Assembly: GCA_001443395.1 (NCBI GenBank) | Contig: LDXK01000004.1 | Span: 1 to 47,104 of the forward strand | Length of the DNA stretch: 47,104 bases | Reading direction: 5' to 3' | From: a candidate division WWE3 bacterium CSP1-7 | Lineage (GTDB): Bacteria; Patescibacteriota; WWE3; 9FT-COMBO-53-11 | In this document: positions 1 to 47,104 of the stretch, piece by piece | Layout of the letters: each line of letters starts with the position of its first letter | Numbering within the stretch: position 1 is the stretch's first letter | Program-made: the position numbers and the translations under genes | Notes under the pieces: model-generated | What the model was told of the DNA's origin: nothing | Seen by the model: only the letters and a program-made list of their open reading frames with translations | Databases searched by the model: none

Positions 1-101
1 CGATCGAGTTTGACGCGACCACAGCCGGAACCTATGAGATCTACTGTGCCGTTGCTGGCCACAGAGAGTCTGGGATGGTGGGAACATTGGTAGTTGAGTG
101 A
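1..101 (+). CDS. Cupredoxin/plastocyanin-azurin family copper protein, 3' end only (5' truncated)
   Basis: The frame from nt 3 reads IEFDATTAGTYEIYCAVAGHRESGMVGTLVVE-TGA. It contains the type-1 copper ligand motif Y-C-x4-H-x4-M. Not in the ORF track. Confidence 0.85.
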   Translation, partial: IEFDATTAGTYEIYCAVAGHRESGMVGTLVVE

Positions 102-182
102 TGCCCTCGCTTTGCTCGGTTGCACTTTCGTGAGAAAGCCAGCGCTTCAGCGCGTCCTGATTACTCGCTAACGCTGAGTCAT
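99..182. repeat. Small intergenic TCGCT-rich element (copy A), starting at a TGA stop
   Basis: Begins TGATGCCCTCGCT and ends ATTACTCGCTAACGCTGAGTCAT. Both ends match the element at 2091-2145. Confidence 0.6.
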
Positions 183-218
183 GAGTAAACTATTTATTCG
201 AAAGGCGGTGACTAAACA

Positions 219-779
219 ATGAACATGCGCAAATTTTTATCATTTTTGGTAATCGCCTTGGTCTTCGGTTTGGGCGGTTACTTCGCAAGTAAATATCTTC
301 CCGTCGGGACAGTTTTCGCCGATAATGACAACGATGGAATTACCGATGATGTCGACGCTGATGACGATAACGATGGGATTCTGGACACGGAAGACGTGGA
401 TGCCCAGGAAGACCACAGCTTGGACCACGACAACGACGGCACCGACGATTCGGAGGACCTCGACGACGACAACGACGGGATTGAGGACGAACAGGACGAC
501 TCCGATCTTGACGAGGATAACGACGGAGTTGATGACGGTGATGATGTCGACGACGACAATGACGACAAGGTCGACACCGAGGAGAATCAGTTCGAGGATG
601 ATCTGGATGAGGACGGCCAGGACAACGAGATCGACCAGGACGACGACAACGACGGGACGCTAGACTCCGAGGACTCCGACGACGACAACGATGAGGTGGA
701 AGACGCCGAGGACCCGGACGACGATGGCGACGAAGTCGAGGACGCCGAGGAGGAGATCGAGGACCACGGAGGGGAGTGA
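219..779 (+). CDS. Exported or membrane-anchored, extremely acidic protein with DxDxDG calcium-binding (thrombospondin type-3-like) repeats
   Basis: N-terminal basic plus hydrophobic segment, then many D-D-D-N-D-G-x-x-D repeats. SD-like AAGGCGGTG upstream. Confidence 0.8.
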   Translation: MNMRKFLSFLVIALVFGLGGYFASKYLPVGTVFADNDNDGITDDVDADDDNDGILDTEDVDAQEDHSLDHDNDGTDDSEDLDDDNDGIEDEQDDSDLDEDNDGVDDGDDVDDDNDDKVDTEENQFEDDLDEDGQDNEIDQDDDNDGTLDSEDSDDDNDEVEDAEDPDDDGDEVEDAEEEIEDHGGE

Positions 780-1057
780 ACGTGAAAGACCGTCTGTTCA
801 GTTCGATTCAATACGCGACTGGTTGGTTGCTGATTTTGACTTTCGGCTACGGCTTCGTTTTGCCGCTGTTCGTTAATCAACTGCCGACCGTGCCGCTGAT
901 TTTTCCGGTGTTGGTTCTGACCTTCTTCACCCACGCGATGCTGGGAGTGCGTTCCACCACTCGTCGATACCGCCTCTGGCGGAACTGGTTGGATTGGGTT
1001 TTCTTAGCAGTTTGGGGAATTGCCTGTGCCGTTTTTATCAGTGTTTTTTATTTTTGA
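776..1057 (+). CDS. Small hypothetical membrane protein (about 3 TM)
   Basis: GTGA overlap with the upstream stop (translational coupling); three hydrophobic segments. Confidence 0.7.
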   Translation: MNVKDRLFSSIQYATGWLLILTFGYGFVLPLFVNQLPTVPLIFPVLVLTFFTHAMLGVRSTTRRYRLWRNWLDWVFLAVWGIACAVFISVFYF

Positions 1058-1082
1058 TCAGCCAGCCACTGTTACTTTACAC

Positions 1083-1152
1083 ATAGTATACTATATTAGA
1101 TATTCTTTAATCTTTAACCAACCTTTAATCAGACTTTTGACTTTGATACACT
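1083..1152 (+). promoter_or_regulatory. Putative dsbA promoter with a palindrome and 11-bp-phased direct repeats
   Basis: Perfect palindrome ATAGTATACTAT at 1083-1094. CTTTAAC/CTTTAAT/CTTTTGA at 1112, 1123 and 1134. Extended -10 TGa-TACACT (1147-1152) lies 6 nt before the ATG. Confidence 0.45.
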
Positions 1153-1158
1153 AACCTA

Positions 1159-1917
1159 ATGGCCAAACGCCTTGATCTGCTTAAATATCAGTCCCTCTTT
1201 ATCCCGGCTTCAATCTTCCTAGGAGGATTGGCAGTTGCTCTGGCGATCGTTTTCACCGGTGGGTTGGGTAGAGTTACCTCCGGTGCCGATGAGAATCCTA
1301 GCGGCGAGGTTCAGGTTTCGGTCGATAACGACCCCGGACTGGGATATCCCGATGCCCCGGTAACAATCGTCGAATTTTTGAGCTTCGAATGCCCCTTCTG
1401 CAAGATCTTCCACGATGAAACTTTTCCCCAGCTAAAATCCCAGTACATCGATACCGGCAAGGTGAGGTTCGTCGTGCGGGATCTTCCCCTCTCATTTCAA
1501 GATCCGGCGGCCACCAAGGACGCTCTGGCGGCAGACTGCGCTCACGACCAGGGAGGGGACGCGGCGTACTTTGGCTATATCGACGAGATCTTCGCCCGAA
1601 CCGGGACGGAGGGCGCCGGCCTGCCAAATGTCGGAAAAATTAGCGGTTACGACGACGCCGCTAAAAAGGTTGGTTTGGACCTTACCCGGTTTTCTAGCTG
1701 CCTGTCTTCCGAACAGTTCAAGGACGAGGTGGCGAAGGACCTGGCGGACGCGATGAAGCTGGCGCAGGACAACCCGACCGTTTTCGACCAGGGAATTGGA
1801 ACCCCGACTTTCATCGTCGGCAAAACCGATTCTTCCGGGACCTTCACTGGTCAGGTAGTGAGCGGCGCTCAGCCATTTGCTTCTTTCCAGCAGGTGATTG
1901 ATGAATTGCTTAAGTAA
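1159..1917 (+). CDS. DsbA-family thioredoxin-fold oxidoreductase, membrane anchored
   Basis: N-terminal TM, APVTIVEF..FECPFC active site, GTPTF cis-Pro loop, GAQPF C-terminus. Confidence 0.9.
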   Translation: MAKRLDLLKYQSLFIPASIFLGGLAVALAIVFTGGLGRVTSGADENPSGEVQVSVDNDPGLGYPDAPVTIVEFLSFECPFCKIFHDETFPQLKSQYIDTGKVRFVVRDLPLSFQDPAATKDALAADCAHDQGGDAAYFGYIDEIFARTGTEGAGLPNVGKISGYDDAAKKVGLDLTRFSSCLSSEQFKDEVAKDLADAMKLAQDNPTVFDQGIGTPTFIVGKTDSSGTFTGQVVSGAQPFASFQQVIDELLK

Positions 1918-1943
1918 CAATGGGGAAGGGGGTGAAAAAATAA

Positions 1944-2093
1944 GTGTATAACTGGATGTGGCCGATGATGGGATCGTACAGTTACGGAAGCTCGAACTTT
2001 TTCTTGCAGCTGCAGTGGTTTGTCGTTTGGGGGTTAACAGCGGCCCTTTTGGTAGCGGCCGTGCGCTGGGTTTGGAAGAAGGGGAATAAGTGA
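1944..2093 (+). CDS. 49-aa single-pass membrane peptide (MYNWMWPMMGSYSYGSSNFFLQLQWFVVWGLTAALLVAAVRWVWKKGNK)
   Basis: GTG start after a strong SD (GGGGGTGA), Met/Gly/Tyr-rich N-terminus, one TM, basic tail. Below the ORF-track cutoff. Confidence 0.65.
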   Translation: MYNWMWPMMGSYSYGSSNFFLQLQWFVVWGLTAALLVAAVRWVWKKGNK

Positions 2094-2145
2094 TGCCCCT
2101 CGCTAGCGCTTAGGTTTCACAAATTACTCGCTGGCGCTGCGTCAT
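2091..2145. repeat. Small intergenic TCGCT-rich element (copy B), starting at a TGA stop
   Basis: TGATGCCCCTCGCT...ATTACTCGCTGGCGCTGCGTCAT. Ends are shared with 99-182 and are imperfectly inverted (TGATGC/GCGTCA). Confidence 0.6.
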
Positions 2146-2177
2146 TTGTAATTTTAGTAGAGATAAAGAATCTCATT

Positions 2178-4727
2178 TTGTGGCAGAATAGGCCTGTGGA
2201 ATCAGAACCTCTCTCTGGACAAAATCCGGAGCTCCCTGTTCCGGAAAATATTCCCGCGGCTGAGGCCGTTAAAGGTACGGAGGAGCCCGCTCCGGCTGCG
2301 CCCCCGCTCCCGCCGCCCTTGCCCCCTCTTCCTCCCGTCCCTCCGGTTTCTCTTCCCGTTCCCACTCCCGAAGAACCTCTACCTTCGATTCCTTCCCCGA
2401 CCGGGCCTGAACCGGAACTATCCGCTCCTTCCCTATCTCCGCAGGAGGCCAAGGCCTCCCAGAAGCTGCCGCTGACGGCGGAGTTGCGCTGGTTGGGGGA
2501 ATGGTGGAGCCGACACCTGCAGAAGCTGCCGGGCGCTCCCGCCACCCGCAAAGGCGGCGCCGAGCTGGTGCTCTTGGAAGTGACCGTTCCCCGCGACAGC
2601 GAGATCAAGGCCAACGCCGCCGACCAATTCTTTGCGGCGATTGCCGGACTCAAATCCAAGTCCGGTTTGAGCTTCGAAATCGTTGCCGACCATGAACACA
2701 TTCATTTTATTGTGGTGGTGCCCCGGGACCTCCAGCCGTTAGTGGAGAAGCAGCTGCACGCGGCCTACGCCACGGCGGAAATCCTTGAAATTCCCGATTA
2801 CGACATCTTTCAGCGAGAGGGCTACGTCGCCTTCGACCAAATCGTGACGACTGGACCAAAATATTACCCAATTAAGACCTACGTGGATTTGGGCGAGGAA
2901 ACCGATTCCCTTAACACCATCACCTCGGCCCTCACTAAGCTCGCGCCGGGCGAGGCGGCAGTGGTCCAGCTGGCGATTTCTCCGGCCGATTCCGGCTGGC
3001 AGAAACAGGGCCAATCCTTCGTCCTCAAAGCCAAAGAAGCGGAGCGGAAGCCCGAGGGAGAGAGAAAGATCCTTTTGAGCAAAGAATCCGAAGAGGCAAT
3101 TTCGCGAAAGATCAACAAGCCCGGCTTCCACGCCCTAGTTAGGATCGTGACGGTTTCGCCCACCAAAGAATCGGCGGAGCTGCACCTCTCCAATATCATC
3201 ACCAGTTTGGGCCAATTCTCTTCTCCCCAGCTGGCTTCCTTCTCCCGCAAACGAACCTGGTTCAAGAAGTCCTTCATGGTGGATTTCCTCTACCGGCACG
3301 TGCCGCGGTTCCTGCACTGGACGGTTTTTTCGAGCGAAGAGCTGGCGACGCTTTTCCACCTTCCCAATAAGGTGGTAACCACTCCCGCGATCAAGTGGTT
3401 GGGGGCAAAGTCCGGGGCCGTTCCTTTGGATCTGCCAACTTCCGGGCTCTATCTGGGGTTGGCTTCTTCCCGGGGGGCCGAAATGCCGGTTTACCTCCAG
3501 AAAGACGACCGCCGCCGCCACACCTACATCATCGGGCAGACCGGTACCGGAAAGAGCGAACTGCTCAAGTTTATGGCCTACCAGGACATTCTGGCCGGCG
3601 AGGGGCTCTGTTTCATTGATCCGCACGGAGATGCGGTCGAAGATCTGCTGCAGATGATTCCGGACGAACGGTTGGAAGATGTGATCTATTTCGACCCCGG
3701 CGATCCGGAGCGGCCGCCGGCCCTCAACATTCTGGAAGCTGAGACCGAGGAAGGAAAACATCTCGTCGTTAATTCCTTTATCTCCCTGCTCTACAAGCTC
3801 TATGATCCCAACCATACCGGAGTGATGGGACCGCGGTTGGAGCGGGCGGTCCGGAACGTGATGCTGACGGCGATGAGCGAAAAGGGGAACACCCTGATCG
3901 AGGTTTTCCGCCTGCTGACCGATCCCGATTTTGCCGCCGCCAAGATTCCGATGATCACCGACCCGATCGTGAAGAAATACTGGACGGACGAGCTGGCCCA
4001 GACCTCCGATTTCCACAAGAGTGAGACACTAGGATACTTTGTTTCGAAGTTCGACCGATTTGTGACCGAGAAGCTGATGCGCAACATCATCGGCCAGGGC
4101 CAATCCTCCTTCAATTTCCGGGAAGTGATGGATCGGAAAAAGATCCTCCTGGTCAACCTCTCCAAGGGCAAGATCGGCGAGGAGAACTCTAACTTCTTGG
4201 GATTGATCCTGGTTCCCCGGATTCTGACGGCGGCGATGAGCCGAGTGGACACCCCCGAAGAGCAGCGGCCGGATTTCAATCTCTACGTGGACGAGTTCCA
4301 GAACTTTGCCACCCCCGACTTCGTCCAGATCCTTTCGGAGGCCCGCAAATACCGGCTGGATCTGATCGTCGCCAACCAGTTCATCGGCCAGCTCGCCGAG
4401 GAGATCAAGAAGGCGGTTTTCGGGAACGTCGGCACCAAGGTTCTCTTCCGGGTGGGGGCGGAGGACGCCGAATTTCTGGAGAAGGAGATCGAGCCGGACT
4501 TTTCCAAGAGCGATCTCCTCAATGCCGCCATTGGCCAGGCCTACGTCCGGTTGCTGATCAGCGGGGTCCCTTCAATCCCCTTCACGATGAAAACCGACTG
4601 GGCCAGGATTCAGGCGCTTCCCCGGGATCCGCAGAAAGCCGGAAGGATCAAAGAGCTCTCCCGCACCAAGTACACCCGTCCCGCCGGAGAAGTGGAGGAA
4701 GAGATTAAGCGCCGCGCCGGGCTCTGA
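2178..4727 (+). CDS. CPR-type VirB4/TraD/HerA-like P-loop ATPase (DUF87 / T4SS coupling-protein-like) with Pro-rich N-terminus
   Basis: DRRRHTYIIGQTGTGKS Walker A, FIDPHGD, LYVDEFQNF Walker B, SEARKY, ANQFIGQL, GNVGT motifs. Exact start uncertain. Confidence 0.85.
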   Translation: MWQNRPVESEPLSGQNPELPVPENIPAAEAVKGTEEPAPAAPPLPPPLPPLPPVPPVSLPVPTPEEPLPSIPSPTGPEPELSAPSLSPQEAKASQKLPLTAELRWLGEWWSRHLQKLPGAPATRKGGAELVLLEVTVPRDSEIKANAADQFFAAIAGLKSKSGLSFEIVADHEHIHFIVVVPRDLQPLVEKQLHAAYATAEILEIPDYDIFQREGYVAFDQIVTTGPKYYPIKTYVDLGEETDSLNTITSALTKLAPGEAAVVQLAISPADSGWQKQGQSFVLKAKEAERKPEGERKILLSKESEEAISRKINKPGFHALVRIVTVSPTKESAELHLSNIITSLGQFSSPQLASFSRKRTWFKKSFMVDFLYRHVPRFLHWTVFSSEELATLFHLPNKVVTTPAIKWLGAKSGAVPLDLPTSGLYLGLASSRGAEMPVYLQKDDRRRHTYIIGQTGTGKSELLKFMAYQDILAGEGLCFIDPHGDAVEDLLQMIPDERLEDVIYFDPGDPERPPALNILEAETEEGKHLVVNSFISLLYKLYDPNHTGVMGPRLERAVRNVMLTAMSEKGNTLIEVFRLLTDPDFAAAKIPMITDPIVKKYWTDELAQTSDFHKSETLGYFVSKFDRFVTEKLMRNIIGQGQSSFNFREVMDRKKILLVNLSKGKIGEENSNFLGLILVPRILTAAMSRVDTPEEQRPDFNLYVDEFQNFATPDFVQILSEARKYRLDLIVANQFIGQLAEEIKKAVFGNVGTKVLFRVGAEDAEFLEKEIEPDFSKSDLLNAAIGQAYVRLLISGVPSIPFTMKTDWARIQALPRDPQKAGRIKELSRTKYTRPAGEVEEEIKRRAGL

Positions 4728-4891
4728 TTTCCGCTCGGGGATTGCCTTTTCGGAAACACCGTCCCTGTCTGCTGAACAGTTCGCTTCTCCCTCGTCGCCT
4801 CCGCTCCTGTGGGATGTTCCTCAAAGGCATCTCCCTTGTGCTGATCCCAAACCCTAAACTCTCCTCTTGCGTGTTATGATATTTACCAGTT

Positions 4892-6490
4892 ATGCCGGAA
4901 AATAATCCCGTTGATCCCGAGCACCAACAGGCGGTTGAAAGCCTGGCGGCCGCTTACTCGCTGGAGGAACCCCAGATCTCAGGAGAGGGTCCTAAAATAA
5001 AAGTTCCCCATGCCGTTGCCACCCTGGCTTCTCTCTACGAGAAGGTTCGTCAGGCGATGGAATACAACGAGCCCCATCTCTTTCGCCGTGCCTCCACCGA
5101 ACGGATCCTCTCCCGCCGTCTGCGGTCCGAATCAAACTCCAAGCTGGTGGCGGAAGGGCTCCTCAAGGACCTGATCCGGGGCCGTTACCTCAAGAACGAC
5201 TTTTATCCCGAGAGCATTACCACGGAGGTTGCCCGGATTTTGGAGAAATATCGCCAGATTATGCAGGCCCGGGAAATCTCCACCGCCAACGGCGATTTTT
5301 CGTTGGTTGTGCACTGGGCTTCCTCCGAGATCGAGGAGTTCTTCGCTCCCCCCGCTCGGGAAGACGCCTTGGCGCGCCTGATGCTTATCAATCTGAAGAA
5401 AACGGTAATTCTTTCCGATCCCCAGCTGGATGAGCGCTACTCGCTGGTGCAGCTGCAGCTGGCGATCTACCGTAATCTCCTCAAGCTGGACCGAGCGATG
5501 CTGGAGTTCAACATCTTCGAAATGTTTTATCCCGATTGGAAGACCAACGGGGAGGCCCACTTGGGAGAGGTGATCGGCAACTTTCCCCAGATCAAATTGG
5601 CGACCGAGAAGCTCTCTAGTTATCATCTTGCGGGGGCGCTTTCGGCCTTGGTTCGCCGCTACGCTTCTCCTTTTGTGCTTCTTCGTGATGCGCTAGAGCG
5701 AGTTGGGGTGAAGATTTTGAGCGATAAAGCCGTGTTGGCGTCCGAAATTTCAAATTCCTATGCCCGTAAGATTGTCCGGGAGCGGGAGCGCCTGGCAACG
5801 ACCACTACCCGGGCCTTGATCTATATTTTCTTGACCAAGGTGGTGTTGTCTTTCGTCTTTGAGCTACCGGCCGAGAATCTCATTTACGGAAGTGTTCGTC
5901 CCTTGCCGTTTGCGATTAACTTCCTTTTCCCCCCGCTTCTGCTCTTTCTTTTAACCCTCTCTCTGTCCTTGCCGGGACGGGAAAATGAGGAACGGATCAT
6001 CGCCGCCGCCAAAGAAGCGGTCTCTTCTTCGAATGGGCAACGGGACGGAATCTTTTCCGAAAAGAGCCGAGTTGAGGTTAAAAAGCGGGCCGGTGGTTTG
6101 GCGCTGACCCTTTTCTTGATCTACTTCCTCGCTTTTTTTGCGATCTTCGGCGCTCTGGGTTGGGGGCTGCACCAGCTGGGCTTTACCCTCTTCGGGATCG
6201 CTCTCTTCCTCTTCTACACCTCGATCGTGACCTATTTTGGACTCAAAGTTCGGGAATCCTCCCGGGATCTGGTGATTATCGGCACGAAGGAAACGGTTTT
6301 GGAAGTGCTCTTTGACTTCTTCGCTCTCCCGTTCCTTCGGGCGGGGAGCATTATTTCGGCCGGGCTCTCCCGCTTTAACGTGCTGGTCCTAATCATCACG
6401 CTGTTGGTGGAGGCGCCTTTCCAGACGATCCTGGAAGTTCTGGAAGAGTGGATCAGCTTCGCCCGGGAGAAGAAGGAAGAAGTTTATTGA
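4892..6490 (+). CDS. Hypothetical integral membrane protein (large soluble N-domain, C-terminal multi-TM region)
   Basis: 532-aa ORF, hydrophobic C-terminal third, TGt-TATGAT -10 element upstream. Confidence 0.8.
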   Translation: MPENNPVDPEHQQAVESLAAAYSLEEPQISGEGPKIKVPHAVATLASLYEKVRQAMEYNEPHLFRRASTERILSRRLRSESNSKLVAEGLLKDLIRGRYLKNDFYPESITTEVARILEKYRQIMQAREISTANGDFSLVVHWASSEIEEFFAPPAREDALARLMLINLKKTVILSDPQLDERYSLVQLQLAIYRNLLKLDRAMLEFNIFEMFYPDWKTNGEAHLGEVIGNFPQIKLATEKLSSYHLAGALSALVRRYASPFVLLRDALERVGVKILSDKAVLASEISNSYARKIVRERERLATTTTRALIYIFLTKVVLSFVFELPAENLIYGSVRPLPFAINFLFPPLLLFLLTLSLSLPGRENEERIIAAAKEAVSSSNGQRDGIFSEKSRVEVKKRAGGLALTLFLIYFLAFFAIFGALGWGLHQLGFTLFGIALFLFYTSIVTYFGLKVRESSRDLVIIGTKETVLEVLFDFFALPFLRAGSIISAGLSRFNVLVLIITLLVEAPFQTILEVLEEWISFAREKKEEVY

Positions 6491-6563
6491 TGCTTCGCAT
6501 CAACGCACCCGAACGAAGTGAGGAAAGCATTAATAAAACCTTTTAAGATAGACTAATTCAGAA

Positions 6564-7283
6564 ATGCTTTTCACCATCCTTCTTGCCGCCTCTATCGCCT
6601 CAATCGTTGACCTGGGAGGGCTGGTCCTTTTCTGGGATTATGCCCGCTCACGGAAAATCATCTATTTGATTCTCTCGTTTGCGGCGGGGGTTTTGCTAAC
6701 GGCGTCTTTTCAGGAGATAATCCCCGAAGGTTTGGCGGAGGGGGCGAACCTTCTCTGGGTGATGGCGGGTTTTGGCCTCTTTTTTGTGATTGAGAGGGGA
6801 ATCATTATTCACCAGTGCCGGGATGAAAACTGTGATGTCCACGCTGGTTCCTACCTGATCGCGATCGGGGACACGATCCACGATTTCCTGGATGGGGTTA
6901 CCATCGCCATTTCATTTTTGGTTTCCTGGCAGTTGGGGATCATCGCCACCGTGGCAATTGTTCTCCACGAGATCCCATCCGGTTTTGGTTCCTTCGCCGT
7001 GCTCCTGGCCGGAGCGGCCAGCCGGCGATTTCTCTGGATAGCCGTGGTCGCCTCCTCCATCGCCGCTCCCCTAGGGGCTCTGACGACCTACCTCGTGCGG
7101 GGTTGGCTCGATCCCTGGATGGGCCCGCTCCTTCTGGCGGTCGGCGGCGGATTCATCTACATCGCGGCGGTGGACCTCATTCCGGAAACGCACCACGACA
7201 CCTCCCGCGTCCGCTCCGTTCTCCACCTCATTATTTTCGGATTGGGTATCCTCTCAATGTACCTCGTCGACAGGATAATTTAA
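6564..7283 (+). CDS. ZIP family divalent metal transporter
   Basis: FAAGVLL, His/Cys loop, GDTIHDFLDG, VLHEIP and GGFIYIAAVDLIPE motifs. Confidence 0.9.
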   Translation: MLFTILLAASIASIVDLGGLVLFWDYARSRKIIYLILSFAAGVLLTASFQEIIPEGLAEGANLLWVMAGFGLFFVIERGIIIHQCRDENCDVHAGSYLIAIGDTIHDFLDGVTIAISFLVSWQLGIIATVAIVLHEIPSGFGSFAVLLAGAASRRFLWIAVVASSIAAPLGALTTYLVRGWLDPWMGPLLLAVGGGFIYIAAVDLIPETHHDTSRVRSVLHLIIFGLGILSMYLVDRII

Positions 7284-7292
7284 GGGAAGATA

Positions 7293-7763
7293 ATGCCAGC
7301 CGACCTCAAGCAAAAATCCCCGCTCGGAAAGGCCGATTTTGTGATCATCGCCGCTTCGGTCCTGGGGATGGTCATCATGGCCTATCTCACCTATCTCAAA
7401 TTCAGTTCTGGTGGATTATCTTTCTGCGACATCAACTCGAGCTTCTCCTGTTCAGCGGTTAACCGGAGTATCTATGCCGATTTTTTCGGAATTCCGGTGT
7501 CTATCTTAGGGTTTCTCTACTTTGCTGTGGTGGGCGGGTTGGTCTTTAGCAAGAGCGCGGAGAGGTCTTTTTACTCTTTGGTTTTTGGGGCGACGGTTGC
7601 CGCCCTGTTTTTCTCACTCTATTTGAGCTACGTCGAGGTCTTTGTCCTCAAAACGATCTGCCTTCTCTGCGAGACATCCAAGGCGTTAATGGTGGTGATT
7701 GGCACAGTTTCTCTCCTGAAGATGCGCCGGGCAAAGGAAAATTTGCCATTTTTAGTAAACTAG
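7293..7763 (+). CDS. Vitamin K epoxide reductase (VKOR) family protein
   Basis: C-x7-C..V..S pair (CDINSSFSCSAVNRS), FGIPVSILG, CLLC redox motif, about 4 TMs. Confidence 0.9.
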   Translation: MPADLKQKSPLGKADFVIIAASVLGMVIMAYLTYLKFSSGGLSFCDINSSFSCSAVNRSIYADFFGIPVSILGFLYFAVVGGLVFSKSAERSFYSLVFGATVAALFFSLYLSYVEVFVLKTICLLCETSKALMVVIGTVSLLKMRRAKENLPFLVN

Positions 7764-7766
7764 TAC

Positions 7767-8960
7767 GTGTTTAAATTTTCCATTCTCTCGGCATTCCGCC
7801 GCCGCTTAGTCGCGTTCCTAGCCATCGTCGGCGTCGCTCTTGGTTCGGGGTTGCTGATGACGCTGCTCTCCCTCTCGGCCGGAATCGAGTCCCGTTTTAA
7901 CAACACCTTTCAGGAGGTAGCGGGGACGATTTCCGTCACCGCCGAGGGCGGAACGGTCATTGGGCGCCTCCTGGGAACGGTGGGCGACCCGCTTCCCGAT
8001 TCCTACGCCGCTCGGATCAAGAAAGTTGAGGGAGTCGATCTGACGGCCCCCTTCGTGACCGCCCAAGTCCGCTCCGAAAAGTTTGGTACGATCGGGGCGT
8101 TTGGAGTGGGAATGACCGGGATCGTCGAGGGAGGGGAGCTTTTCGAAAATCCCAATGAAAAGATCAAGGAGGGCCGGTCTTTTTCTGGAGGAAACGAGGT
8201 AATCGCGGGGGCCCGTCTTTTGGAGAGTGCTCGCTTTGCCGAAGTGGATATCAACGTTGGCGACACCTTCACCGCCCCGATCGGCAACACCCGCGAGATG
8301 GTAGAACTCAAACTCGTCGGCACGTATGAAACCGGTTCGGAAACGACCAACTACGGTCTTTTTGGCCCGGTATCTCTGGTCCGCAAGCTGGCGGATATCG
8401 GCAAAAAGCAGATCAGCGGGGTGCAGGTCCGCGTCAGTGATCCCCAGACTGTCAAAGAGGTCGCTCAGAGGATCGAAACCGCCTTTGCCGGCGATGATCC
8501 TCCCGTCAGCGCCAGTGTTCCCCAGGATCTCTTCGCTTCTCTCTCCTCCTTTACCGATATCTTCGACATCTTCTTGTTGGCGATCGCTCTGGTTGCGGCG
8601 GCGGCGGGCGGGACAGCGGTGATGGTGGTGATGCTTCTAACCGTTTTTGAACGCCGGCGGGAGTTTGGCATCCTCAAAGCCGGCGGTTGGAGCAACTCCA
8701 ATATCATTACTTCAGTGTTGGTTACTTCCCTAACCCTGGCCCTTTTGGGGGCGGTGGCGGGGATCCTGACAGGTTCAGGAGTGGTCCTGGCAACTCAGAG
8801 CATTCTGGAGAGTGTTACCGGCCGGGGATTGGTGGCCTTTTCTCCAGAGATGTTCCTTTGGGCGGGGGGAATTGGGATTGTTACCGGTTTGATCGGGGGT
8901 CTTCTGCCGGCGCTTTCGGCGGCGCGGGTTTCGCCGATCGAGACTCTGCGGGGCGAATAA
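7767..8960 (+). CDS. ABC transporter permease, MacB/FtsX-like
   Basis: N-terminal TM, extracytoplasmic domain, ERRREFGILKAGGW, PALSAARVSPIETLR. Confidence 0.9.
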   Translation: MFKFSILSAFRRRLVAFLAIVGVALGSGLLMTLLSLSAGIESRFNNTFQEVAGTISVTAEGGTVIGRLLGTVGDPLPDSYAARIKKVEGVDLTAPFVTAQVRSEKFGTIGAFGVGMTGIVEGGELFENPNEKIKEGRSFSGGNEVIAGARLLESARFAEVDINVGDTFTAPIGNTREMVELKLVGTYETGSETTNYGLFGPVSLVRKLADIGKKQISGVQVRVSDPQTVKEVAQRIETAFAGDDPPVSASVPQDLFASLSSFTDIFDIFLLAIALVAAAAGGTAVMVVMLLTVFERRREFGILKAGGWSNSNIITSVLVTSLTLALLGAVAGILTGSGVVLATQSILESVTGRGLVAFSPEMFLWAGGIGIVTGLIGGLLPALSAARVSPIETLRGE

Positions 8961-8961
8961 A

Positions 8962-9633
8962 ATGGAGAAAATTTTGAATTTGGAAAAAGTTACCAAAATC
9001 TACGGAACGGGAGAAACGCAGGTGACGGCGTTGGATGGGGTTAGTTTGGAGGTGGCGTCGGGAGAGGTAGTTTCGGTGGTGGGGCACTCCGGGAGCGGCA
9101 AGACCACCCTCTTGAATATGATGGGAGCGCTGGATCGCCCGACCTCGGGGAGGATTTTTCTGGAGGAGGAGGAAATTAGCCGGATTCCTGAGCACCAGCT
9201 CTACCGGGTGCGCCGCGAGAAGATTGGCTTTATTTTCCAGAGCTTCCATCTCATTCCCACTCTGAACGCGCTCGAAAACGTCTTGGCTCCCACCCTTCCC
9301 TTAGGAGAGAGGAGATTTGAGGAACGGGCCCGGGAACTGTTGGAATCGGTGGGGTTGGGCGCTCGCCTACCGCACCGTCCCTCCCAGCTATCAGGAGGAG
9401 AAATGCAGCGCGTCGCCATCGCCCGGGCGCTCATTCACGAACCAAAGCTGATTTTGGCGGATGAGCCGACTGGCAATCTGGACTCCAAAACCGGAGAAGA
9501 GATCATCAATCTCCTTCTGCGCTTGAACAAGGAAAAGGGCGTGACGCTGGTGATTGTCACCCACGAGCCAGAGATTGCCAAGAAAGCCGACCGGACCGTC
9601 AGCATTCGCGACGGCCGCATCGAACCAGTTTAG
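8962..9633 (+). CDS. ABC transporter ATP-binding protein, LolD/MacB-like
   Basis: GHSGSGKTT, LSGGEMQRVAIARA, LADEPTGNLD, VTH. Confidence 0.95.
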   Translation: MEKILNLEKVTKIYGTGETQVTALDGVSLEVASGEVVSVVGHSGSGKTTLLNMMGALDRPTSGRIFLEEEEISRIPEHQLYRVRREKIGFIFQSFHLIPTLNALENVLAPTLPLGERRFEERARELLESVGLGARLPHRPSQLSGGEMQRVAIARALIHEPKLILADEPTGNLDSKTGEEIINLLLRLNKEKGVTLVIVTHEPEIAKKADRTVSIRDGRIEPV

Positions 9634-9635
9634 GT

Positions 9636-9664
9636 TTGACTTCCCTTCCACCCCGCTTTATAGT
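9636..9664 (+). promoter_or_regulatory. Sigma70-type promoter for the 66-aa gene
   Basis: TTGACT-N17-TATAGT. Confidence 0.65.
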
Positions 9665-9699
9665 AAGTTCAGTAAAAGATTGGAGACAGGAGGACAACA

Positions 9700-9900
9700 G
9701 TGGGTAAGCTGCGAAAGTTCTTGGTTGAGATCTTTGTCGGCAACACCCGGAAGTTTCACGAGACCGTGTGGGCCGAAAGCCGGGAGGCCGCCGAATCTAT
9801 CGTTGACGGGAAGTACGCCCGAGCAGGGACCGTTGACATCACGAGCATCAATGAGATTGAAGCTGATTCGGCCGAAGGTTTTGAATCTGAGCCGGAGTAA
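9700..9900 (+). CDS. Small hypothetical protein (66 aa)
   Basis: GTG start with SD AGGAGG, its own promoter and its own terminator. Confidence 0.75.
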   Translation: MGKLRKFLVEIFVGNTRKFHETVWAESREAAESIVDGKYARAGTVDITSINEIEADSAEGFESEPE

Positions 9901-9913
9901 TCCGTCCCTAACG

Positions 9914-9941
9914 GACCCTTGAAACCCAAGGGTCTTTTTTT
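9914..9941 (+). terminator. Intrinsic terminator
   Basis: GACCCTTG-aaacc-CAAGGGTC followed by a T7 tract. Confidence 0.75.
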
Positions 9942-9962
9942 GCGCTTGCTAAAATTCAACTG

Positions 9963-11033
9963 ATGAAAAAATCCAAGCCAATCCGCGTTGCTGTCGGCCT
10001 CTCAGGAGGGGTGGATTCGGCGGTGGCGGCCGCTCTATTGAAAAAACAGGGTTACGAAGTCATCGGGGTGCATCTTTTCTGCTACGACGAGGGGCCCTAC
10101 TGCACCGCGCCGGAGGACCGCAAGATGGCGGTGCGGGTGGCGGCTCATCTGAAAATTCCGATCCTTGTCTGGGATTTGCACCGCCAATACCGCTCCAAGG
10201 TTATAAGATATTTCTTTGACGAGTATAAAGCCGGCCGAACCCCCAACCCCGATGTCGTCTGCAACCGCGAGATCAAGTTCGGGATTTTTATGGAAAAAGC
10301 CCTGCGAGACCTTAAGGTTGACCATGTCGCCACCGGCCATTACGCCCGCATCAAGGAGGATAAGGATGGCTTCCACCTGCTGCGCGGAGTGGACGAGAGC
10401 AAGGACCAGAGTTACTTCCTCTATCAACTGTCCCAAAAACAGCTTGAACAAATTATGTTTCCAATCGGCGGCTACACCAAGAAGGAAGTGAGGGAAATCG
10501 CCCAGGAGATAAATCTCCCTAATAAAACCCGCCCCGATAGCCAGGGAATCTGCTTCATTGGACCGGTTCCGGTCGCAAAATTTCTGCGGGAACGGCTTCC
10601 GGCAAAATCCGGTCCGGTGGTGGATTCCAAGGGTGAGATCATCGGTGAACACGACGGCGTTTGGTTCTTCACCGAGGGCCAGCGGCACGGTTTTCGGCTT
10701 TTTAAGACAACCGGCTTGCCGCTCTACGTTATCGGCAAGGATGTGAAGAAAAACATCCTGACGGTCGGCCGAGGCGGAGAGGCAAGAGTGAGGCAATTTG
10801 AGATTGAAAAGCCGCATTGGATTGGTAAACTAGGGGATATTAAAAATGTGCGGATCCGCCACCTCGGCGAGATTCTGTCGGCCAAGCTGACTGGTCTAAA
10901 AGTTACTCTCAAAGAACCCATCTTTGGAGTAGCGCCCGGGCAGTCGGCCGTTTTCTATGGTTCGACAGGCTCACCACGGGTCGCTGAGGAGGTTTTGGGT
11001 GGGGGCGTGATCCGAGAGGTTAATATCCTGTAG
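9963..11033 (+). CDS. mnmA: tRNA-specific 2-thiouridylase MnmA
   Basis: SGGVDS, TPNPDVVCNREIKF, ATGHYA, KDQSYFL, DSQGICFIG, PGQSAVFY. Confidence 0.97.
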   Translation: MKKSKPIRVAVGLSGGVDSAVAAALLKKQGYEVIGVHLFCYDEGPYCTAPEDRKMAVRVAAHLKIPILVWDLHRQYRSKVIRYFFDEYKAGRTPNPDVVCNREIKFGIFMEKALRDLKVDHVATGHYARIKEDKDGFHLLRGVDESKDQSYFLYQLSQKQLEQIMFPIGGYTKKEVREIAQEINLPNKTRPDSQGICFIGPVPVAKFLRERLPAKSGPVVDSKGEIIGEHDGVWFFTEGQRHGFRLFKTTGLPLYVIGKDVKKNILTVGRGGEARVRQFEIEKPHWIGKLGDIKNVRIRHLGEILSAKLTGLKVTLKEPIFGVAPGQSAVFYGSTGSPRVAEEVLGGGVIREVNIL

Positions 11034-11268
11034 TCTGGTGGTGACGTTATCCCCGATACACCACTGTATCGGTGATTTAGGTTAATTTTATCTGATATAT
11101 AAAAGTTAATTATTCTAAATTTCCGGTTTGATGAATTTTGAAAAAATTATATTTTTGTATCCCTTTTTAAGATGATTTAGGGTTTATTTTGGGCAAATTT
11201 TGAAAAATAGCAGTGTCAGGAATCAATCTGCCAGATTTTGAGCCGATTTTTAACACTCTCAATCCAGT

Positions 11269-11297
11269 AAAAACCGTCTCAGGTCAGAGACGGTTTT
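11269..11297 (-). terminator. Hairpin terminator, possibly bidirectional
   Basis: AAAAACCGTCTC-aggtca-GAGACGGTTTT, overlapping the stop of the minus-strand ORF. Confidence 0.55.
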
Positions 11298-11730
11298 GAT
11301 TAGACCTTAACTGGTTTCTCATTTCCCTTATGTTATTCAGGAAAGCAGGGCCATAGATCTGCTCGTATTCGGTAAACTCAGGACTATCCTCCGGAAGGTA
11401 ATCAGGTTCGGTTACAACGTTTCCGTAGGCGAACCCTTCGATTTTTGCGGCCGCGATGCATACCAGAGCGGCCCAGCGGACCCTATCAACAGGATCCATC
11501 GGCGCACGAGCGGTCTGCGCATGCCGTTCAAACAGATTCATTAACGGTGCGTCCTCCCAAAATTGCCAATCGTCGCGGCTTTCAATTTCTTTAAGACGAC
11601 TGACGATGAACTTGGGATTATCAAACCGAAGTGCCATCTCCAGCAATCTGCCATTGTGGATTTCGAGGTTAATTCGCCGAAAACGCCGATCGGCCTGAAG
11701 TTTAAGATTCTCAACTGCAGAGGCACGCAT
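11284..11730 (-). CDS. Hypothetical protein (about 148 aa)
   Basis: The ORF track gives 11284-11769. The ATG at 11730 has SD GGAGGAAGGG and is preferred. No recognised motif. Confidence 0.6.
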   Translation of the reverse strand: MRASAVENLKLQADRRFRRINLEIHNGRLLEMALRFDNPKFIVSRLKEIESRDDWQFWEDAPLMNLFERHAQTARAPMDPVDRVRWAALVCIAAAKIEGFAYGNVVTEPDYLPEDSPEFTEYEQIYGPAFLNNIREMRNQLRSNQNRL

Positions 11731-11987
11731 CCCTTCCTCCTGATATTTTAATTGGTCACAGTATATCACGAGGATTTTTTTGTTACTTGACTTTTGGTAC
11801 CGGCCAAGTTACAGTGATGACGTATGCGGGAATAAGAAACAATTTCTTGTTAAACCCTTTTTGGGCCCCGCATGGGGCCTTTTCGATGCCCCCGCCCTTT
11901 GACATCAAAATAATCCTGATAATAGTGCAGACTGTGGAGCACTATTCTGTTTCTTTTAATTAAGAAACATCAATTCAATTTAAGTAA

Positions 11988-13620
<1,633 letters not shown>

Positions 13621-13625
13621 TAAAT

Positions 13626-13660
13626 AGATGAGTCCCCGCTTTGGCGGGGATTTATCTTTT
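13626..13660 (+). terminator. Intrinsic terminator after the 16S precursor
   Basis: AGATGAGTCCCCGC-tttg-GCGGGGATTTATCT followed by Ts. Confidence 0.65.
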
Positions 13661-13693
13661 GGAATTGTTTCTCGTGGTAGACTTTTAGTGTTC

Positions 13694-13770
13694 GGGCGAA
13701 TAGCTCAGTTGGCTAGAGCACTGTCCTGATAAGACAGGGGTCCCTGGTTCGAATCCAGGTTCGCCCACCA
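13694..13770 (+). tRNA. tRNA-Ile (GAT)
   Basis: Full cloverleaf; anticodon arm CTGTC-ctGATaa-GACAG; GGTTCGAATCC; encoded CCA. Confidence 0.97.
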
Positions 13771-13847
13771 CCCCCTTTCCCTTATTGACTTCACAAGCTC
13801 TTCACCTTATATTTAACCTAACCAAAACCAACGGAAGGAGAGATTCT

Positions 13848-14573
13848 GTGAAACTTTGGGTCTTCGATCTCGACGGAACGCTGATTACCTCTGGGATCGA
13901 CTACGCCCGGGTAGTATTCCTCTGGGGGCTGATGTTCCTCGAAGAGATGGAACACCGTGCCCCAAACTACGACGATTTTCTGCCGAAGTTCCTTGAAGCC
14001 CTGCGCGCGGTTGACAAGGAGCGCTTCAAGACAATGCGGGCGCACCGGGAGCGCTGGCCCGGTTCGATGGTCTTGGCCTACAAAGAGATTTGCCGGCAGA
14101 TGGCACTCGAAATCGATCCAGTGATCGAGCGCAGAACCTGGGAAATCGGGGTGGCCGCTCTGTCCGAGGAGACCTACCGCAATCGCGGGATGATGCCGGG
14201 AGTGGAAGAGACGCTGACTCTTCTCCAGTCCCGAGGCGATCCGATTTATTGCATCACCGCCGGCGATGTGCGGGTGCAGTGGATGAAGTGGCGCGGCTAC
14301 AACCTGCGGCGCTTCTTCCCTTCCAATCGGGAATTTCGGGTGGTGAAGTGGGAGAAACTGCCGACCCTGGGGCGGTTGCGCCGGCTTCGTCCCGATCTGC
14401 GAGCGGTGATGGTGGGCGATTCCATCGGCTCCGATCTGGTGCCGGCGGCGAAACTCGGCTACAAGCCGGTTTACATCCCTCACCCCTCGGTGTGGGACCA
14501 TGGAGAGCTGGTCAACAACGCTCCCGAAGGAACGATACGCCTCGAAAAGATCACGGAGCTTACGTCAGTTTGA
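13848..14573 (+). CDS. HAD-superfamily hydrolase
   Basis: FDLDGTL motif I, ITAGD, VMVGDSIGSDL..A.KLG motif IV. GTG at 13848 has SD AAGGAG. The ORF-track TTG at 13785 coincides with a TTGACT-N17-TATATT promoter. Confidence 0.88.
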   Translation: MKLWVFDLDGTLITSGIDYARVVFLWGLMFLEEMEHRAPNYDDFLPKFLEALRAVDKERFKTMRAHRERWPGSMVLAYKEICRQMALEIDPVIERRTWEIGVAALSEETYRNRGMMPGVEETLTLLQSRGDPIYCITAGDVRVQWMKWRGYNLRRFFPSNREFRVVKWEKLPTLGRLRRLRPDLRAVMVGDSIGSDLVPAAKLGYKPVYIPHPSVWDHGELVNNAPEGTIRLEKITELTSV

Positions 14574-14581
14574 GCCCTTTG

Positions 14582-14613
14582 GCCGATTAGCTTTACGCTG
14601 ATCGGCTTTTTTT
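14582..14613 (+). terminator. Intrinsic terminator
   Basis: GCCGATTAGC-tttac-GCTGATCGGC followed by a T tract. Confidence 0.75.
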
Positions 14614-14650
14614 GTTGGACCAACTTCTCCGTGCTAATATCATCTCTGAT

Positions 14651-15715
14651 ATGAATGACATGGGAAAACTTTTGGAAAAGGCGTCGGCTACGGTCAAAAC
14701 CCTGCGGCCGGGCGATGTTGTGGAGGGGATTGTCCTTTCCAAAGGGAAGGACGAGATCGTTCTAGACATCGGGGCGAAGGCGGAAGGATTGGTCGTCGGC
14801 CGCGAGCTCGAGGATGAGGCCGACACCGCCGCCAAGCTCAAGCCCGGTGACAAGGTTCTGGCAACGGTCGTTCAGTCCGAAGACAATCGGGGATTTATCC
14901 TTCTTTCTCTCCAGAAAGCGGAGGTCGAGCGCGATTGGCGCGAGGCCGCAAAATCCTATGAGGAAGAAAAGATTTTGGAGGTTGAGATCCTTGGTCCCAA
15001 CCGGGGTGGGGTGGTCGCCAGAATGGGTTCTCTGCGGGGCTTTATTCCCTTTTCTCACCTGGCTCTCTCTCACAAAATGCTCGCCAATTCCGGGAAGCTG
15101 GCCGGAAAAGTGGTCAAAGCCAAGATCATTGAGCTCAACCGGGATATCGATCGGTTGGTCCTTTCGGAGCGGGAGGCTCTGAGCAAGGGCGAGAAAGCCC
15201 TGGAACGAACGGCTTTGGGCAAAATCAAAATTGGAGAGAAGTATGACGGTATTGTTACCTCGGCAACCCCTTTTGCCGTCTTTGTCCAGTTCCGTCCCGC
15301 CAAAAATGAGGAATTTATGGAAGGAGCAGTCCACGTTTCCGAACTCTCTTGGGAGAAGGTGGCGGATGCGACTAAGGTGGTCAAGGCCGGCGATGGGCTC
15401 AAAGTGGAAGTGGTGGGAGTTTCTCCTGAGGAGGGACGAGTGATGCTCTCCCATCGTCGGACCCTTCCCAACCCCTGGGAAAAGATCGCCGAGAAATACC
15501 CCGTCGGTTCCAAGATTAAGGGGAAGGTCACCAAGATTGCCGATTTCGGCGCCTTTGTGGAGCTGGAACCTGGGATTGAAGGTCTGATCCACGTCACCGA
15601 AACCACCGGTCCGTTGGCAGAAGGGGACGAGGTGGAGTCCCGCGTGTTGGAGGTTGACCCGAAGAAACAGAAAATCGCCCTTTCCCTCAAAGCCGTCGGC
15701 GCCGCCTGGCGATAG
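14651..15715 (+). CDS. rpsA: 30S ribosomal protein S1 (four S1 domains)
   Basis: GDVVEGIV..DIGAKAEG, LRGFIPFSHL, EGAVHVSELSW, FGAFVELEPGIEGLIHV. ATG at 14651 preferred over TTG at 14612. Confidence 0.9.
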   Translation: MNDMGKLLEKASATVKTLRPGDVVEGIVLSKGKDEIVLDIGAKAEGLVVGRELEDEADTAAKLKPGDKVLATVVQSEDNRGFILLSLQKAEVERDWREAAKSYEEEKILEVEILGPNRGGVVARMGSLRGFIPFSHLALSHKMLANSGKLAGKVVKAKIIELNRDIDRLVLSEREALSKGEKALERTALGKIKIGEKYDGIVTSATPFAVFVQFRPAKNEEFMEGAVHVSELSWEKVADATKVVKAGDGLKVEVVGVSPEEGRVMLSHRRTLPNPWEKIAEKYPVGSKIKGKVTKIADFGAFVELEPGIEGLIHVTETTGPLAEGDEVESRVLEVDPKKQKIALSLKAVGAAWR

Positions 15716-15880
15716 CGCTCAAGTTTCTAAGTTCTCGCTCCGCGGACTCGCTTCTAACGACCGTGAACGATTTCTCAAAGCACGGGATCGAAATCGCCCA
15801 CTAGCTCGAACATCGCGGAGCTGCGCTTTCTCGAAAATTTCGCTTGGTGCAATTTGAACTTTCCTTTATACTTACCTCGA

Positions 15881-17185
15881 ATGGCTAAACCCAAAGTCCT
15901 TTTCATCTGTTCCGAATGCGGCGGAGAGCACCTGCGCTGGCAGGGGCAGTGCCAGTTTTGCCGGGAGTGGAACACCCTCAAAGAAGTGACCTCATTCAAG
16001 TCCGCAACCTCATCCGCCGGTCCAAGGAAACCGAAGAAACTGTCCGAAATCACCCAGACTACTGTCGCCCGGCTTACAACCGGGATCGGGGAGTTTGACC
16101 GGGTCCTGGGAGAGGGAATCGTCCCGGGTTCGGCGGTTCTGCTCTCCGGCCCTCCGGGAATCGGGAAGTCCACCCTGCTCCTGCAGGTCGCCGAAAAAAT
16201 CGGTAAGAAGAATCCGGTGGTTTATGTCTCCGGCGAGGAGTCCGAGGAGCAGATCGCAGGGCGGGCGGAGCGGTTGGGGATTAAGGCCGACAACCTCTAT
16301 TTCCTGGCCCAGACCGACCTGGAGCTGATCCTCTCCGAGCTGGCCGAGATGGACAAGTTGGGGTTGGTGGTGGTGGATTCCCTCCAGACCACGACCTCCG
16401 AGAACGCGACCGGTTCGGGTGGTTCGCCGTCCCAACTTAAGTACGCCGCCGCCCAGCTGACCAACTTCGCCAAAGCCCGCAACGTTCCGGTGATGATGAC
16501 CGGGCACGTCACCAAAACATTCCAGATCGGGGGGCCGAAGTTCCTGGAGCACATTGTGGACGTGGTCTTGGCGTTCGAAGGTGACAAATTCTCCTCTCTC
16601 CGGGTCCTCCGCTCCCAGAAAAATCGTTTTGGGGCAACCTCCGAGGTGGGAATCTTCGAGATGGGGAAGAAAGGGTTGGCGGAGGTCACCGATCCATCGG
16701 CCGCTTTTCTCAAGCACCACCGCTCTTCCCCCGGCTCGGCGCTGATGGTCGCTTTGGAAGGTTCTCGTCCGCTCCTTTTGGAGATCCAAGCGCTTACTTC
16801 GCCGACCTCCTACGCCTATCCGAAGCGGACAACCCAAGGAATTGCCTCGAAGCGAGCGCTCCTGATTCTGGCGGTCCTTGATAAGTACGGGCGCCTCAAT
16901 CTTTCCCGTTCCGACATCTTCATCAAGAGCTCTTTGGGAATGCGGGTTTTTGAGCCGGCGGCGGACCTGGCGATCGCCGTCGCGGTCGCTTCTTCGCGGT
17001 TGAAGAAACCGCTTCCCGCCAAACTCTGTTTCTTTGGAGAGGTGGGTTTGAACGGGGAGATCAAAGCCGTCACCGGCGAAGAGGACCGGATCAAGCACGC
17101 CAAGAAGCTGGGCCTGGAGCCGGTGACCTCAACTACCTATCCGATCATCACCGACCTGCTTGCCAATCTCTTTCCGCAGATTTAA
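15881..17185 (+). CDS. radA: DNA repair protein RadA/Sms
   Basis: C4 zinc finger (CSECG..WQGQCQFCREWNTL), GPPGIGKST, YVSGEES, KNRFG, Lon-like C-terminus. Confidence 0.97.
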   Translation: MAKPKVLFICSECGGEHLRWQGQCQFCREWNTLKEVTSFKSATSSAGPRKPKKLSEITQTTVARLTTGIGEFDRVLGEGIVPGSAVLLSGPPGIGKSTLLLQVAEKIGKKNPVVYVSGEESEEQIAGRAERLGIKADNLYFLAQTDLELILSELAEMDKLGLVVVDSLQTTTSENATGSGGSPSQLKYAAAQLTNFAKARNVPVMMTGHVTKTFQIGGPKFLEHIVDVVLAFEGDKFSSLRVLRSQKNRFGATSEVGIFEMGKKGLAEVTDPSAAFLKHHRSSPGSALMVALEGSRPLLLEIQALTSPTSYAYPKRTTQGIASKRALLILAVLDKYGRLNLSRSDIFIKSSLGMRVFEPAADLAIAVAVASSRLKKPLPAKLCFFGEVGLNGEIKAVTGEEDRIKHAKKLGLEPVTSTTYPIITDLLANLFPQI

Positions 17186-17312
17186 CTCCCAATGATCACA
17201 CCCACTCCCTCAAATCCTCTCCCGTTCCTGAACACTATGGGCAAGAGCTTCGCTTGCATAGTGATAAACTATAAGGTATACTCTAGGTTGTGGTTCTTTA
17301 AAACTATAAGAC

Positions 17313-17523
17313 TTGACAAGCCCATCTCAGCTTGCTAAATTAGCAATTAGAGCGAGCTTTGGGCAGGGGCTCGCTCTCTATTTGTGCCTGTTTCTCAGGT
17401 GCAAAAAGTTAGCGAACGGAGTTCGCGTCCTATTTGTGGGGAGAAATCAGTCTCCAACTTCGGTTGGGTGCTGATGACTCTCGTTTTTAAAAACCAAATC
17501 TAAGAGACCTAAAGGAGGTCCCC
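17313..17523 (+). promoter_or_regulatory. Promoter plus about 175-nt structured 5' leader
   Basis: TTGACA-N17-TAAATT at 17313-17341. Hairpin at 17349-17377, a long C(UUCG)G-capped stem at about 17441-17482, then SD AAGGAGG. Confidence 0.55.
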
Positions 17524-18543
17524 ATGGCCAAAAAGGCCGGGCCGTCTGGCGTTCCTACGAAAGAAGTTCGCCAAGCAATTGCTGGTTCTTCGTTTCTTGT
17601 CATCTTGAAAGTCAAGTACGAGGATTGGCAGAAGGGGCAGGCCAACCGGCGTCGTCAGGCGAAAGCCGTGAAGATCCGGACGGCCAAGCTTTTGGGCATT
17701 TCGCCCAAGCCTGTCGATCCCAAGAAAGATCGGCTGGCGGAGTTTCTTTGGGTGGCCTTCATCGTGTTGGCGGTTCTCGGTTTGATCTTGACGGCGGTGT
17801 GGTACTTTACCAGGCCGCCGGTTGTGGTGGTTCCCCGTTCAGCGGAGGTTCCACTGCAGCCGACCGTCATGACGACCCCGGTTCCGTCCATCGGAGATTC
17901 GCTCTCGACGCAAGTCACAGTAGCGGATTTCTACCAGCTGCGAGTGGAAACTCAGCAGTTGGTCAATCCGGATCGCGGGATGTGGGCGCCGATCGCGGGG
18001 ATCGGGATCTATCTCTCGCCGTTTACCAACGGTGACGGGGGTCCTGACTTCTCGCGCGAAGGAACGTTGCAACAAGCAACGGTCCTGGGGATCACGACCG
18101 ACGAGGTGTTGGTGGCGCAATCCACCTTCACCGCACCGACGGGTCTCTACTGGGTCGCAGTGGACGAGACCACGCTGCCTCCGGGCTGTGCGGTCTGGGT
18201 TCCCGAGTTCGAAGAGGACGAGGGAATTTCGGTTAGCCGGTGGAAGATCGTGGATTTGACGGCGCAGGGTGACTACAACACCATGGTCGTCAAGTTCCAG
18301 ATCATCTGCGGGGTGGTTGTTTCGGTTTCGCCGACTCCGGTCGCGCCAACGCGCACGCCGGTCCCGACGACCCCGCCGCCGCCCACGCTACCCCCTCCGC
18401 CGACGGAAACCCCGCCTCCGACCGAGCCGCCGCCGCCGACACCGACGGACAGCTGCGGGCCGGATTGTGTCGAACCATCAACACCGGTTCCCACTCCGAC
18501 GGAATACCCGCCCGACGTGCCTACCCCGACGCCGGTGCGGTAA
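17524..18543 (+). CDS. Single-pass membrane protein with extracellular Pro/Thr-rich C-terminal tail
   Basis: Strong SD, basic N-domain, one TM (FLWVAFIVLAVLGLILTAVWYF), PTPV/PPPT repeats. Confidence 0.8.
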   Translation: MAKKAGPSGVPTKEVRQAIAGSSFLVILKVKYEDWQKGQANRRRQAKAVKIRTAKLLGISPKPVDPKKDRLAEFLWVAFIVLAVLGLILTAVWYFTRPPVVVVPRSAEVPLQPTVMTTPVPSIGDSLSTQVTVADFYQLRVETQQLVNPDRGMWAPIAGIGIYLSPFTNGDGGPDFSREGTLQQATVLGITTDEVLVAQSTFTAPTGLYWVAVDETTLPPGCAVWVPEFEEDEGISVSRWKIVDLTAQGDYNTMVVKFQIICGVVVSVSPTPVAPTRTPVPTTPPPPTLPPPPTETPPPTEPPPPTPTDSCGPDCVEPSTPVPTPTEYPPDVPTPTPVR

Positions 18544-18588
18544 GACCTTTCGCTTCGCTCGAGGATCTTGTCCCGCCGAAGCGTGATA
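18541..18588. repeat. Dispersed copy of the 47-bp TAAGACCTTTCGCTTCGCTC element
   Basis: First 20 nt identical to the tandem unit after rho; also shares TCCCGCC..AGCGTGATA. Starts at the TAA stop. Confidence 0.8.
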
Positions 18589-18604
18589 GAGGTCGAGAGA
18601 GTGA

Positions 18605-18644
18605 CCCAGCACCCTGAGCCAAAAACTCAAGGTGCTGGGCTTTT
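18605..18644 (+). terminator. Intrinsic terminator
   Basis: CCCAGCACC-CTGAG...CTCA-AGGTGCTGGG followed by CTTTT. Confidence 0.6.
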
Positions 18645-18778
18645 CCAAGAACTTCAGAAAGAAACTGGAGCGTTTGGAAGAGCATAACCCTATAGTTGAC
18701 ATAATAGGATTTGGGTGATATGCTTAACAAAGTGCTGTCCTAAGCGTGAACGCTAGGTTGCAATTCGTAAACGAATAT

Positions 18779-19402
18779 ATGAAAAGCTGGAAAGTTTTGT
18801 TCGCAACAATTTTGACCGTCCTGGGGCTAACCTTAGCTCCGCTTTTTAGTGCTTCGGCGGTGACCTACCAGATTGACGCCAAACAGTTGGTGAGCAAATC
18901 AACCGCTTCCCGCGGTGACGTCCTGACCTACACCATCTCCATTACCAACGTCGGCGACGCCGTCATCAATCCGGTCTTTATCTCCGAAACGCTTTCGCCC
19001 TACGTGGATTATGTTCCAGGTTCGACCTCTTGGGCGGATGTGCTTGGCGGAGGTGCTCCTGTGACCGATGCTTGGTTGACCGACGGTTTGAATCTTGGGG
19101 TGCTTAATCCGACCGAATGGGTCAAAGTGACCTTTAAGGCAAAAGTTAAAAGCAACACTCCCAACGGTGCAAAGGTGGAGTCAGTGGCCCAGATCAAGAA
19201 AACCTGGAAAGTGGACGAGGAAGGTAATCCCGTCAACGAGTGGTTCCAGTGCGCCGCTCTGACAACCGTGAAGGTTGGCGAGGTCCTGGGCGAGGTTCTT
19301 CCCGAGACCGGAGCTGACGCCACGGGGGTGCTGGCGGGCTCTCTCTATCTAGGATACCTGGGCTTTCTGGTTCGTCGAATCAAGTTGACTAAGTACCTTT
19401 AA
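18779..19402 (+). CDS. Secreted DUF11 (Ig-like) domain protein with LPETG sortase sorting signal
   Basis: Signal peptide (..FSASA), GDVLTYTISITNVG and YVPGST, C-terminal VLPETGA + hydrophobic stretch + RRIK. Promoter TTGACA-N17-TATGCT upstream. Confidence 0.85.
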   Translation: MKSWKVLFATILTVLGLTLAPLFSASAVTYQIDAKQLVSKSTASRGDVLTYTISITNVGDAVINPVFISETLSPYVDYVPGSTSWADVLGGGAPVTDAWLTDGLNLGVLNPTEWVKVTFKAKVKSNTPNGAKVESVAQIKKTWKVDEEGNPVNEWFQCAALTTVKVGEVLGEVLPETGADATGVLAGSLYLGYLGFLVRRIKLTKYL

Positions 19403-19538
19403 GGACCATTTCCGTTCCTCTAAACTAGCCAACTATTCGCCCAATTTGCTATGATGCAATCGGGTAGGCGACTAGGGGCAGTGGTCGTCTACCCACTGAT
19501 CTCGCTTTCCCAAGTTCGATTACAAATTTTTAATTTCA

Positions 19539-20753
19539 ATGGAAGAACAAATCCCATCCTCATCTGAGAACTCTCGTTCTCGTCCCTATCGGGAGAACGG
19601 TTACCAGCGCCGCAACGGCGGCGATGAAGCACCCTATCGGGGCGAAACCATCCCGGTCGGGGGGGTCCTTGAGATTTTGCCGGATTACGGTGTCCTGCGT
19701 TCCGAGGTCGAGCAGGAGGGTGACCTCCCCTCCGATGTTTATGTTTCCCTTTCCCAGATCCGTCGGTTGGACTTACGGATGGGGGATACGGTCGAAGGAA
19801 TCGCCCGCCCTCCCAAAGAGGGGGAGCGCTATCTTTCTTTGCTCAAAGTTGTCAAGGTGGCCGAAATGTCGCCCGAAGAGGCGCAGAAGCGGCCCCGGTT
19901 CGAACGCCTGACCCCGATCTTCCCCAACGAATGGATGAAGCTGGAAACCGAAGAAACTCCGCTTTCCACCCGTTTGATTGATCTCTTCGCCCCGATCGGC
20001 AAGGGCCAGCGGGGAGCGATCGTTTCCCCGCCCAAGGCCGGGAAAACTTGGCTGCTTAAAGACATCGCCACCGGCATCACCACTAACCACCCTAAAGTTA
20101 GGATTATGGTGGCTCTGATCGGAGAACGTCCGGAGGAGGTCACTGATATTTCCCGATCGGTGAAGGGGGAGGTTTTTGCCTCCAACTTTGACGAGCCGGG
20201 AGAGGACCAAGTTCGGATCGCCGAGATGTGTTTGGAGAAATCCAAGCGCGCGGCCGAAGCCGGGGAGGACGTTGTAATCCTAATGGACTCCTTGACTCGG
20301 CTGGCGCGGGCCTACAACCTGGTGGTCCCGCCTTCCGGAAGAACACTGTCGGGGGGATTTGATCCGGTCGCGCTGTACCCGCCCAAGCACTTCTTCGGCG
20401 CCGCTCGTAATTTCGAGCACGGCGGTTCGCTGACGATCATTGCGACGGCCCTGGTTGATACCGGTTCCCGAATGGACGATCTGATCTACGAGGAGTTTAA
20501 GGGAACCGGCAACATGGAACTGCACCTGGATCGAAACCTGGCGGAACGGCGGATCTACCCGGCGATTAACATCGTCAAGTCCGGAACGCGGCACGAGGAA
20601 CTGCTTTTTGACAAGACCACCCTGGAACAGATCTTCACTCTGCGGCGAATGGTAGACACGCTCGGCGACCAGGCGACGGAGTTGGTGGTGGCGCGGTTGC
20701 GAAAGACCAAATCCAACAAAGAGTTTTTGGGGACCCTTAAGGAAACGAAATAA
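19539..20753 (+). CDS. rho: Transcription termination factor Rho
   Basis: DVYVSLSQIRR, PIGKGQRG, PPKAGKT, DSLTRLARAYN, EEFKGTGNMELHL, SGTRHEELL. Confidence 0.97.
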   Translation: MEEQIPSSSENSRSRPYRENGYQRRNGGDEAPYRGETIPVGGVLEILPDYGVLRSEVEQEGDLPSDVYVSLSQIRRLDLRMGDTVEGIARPPKEGERYLSLLKVVKVAEMSPEEAQKRPRFERLTPIFPNEWMKLETEETPLSTRLIDLFAPIGKGQRGAIVSPPKAGKTWLLKDIATGITTNHPKVRIMVALIGERPEEVTDISRSVKGEVFASNFDEPGEDQVRIAEMCLEKSKRAAEAGEDVVILMDSLTRLARAYNLVVPPSGRTLSGGFDPVALYPPKHFFGAARNFEHGGSLTIIATALVDTGSRMDDLIYEEFKGTGNMELHLDRNLAERRIYPAINIVKSGTRHEELLFDKTTLEQIFTLRRMVDTLGDQATELVVARLRKTKSNKEFLGTLKETK

Positions 20754-20847
20754 GACCTTTCGCTTCGCTCAAGAGTCATCTCCCGCCCTCAGCGTGATAA
20801 GACCTTTCGCTTCGCTCAAGAGTCATCTCCCGCCCTCAGCGTGATAA
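20751..20847. repeat. Perfect tandem duplication of a 47-bp element
   Basis: TAAGACCTTTCGCTTCGCTCAAGAGTCATCTCCCGCCCTCAGCGTGA twice, plus TAA, starting at the rho stop codon. Confidence 0.95.
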
Positions 20848-21062
20848 TACCCTAGGTTTGCTTTTTACTCCCGATTTTGCTAAGCTAATCCTGTCCCTAA
20901 GAAATCCCCTGCCCATTTTTTTGTGCTCAAAAAGGGGTAATTCGCGTTAGCGCGAAATTGCAACCCGAGCGCAGAGCGAGGGACAGCACACTTATGGATA
21001 GGGTAGCGGACGAACGCCCTCCTTTATCCCTTCTGGATGGTTCGCAGCTCCGATTGGGATTG

Positions 21063-22208
21063 ATGGAGGAGGGAAAAAAAGAAACTCTTTTCGAGGATCT
21101 CTGGTCTTTTACCGGTTTATTTTCCACTTATCTTTTCCGGCGAGTTAGAGGTGTGCTCTCGGTTTTATTCCGAGCCGTTTTTTCCGGATTTGCCCTCACC
21201 GAACAGCTCAAAACTTGGCTCTCCCGTCTCTTTATCAGGAGAAAAGGACAGTTGGCTTTTCCTTTTGCCCACGCGACCCTGGTTGGCGTATCTTTGACTC
21301 TCTTGTTGGTCACCGCCGGTTTGGGCGGGATTATTTTTAAGAAGCCCAAGACCCTCTCCTCCATCAATCCGTTTATCCTGGAAAACAAAACCGAGCTCAA
21401 CACCCAGGAGTCCACGCTTTTGCGCGACGAAACAATTACCTACACCGTTGCGGAGGAGCTGAACATCTACCAAATAGCCGAAAACTTTCACATCCCGGGG
21501 GACGCCTTGATCTACGCCAACCGACTGCGCTACCCCTACACCCTTGAGGCCGGGCAAACCCTGGTGGTCCCCGCTTTCCAGATGAGCCTCTACGAGGTGA
21601 AGTCCACGGTTACGGTCGAGAGCGTGGCGAAGCTTTTCGGAGCGCAGCCTCAAGACATCATCGATTTCAACTACCTCTTTCCCGATGAGGACGGGGTTTA
21701 CCGGCTGCGGGAGATCGGTCAGAAGATCACGGTTCCGACCTATCAGCAAGGATCGACGGCCTGGGCGCCCGCGCCCAAGGGGGAGTGCAGCAATCCTGAG
21801 TTGATCTGGCCGACCACTTCTCGAGGGATTACCCAGCGCTGGAAGCCGTGGCACACCGGAATCGACATCGACACGGGGGTTGAGCCGCTGTTCGTAGCGG
21901 CGACTGGGACGGTCTCGGCGATCGCCCCGGAAGGCGGCGGAGTGGTCCCGAGTTACTTTTGGAACCACGAGAGCGGCGGGATGGTCATGATTGATCTCGA
22001 TGGGACCGGCTTTCGACTGGTCTACAAACACCTGTCCCGGATCGACGTCCGTACCGGACAGAAGGTTTCCCAGGGTAAAGTGCTCGGTCTCTCCGGTAAC
22101 ACCGGGAGATCGACCGGCACTCACCTTCACTTCGAGGTGCACTGCAATGGCGAGGCCACCGATCCCCTCTACTACTTGCCGGGGCCGGTGCAGTCCGTCT
22201 CCCTCTAA
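21063..22208 (+). CDS. Membrane-anchored LysM + M23 metallopeptidase
   Basis: TM segment, two LysM-like repeats, HTGID and SGNTGRSTGTHLHFEV. Start uncertain (the ORF is open from 20958). Confidence 0.88.
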   Translation: MEEGKKETLFEDLWSFTGLFSTYLFRRVRGVLSVLFRAVFSGFALTEQLKTWLSRLFIRRKGQLAFPFAHATLVGVSLTLLLVTAGLGGIIFKKPKTLSSINPFILENKTELNTQESTLLRDETITYTVAEELNIYQIAENFHIPGDALIYANRLRYPYTLEAGQTLVVPAFQMSLYEVKSTVTVESVAKLFGAQPQDIIDFNYLFPDEDGVYRLREIGQKITVPTYQQGSTAWAPAPKGECSNPELIWPTTSRGITQRWKPWHTGIDIDTGVEPLFVAATGTVSAIAPEGGGVVPSYFWNHESGGMVMIDLDGTGFRLVYKHLSRIDVRTGQKVSQGKVLGLSGNTGRSTGTHLHFEVHCNGEATDPLYYLPGPVQSVSL

Positions 22209-22226
22209 AGTATAATTAATCTGCCT

Positions 22227-22287
22227 GGGGCTGCTCCGCTCGACGGAGACTTTTAATGGGGAAGTGCAATCCTTCCCGGCTCCACCA
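22227..22287 (+). ncRNA. 61-nt tRNA-like RNA: Ala-identity acceptor stem + T-arm + CCA, no D or anticodon arm
   Basis: GGGGCTG pairs with CGGCTCC (G3:U70) followed by A-CCA. T-arm GGAAG-TGCAATC-CTTCC. One internal hairpin CTCCG-ctcga-CGGAG. TATAAT lies 10 nt upstream. Confidence 0.7.
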
Positions 22288-22291
22288 ACGG

Positions 22292-22366
22292 GGGGACGTA
22301 GCTCAACGGTAGAGCGCCGCATTCGCATTGCGGAGGTTGTGGGTTCGATTCCCATCGTCTCCACCA
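22292..22366 (+). tRNA. tRNA-Ala (CGC)
   Basis: Cloverleaf, G3:U70, anticodon arm CCGCA-ttCGCat-TGCGG, CCA. Confidence 0.96.
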
Positions 22367-22383
22367 TTGTTCCGATTGCGCTT

Positions 22384-22458
22384 GGGGACGTAGCTCAACG
22401 GTAGAGCACTTCCATGGCATGGAAGGGGTTGTGGGTTCGATTCCCATCGTCTCCACCA
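22384..22458 (+). tRNA. tRNA-Ala (GGC)
   Basis: Cloverleaf, G3:U70, anticodon arm CTTCC-atGGCat-GGAAG, CCA. Confidence 0.96.
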
Positions 22459-22483
22459 GTTTTTCAGTTATCTCGTTGGTTGA

Positions 22484-24469
22484 TTACTTCTTCTTTAACT
22501 CGTCGAGGACCTTTTTGGCTTCTTCGTATCCCTGGACGCCAGGATCGGAGAGCTGTAGAGCGGTTTCCAACTCCTGGATTGCCAGTGCCTTTTCTCCCAG
22601 TTCCTTGTAGGTTCGGCCAAGGTTGTAATGGGCGTTGGCGAAGTCCGATTTAAGGTTCACGGCGGCCCGGAACTGCTCCGCCGCCAGGTTGTACTGCGCT
22701 AGCTGGAAGTAGAGCCCTCCAAATCCCACCCGAAGGAGAGGGTTGAAAAGGTCCAGATTGATCGCTTTTTGGTAGGAATCGATCGACCATTGCTCGGCGT
22801 CTTTGGCGGCCCCGATCAGAGAACGGTAGATCTGGGCGAGGTTTTCCCAGTTGCCGGCATTGAGCGCATTAAGGTCGGTGGCGATGCGGGCCTCGTTGAT
22901 CGCCTGAGCAACCAGCTGCTTAACCTGCTGCTTATCGGCGTCGGTGGGATTCTCCCGCTTGGCGAGCTCGTTCGCGGTTAGGAAAGCTGTCTGGGAGAGG
23001 GAGAGACGATAGGAGGTTTGCCAGGGCAGAGAAGTAGAGCTCCTGACCTGGTCATTGTAAGCTTGCGCTAGATTATCGGTAGTGCGGGAATGCCGTTGCC
23101 AGTATTCGGCAGCGTAGGCGCGGTAGAGCCACATGAATTCGAGTATCCCTAATCCCATCACGATGAGAAGAGGGATCATGTGTTTCCAGCTAACTCTGTT
23201 AACCCCCGTTCCGGCGGCATCGTTTCCTTGGTCATGAGAGAGGGTACCCAGGGCGATTGCAAGTAACACCGCCGGCAGGATGGTGGCGTTGGTTAAAATG
23301 AATCCAACCAAGACGGCTCCCGCCAAAGGAAGAGTCTCCCATCCTTTTCTCCGGATCGCTTCCCGAACGACAACTACGATTAATATCAGCCACGCTAAGA
23401 TCCCAATAAGCCCTTCCTCGGCGAAAGTGAGGAGATACTCGTTGAGGGGTTTGTCGAAACGGATCGTCCAGAGTTGACTCTGGTTGAAACGCAACGGCTT
23501 GTAACGGGTGAAGTCCGAGAGGAAGGTCGAAGGACCCGATCCCCAAAACGGTTTCTGCCTAAAAGAGGTGGCGGAAACCGACCAGGAATTTCTCAAATCC
23601 AGGGTAACCTCCTGAGGAAAACTGCGGTTGAGGAAAGTGCTTTTGCCGAAGAGCGGGGGCCCAAAAACTATCAACGCGAAAACCAATCCGGCGGCGAGAG
23701 CGCCCAGAATGTGGAATCTGCTTTTGGTCAACGTTGCCAGCGAGCTGGTTAGAACCGTCGTCAGGACAGCGGCGACGAGGGCGAGACCACCGACGGCACT
23801 TCCTAGCAAGGTGAGGACAGCTGTGAATACAAAAAGATCGGCTGTCAGGGCGATCTTGAGCCAGCGATTCTGGGCATCAAGAAGTTTCTTTAGAACTACC
23901 CCCGCAACGGCACCGATGAAGAGAGCCAGAACCGCCGGGGAACCAAGGGGAGTAAAAGTAACGCGGTTGGACCAGTCCTGGCCAAACAGATTCGCTCCGA
24001 AGTATTGTGGCAAGAACAGCAGTGCTCCAACTGTGGCAGAGAAGACAAAAGCCCAGAGCAGGCGCCGCAGGGTTTTCTCGTTGATATGCCAACCGACCAA
24101 GAAGTAGAGAGCGGTAACGATCGTCACCGAGAAGAGCGATGGATGCCAGCGGGCGTACTGCCCGAACAACGAAACAATTCGGCTGTCGGAGAAGATGGTG
24201 GAGACGAGCGTGACTAGCCAGAACACCAGTACCGGAAGATCGAACGGGGAGCGGCGAATACCCAATTTCCCCGTCAGGACCGCTTTCAACGCCCACGCTA
24301 GCGCGCCCAGAGTTACTATGACCGCCAGCAAGATCAGTTTGTTGAACTCGTAGAACTCAACCGTAATCGGGAGAAAGAAAAGCGGCAGGAGAAAAGCCAG
24401 CCCGACGATCTCCCAGTTAATGAATTTTTCCGCCCATTCGGCAACTCGTTCGCGCATTATCTCAACCAT
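22484..24469 (-). CDS. O-antigen ligase / O-oligosaccharyltransferase-like polytopic membrane protein with C-terminal TPRs
   Basis: About 12 TMs, R..W....F.QKPFWGSGPSTF and LNEYLLTFAEEGLIG (Wzy_C-like), TPR tail (AVNLKSDFANAHYNLG). Confidence 0.85.
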   Translation of the reverse strand: MVEIMRERVAEWAEKFINWEIVGLAFLLPLFFLPITVEFYEFNKLILLAVIVTLGALAWALKAVLTGKLGIRRSPFDLPVLVFWLVTLVSTIFSDSRIVSLFGQYARWHPSLFSVTIVTALYFLVGWHINEKTLRRLLWAFVFSATVGALLFLPQYFGANLFGQDWSNRVTFTPLGSPAVLALFIGAVAGVVLKKLLDAQNRWLKIALTADLFVFTAVLTLLGSAVGGLALVAAVLTTVLTSSLATLTKSRFHILGALAAGLVFALIVFGPPLFGKSTFLNRSFPQEVTLDLRNSWSVSATSFRQKPFWGSGPSTFLSDFTRYKPLRFNQSQLWTIRFDKPLNEYLLTFAEEGLIGILAWLILIVVVVREAIRRKGWETLPLAGAVLVGFILTNATILPAVLLAIALGTLSHDQGNDAAGTGVNRVSWKHMIPLLIVMGLGILEFMWLYRAYAAEYWQRHSRTTDNLAQAYNDQVRSSTSLPWQTSYRLSLSQTAFLTANELAKRENPTDADKQQVKQLVAQAINEARIATDLNALNAGNWENLAQIYRSLIGAAKDAEQWSIDSYQKAINLDLFNPLLRVGFGGLYFQLAQYNLAAEQFRAAVNLKSDFANAHYNLGRTYKELGEKALAIQELETALQLSDPGVQGYEEAKKVLDELKKK

Positions 24470-24470
24470 A

Positions 24471-27400
24471 CTAGTTGTTTTCTCCTCCTGTCGTCAACTG
24501 CCCCTCTACCACCCACCAGCTGAAGGGAATATCGACATCCTGCGGTTGGGAAATCGCGACCGTGAATGATTCTTCCGGTTTGAGCTCGATGACCGCCAGA
24601 GGGACCGCGATCGCCACTTTCGGGGTAACGAAAACCCGGGATTTATCCGTAATCATCGAATTAGTAATCAGGATTTGGACTTCCCCAGCCGGAAGAACGG
24701 ACTCTCCGAGAGTTTCCCCCTCAACGGTAAGTTTCTTAATAGTAAGGTTGTCGATAAATGCGATGGCGATTTCCGCGACTTTAACGGTAATCTTCTCAAA
24801 AATTGCTTCCACAGCAACCTTTAAGGTTAGGAAGATTCCCTCATCAGCTTCGATTTGCGGGGTAATAATCTTTTGGGTTATCGGCTCCTTGGGTTGCTCT
24901 AGTGTATCGGTGGGGGAGTCGGTAGCTGGTAGTTCATCGTTCGTAGCAGGGAGTTCTGAATCGGTGGGCTGAAGTTCACTCGTTTCCGTTTCTCCACTTT
25001 GAACTGTTGACTCGGAACTATCAACTACCTCGGCCGCATCCCCCTCGTCGTCGACCACCACCCCCGGATCTCCCCAGCTAACGGCGAGGAAAGCGTCGAT
25101 CCTTCCGACTCCCGAATCCGGGCTCCAGTCTTCTAACGCTTTCGCAACGGAGAATCCCGGTTTGGCGAGTTTCTGGGCCATCCCCGGGTAGGTTCCGGAG
25201 GAAGTGAGGAGATCGCCGGCAGTAATAGCGGGGGAATCGGGAGCGATCTTGACCGGAACTCTTCCTGCCAATCCCACCAGCCGCCGGTCTTCCCGCGGGA
25301 TCCCCAACTCGACTCCCGCTTTAGTGGAGATGATCCCCATGATCTTCGGATCGGAGGTGACAGTAGCCTTCTGGATCTTCGGTACCCCGGCGTCGTCCTT
25401 CTCTCCCGCGATCGCAATCACGTCTCCCGCTTCGATCGAAAGATCACTTGTCGGATACCACTCCGCTAAGTCCGCCCCGAAGACGATTGCTTCCAACCGC
25501 ACGTTCTGGGTCGCGCCGGTGTAGTTGTAGAGTCTTACATTATTATTGTCCACCTGAACTGTCTTGTACCCCGTCTCGTAGTTGAAGTTAACATTGTGTA
25601 ATGTCGGGCGGTAACCGGTGTTGGAGGTCGTCAGAATCGCCCGGTATTGGATGTAATCGTTGGGAGTAGAAGTAATGAAGGACGCGTTCGGATCGGTTAA
25701 GTATCGATCGGTCGTCAGGTTATCAAAGTAAAGGGTGTAGCTGGTTCCCGGAGCAGTAATCCGAAAGTTTCGAACACCGTCGCGTTCGTGGTCGGGGATG
25801 TCGCTAATGTCCCAGTAAATCTTTTGCCAGGTGTTAACGGTGTCAATATGGAAGGACTCTTCGTGCTCAGTCGCGGCGGTTTCGCCGAATCCGAGTTTAA
25901 TCATGCTGCCGGTCACGGAACTACGCACCCACAGCGTAAGATAATCGTAAGGATTAAGATCGGTGGTCCCGATAATCCGCTCGGCATAGGTGTCGGCGTT
26001 GGCGCCGACGGTTAGTTTGGTGAGGTTGCCGGCCGTAGGTTCATCCTCATCTTCGTAATAATCGACATCCCGAGTCACATCCCCGTCCGCGACCGTAAGG
26101 AGGGCGGGATCATTGGCGACCCAGTTGGTATGGGTGTTGGCGTTATCAAGCATTAGCGTGTTGGTCGTGGCGGTGGACGGTTTCCAACTCTCCCAAGTCC
26201 CGTCGGTCGAGTTGTTGCTCTTTCCCGTGCGGGTTTGCAGTTGGACCATTCCGTAGGTATTCAGATCGGCGAGCCAGGTGAGGGGAGTATAGCCGACCGC
26301 GTTGGGAGTAGGGATCTCATCTGAGATAATGAGGCTGTAGTTGTTGCTGGCGGTACTGGCTAATTCTGCTGACGGAGAGGAACTTCCGGAGACGGTAGAA
26401 GCATAGTAAGTCGCGATTCTTCCTACTCCCCCAGTTCCGCCGTTGGTGGTTCCGGCAACTCCGTTTATGCAACCTGTCCCCCCACTTCCTGCGGAAGCAA
26501 TCGTTTTGCTTGTGCCCACATTGATACTATTGCCAACCAATTTGATCGACCCTCCCGCCCCGCCGCCTCCGCCTCCACCATAATCGCCGGCGCCGGCGCA
26601 ACTACTTGATGAGCCGGAGGATCCGTTGCTTTGCAAGTTCCCAGAAACGGTAGTGGAATCGGCCGAGATATAAATTATGCCCCCACCCTTTCCGCCATTA
26701 CCGCTGGTGCCATTGTAGCCACCCCCGCCTCCGCCTCCCGAACCAAAAAAGAGTTTGGTTAAATTACTATCTCCGTAAGTTCCTCCGCCCCCACCGGAAC
26801 CTCGCCCAACAGCGCCCCCATTACCGGAACTGTTGGTGCCACCGTTACTCCCAGCTGAAGTGTAGGCTCCTCCCGCGTTGCCCGGTCCGCCGTTCCCTCC
26901 CGCCCCGCCTCCCGCGATTCCTCCGCCGCCGCCCCCGGATCCACCGGAAGTCGTCGAACCCAAACCGGGAGAGTTTACATTCTCCCCACTCCCACCACCA
27001 CCTCCGCAGTAACCATTTCCGCCGGCGAGGTTACCACCACCGCCCCCGGCCGCGCCAGCCGCACCGGCAGTAGAAGAGGTGATACCACCGACTCCTCCAC
27101 TACCACAGATTGAATCCCCACCGTACCCGCCATAATCTTCGGTTGCTTCGCCAGCCGCTATACCAACACCCCCGGCGTATCCGACAGCATTAGCGTGAAT
27201 CGTCCCGTTGATGTTGGCGGAAACGGAAGCACGGAAGAACATCAATCCGCCCTTGGCGCCATTCCAAGTCGCCGGGAAGAAGTTGATCCCGGTATTGACG
27301 GTCAGAGTGCTGTAATTCGGGACCCGCTGGAGCATAACCCGCTGTGTGCCTTCGGTTGTTCCTAGGTTGGTATCGTCACTAGCACCATTGCCGTAGTATT

Positions 27401-30400
27401 TAGCTTTGGAAGAAGTGAAAGTGACCACGTTGTTGGCGATGCTTTGGATGTGGAGGGTTTCATAGTTTCCGGTGTTGCCAAAGGCGGTGTTGCTTCCTTG
27501 CAGATTAATCAGAAGGATTTCGTCTCCTGGATTCAAACAACCGGTTGAGGGTCCGGTTCCGGAAACTATGGTGGCGGTGTTCGCTGTCAAAGAGGAAACA
27601 TTGTAATTTACCGCGTCTCCACCGTCTAAACAACTTCGACCCGCGACAAGGTTGGTGGCGTTGATATTGGTGCTGGAGGAGACGGTGACGGAACCGTCCG
27701 CGCCGGTGCCCGGGTCAAAATCTCCTTGTTGGGTGACATTGGTCAACCCAATTTCCAAGCGGATGCTCTTGAAGTCGTCCAGCTCGTATTCCGTGATCGC
27801 CAAGCGGCCAGTGAGATCGTACTCGTCCACATTGTTTTGGTTGGCGAGGTGATCATCGATGGTCTTGGATCCGCTTCCGTCGGTGTAGTTGATCCGGACT
27901 TCCGAAAGGGTGGGGGTGTTGAGGATGCTAGTGGTGGTTAAGAGTGCCCGGTACTGGATGTAGCTGTTGGCGGTGGAAGTGATCGCCGAACCGGCATTGT
28001 CAGTCAGATAAACGTCGGAGAACACATTATCCAGATAAATCGTGTTGCTGGCGGTGGTCAGGTTGGTCAAGCGCAGTTTGGTAACCGCATCCCGGTTCGC
28101 GGCGGGGACATCGGAGATGTCCCAGTAGTATTTCTGCCAAACATTCGCGGTGTAAATCGTAATTGACTCTTCCCGTTCGGTCGCGACGGTTTCCCCGAAG
28201 CCGAACCTTAGCGAGGATCCGGCGATGCTCGCTCTGATCCAGAAAGCAAGATAGCGGCGGACGGAGATGTCCACAGGCGAGCCAACGGGAGTGGCTTCGG
28301 CGTATCCGCCGTTGGTGGAAGAGGTTATTTTGGTGATATTGGTCACGGTCGGTTCGTCTTCATCCTCAAAGTAGTTCACATCGCGGGTCACGTCCCCCTC
28401 CGCCACGGTTGCGTTCGTGCCAACCCAATTGGTGTGGGTATCGGCGCTTTCGAGCACTATTCCCTGCGGCCGCCACTCTTGCCAAGTTCCGTCCAAAGAA
28501 TTGCTGGTCGCGCCCGAGCGGGTTTGGAATCGGATTTCGGTGCCGGCAGGCAGATTTTCGGTCCAAGCGATCGTATCGAGGGAAACCGCGCCGGGGGTGG
28601 CGATTTCTTTGGAAGTAAATACTTTATAAGGGTTGAAATCGGCGACGCTGGAGTCGACGGTGTAGGTAGGGCTAGTGCTGCCGCTGATCGTCCCGGCATT
28701 ATAAACCGCGATCCTTCCCGACCCTCCGACCCCTCCTATGTTGGTGGCACCAAAAGAACCATTCTCACACCCGTTTCCTCCGGATCCTCCCGATGCCAGC
28801 ACCTTTGAAGCCCCAAGCGTAAGGTTGTTGCCAACAATTTTGATTGACCCACCAGCTCCGCCCCCGCCTCCACCCGCATATTCTCCTGCACCATCACAAC
28901 TGGTACCGGAGCTGGTGGGGCTCCCGTTGGCGGCATTGCTGGAAATCGTGCCGCTAACCGTGACCGAATCGGCGGCGATATAGACAATTCCACCGCTCGC
29001 TCCGCCCGCCCCTGCCGTTGGTCCGGTGTTATTGTAATCTCCCCCTCCTCCTCCCGCTGCGCCGAAGTAGAGTTTTGTGAGATTGGCATCACCGTAGGTT
29101 CCGCCCCCGCCGCCGGTGACGTAGAAGTTACCAGTATCAACACCCCCGTTACCTGAGCTGTTGGTTCCACCATTTTGTCCTGCTGCCCCACCTCCGCGAG
29201 CCGCTGGAGAAGTACCAAAAGTTCCGTATCCTGCCCCACCGCCACCTCCGATGTTGCCACCCCCTCCCCCGGAACCGCCTTGGGTCGCAGAACCCAAACC
29301 GGCTCCGGCAATAGACGTTCCACCTCCACCACCGCAAGAACCGTTACCTCCGGAGTAGGCCACGTTTTCGTGGCCGATTGCACCCCCTGCCGCTCCGCTA
29401 CCTCCGTTTCCAGCGCCTGAAGCACCCGTGCCCCCAATCCCGCAGAACGCCTCGCCGCCATTTCCGCCTCCGCCGTTTGGCGCAGCGCCGGAAGCCACTC
29501 CCCCCGCCCCTCCTCGATGCCCGATCGCGTTCGCGTTGATTGTGCCGGTGCCGTTAACCGCAACCGCTCCGGTGGCTCTAAAGAACATCACGCCGTTCTT
29601 GGTTCCATTCCAGGTCGCAGGGAAGAAATTGATCGCGGTGTTGACCGTGACCGAGGTGTAGTTGGGAACTCTTTGGAGCATCACTCTTTGAGTTCCTTCC
29701 GCGGTTCCCAGGTTGTTGTCGTCGCTGGCTCCGTCGCCATAGAATTTAGTTTTGGCGGTCGTAAAGTTAACCGTGTTAGTGACCACGCTCAAGACGCGCA
29801 AAGTTTCATAATTACCGACATTTCCGAGAGCGGAGTTCGTCCCGGCTACATTAATTAAGAGAATTTCGTCACCCACCGCCAAACATCCGGCGGAAGGAGT
29901 AGTGGAAAGCGTGGCGGAGGTGGAGGTAAGGGCGGTGGCGCTGTAATTAACCGCATCTCCGCCGTCGGCGCAGGAGCGGCCCACGATCAAGCTGGTGGCG
30001 TTGATGTTGGTGCTGGAAGAGACGGTAATTGCGCCGTCCGCCCCGGTTCCCAAGCTGAATTTGTTGTACTCTAGTTTAAGAGGATCGATCCGAAGAGTGG
30101 ATTGGCTGTCGGCAACATCAAAGGGACTGCGGACGCGATCGGCGTCGATCGTGAAAGTGCCATTGGGGTTGGTGAGGTTGATTCTAACCTTCGAAAGAAC
30201 GGGGGAGTTGAGGACGTTGGTCGTCGAGAGCACCGCCCGATATTGAATGTAATTGTTCGGCGAAGAAGTGATCGTGGATCCGCCACTGGTAACCAGGTAC
30301 TTGTCGGCAGTAACGTTATCAAACCAAATAGTATTGCCGTTGGTAATGCTGGTGATCCGCAGTTTGGTCACGCCGTTGCGCGATCCGGCGGCCACGTTTC

Positions 30401-33400
30401 GAATGTCCCAATAGATCTTTTGCCAGCTTTCGACTTTGTCGATGTAAAAAGTCTTGGTCTGCTCGGTCGCGGCCGCTTCGCCAAAGCCAAGGGTAAGCAC
30501 GTCTCCTCGCGCGCCGCTCCTGATCCAGACGGTGAGGTAATCATAACCGGAGATATCTGTGGAAGAGATTGTCGCTTCGGCGTAGCCGTTCGCGGCCGTG
30601 GCGGTTACTTTCGCCAGATCGCCGGAGTTGGAAACATCTTCATCCTCAAAGTAATCCACATTCCGAGCGACATCCCCTTCTGCCACGGTCGCATTGGTCC
30701 CGGTCCAGTTTGTATGGGTATTGGCGTTTTCCAGCATCAGGGTGTTCGTGCCGGAAACCACCGGCCGCCAGCCCTCCCAAGTCCCGTCGGTGGAATCGAT
30801 GGTGTTGCCGGAGCGGGTTTGGAGTTCAATCTTGCCGTTGGTGTCCAGATTTTCCGTCCAGGAAATCGTGTTGAAGGCGGTCGTGCCGGGGGTATGGATT
30901 TCGTTGGAAACGTAAATGGCGTAGGGGTTGTATTCAAAAGTAGCGGAGGTATAGGCGGGGTCGGTGCTGCCACTGATCGAGGAAGCGTATTTAACGGCAA
31001 CCCTTCCTGATCCTCCCACCCCTCCTTGGTTGGTCGCGCCAGGAGTGCCACTTTCGCAGCCGCTTCCGCCGGCGCCTCCGGTTGAGGTTACCTTGGATGC
31101 CCCAAGCGTGAGGCTGTTGCCGACGATCTTGATCGAACCGCCAGCCCCGCCGCCCCCGCCTCCCGCGTATTCTCCCCCAGCATCACAGCCGCTAGTGGCG
31201 CTGACCCCGGCAACGGCGGTGCTCGAGATTGTGCCGGAAACGGCGACGGAATCGGCGGAGATGTAGATGATGCCCCCTCCTGCCCCGCCGGCACCGCCGG
31301 TGGTTGCGAAGGCCGTGTTGTAATCTCCTCCTCCTCCTCCCGCCGATCCGAAGTAGAGCTTAGTTAGGTTCGCGTCGCCGTAGGTGCCTCCGCCTCCGCC
31401 GGTGGTGTAGGTACCGTATCCTCCGTTTCCGGAGCTGTTGGTTCCTCCGTTCTGGCCGGAACTTGTTCCTCCTGAACGGGAAGCCGGAGAAGTTCCGAAT
31501 GTGCCATACCCCGCACCCCCACCCCCGGCGATGTTGTGCCCGCCCCCGCCCGCACCACCCTGGGTCGCTGAACCTAATCCGGTATTGGTCCCGCTTCCGC
31601 CCCCGCCTCCGCAAGAACCATCCCCACCGTCGTAAGTCGCGACTTCCTGACCAACCCCGCCTCCCGCGGCGCCGTTACCGGCGTTGCCGGTGCCGGAAAC
31701 ACCCGTTCCGCCAATCCCGCAGAACGCCTCGCCGCCGTTACCGCCCCCGCCGGCTGGTGCCGCCCCCGCCGCAGCTCCGCCCGTTCCTCCCCGGTGCCCG
31801 ACCGCATTGGCGTTGATGGTGCCGGTGCCGTTGACCGAAACCGCCCCGGTGGCGCGGAAAAACATCACGCCGCCTTTGATTCCATCCCAAGTCGATGGGA
31901 AGAAGTTGATCCCGGTATTGACAGTGACGCTAGTGTAGTTCGGTACCCTTTGCAGAAGGACCCTCTGGGTTCCCTGGGCGGTGCCGAGGTTGGTATCGTC
32001 GCTGGCGCCGTCGCCGTAGAATTTGGTTTTGGAGTTGGTAAAGGTGACGACGTTGGAGGTGACGCCTTGAACGCGCAGGGTTTCGTAGTTGCCAGTATTG
32101 CCGAAGGCGGAATTTGTTCCTTGCAAGTTAATCAGAAGAACCTCATCGCCGACGTTCAAACAGCCGGAAGATGGCGGGCCGGTGAGAGTCGCATTTGTGG
32201 AAGTCAAGGCGGTGATGTTGTAGTAAACCGCGTCCCCACCGTCGGCGCAGGCGCGACCGGCGATCAAGCTAGTGGAGTTGATGTTGGTGCTGGAAGAAAC
32301 TGTGATCGCCCCGTCCGTGCCTGTTCCAAGGTTGTCTTCTTTGAACTGGAGCTTGACGGAGCTGGTTTTTAGCTTTTGGGTAAAGAGGGGATTAAATTCG
32401 CTCCATAGGTCAAGGTCTTTTGTGGTTGTAAAGTTCTCGATCGTCCGCCATTGGCCGAGGAGGCTGTCGTAGTACCAGGCGGTGAGGGAGAGGTCGTTGG
32501 TCGATTGATTGTGGGCGATCTCAACGTAGCCGGCGTTGGCGAGGGCGGTGTCGGTGGCGGTGTATTTCGTCATGTCGGTCGCCAGCCGCTGGAAGGCCCC
32601 GTTGGCGTAGACGAAGAGCTTGTCATTGTCGGAGTCGTAGTAGATCGTGCCTTCGGTCGTCGATCCGGAGGAAGCGACCGGAGTGAGAAAGATCTCCCCC
32701 CCGCTGACGGTCAGGTCTCCCGCCAGGGTGAGCCCTCCCCCCGTGTCGAAATCCGTCCCGTCGTTGCCGATGTTGCTGATGATGCTGGCATTCATGTCCA
32801 GCGCCTCCGTCACCGTCGCCCCGCCCCAGGCGAGGGTGCCGTTGATGTCAACCGTTGTTCCTGAGTCGGTCGTGAGGGTGCCGGTGCCGGTGTAAGAGTC
32901 ATCGGTATCGGAGCGGAGGAACTGGTCGGAGTTGAGGTCATCGAAGAGGTCGGCGTTCAGGTTGGCGACGAGGGTCGTGGAAGCGACGGTGAGGGGAGCG
33001 GTGCCGGTGGCGACGGTCGAGATCAGCTGGGTGCCTTCCACGGTCGAGGCGGAGATCAGATTGGAATCGAAATAGACTGGAAAGCTTTCAAACCGGTAGC
33101 GGTCCAGGGTGGCATCCCAGCGGAGAACGGCGTTGGGAGAGGAGGTGCCCCGGATGAAGGTGAGGGTGGCGTCCTGGATATCAGCGGAGGCGTTGTCGGT
33201 GTTGATCGAGAAATCGGAAGAGATCGTGCCGGAGATATCGCTCGCTCCAGCCGAAAGGGTATTGACGACGATCTCATCGAAGTAACCGATGTCCCAGCGC
33301 ACCCCGGCTGAGCCGATGTCGTATTGAGCATTCAGGCTGGGAATGATGTCGGAATCGATGGCACCGTTAAAGATCACCAGATCGGTGACCGCGTTGCCCA

Positions 33401-34715
33401 GGTTGATCGCTGTGGAATTGACCGTGAGGGTCGTTCCGTCGGCGATTGTTAGCGTGCCGGCGGTGAAACTGTCGCTGGTGTTGGAGCGGAGGAACTGGAG
33501 AGAATCTAAACCGTCGAGGGTATCGGCGTCCGATCCGGCGATGGAGGTGATCGTGATCGTATTCGCCCCGTCGTCGGGAGTAATGACGATATTCGCTCCC
33601 GCGATCAGATCGATGTTTCCTTCGTTGTTGGAGACCCCGTCTAGGGAGGAGAGGATCACCGGTGTTCCGGTGAAATTGCTCCAATTGAGGTAGTAATCGC
33701 CACCCTGCCCTTCCAGGGTGTCGGCATCGCCGCCGGTGGCGATCCCTCCGCCTCCTCCTCCCGTTCCCGTCACTCCGGTGGTGGTTCCGGAAACGGTGAG
33801 GTTTTCGACGTTTAATGAATCTACTTTGATGCTTCCAAAAATTCCTTCCTTTGCTTCAAGAGAATCGGCGACAATCGCGACGGCGCGAAGATCTTTGAGC
33901 GAAGCCACACCCAACGGGCTAATAAAGTAATCGCCGGTTTCGCCAAAGAACAGAGTACCGAGAAATCTTCCCGTATCGAAAAGGAAAGGAATTTTGGAAT
34001 GCAGCCATCTGGTTAAATCGAATTCACTATACTCTAGTACATCATTTGTATCGACAATCGGATCGGCAATCTGGGCGATTCCCAAGAAATTTCCAGGCAC
34101 GATTCGCTCGACGTATTGGTCCCAGAATCCGCCAAAGATTCTTTGAATGCGTTCACGGGTGAGGTCCGAAAATCCCAGCGCCAAAATTGCAATTGTCCCA
34201 AAAACCAACGCAAGCGTAAGGGTGTGGCTGGCAATTTTTGCCAAAATCGGTTCATGGGCGGGCAGGGGAACGCGAATCATGTTGGTCAAGAAATGGGAAA
34301 TTTGGCTTAGAAGTTCGTTGTGCTTACGCTCCTCCCCTAAAATTATTGGGTCCAGACTGGGGGGAGTTGGTGATGGTGGCGGGGGAGGCGGGAGAAGCGG
34401 AGGGAGAACCGGGATTGGCGTGGCTGGCTCTGGAGTAATTGCGGCAGAAGGCACTATTTGGGGGTTTTCCAGTTCTTTTTTGATCCTTCCATTATCCCAG
34501 CCCTGTTTCTTGAGTTCGGCGATTTTCTTCAGACTTTCTAGGACTTTCTCCGGATAATGACCGACGGTGGAAGGAGCGTCGGGGTAAGGAAGGCGACGAG
34601 ACATATAAGGCAAGAGCCCGATCTTGGTGTAGTAGCGGAGAGTGTGGTAGCCCACGCCGGAGCGTTTGACTATCTCACTTACGGGAATGAGTTTTTCAAG
34701 CAGGTCGTTTTCCAT
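24471..34715 (-). CDS. Giant (about 3,414 aa) membrane-anchored fibre/adhesin-like protein with N-terminal MerR-type HTH
   Basis: Order: MerR HTH (VSEIVKRSGVGYHTLRYYTKIGLL), Pro-rich linker, one TM, ADTLDG/NLNAD fibre motifs, three ~770-aa Gly-rich repeats, C-terminal GADLAEWY...GRVPVK domain. ATG at 34715 preferred; the ORF is open from TTG at 34751. Confidence 0.9.
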   Translation of the reverse strand: MENDLLEKLIPVSEIVKRSGVGYHTLRYYTKIGLLPYMSRRLPYPDAPSTVGHYPEKVLESLKKIAELKKQGWDNGRIKKELENPQIVPSAAITPEPATPIPVLPPLLPPPPPPSPTPPSLDPIILGEERKHNELLSQISHFLTNMIRVPLPAHEPILAKIASHTLTLALVFGTIAILALGFSDLTRERIQRIFGGFWDQYVERIVPGNFLGIAQIADPIVDTNDVLEYSEFDLTRWLHSKIPFLFDTGRFLGTLFFGETGDYFISPLGVASLKDLRAVAIVADSLEAKEGIFGSIKVDSLNVENLTVSGTTTGVTGTGGGGGGIATGGDADTLEGQGGDYYLNWSNFTGTPVILSSLDGVSNNEGNIDLIAGANIVITPDDGANTITITSIAGSDADTLDGLDSLQFLRSNTSDSFTAGTLTIADGTTLTVNSTAINLGNAVTDLVIFNGAIDSDIIPSLNAQYDIGSAGVRWDIGYFDEIVVNTLSAGASDISGTISSDFSINTDNASADIQDATLTFIRGTSSPNAVLRWDATLDRYRFESFPVYFDSNLISASTVEGTQLISTVATGTAPLTVASTTLVANLNADLFDDLNSDQFLRSDTDDSYTGTGTLTTDSGTTVDINGTLAWGGATVTEALDMNASIISNIGNDGTDFDTGGGLTLAGDLTVSGGEIFLTPVASSGSTTEGTIYYDSDNDKLFVYANGAFQRLATDMTKYTATDTALANAGYVEIAHNQSTNDLSLTAWYYDSLLGQWRTIENFTTTKDLDLWSEFNPLFTQKLKTSSVKLQFKEDNLGTGTDGAITVSSSTNINSTSLIAGRACADGGDAVYYNITALTSTNATLTGPPSSGCLNVGDEVLLINLQGTNSAFGNTGNYETLRVQGVTSNVVTFTNSKTKFYGDGASDDTNLGTAQGTQRVLLQRVPNYTSVTVNTGINFFPSTWDGIKGGVMFFRATGAVSVNGTGTINANAVGHRGGTGGAAAGAAPAGGGGNGGEAFCGIGGTGVSGTGNAGNGAAGGGVGQEVATYDGGDGSCGGGGGSGTNTGLGSATQGGAGGGGHNIAGGGGAGYGTFGTSPASRSGGTSSGQNGGTNSSGNGGYGTYTTGGGGGTYGDANLTKLYFGSAGGGGGDYNTAFATTGGAGGAGGGIIYISADSVAVSGTISSTAVAGVSATSGCDAGGEYAGGGGGGAGGSIKIVGNSLTLGASKVTSTGGAGGSGCESGTPGATNQGGVGGSGRVAVKYASSISGSTDPAYTSATFEYNPYAIYVSNEIHTPGTTAFNTISWTENLDTNGKIELQTRSGNTIDSTDGTWEGWRPVVSGTNTLMLENANTHTNWTGTNATVAEGDVARNVDYFEDEDVSNSGDLAKVTATAANGYAEATISSTDISGYDYLTVWIRSGARGDVLTLGFGEAAATEQTKTFYIDKVESWQKIYWDIRNVAAGSRNGVTKLRITSITNGNTIWFDNVTADKYLVTSGGSTITSSPNNYIQYRAVLSTTNVLNSPVLSKVRINLTNPNGTFTIDADRVRSPFDVADSQSTLRIDPLKLEYNKFSLGTGADGAITVSSSTNINATSLIVGRSCADGGDAVNYSATALTSTSATLSTTPSAGCLAVGDEILLINVAGTNSALGNVGNYETLRVLSVVTNTVNFTTAKTKFYGDGASDDNNLGTAEGTQRVMLQRVPNYTSVTVNTAINFFPATWNGTKNGVMFFRATGAVAVNGTGTINANAIGHRGGAGGVASGAAPNGGGGNGGEAFCGIGGTGASGAGNGGSGAAGGAIGHENVAYSGGNGSCGGGGGTSIAGAGLGSATQGGSGGGGGNIGGGGGAGYGTFGTSPAARGGGAAGQNGGTNSSGNGGVDTGNFYVTGGGGGTYGDANLTKLYFGAAGGGGGDYNNTGPTAGAGGASGGIVYIAADSVTVSGTISSNAANGSPTSSGTSCDGAGEYAGGGGGGAGGSIKIVGNNLTLGASKVLASGGSGGNGCENGSFGATNIGGVGGSGRIAVYNAGTISGSTSPTYTVDSSVADFNPYKVFTSKEIATPGAVSLDTIAWTENLPAGTEIRFQTRSGATSNSLDGTWQEWRPQGIVLESADTHTNWVGTNATVAEGDVTRDVNYFEDEDEPTVTNITKITSSTNGGYAEATPVGSPVDISVRRYLAFWIRASIAGSSLRFGFGETVATEREESITIYTANVWQKYYWDISDVPAANRDAVTKLRLTNLTTASNTIYLDNVFSDVYLTDNAGSAITSTANSYIQYRALLTTTSILNTPTLSEVRINYTDGSGSKTIDDHLANQNNVDEYDLTGRLAITEYELDDFKSIRLEIGLTNVTQQGDFDPGTGADGSVTVSSSTNINATNLVAGRSCLDGGDAVNYNVSSLTANTATIVSGTGPSTGCLNPGDEILLINLQGSNTAFGNTGNYETLHIQSIANNVVTFTSSKAKYYGNGASDDTNLGTTEGTQRVMLQRVPNYSTLTVNTGINFFPATWNGAKGGLMFFRASVSANINGTIHANAVGYAGGVGIAAGEATEDYGGYGGDSICGSGGVGGITSSTAGAAGAAGGGGGNLAGGNGYCGGGGGSGENVNSPGLGSTTSGGSGGGGGGIAGGGAGGNGGPGNAGGAYTSAGSNGGTNSSGNGGAVGRGSGGGGGTYGDSNLTKLFFGSGGGGGGGYNGTSGNGGKGGGIIYISADSTTVSGNLQSNGSSGSSSSCAGAGDYGGGGGGGAGGSIKLVGNSINVGTSKTIASAGSGGTGCINGVAGTTNGGTGGVGRIATYYASTVSGSSSPSAELASTASNNYSLIISDEIPTPNAVGYTPLTWLADLNTYGMVQLQTRTGKSNNSTDGTWESWKPSTATTNTLMLDNANTHTNWVANDPALLTVADGDVTRDVDYYEDEDEPTAGNLTKLTVGANADTYAERIIGTTDLNPYDYLTLWVRSSVTGSMIKLGFGETAATEHEESFHIDTVNTWQKIYWDISDIPDHERDGVRNFRITAPGTSYTLYFDNLTTDRYLTDPNASFITSTPNDYIQYRAILTTSNTGYRPTLHNVNFNYETGYKTVQVDNNNVRLYNYTGATQNVRLEAIVFGADLAEWYPTSDLSIEAGDVIAIAGEKDDAGVPKIQKATVTSDPKIMGIISTKAGVELGIPREDRRLVGLAGRVPVKIAPDSPAITAGDLLTSSGTYPGMAQKLAKPGFSVAKALEDWSPDSGVGRIDAFLAVSWGDPGVVVDDEGDAAEVVDSSESTVQSGETETSELQPTDSELPATNDELPATDSPTDTLEQPKEPITQKIITPQIEADEGIFLTLKVAVEAIFEKITVKVAEIAIAFIDNLTIKKLTVEGETLGESVLPAGEVQILITNSMITDKSRVFVTPKVAIAVPLAVIELKPEESFTVAISQPQDVDIPFSWWVVEGQLTTGGENN
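25580..32335 (-). repeat. Three large internal repeats within the giant gene
   Basis: GTG(A/T)DG(A/S)(I/V)TVSSSTNIN...GRxCxDGGDAV recurs near 32281, 30004 and 27664 (spacings 2277 and 2340 nt). Each unit ends in YIQYRA.L.T...P.L..V. Confidence 0.9.
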
Positions 34716-34860
34716 GGCAGGCCTTAGGTCCTTCCGTAACTTTTCCCCCAAGTGAAGGAGGATTAGTTATCGGTCTACTTTCCCACTACGTTATAGGTTA
34801 CGATATCTCTTCTCCCTATAACCAAGCCGTTTCTGAGTACTTACCGTCACGGCAAGAAAA

Positions 34861-34890
34861 ACTATGGCATATTCAAAACGTTGATGTCAA
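34861..34890 (-). promoter_or_regulatory. Putative promoter of the giant gene (18-bp spacer)
   Basis: Minus strand TTGACA-N18-CATAGT with TG extension, followed by a leader of about 140 nt with three hairpins. Confidence 0.5.
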
Positions 34891-35037
34891 GTCACTCGCA
34901 ACTCGCCAATCCCCGAAACGGAAGCGGGGGGTTTCATAGCCCTGCTCCTTTCCGTTTCTCGGAAACGTCTCTGCTCAGACATTAATCGGCTTCGCTTTTG
35001 CGGGTTCCGTGCGACTTGGGTTATACTCGTCCTGAAT

Positions 35038-37533
35038 ATGACCTACGACCACCAGAAAATTGAGCCCAAATGGCAGAAGTACTGGGAGAAAGAGAGTCTC
35101 TATCGGGGGATTGATTTTTCAAAGAAGGAAAAACGCTACATCTTGATCGAGTTTCCCTATCCTTCCGGCGAACGCCTGCACGTCGGTCATGGCCGAAGCT
35201 ACTGCTGCCTCGACGCGGTCGCCCGCCTCCGGAGAATGCAGGGGTACAACGTTCTTTTTCCGATCGGCTGGGACGCCTTCGGTCTGCCGGCAGAGAACTA
35301 CGCCATCAAGACCGGGATCCATCCTTCCATCACCACCAAAGAAAACATCGCCAACGCCAAGAAACAGGCCAAATCTTGGGGTCTATCCTTCGATTGGGAG
35401 CGCGAGATCAACACCACCGATCCGGATTACTACAAGTGGACCCAGTGGATCTTTCTCCAACTCTACAAGAAGGGTTTGGCCTACAAGAAAGAAATTCCGG
35501 TGAATTGGTGCCCCAAAGACAAAACCAATCTGGCCGATGAGGAGGTGGTAGCGGGAAAGTGCGAACGCTGCGGCACTCCCGTGGAACGCCGGATGCAGAG
35601 TCAGTGGCTGCTAAAGATCACGGCCTACTCCGACCGGCTGATTGACGACCTGAAGTCCGTAGATTACCGGGAAGATATTAAAGCCCAACAGATCAATTGG
35701 ATCGGGAGAAGCGTTGGTGCGAAAATAAAATTTAAGATTTTAGATCATAAATCTGAAATAACCGTTTTCACTACCCGCCCGGATACACTCTACGGAGCCA
35801 CATTTTTAGTTCTTTCTCCAGAGAAGGCACAAGATTACTTGGATTTGATAGCGAGTGATAAGCGGTCGGGGGTGGCAGATTATGTCAAAAAAGCCTTGAA
35901 TAAATCAGAGCTGCAGCGGCAGGAAGAGCTGAAGGACAAGACCGGAGTTTTCACGGGCCTTTTCGCCCAGAACCCGTTCACGGGAGAGAAACTACCGGTT
36001 TGGGTGGCGGACTTCGTTCTTTCAGGATACGGGACCGGAGCGATCATGGCTGTACCCGCCCACGATCAGCGCGACTTTGAGTTTGCCAAAAAATACGATC
36101 TTCCGCTCAAGGAGGTCGTCAAAAACGAGAAGGAATCAAGGTTCCCAAACGAGGCCTTTGAAGGAGAGGGGACTCTCATTAATTCAGGCCAATTTGATGG
36201 TTTGCAGAAAGAAGAAGCGATTGATAAAATTACTCAATTTTTGGAGCAGAAAAAAATGGGTGAGGGGGCGGTGGATTACAAACTGCGCGATTGGATTTTC
36301 TCACGCCAGCACTATTGGGGCGAACCGATTCCCATTATCTTCTGCCGCAACTGCTGGGAGGAGAAAAGCGAAAAGCAGAAAAAAGAGGCCCGAGAGGGAT
36401 ACGACTTCAGTAAAATTGATGGCAAAGAACACGCGGTAGTGACAGTATCTGAAGAAGAACTGCCGGTGGGGTTGCCTTTCGTCGAAAATTATAAGCCCAC
36501 CGAGACCGGCGCATCTCCGCTCGCCGAAATCAAAAAATGGGTCGAAGTGCATTGCCCTATCTGTGATTCGCAGGCGAGAAGAGAGACTGATACCATGCCA
36601 AACTGGGCTGGGAGCTCCTGGTACTTCCTGCGCTACCTTGATCCCAAGAATGATAAGCGGTTTGCCGACCGGAAGAAAATGGATTATTGGCTGCCGGTGG
36701 ACTGGTACAACGGGGGAATGGAGCACACGACGCTGCATCTGCTCTACTCCCGATTCTGGTACAAGGTGCTCGCCGATCTGAAACTGGTTCCGGGGATTGA
36801 GCCCTACGCTAAACGGACCTCCCACGGCGTGGTGCTGGGACCGGACGGGCAGAAGATGAGCAAATCGCGCGAAAACGTGGTTAATCCAGACGAGGTGGTG
36901 GTGGAGTTCGGTGCGGACACTTTTCGCCTCTACGAGGCTTTTATGGGGCCTTTCGAGCAGACGATTGCCTGGGATCCCAAAGGAGTTTTGGGAGTGCGGC
37001 GGTTTTTGGACAGGGTTTGGAAAGCGCAACAGGAAGTTGTCAGTCGGAAGTTGACAGTCGACAGTGGGGAACTGAAGAGGAAGCTTCACCAGCTCATCAA
37101 GAAGGTAGAAGAAGACACGCTTTCGCTTAAGTTCAACACGGCGATAGCGGAGATGATGAAATTCACAAACCAATTAGCAATCAGCAATTATCAATTATCA
37201 ATCGAAGATTGGGAGGTCTTCCTACAGGTGCTGGCGCCTTACGCGCCGCATCTGGCCGAAGAACTGTGGCACGGTTTGGGTGAGCGCGATAGCATCCACC
37301 GCCAGCCCTGGCCCAAGCACGATCCCAAACTGATCGCCGAGGAAACAGTGACGATTGTCGTCCAGGTCAATGGGAAGATGCGGGGGAAGTTGGAGCTGCC
37401 GGCGGGGATTCGGGAGGCCTCCGTCACCGAATTAGCGGCCGATTTGGATTCCGTTAAGTCCCACTTTTACGGGAAGAAAGTTGCAAAAACCATTTTCATC
37501 CCCGATAATCTCATTAACTTTGTTATTTCGTAA
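35038..37533 (+). CDS. leuS: Leucine--tRNA ligase
   Basis: FPYPSG..LHVGH, GWDAFGLPAEN, FTTRPDT, GTGAIMAVPAHDQRD, KMSKS. Confidence 0.98.
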   Translation: MTYDHQKIEPKWQKYWEKESLYRGIDFSKKEKRYILIEFPYPSGERLHVGHGRSYCCLDAVARLRRMQGYNVLFPIGWDAFGLPAENYAIKTGIHPSITTKENIANAKKQAKSWGLSFDWEREINTTDPDYYKWTQWIFLQLYKKGLAYKKEIPVNWCPKDKTNLADEEVVAGKCERCGTPVERRMQSQWLLKITAYSDRLIDDLKSVDYREDIKAQQINWIGRSVGAKIKFKILDHKSEITVFTTRPDTLYGATFLVLSPEKAQDYLDLIASDKRSGVADYVKKALNKSELQRQEELKDKTGVFTGLFAQNPFTGEKLPVWVADFVLSGYGTGAIMAVPAHDQRDFEFAKKYDLPLKEVVKNEKESRFPNEAFEGEGTLINSGQFDGLQKEEAIDKITQFLEQKKMGEGAVDYKLRDWIFSRQHYWGEPIPIIFCRNCWEEKSEKQKKEAREGYDFSKIDGKEHAVVTVSEEELPVGLPFVENYKPTETGASPLAEIKKWVEVHCPICDSQARRETDTMPNWAGSSWYFLRYLDPKNDKRFADRKKMDYWLPVDWYNGGMEHTTLHLLYSRFWYKVLADLKLVPGIEPYAKRTSHGVVLGPDGQKMSKSRENVVNPDEVVVEFGADTFRLYEAFMGPFEQTIAWDPKGVLGVRRFLDRVWKAQQEVVSRKLTVDSGELKRKLHQLIKKVEEDTLSLKFNTAIAEMMKFTNQLAISNYQLSIEDWEVFLQVLAPYAPHLAEELWHGLGERDSIHRQPWPKHDPKLIAEETVTIVVQVNGKMRGKLELPAGIREASVTELAADLDSVKSHFYGKKVAKTIFIPDNLINFVIS

Positions 37534-37597
37534 CAAAGATCGGTTCAGATAAATATCCGTTCATCTGTCCAGATGTAACCCTGCCTATGATTGCGAG

Positions 37598-37975
37598 ATG
37601 TTCAAGACCGAAAAATCTAATGAACTCTATGAGCGCTTTTATTGTTTTTCCCGGGACTGTGCCTCTCTTGTAAAGTCCCTTCGCAGAGATTCAATCAATC
37701 AAGTTTATTCCCATCAGCTAATTCGCTCCTCTTCTTCGATTCCGGCTAACTACTTAGAGGCTCAAGAGTCTCTTAGCCGAAAGGATTTCCTTTACCGTTT
37801 AGCGATTTGTCGAAAGGAGTCCAAGGAATCCGTTCAATGGCTGCGCTTGCTTTCGGACACGGGGAACTCCGGGTCCCTCGAACTTGAAAGACTGCTCAGA
37901 GAAGCTCACGAGTTTGTCCTGATTTTTGGTAAGTCGGTTGAAACTGCTCGAAGTTCTTCCTATGAATCTAAATGA
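37598..37975 (+). CDS. Four helix bundle protein (23S rRNA IVP-like family)
   Basis: QLIRSSSSIPANYLEA..S.SRKDF..RL.I.RKE.KES..WL.LL signature. Confidence 0.9.
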   Translation: MFKTEKSNELYERFYCFSRDCASLVKSLRRDSINQVYSHQLIRSSSSIPANYLEAQESLSRKDFLYRLAICRKESKESVQWLRLLSDTGNSGSLELERLLREAHEFVLIFGKSVETARSSSYESK

Positions 37976-38366
37976 ACTGATGACCCGATTAAAAACTGAA
38001 CCGATGCGTGGGGTTTATATCGTGGTTCTCTCCGGCGCGATCCTTCTTGGATCGGGTATTTCTTTGGGAGTAGGAATTTCCCAACTCAACACGTCTCGGC
38101 CCAATCTCCAAGCCCAGGGTTTTTCACCGGCTCCCTCTCAAACTGATTTGGTCGCGGAACCGGCCGAAAGTTTTCCGATCAATATCAACACGGCTTCGGC
38201 GACGGACTTGGAATCTCTGCCTAAGATTGGGTCGGTTATTGCTCAGAGGATTATCGACTACCGAAAGAAGAACGGTCCTTTCAAAACTATCTCTGAGATC
38301 CAAAACGTTTCCGGTATCGGTCCCAAGACTTACGCCCAAATCAATGGCCTGATAACCGTCAAGTGA
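37962..38366 (+). CDS. comEA: Competence protein ComEA (membrane-anchored HhH DNA receptor)
   Basis: TM followed by ININTAS..DLESLPKIG..IAQRIIDYR..NGPF....I.NVSGIGPK. Confidence 0.92.
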   Translation: MNLNELMTRLKTEPMRGVYIVVLSGAILLGSGISLGVGISQLNTSRPNLQAQGFSPAPSQTDLVAEPAESFPININTASATDLESLPKIGSVIAQRIIDYRKKNGPFKTISEIQNVSGIGPKTYAQINGLITVK

Positions 38367-39271
38367 TGGAATTTTTAGATGGTTTGCGCCAATCCATCAC
38401 CGAATTTGTTCGATCGGGGCTGCCGGAGCCCCACGCCTCCCTGCTTTTGGGGACCATTCTGGGAATCAAGTCCGGTTTCCCGCCGGATTTTTACGAAGCG
38501 CTACGGGTGACCGGTACTCTGCACGTGGTCGTGGTCTCCGGCTTCAACATTACCGTCGTCATCAACACCCTGGCGCGGTCATTGGTCTTCGTCCCACCAA
38601 AAATCCGCTTTTTTATCACTCTCACATTCCTAATTGCTTTTGTCTTTTTGGTAGGGGCCAATCCTCCTGTGGTCAGGGCGGCGATAATGGGTTCGATTGC
38701 CCTGCTGGGAACGATTTTTGGCCGCCAAAATGACGCTCTGCGAGCATTTCTGCTAACGGTGGTTGTGATGTTGGTGTTTCGACCTTTATGGGTGACGGAA
38801 CTAAGTTTCCAGCTATCTTTTCTGGCTACTCTGGGACTGATCTTGGTACTTCCCCAGCTCGACCGGCTCATACCGGGCAAGGGTTTCTTACTCCGAGAAG
38901 ACCTTTTAACAACAATTTCCGCCCAAATCCTGGTCTGGCCCCTCTTGGCGTACCATTTTGGGACAATTTCGGTTATTTCTCCAGTAGTTAACGCTTTGGT
39001 ACTCTGGACAATCCCGATAATTACTTATATTGGCTTGGTTACAGCCACAATAGGATTGTTTGTCAGCAGTATAGCGACTATGATACTGCTCCCGGTAAGG
39101 CTATTTTTGGACTACTTTATCTGGGTTGTGGAGCGTTTTTCCGCTCTTAGAGTGGGATATCTGGCGGTTTCTCCGTTTTCTTGGATTGCTCTCATCCTAT
39201 ATTTTGTCGTCCTAGGAGGAGGATTATGGTTTCTCTACCAGCGATCAACCGAAAAACAATTGAAAAGCTGA
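38363..39271 (+). CDS. comEC: ComEC/Rec2 membrane (Competence) domain protein
   Basis: GTLHVVVVSGFNI, PVVRAAIMG, SFQLSFLATLG; multi-TM. Confidence 0.9.
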   Translation: MMEFLDGLRQSITEFVRSGLPEPHASLLLGTILGIKSGFPPDFYEALRVTGTLHVVVVSGFNITVVINTLARSLVFVPPKIRFFITLTFLIAFVFLVGANPPVVRAAIMGSIALLGTIFGRQNDALRAFLLTVVVMLVFRPLWVTELSFQLSFLATLGLILVLPQLDRLIPGKGFLLREDLLTTISAQILVWPLLAYHFGTISVISPVVNALVLWTIPIITYIGLVTATIGLFVSSIATMILLPVRLFLDYFIWVVERFSALRVGYLAVSPFSWIALILYFVVLGGGLWFLYQRSTEKQLKS

Positions 39272-40101
39272 TTTTCGGGATTATTCTCGGAACATTTCTG
39301 CTAATTTTTTGGACGATTGGGCCGCGTTTTATTACTTCCTTATCTGGAGAAAGAGGCCTCTTGGTTAGGTTTTACGATGTGGGGCAGGGGGACGCGATTT
39401 TGATCGAGAAAGGAACAACCCAAATCCTGATTGACGGCGGCCCCAACGACCAAATCCTGACCTACTTGGGAAGGGATTTACTCCCGTGGGACCGGGAGAT
39501 TGAGTTGCTGGTGTTGACTCATCCCCACGCCGACCACCTTTCCGGTCTCATTCCCGTAATTGAACGATACAAAGTGGGCCGGATCCTGTACTATCCCAGT
39601 TTTTATGACACGGTGGGTTATGAGAAGTTCCAGAAGCTGGTCCAAGAAGAGGGGGCGGAGATTCTTTCTGCCCAGGTCGGGGGGAGGATTGGGTTGGATG
39701 AACTTTCCTTGCAACTGATTTGGCCGGTTGATAATTTCCGCGATGGCAACGTCAACAACGAATCGATTGTCATGCTCTTGGATTACCAAGATTTTGAAGC
39801 CCTTCTCCTGGGAGATGTCGAGAAGGACGTTCAAAATCGTCTCGGTGTCACTATCGACGTTGATTTGATAAAGGTGGGGCACCATGGTTCGGTTAACGGC
39901 AGCTATGAACCGCTTTTGCGAAGGGTTCGGCCCGAACTTGCCGTTATCTTCGCTGGCGCAAAGAACCGCTACGGCCATCCCCATCAGCAGACACTTAATC
40001 TGTTTGCTAAGCTCGGGATCACCCTCCTGAGAACCGATTTGAACGGGACGGTGACGGTGCGGAGCGACGGCCGCAATTTTTGGTATGATGCTGAAAGATG
40101 A
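39226..40101 (+). CDS. ComEC-type metallo-beta-lactamase-fold domain, encoded separately
   Basis: DVGQGDAILI, LIDGG, THPHADH, KVGHHGS, NRYGHPH, RTDLNG. ATG at 39226 follows GGAGGAGG. Confidence 0.9.
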   Translation: MVSLPAINRKTIEKLIFGIILGTFLLIFWTIGPRFITSLSGERGLLVRFYDVGQGDAILIEKGTTQILIDGGPNDQILTYLGRDLLPWDREIELLVLTHPHADHLSGLIPVIERYKVGRILYYPSFYDTVGYEKFQKLVQEEGAEILSAQVGGRIGLDELSLQLIWPVDNFRDGNVNNESIVMLLDYQDFEALLLGDVEKDVQNRLGVTIDVDLIKVGHHGSVNGSYEPLLRRVRPELAVIFAGAKNRYGHPHQQTLNLFAKLGITLLRTDLNGTVTVRSDGRNFWYDAER

Positions 40102-41762
40102 GACTAGAAATCGAAGCCGCCATCAAAACCGCCGTCCGGGAACTCTACCGCCTGGACCTCCGATCTCCCCTAGAACACCCGAAACAGGATAGTTTTGGGG
40201 ATTTTGCTTCCCCGGCCGCTCTGGAAGTGGCGCGCGAGATGGACGTCGATCCGTTGGAGATCGCCAATCAGCTCAAGATCAAGCTCGGAGATTCGTTAGA
40301 GGATTGGGTGGCAGAAATTCAGGTTGAGAAGCCGGGATTCCTTAATTTCTGGTTGAGTGACGCGGTCTTGGTTAAAGAGGCGGTGCGGGTTGGCAAGGAA
40401 GCGGACCGTTACGGTTCTTCCGATCTTGGCAAAGGGAAAACGATCGTAATTGACTACTCCGCTCCCAACATCGCCAAACGGTTCGGGATCGGCCATCTGC
40501 GCTCAACCGTCATTGGCCAGGCGCTCTACAATCTGCACAAGTTTTCAGGATACAAGGTGGTGGGGGACAATCATCTTGGAGATTGGGGAACGCAGTTTGG
40601 GATCTTGCTGCGCCAAATCAGCCATAAGAAGTTAACCGTCAATAGTTTGACGATCGACAAACTGGAGGAGCTCTACGTCGAATTTCACCGGGAGGCGGAA
40701 GAGAAACCAAAGCTGATGGAGGAGGCGCGGGAGTGGTTTCTGAAGCTGGAGAGCGGCGATAAGGAAGCGCGAACGGTCTGGCAAGCGGTGGTGGACCTAT
40801 CAAAGAAGGAGTTTGAGCGGATTTATGCTCTTCTCGGAGTGGAATTTGACTATACCTACCCGGAGAGCTTCTACGAGGGCCGGATGCCGGCTGTGATTGC
40901 GGAAGTTCGAAAGAAAGGTTTATCCAGAAAGAGCGATGGAGCGGAAATTATCGATTTTCCGACCCTTCCTCCGGCAATTCTGGTTAAGAGCGACGGAGCG
41001 ACCACCTACTTTACCCGCGATTTAGCGACGATTAAGTTTCGGATGGAAGAGTGGGACCCGCAAACGATTATTTACGAAGTTGGCTCCGACCAAAAACTGC
41101 ATTTTCAACAAGTCTTTGCGGCGGCGAAGATGTTGGGTTGGGCCGACGGGCGGGAATTCGTCCACGTGGCTCACGGGCTGGTTCGCTTCGCCGAGGGCAA
41201 GCTCTCCACCCGCCGCGGTCAGACGGTTCAATTGGAGGACGTTTTGGATGAATCTATCGCCCGGGCGAAGAAACTAACCGGCGGAAATGAGGACATTGCC
41301 CGAGCGGTGGGGGTCGGAGCGTTGAAATACTTCGATCTTTCACACCAACCCCAAACCGATATCATCTTCGACTGGGAAAAACTATTTTTACTGGAGGGAA
41401 ACAGTGCTCCGTATCTTCAGTACACATACGCTAGGGCAACGAGCGTTCTTCGCAAAGCGAAGACGCTCAAGCAATTAGCCATTAGTCATAAGCCATTAGC
41501 TGGGGAAGCGGAGATGCCGTTGCTCCGCTACATCTACCGCTTCCCCGAGGTGGTGGTGGAGGCGGCGAAAACCTACTCCCCGAACCTCCTCGGCAACTAT
41601 CTTTTTGAGCTGGCCCAGCGCTTCAACAGCTTCTACGCCGCCGCGCCGATTATCAAGGCGAAAGAAAACAAAGATCTGCGGCTGGTCTTAACCCTAGCGA
41701 TCGCGCAGGTTCTTAAAAATGGCTTAACGCTTTTGGGAATTGAAACGCCGGAACGGCTTTAA
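40098..41762 (+). CDS. argS: Arginine--tRNA ligase
   Basis: DYSAPNIAK..GIGHLRS, NHLGDWGTQFG, KSDG..Y.TRD, KLSTRRG, GNSAPYLQY.YAR. Confidence 0.97.
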   Translation: MRLEIEAAIKTAVRELYRLDLRSPLEHPKQDSFGDFASPAALEVAREMDVDPLEIANQLKIKLGDSLEDWVAEIQVEKPGFLNFWLSDAVLVKEAVRVGKEADRYGSSDLGKGKTIVIDYSAPNIAKRFGIGHLRSTVIGQALYNLHKFSGYKVVGDNHLGDWGTQFGILLRQISHKKLTVNSLTIDKLEELYVEFHREAEEKPKLMEEAREWFLKLESGDKEARTVWQAVVDLSKKEFERIYALLGVEFDYTYPESFYEGRMPAVIAEVRKKGLSRKSDGAEIIDFPTLPPAILVKSDGATTYFTRDLATIKFRMEEWDPQTIIYEVGSDQKLHFQQVFAAAKMLGWADGREFVHVAHGLVRFAEGKLSTRRGQTVQLEDVLDESIARAKKLTGGNEDIARAVGVGALKYFDLSHQPQTDIIFDWEKLFLLEGNSAPYLQYTYARATSVLRKAKTLKQLAISHKPLAGEAEMPLLRYIYRFPEVVVEAAKTYSPNLLGNYLFELAQRFNSFYAAAPIIKAKENKDLRLVLTLAIAQVLKNGLTLLGIETPERL

Positions 41763-42304
41763 ACCAATTCGTCTTCCTTGAACCAGAGTTTGATCTCTTC
41801 CCCGGCTTCTTCGACGGTACCGGAGGCGTGGACGAGGTTGTGGACGGCTCGTTTCTCCCGATTCGCCAGAATAGAGGAGTCCACGGAGTAGTCGCCGCGG
41901 ATTGTGCCGGATTCCGCCGTGGAAGGAATTGTTTTTCCTACCAACCGGCGAACGTTAGCTACAGCGTTGTTCCCTTCCAGCACGAAGGCGATCACCGGTC
42001 CGCGGGATAGGAATTCCATGCTCCACTTCCGAATATTACGGCCGATTTCCACCGGGTCGTCGGTTCCAATCTCTTTGAACGGGTCTAACCCTGCCTCGGC
42101 GTAGTTCTCCAGAGACTTAACTCCCATGGAGCGCAGGAAATCGGTTTTGTCGGGATAATGATGGGACACAAATTCCTCGGTGACGGTGAGCGTTTTGGAG
42201 CCGACGATTCTCAATCCAGCGCGCTCAAAACGGGAGAGAATCTCTCCCACGAGCCCGCGCTCCACCGAATCCGGTTTGAAAACAACTATCGTTCGCTCCG
42301 CCAT
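41759..42304 (-). CDS. ndk: Nucleoside diphosphate kinase
   Basis: ERT.V.FKPD.V.RGLVGEI, GTIRGDY, NLVHAS. Convergent 4-nt overlap with argS. Confidence 0.95.
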   Translation of the reverse strand: MAERTIVVFKPDSVERGLVGEILSRFERAGLRIVGSKTLTVTEEFVSHHYPDKTDFLRSMGVKSLENYAEAGLDPFKEIGTDDPVEIGRNIRKWSMEFLSRGPVIAFVLEGNNAVANVRRLVGKTIPSTAESGTIRGDYSVDSSILANREKRAVHNLVHASGTVEEAGEEIKLWFKEDELV

Positions 42305-42313
42305 TGCTTAATC

Positions 42314-43006
42314 TTAGCGTAACTCGGCCGTGATGATCAGCCGGTTGATTGCGATTCCCGGGGGATCGCAGGTTTGCAGGGTCAAGTAGGGAGTGTCGAA
42401 GGTTCGGGTGAGGGGGGTGGTGTTGAATCCGGAAACAATTTCCTTGCCCTTAACATAGTAGTCAAATCTCTTCCCCTTATAAAAGATTACAATTCGATCT
42501 CCCTTCTCCAGCTTCCGGATCAGGTTGAAAACGCTGGCCCAAGGGCCGTAGTTCCAAAAGTCGAGTGTCGTGTGGGCGAAGAGATAGCTGTTGCCAACCT
42601 CGCCCGGTTTTACTGTTCCCTTTGCGTGGGCGACACCTTTTTGCAGCGCGGCGAGATAGGCGCGCTTGTCGGAAGTTGGGACATCGGCGATGATTGGCGA
42701 ATTCACGTCGATTTTCTCGATCACAATTCCGAACTGCGTAGATTTTGGAATAACTTTCAGGGGGGTCGGTTGGCCGAGCAGGGCAGCGAACGGGCTGGGT
42801 TTGGGCGGTTCCACATCCTTGACTTCGTCCACGGTGAACACCTGGCCGCGGATTCTCCAGTAGGCGTAGAGCGCTTCCTGCCGGATCACGTCCCAAAAGG
42901 AAAAGAGAAAATAAAAGATAGCCCCTAGGATGAGGACGTTGGAAAGCATTCTCCGGGCAAAGACCTTCCAGTCGATGCGGCTGATTTCTTCTGATAAGTT
43001 GAACAT
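42314..43006 (-). CDS. Sortase
   Basis: N-terminal TM, GVAHAKGT..PG..GN.YLFAH, LTLQTCDPPG...NR (His/Cys/Arg triad). True start is probably ATG at 43006, since the ORF-track extension overlaps tRNA-Pro. Confidence 0.9.
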   Translation of the reverse strand: MFNLSEEISRIDWKVFARRMLSNVLILGAIFYFLFSFWDVIRQEALYAYWRIRGQVFTVDEVKDVEPPKPSPFAALLGQPTPLKVIPKSTQFGIVIEKIDVNSPIIADVPTSDKRAYLAALQKGVAHAKGTVKPGEVGNSYLFAHTTLDFWNYGPWASVFNLIRKLEKGDRIVIFYKGKRFDYYVKGKEIVSGFNTTPLTRTFDTPYLTLQTCDPPGIAINRLIITAELR

Positions 43007-43010
43007 TATC

Positions 43011-43032
43011 TGGTCGGGGCGGCGGGAATTGG
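43011..43032 (-). pseudogene. Isolated tRNA-Pro-like 3' end
   Basis: Minus strand CCAATTCCCGCCGCCCCGACCA (T-loop remnant, acceptor 3' strand and CCA) with no adjacent 5' half. Confidence 0.55.
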
Positions 43033-43097
43033 CATATCGCCAGCACCTGCTGGCGTTATCCACTAAAAGCGGATTCACTCCTCTCGTCACCCAAGTC

Positions 43098-43172
43098 TGG
43101 TCGGGGTGGGCGGATTTGAACCGCCGACCTCTCGCACCCGAAGCGAGCGCTCTACCGCTGAGCCACACCCCG
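43098..43172 (-). tRNA. tRNA-Pro (CGG)
   Basis: CGGGGTG...CACCCCG-ACCA; anticodon arm CTCGC-ttCGGgt-GCGAG; GGTTCAAATCC. Confidence 0.96.
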
Positions 43173-43424
43173 ATATCTGAGTTTACCACCGCCCACCCCG
43201 CGAGCGTTCTCCTTTTCCGCTGTGCGGAAAAGATAGCCCGCCCAGGCGGGCGTCCCGATGACCTACGCCCCGACGAACAGAGTGAGTCGGGGGGCATGGT
43301 CCTTGCCAGGCAAGGCCTTACGCCCCGACCACTACATTATACTTAATCTCTTCTGTGTCTCAATTGGATATAACCAATCATTACTAGTTTTGATTTGGTG
43401 TTCATTATGATATATGCTCAGCTC

Positions 43425-44048
43425 ATGCGGAAGAGAATTTCTTCCAAAAAGATTAAAGAGCTTGAGCGCCTGAGGAAAATAGGTTGGAGTCTGCCAGAAA
43501 TGGCGAAAGCGGTAGGGGTAGGTTACGGGACCGCTTTCCGATATGTTCGTGAGGTGGAAGTGGCTCTGGAGTACAGGAAGAACTGGCTCGGTAAGAGGGG
43601 TGGAAGTATCAAGCGAAAAAGGATTGCGGAAGAAAAAGCACAGCTTAGGGCTAGGCGAGTGATTGGTTCTTTAACCGATAAGGAGCGGCTGATCTTTGCG
43701 ACTGCGCTTTACTGGGGCGAAGGAAACAAGAAGGATTTTATTTTGACGAACAGTGATCCCCGGTTGGTGAAAGTTTTTGTCACCGGCATAAGGAGAATTT
43801 TTAGTCTCCCTAAAGATAGGTTAAAGGCAGGTATCAGGATTTTTGAGGACATGGATCATGATCGGTGTCTAGAGTTTTGGTCAGGAGTAGTCGGCATTCC
43901 AGTTGAAGACTTTGTCAGTACCGAGGTGTTAAAGGGCAAGAAGAAGGGAAAGTTGCCTTATGGGATGTGTCGAATTAGGGTTTCTAAAGGAGGTGAGATG
44001 TTAAAATACTTTCAGGCCTTGAGTGAGGCAGTTTCGGAAGCGTTCTAG
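43425..44048 (+). CDS. HTH + LAGLIDADG-like (LYWGEG) protein, tRNA-adjacent
   Basis: N-terminal HTH (LRKIGWSLPEMAKAVGVGYGTAFRY), ALYWGEGNK, NSDP, FWS..GIP, YGMCRI. Visibly more A/T- and purine-rich than neighbours. Stop overlaps nt 1 of tRNA-Arg. ORF open from 43395. Confidence 0.75.
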   Translation: MRKRISSKKIKELERLRKIGWSLPEMAKAVGVGYGTAFRYVREVEVALEYRKNWLGKRGGSIKRKRIAEEKAQLRARRVIGSLTDKERLIFATALYWGEGNKKDFILTNSDPRLVKVFVTGIRRIFSLPKDRLKAGIRIFEDMDHDRCLEFWSGVVGIPVEDFVSTEVLKGKKKGKLPYGMCRIRVSKGGEMLKYFQALSEAVSEAF

Positions 44049-44124
44049 TCCCCGTAGTTCAACTGGACAGAACAGCACCTTCCTAAGGTGCATGTTGCAG
44101 GTTCGACTCCTGCCGGGGACACCA
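44048..44124 (+). tRNA. tRNA-Arg (CCT)
   Basis: GTCCCCG...CGGGGAC-ACCA; anticodon arm GCACC-ttCCTaa-GGTGC; GGTTCGACTCC. Confidence 0.96.
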
Positions 44125-44135
44125 GTCTCTCTTTC

Positions 44136-44166
44136 TTGACATTCTCGTTCCAATCCTGCTAAGAAT
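44136..44166 (+). promoter_or_regulatory. Putative promoter of the second giant gene (18-19-bp spacer)
   Basis: TTGACA at 44136, then TGc-TAAGAA(T) at 44160. Confidence 0.45.
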
Positions 44167-44223
44167 TACCTCAGCAAACCTCATCAGACTTAAACATTGT
44201 CTGGAGGATTGCAAGACTGCCCA

Positions 44224-47104: not shown

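What the first reader, a model, noticed from the sequence alone, without database searches (positions are those of the whole stretch)
22211..22287. 61-nt alanine-accepting mini-tRNA (tmRNA tRNA-like-domain look-alike) heading a tRNA-Ala operon
Seen: after a perfect TATAAT comes GGGGCTG-CTCCGCTCGACGGAG-ACTTTTAATGG-GGAAG-TGCAATC-CTTCC-CGGCTCC-A-CCA, ending 4 nt before tRNA-Ala(CGC). It has a 7-bp acceptor stem with G3:U70 and A73, a 5-bp/7-nt T-arm and encoded CCA. Only 26 nt lie between them, with no D-arm and no U33 anticodon loop. The 5' end (GGGGCTG...TCGACGG) resembles the tmRNA 5' consensus, and its stems differ from those of the adjacent tRNA-Ala genes. Established: G3:U70 minihelices are charged by AlaRS, and tmRNAs lacking the mRNA domain are known from jakobid and oomycete mitochondria. 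Inference: it could be a tag-less tmRNA for ribosome rescue, a non-ribosomal Ala donor, or a decayed tRNA-Ala(TGC). Intact pairing in both stems argues for selection.
Basis: partly seen in the sequence, partly recalled or inferred. Interest (0 to 1): 0.8.

Follow-up and report, generated by a model that had tools for sequence, protein, structure and literature searches.

The report
Anticodon-less alanine mini-tRNA gene
A 61-base RNA gene that keeps only the alanine-accepting end of a tRNA is conserved at the head of the alanine-tRNA operon in one family of tiny-genome bacteria in which the protein that tmRNA needs to rescue ribosomes was not found, so it probably carries alanine for some job other than reading codons.

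Summary
Window 22227-22287 (+) is a 61-nt RNA with a 7-bp acceptor stem (G3:U70, A73, encoded CCA), a 5-bp hairpin, an 11-nt linker and a 5-bp/7-nt T arm. A TATAAT lies 10 nt upstream and tRNA-Ala(CGC) starts 4 nt downstream.

It is a real gene. It occurs in 7 of 10 genomes of the window's order (one family, f1) and on 27 metagenome contigs. Every copy has an upstream TATAAT, and every copy with enough downstream sequence is followed by tRNA-Ala. Six stem pairs show compensatory changes. The acceptor stem is invariant.

It is neither a canonical tRNA nor a demonstrable tmRNA: Rfam tmRNA scores 12.4 bits against a cut-off of 47. SmpB was found in 0 of 10 f1 genomes but in 114 of 124 other genomes of the class, so ordinary trans-translation is unlikely.

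Six f1 genomes, not this one, carry a separate 133-137-nt ORF-less tmRNA-like RNA.

The T loop reads UG, not UU, as in staphylococcal cell-wall tRNA-Gly. Fem-type transferases are present in all 10 f1 genomes, and this genome's AlaRS lacks C-Ala.

Best reading: a non-decoding alanyl carrier. This function is inferred and there is no RNA data.

The parts
22211..22216 (+). -10 box TATAAT of the operon promoter; no -35 match
   Evidence: Read. A TATAAT lies within 60 nt upstream in 34 of 34 copies: 8-13 nt before G1 in 31 and 31 nt before it in 3. The full sigma-70 scan finds no two-hexamer promoter.
22227..22287 (+). 61-nt anticodon-less alanine-type tRNA-like RNA (the finding)
   Evidence: R1 scores 91.4 bits here. 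Homologues are in 7 of 10 genomes of the order and on 27 of 28 metagenome pattern hits.
22227..22233 (+). Acceptor stem 5' strand GGGGCUG. It pairs with 22277-22283 (CGGCUCC), giving G3:U70 and U6:G67.
   Evidence: All 7 pairs are invariant in 15 of 15 distinct sequences. Positions 5, 6, 67 and 68 were left free in the search pattern.
22234..22248 (+). Helix 2: a 5-bp hairpin CUCCG/CGGAG with loop CUCGA, occupying the place of the D arm
   Evidence: 4 of 5 pairs show changes on both sides. The loop keeps YGA at its 3' side.
22249..22259 (+). Conserved single-stranded linker ACUUUUAAUGG (ACWUUUAAUGG in the family)
   Evidence: It is invariant except for W in the 7 genome copies that were found without the pattern. 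The 12 nt before the T stem match class tmRNAs at 2-7 of 12 (30 of 31 at 4-7). They match this genome's tRNAs at 0-5 of 12.
22260..22276 (+). T arm: stem GGAAG/CUUCC and loop UGCAAUC (U54 G55 ... A58)
   Evidence: 2 of 5 stem pairs are compensatory. Across the copies the loop starts with UG, has a purine at 57 and an A at 58, while position 56 varies.
22284..22287 (+). Discriminator A73 and encoded CCA
   Evidence: Read. 45 of 46 tRNAs of the genome also encode CCA.
22292..22366 (+). tRNA-Ala(CGC), co-oriented, 4 nt downstream
   Evidence: ARAGORN; Rfam tRNA 71.9 bits.
22384..22458 (+). tRNA-Ala(GGC), last gene of the operon, followed by a T run
   Evidence: ARAGORN; Rfam tRNA 66.4 bits; sequence read.

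Best explanation
The element is a genuine small RNA gene. It is transcribed from its own -10 box as the first gene of a mini-RNA / tRNA-Ala / tRNA-Ala operon.

Its coaxial acceptor/T minihelix with encoded CCA should let the tRNA-processing enzymes cut it out. Its invariant G1-C72, G2-C71, G3:U70, G4-C69 and A73 should let alanyl-tRNA synthetase charge it. In this genome that enzyme is a 592-aa form without the elbow-binding C-Ala domain.

Three features argue against decoding or classical trans-translation:
- it has no anticodon arm;
- it has no D-loop GG, and its T loop has lost U55/C56;
- no SmpB was found in the family.

I therefore read it as a dedicated, non-decoding alanyl carrier. The most likely consumers are the Fem-type aminoacyl-tRNA-dependent peptidoglycan transferases that the genome encodes. 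This would parallel the staphylococcal 'non-proteogenic' tRNA-Gly.

Shown: gene reality, structure, operon context, identity elements, and the failure to find SmpB in any family genome. Inferred: maturation, alanylation and the consumer.

Its ancestry is open. It may be a tmRNA tRNA-like domain or a remodelled duplicate of the adjacent tRNA-Ala.
For: Reality and structure:
- It is found in 7 of 10 genomes of the order at 73-91 bits. Outside the family the best hit in 124 genomes is 27.9 bits, and most of those weak hits are of tRNA length (72-77 nt).
- The three family genomes without it also showed no tRNA-Ala(GGC/CGC) in the BLAST places I fetched.
- A pattern scan of 185,579 species gave 5 hits, all in the family. 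The metagenome scan gave 27 genuine hits of 28.
- 34 of 34 copies have an upstream TATAAT. In 32 of 32 copies with at least 100 nt of downstream sequence the next gene is tRNA-Ala (GGC in 28, CGC in 4).
- Covariation: 6 compensatory pairs and 99.2% of cells paired.

Alanine identity:
- G3:U70 with A73 occurs only in the 3 tRNA-Ala among 46 tRNAs.

Non-decoding use:
- SmpB is in 0 of 10 family genomes and in 114 of 124 others. A class-specific SmpB HMM run with --max over all six-frame ORFs of G000 gives a best E of 2.6.
- No RqcH was found, and only one RF-1-domain protein of 354 aa, so no ArfB.
- The T loop starts with UG in every distinct copy. S. aureus non-proteogenic tRNA-Gly genes carry TGC/TGT instead of TTC, bind EF-Tu weakly and are preferred by FmhB (PMC7826273; abstract and passages read).

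Possible consumer:
- FemAB-family genes are in 10 of 10 family genomes. G000 has two adjacent ones. The 337-aa one matches FmhB at 5e-14 and W. viridescens FemX at 3e-5.
- FemX accepts alanyl RNA helices, with G2-C71 as its main determinant (PMC2655667; abstract only). G2-C71 is invariant here.

Synthetase:
- AlaRS is 592 aa, with a catalytic domain and tRNA_SAD but no C-terminal DHHA1/C-Ala domain.
Against: - There is no expression, processing or charging data. No RNA run holds the locus.
- FemAB genes are nearly universal in the class (127 of 134), while the mini-RNA is confined to one family, so the two do not co-vary. The amino-acid specificity of these Fem proteins is unknown.
- No Fem gene lies near the element. 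Its neighbours are rho, a LysM-M23 peptidase and a Wzy_C/TPR protein.
- The strongly conserved 11-nt linker has no explanation in this model. No complementary target turned up in the genome.
- All family genomes are incomplete MAGs (81-92%; the window's genome 80%), so the absence of smpB rests on 10 concordant negatives, not on a closed genome.
- The family also keeps a 133-137-nt tmRNA-like RNA. This hints at some SmpB-independent use of tmRNA-like RNAs that could apply to the 61-mer too.
Confidence: 0.4

Rival explanations
1. Tag-less mini-tmRNA. The RNA would be the shrunken descendant of ssrA, reduced to its tRNA-like domain. After alanylation it would still enter stalled ribosomes and donate one alanine or trigger release, either without SmpB or with an unrecognised substitute. 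Mitochondrial tRNA-like-domain-only tmRNAs are thought to work this way, but with SmpB.
For: - The architecture is acceptor plus T arm with no anticodon arm.
- RF00023 aligns end to end exactly on 22227-22287 (12.4 bits, E 0.0045 in a 401-nt search).
- The hairpin loop holds UYGA, as do the 5' regions of the class tmRNAs and of the family's 133-137-nt RNA.
- The 12 nt before the T stem match class tmRNAs at 2-7 of 12 (10 of 31 at 7). They match the three tRNA-Ala at 0-1 of 12.
- Family f15 tmRNAs, which have SmpB, carry the same odd T loop UGCAAUU/UGCGAUU.
- No known rescue system (SmpB, ArfB, RqcH) was found in G000.
- tRNA-like-domain-only ssrA genes are on record for phage DS6A, and tmRNA homologues for oomycete mitochondria (PMC4131195; first part and passages read).
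Against: - SmpB was found in 0 of 10 family genomes. [quoted passage not shown]
- The scores lie far below the gathering score of 47.
- The acceptor stem GGGGCUG/CGGCUCC is one change from the family's tRNA-Ala(GGC) (GGGGCCG/CGGCUCC). It is two pairs from the class tmRNA stem GGGGAUG/CAUCUCC.
- f15 is not the closest family by Rho identity (67-70%, against 74% for f11), so the shared T loop may be convergent.
- A better ssrA candidate of 133-137 nt (53-68 bits) exists in six family genomes, and four of them also have the 61-mer.
- U55/C56 are lost and there is no D-loop GG. By established tRNA structure knowledge, these residues build the elbow that the ribosome contacts.
Confidence: 0.15
2. 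Regulatory mimic or cis-acting leader. The tRNA-like RNA would not be used as an alanine donor. It could titrate or report on AlaRS, EF-Tu or RNase P, as a tRNA-like-domain-only RNA can titrate SmpB. Alternatively it could serve as a structured 5' module that stabilises and directs processing of the tRNA-Ala transcript.
For: - It is always the first gene behind the promoter and always directly linked to tRNA-Ala: 32 of 32 copies that could be tested.
- A molecule that is little more than the tmRNA tRNA-like domain strongly inhibits tmRNA whether or not it is chargeable (PMC4131195, passage citing Mao et al. 2009).
- Short tmRNA-like RNAs of 70-146 nt coexist with full tmRNA and SmpB in other families of the class.
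- The invariant 11-nt linker suggests a sequence-specific partner.
Against: - A mere leader needs neither an invariant G3:U70, A73 and CCA nor a T arm.
- SmpB, the known target of tRNA-like-domain decoys, was not found in the family.
- No complementary RNA target for the linker was found in G000.
Confidence: 0.2
3. Transcription attenuator. Helix 2 followed by the U-rich linker would be an intrinsic terminator that controls read-through into the tRNA-Ala genes.
For: The terminator scan flags CTCCGCTCGACGGAG followed by ACTTTTAATG.
Against: - One site was found against a mean of 1.2 in shuffles.
- The stem has only 5 pairs, and many copies have only three U (ACAUUUAAU).
- This does not explain the invariant acceptor stem, T arm and CCA.
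Confidence: 0.04
4. Decaying pseudogene of tRNA-Ala or ssrA, or an assembly artefact.
For: It is missed by ARAGORN and by the Rfam tRNA model, and it is short.
Against: - It is conserved across 5 genera with compensatory changes.
- It is 100% identical between G000 and G002 while the 158 nt around it are 82% identical.
- Independent DNA runs contain it unchanged.
- All three tRNA-Ala isoacceptors are present elsewhere or beside it.
Confidence: 0.02

Closest known systems
tmRNA tRNA-like domain, and tRNA-like-domain-only ssrA genes (jakobid and oomycete mitochondria; mycobacteriophage DS6A)
   Same: It has an acceptor stem with G3:U70, A73 and CCA stacked on a T arm, and no anticodon arm. A UYGA motif follows the acceptor strand. 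A CUUUYAA-like stretch precedes the T stem, as in the tmRNAs of the same class.
   Different: - There is no SmpB in the lineage.
- The Rfam score is 12.4 against 47.
- The T loop is UGCAAUC, not UUCGAWU.
- There is no D-loop GG, no P2 helix, no pseudoknots and no tag frame.
- It sits in a tRNA-Ala operon, not beside smpB.
- The details about jakobid RNAs are recalled, not read. Oomycete and DS6A come from PMC4131195.
Non-proteogenic tRNA-Gly of staphylococci (donors for FmhB/FemA/FemB)
   Same: It would be a dedicated aminoacyl carrier kept out of translation. The T loop has UG(C/U) instead of UUC and no pseudouridine site. The usual D/T elbow features are lost. Fem-family transferases are encoded in the genome.
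   Different: The staphylococcal RNAs are full cloverleaf tRNAs with an anticodon and carry glycine. Here the anticodon arm is gone and the identity is alanine. Use by a Fem enzyme is not shown.
Alanine minihelix / microhelix (synthetic AlaRS substrates) and the FemX(Wv) helix substrates
   Same: It is a 12-bp acceptor/T coaxial helix with G3:U70. G2-C71, the FemX(Wv) determinant, is present (PMC2655667, abstract).
   Different: Those are laboratory constructs. This is a natural gene with an extra 26-nt conserved insert.
The family's own 133-137-nt tmRNA-like RNA (loci L110-L115)
   Same: It is also alanine-type (G3:U70, A73), anticodon-less and ORF-less, and lives in the same SmpB-less family. 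It contains UCGACG after the acceptor strand.
   Different: - That RNA passes the Rfam tmRNA cut-off (53-68 bits).
- It has a canonical T loop, a D-loop analogue with GG and an 11-bp P2 helix.
- It does not encode CCA.
- It lies at another locus, and was not found in G000.

Membership tests
tmRNA (Rfam RF00023 / ssrA) | Score at or above the curated gathering score (47 bits) | tested here: not met
   12.4 bits on 22227-22287. tmRNA_permuted gives 15.3 bits and beta_tmRNA 7.4 bits.
tmRNA (Rfam RF00023 / ssrA) | tRNA-like domain with an alanine acceptor stem (G3:U70), A73 and CCA | tested here: met
   Sequence read; invariant in 15 of 15 distinct copies.
tmRNA (Rfam RF00023 / ssrA) | Canonical T loop (UUCGAWU) and a D-loop analogue with GG | tested here: not met
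   The T loop is UGCAAUC. Only a 5-bp hairpin follows the acceptor strand. 30 of the 31 class tmRNAs printed have a canonical UUCRANU T loop; G041 of family f15 does not.
tmRNA (Rfam RF00023 / ssrA) | mRNA-like domain with resume codon, tag frame and pseudoknots | tested here: not met
   Only 26 nt lie between the acceptor strand and the T stem.
tmRNA (Rfam RF00023 / ssrA) | Partner protein SmpB encoded by the organism | tested here: not met
   PF01668 is found in 0 of 10 family genomes and in 114 of 124 others. The class-specific HMM gives a best E of 2.6 in G000. All the genomes are incomplete MAGs.
tRNA-like-domain-only tmRNA homologues (mitochondrial, phage DS6A) | Little more than the tRNA-like domain, no tag frame | tested here: met
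   Architecture read. The comparison is with the description in PMC4131195. No sequence comparison with those RNAs was made.
tRNA-like-domain-only tmRNA homologues (mitochondrial, phage DS6A) | SmpB available in the same compartment or host | tested here: not met
Canonical tRNA-Ala | Cloverleaf with D arm and an anticodon arm bearing an Ala anticodon | tested here: not met
   Not called by ARAGORN or by Rfam tRNA at the gathering threshold, nor listed among hits with E up to 10. The 26-nt insert cannot form both arms.
Canonical tRNA-Ala | AlaRS identity set (G3:U70, A73, G1-C72, G2-C71) | tested here: met
   The set is unique to tRNA-Ala among the 46 tRNAs.
Non-proteogenic cell-wall tRNAs (staphylococcal type) | T loop with UGY in place of UUC | tested here: met
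   UG is invariant in the distinct copies. The defining feature is taken from PMC7826273.
Non-proteogenic cell-wall tRNAs (staphylococcal type) | Fem-family transferase in the genome | tested here: met
   Two FemAB genes in G000, with PDB matches to FmhB and FemX. 10 of 10 family genomes have them.
Non-proteogenic cell-wall tRNAs (staphylococcal type) | Weak EF-Tu binding and preferential use by the Fem enzyme | not testable with these tools
   Needs biochemistry.
Non-proteogenic cell-wall tRNAs (staphylococcal type) | Full cloverleaf with anticodon | tested here: not met
Intrinsic terminator / attenuator | G+C-rich stem followed by a U run, more frequent than chance | tested here: inconclusive
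   One site at 22234-22248, against a mean of 1.2 in shuffles. The U run has 3-4 U.

The most novel reading that the evidence does not exclude
In a bacterial family where neither SmpB nor a full-length tmRNA was found, two anticodon-less alanine-accepting RNAs are kept. These are the 61-mer, co-expressed with tRNA-Ala, and a 133-137-nt ORF-less tmRNA-like RNA. Together they may mark a previously unknown, SmpB-independent use of alanyl-tRNA-like RNAs. One possibility is a protein-free or new-factor route that adds alanine to stalled nascent chains. The other is the first natural aminoacyl carrier RNA that has shed its anticodon arm entirely to feed cell-wall synthesis.
Probability: 0.3. Interest if true: 0.85.

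Novelty: new variant of a known kind. Interest (0 to 1): 0.7.

Why it matters
Three things would follow if the reading is right.

- It would be a natural 'alanine minihelix': an RNA that has kept only what AlaRS needs. That bears on the old idea that the acceptor/T half of tRNA is an autonomous, older module.
- It comes from a lineage that seems to have given up SmpB and full-length tmRNA, a pair long regarded as near-universal in bacteria. In the 2014 survey read here, none of 22 deficient genomes lacked both (PMC4131195). How these cells free stalled ribosomes is therefore an open and testable question.
- If it feeds Fem-type transferases, the partition between 'proteogenic' and 'cell-wall' tRNAs known from staphylococci would have been taken to its logical end in an unrelated phylum.

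The RNA is missed by ARAGORN and by Rfam at its gathering thresholds.

Tried and rejected
- **Expression data.** The look-up of sequencing runs listed no RNA holder. The one run labelled metatranscriptomic (X20) gave a single contig over tRNA-Ala(GGC) only. Nothing can be said about expression.
- **Phage origin.** The pattern scan of viral contigs gave 0 hits.
- **RNA target for the linker.** A search of G000 for complements of the 11-nt linker gave one 10-mer at C1:137037 and nothing in rRNA, which is about chance level.
- **Pairing with the 133-137-nt RNA.** I looked at pairing between the linker and the CCCCUUAAAG region by eye only. It is partial and shows no covariation, so I dropped it.
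- **Other alanyl-tRNA users in G000.** LPG_synthase_C (PF09924) and Leu/Phe-transferase (PF03588) were not found. RqcH (PF05833) gave only sub-threshold hits.
- **T loop as a marker of ancestry.** Family f15 tmRNAs share the odd T loop, but Rho identity does not place f15 nearest to the family. This is left open.
- **Conserved protein neighbour.** The neighbouring genes differ between genomes, apart from rho within about 3 kb.
- **Hit at G000:C1:77794-77923.** This tmRNA-model hit is a leader hairpin plus tRNA-Pro, not a tRNA-like domain.
- **Literature.** Searches for tmRNA or SmpB together with Saccharibacteria, Patescibacteria or Candidate Phyla Radiation found no paper on this RNA or on SmpB loss in the group. 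I judged this from listings and abstracts only. Subscription journals and supplementary files were not searched.
Full report
**What is there.** The window is contig C4 of a 572-kb, 7-contig, 80%-complete genome with 53-58% G+C per contig. Five public records that share the element carry titles naming Patescibacteria or Candidatus Saccharibacteria MAGs.

- GGGGCUG (22227-22233);
- hairpin CUCCG-CUCGA-CGGAG (22234-22248);
- linker ACUUUUAAUGG (22249-22259);
- T arm GGAAG-UGCAAUC-CUUCC (22260-22276);
- CGGCUCC (22277-22283), A73 (22284), CCA (22285-22287).

TATAAT lies at 22211-22216. tRNA-Ala(CGC) begins 4 nt after the CCA and tRNA-Ala(GGC) follows. ARAGORN and the Rfam tRNA model do not call the element. 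The MFE fold gives the three helices, minus the seventh acceptor pair and plus one T-stem pair, but its energy is only marginally better than that of shuffles (z = -1.98).

**It is a real gene.**
- BLAST with the locus, and then a covariance model (R1) built on 7 copies, find the element at 73-91 bits in 7 of the 10 genomes of the order, which holds a single family, f1.
- In the three genomes without it, the BLAST places I fetched held other tRNAs or tRNA-Ala(TGC). No tRNA-Ala(GGC/CGC) operon was seen there either.
- In the other 124 genomes of the class, the best R1 hit is 27.9 bits, and most of the weak hits are of tRNA length.
- A degenerate pattern found 5 records among 185,579 species, all from f1. 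It found 28 metagenome contigs, 27 of them genuine, and none in viral contigs.
- All 34 copies have a TATAAT within 60 nt upstream: 8-13 nt before G1 in 31 copies and 31 nt before it in 3.
- In 32 of 32 copies with at least 100 nt of downstream sequence, the next gene is tRNA-Ala, 1-60 nt away (GGC in 28, CGC in 4).
- On the 15 distinct sequences aligned to the model, 99.2% of pair cells are standard pairs. Six of 17 pairs change on both sides (4 of 5 in the hairpin, 2 of 5 in the T stem). Sliding the partners by one column drops pairing to 63-69%. This alignment was fitted to the model, which favours the structure, but the MAFFT alignment of 7 genomes gave the same picture.
- The acceptor stem never varies, although positions 5, 6, 67 and 68 were free in the search pattern.
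- The 61 nt are identical between G000 and G002, while the surrounding 158 nt are 82% identical.
- Contigs of three other DNA runs carry the element with no differences listed. Assembly collapse and pseudogene decay are therefore excluded.

**It is not a decayed tRNA-Ala(TGC).** The genome has 46 tRNAs, including tRNA-Ala(TGC) at C1:129926-130000. In four loci from three other families (G019 and G045 of f11, G014 of f6, G013 of f5), all with rho on the same contig, the tRNA-Ala genes are preceded by ordinary intergenic or coding sequence with no tRNA or tmRNA. The element is an innovation of this family at the head of the operon.

**Alanine identity.** G3:U70 with A73 occurs in 3 of the 46 tRNAs, all of them tRNA-Ala. 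The 61-mer has the same set plus G1-C72, G2-C71 and G4-C69. That AlaRS charges minihelices and tmRNA through these elements is established knowledge, not something tested here. The genome's AlaRS is only 592 aa: it has the catalytic domain and tRNA_SAD but no C-terminal DHHA1/C-Ala domain. From recall, C-Ala binds the tRNA elbow. An enzyme without it should depend on the acceptor stem alone. This is inference.

**Relation to tmRNA.**

In favour:
- RF00023 aligns end to end on exactly 22227-22287.
- The loop motif UYGA is shared with the 5' regions of the class tmRNAs.
- The 12 nt before the T stem match 31 class tmRNAs at 2-7 of 12 (10 of them at 7, 30 at 4 or more). They match the genome's tRNAs at 0-5 of 12, and the three tRNA-Ala at 0-1.

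Against:
- The score is 12.4 bits against a cut-off of 47 (15.3 for the permuted model).
- The T loop is UGCAAUC, while 30 of the 31 class tmRNAs I printed have UUCRANU.
- The acceptor stem differs by one base from the family's tRNA-Ala(GGC) stem GGGGCCG/CGGCUCC, but by two pairs from the class tmRNA stem.

The tmRNAs of family f15, which has SmpB, have the same odd T loop. However, f15 is not the nearest family by Rho identity. Ancestry therefore stays open between a tmRNA tRNA-like domain and a remodelled tandem copy of tRNA-Ala.

**The family lacks the trans-translation partner.**
- SmpB (PF01668) is found in 114 of 124 genomes of the other 17 families and in 0 of the 10 f1 genomes.
- An HMM built from 10 SmpB proteins of the class and run with --max over all six-frame ORFs of G000 gives a best E of 2.6.
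- Matches to RF00023 over the cut-off occur in 114 of 134 genomes. Six of these are f1 genomes, where the match is only 133-137 nt long (53-68 bits). It has a canonical tmRNA 5' end, an 11-bp P2 helix, two inner hairpins, a canonical T arm, G3:U70 and no reading frame.
- That RNA was not found in G000 or G002. Four genomes have both it and the 61-mer.
- G000 also shows no RqcH and no ArfB-sized RF-1 protein.

The 2014 survey of complete genomes found that none of 22 deficient strains lacked both tmRNA and SmpB. It reports a tRNA-like-domain-only ssrA in mycobacteriophage DS6A and tmRNA homologues in oomycete mitochondria that have an imported SmpB (PMC4131195; first part and passages read).

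**What the structure suggests.** Across the copies the T loop keeps U54, R57 and A58, has G at position 55, and varies at position 56. By textbook tRNA structure (recalled), U54-A58 and R57 build the T-loop fold, while residues 55 and 56 bind the D-loop GG. The RNA has no such GG. It therefore keeps a T-loop fold but not a tRNA elbow.

Staphylococcal non-proteogenic tRNA-Gly genes likewise carry TGC/TGT instead of TTC. They bind EF-Tu weakly, do not serve translation and are preferred by the Fem transferase FmhB (PMC7826273; abstract and passages read). FemX of Weissella accepts alanyl RNA helices, with G2-C71 as its main determinant (PMC2655667; abstract read).

FemAB-family genes are present in 127 of 134 class genomes and in 10 of 10 f1 genomes. 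G000 has two adjacent ones. The 337-aa protein matches FmhB (E 5e-14) and FemX (E 3e-5) among solved structures.

**Most likely mechanism (inferred).** Transcription starts a few bases before G1. RNase P and 3' trimming release a 61-nt RNA ending in CCA. AlaRS charges it. Lacking an anticodon arm, an elbow and SmpB, it stays off the ribosomal A site and delivers alanine to a non-ribosomal acceptor, most plausibly through the Fem-type transferases.

Weak points:
- The Fem genes do not co-vary with the RNA.
- Their amino-acid specificity is unknown.
- The invariant linker is unexplained.
- There is no expression evidence.

**Rivals.**
- An SmpB-independent rescue RNA.
- A mimic or cis-acting leader.
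- An attenuator. The scan flags the hairpin plus the U-rich linker, but at chance frequency.
- A pseudogene or artefact, which is excluded.

**Novelty.** No paper on this RNA, or on SmpB loss in this group, turned up in five searches. It is not in Rfam 15. I rate it a new variant of a known kind, namely tRNA-like-domain-like or non-proteogenic tRNA-like RNAs.

Noticed in passing
L110:1001-1137(-), L111:1001-1136(-), L112:1001-1133(-), L113:1001-1133(-), L114:1001-1136(-), L115:1001-1135(+): Six genomes of the same SmpB-less family carry a 133-137-nt tmRNA-like RNA (RF00023, 53-68 bits). It has a canonical tRNA-like domain, an 11-bp P2 helix and two inner hairpins, but no tag frame and no encoded CCA. 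Eight pairs are compensatory. It was not found in the window's genome.
   Followed up: partly
about 150 nt directly 3' of that RNA, e.g. L110:~845-1000(-) and L112:~850-1000(-): A second conserved structured element follows it. A 9-bp stem GCAAUCCGG/CCGGAUUGC closes it, and it contains a T-arm-like UUGGGUUCGAAUCCCAA. No Rfam family matches at E up to 0.01. In G008 the alaS gene starts just downstream.
   Followed up: partly
L153:201-282(+), L156:143-212(-), L157:201-270(+), L158:201-271(+), L155:201-327(-), L154:201-346(+): Other families of the class have full tmRNA and SmpB, yet also hold short tmRNA-like RNAs of 70-146 nt with G3:U70. Four of the six end in ACCA; G040 ends ACAA and G051 AUUA. 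They could be tRNA-like-domain decoys or mobile-element genes. ARAGORN calls the 146-nt one a tmRNA with a 14-residue tag.
   Followed up: partly
L053:1182-1547(+) and L159:101-465(-): The full-length tmRNAs of family f15 have a non-canonical T loop (UGCAAUU / UGCGAUU) and an altered 5' region, although SmpB is present.
   Followed up: partly
L160:1018-2796(-) = G000:C1: Alanyl-tRNA synthetase is only 592 aa. It has the catalytic domain and tRNA_SAD but no C-Ala/DHHA1 domain. The overlapping downstream 357-aa ORF has no Pfam match.
   Followed up: partly
G000:C1:208432-208505(+): A tRNA-like gene that ARAGORN cannot assign. It has a 6-nt 'anticodon' loop and discriminator U, and CCA is not encoded.
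   Followed up: no
window 12015-13456 and 13694-13770: The 16S rRNA match spans only 1442 nt for the full 1533-position model. tRNA-Ile(GAT) follows it, but neither tRNA-Ala(TGC) nor 23S rRNA is present anywhere in the 47-kb window, so the rRNA genes appear unlinked.
   Followed up: no
window 24471-34751(-): A single 3426-aa open reading frame lies next to a Wzy_C/TPR protein (22484-24469, -).
   Followed up: no
G000:C3:53473-53549: tRNA-Ile with the anticodon TAT is present, an uncommon way to read AUA.
   Followed up: no
L115 after position 1133: The sequence directly after the 135-nt RNA of G001 reads N (withheld by the operators). I did not pursue it.
   Followed up: no
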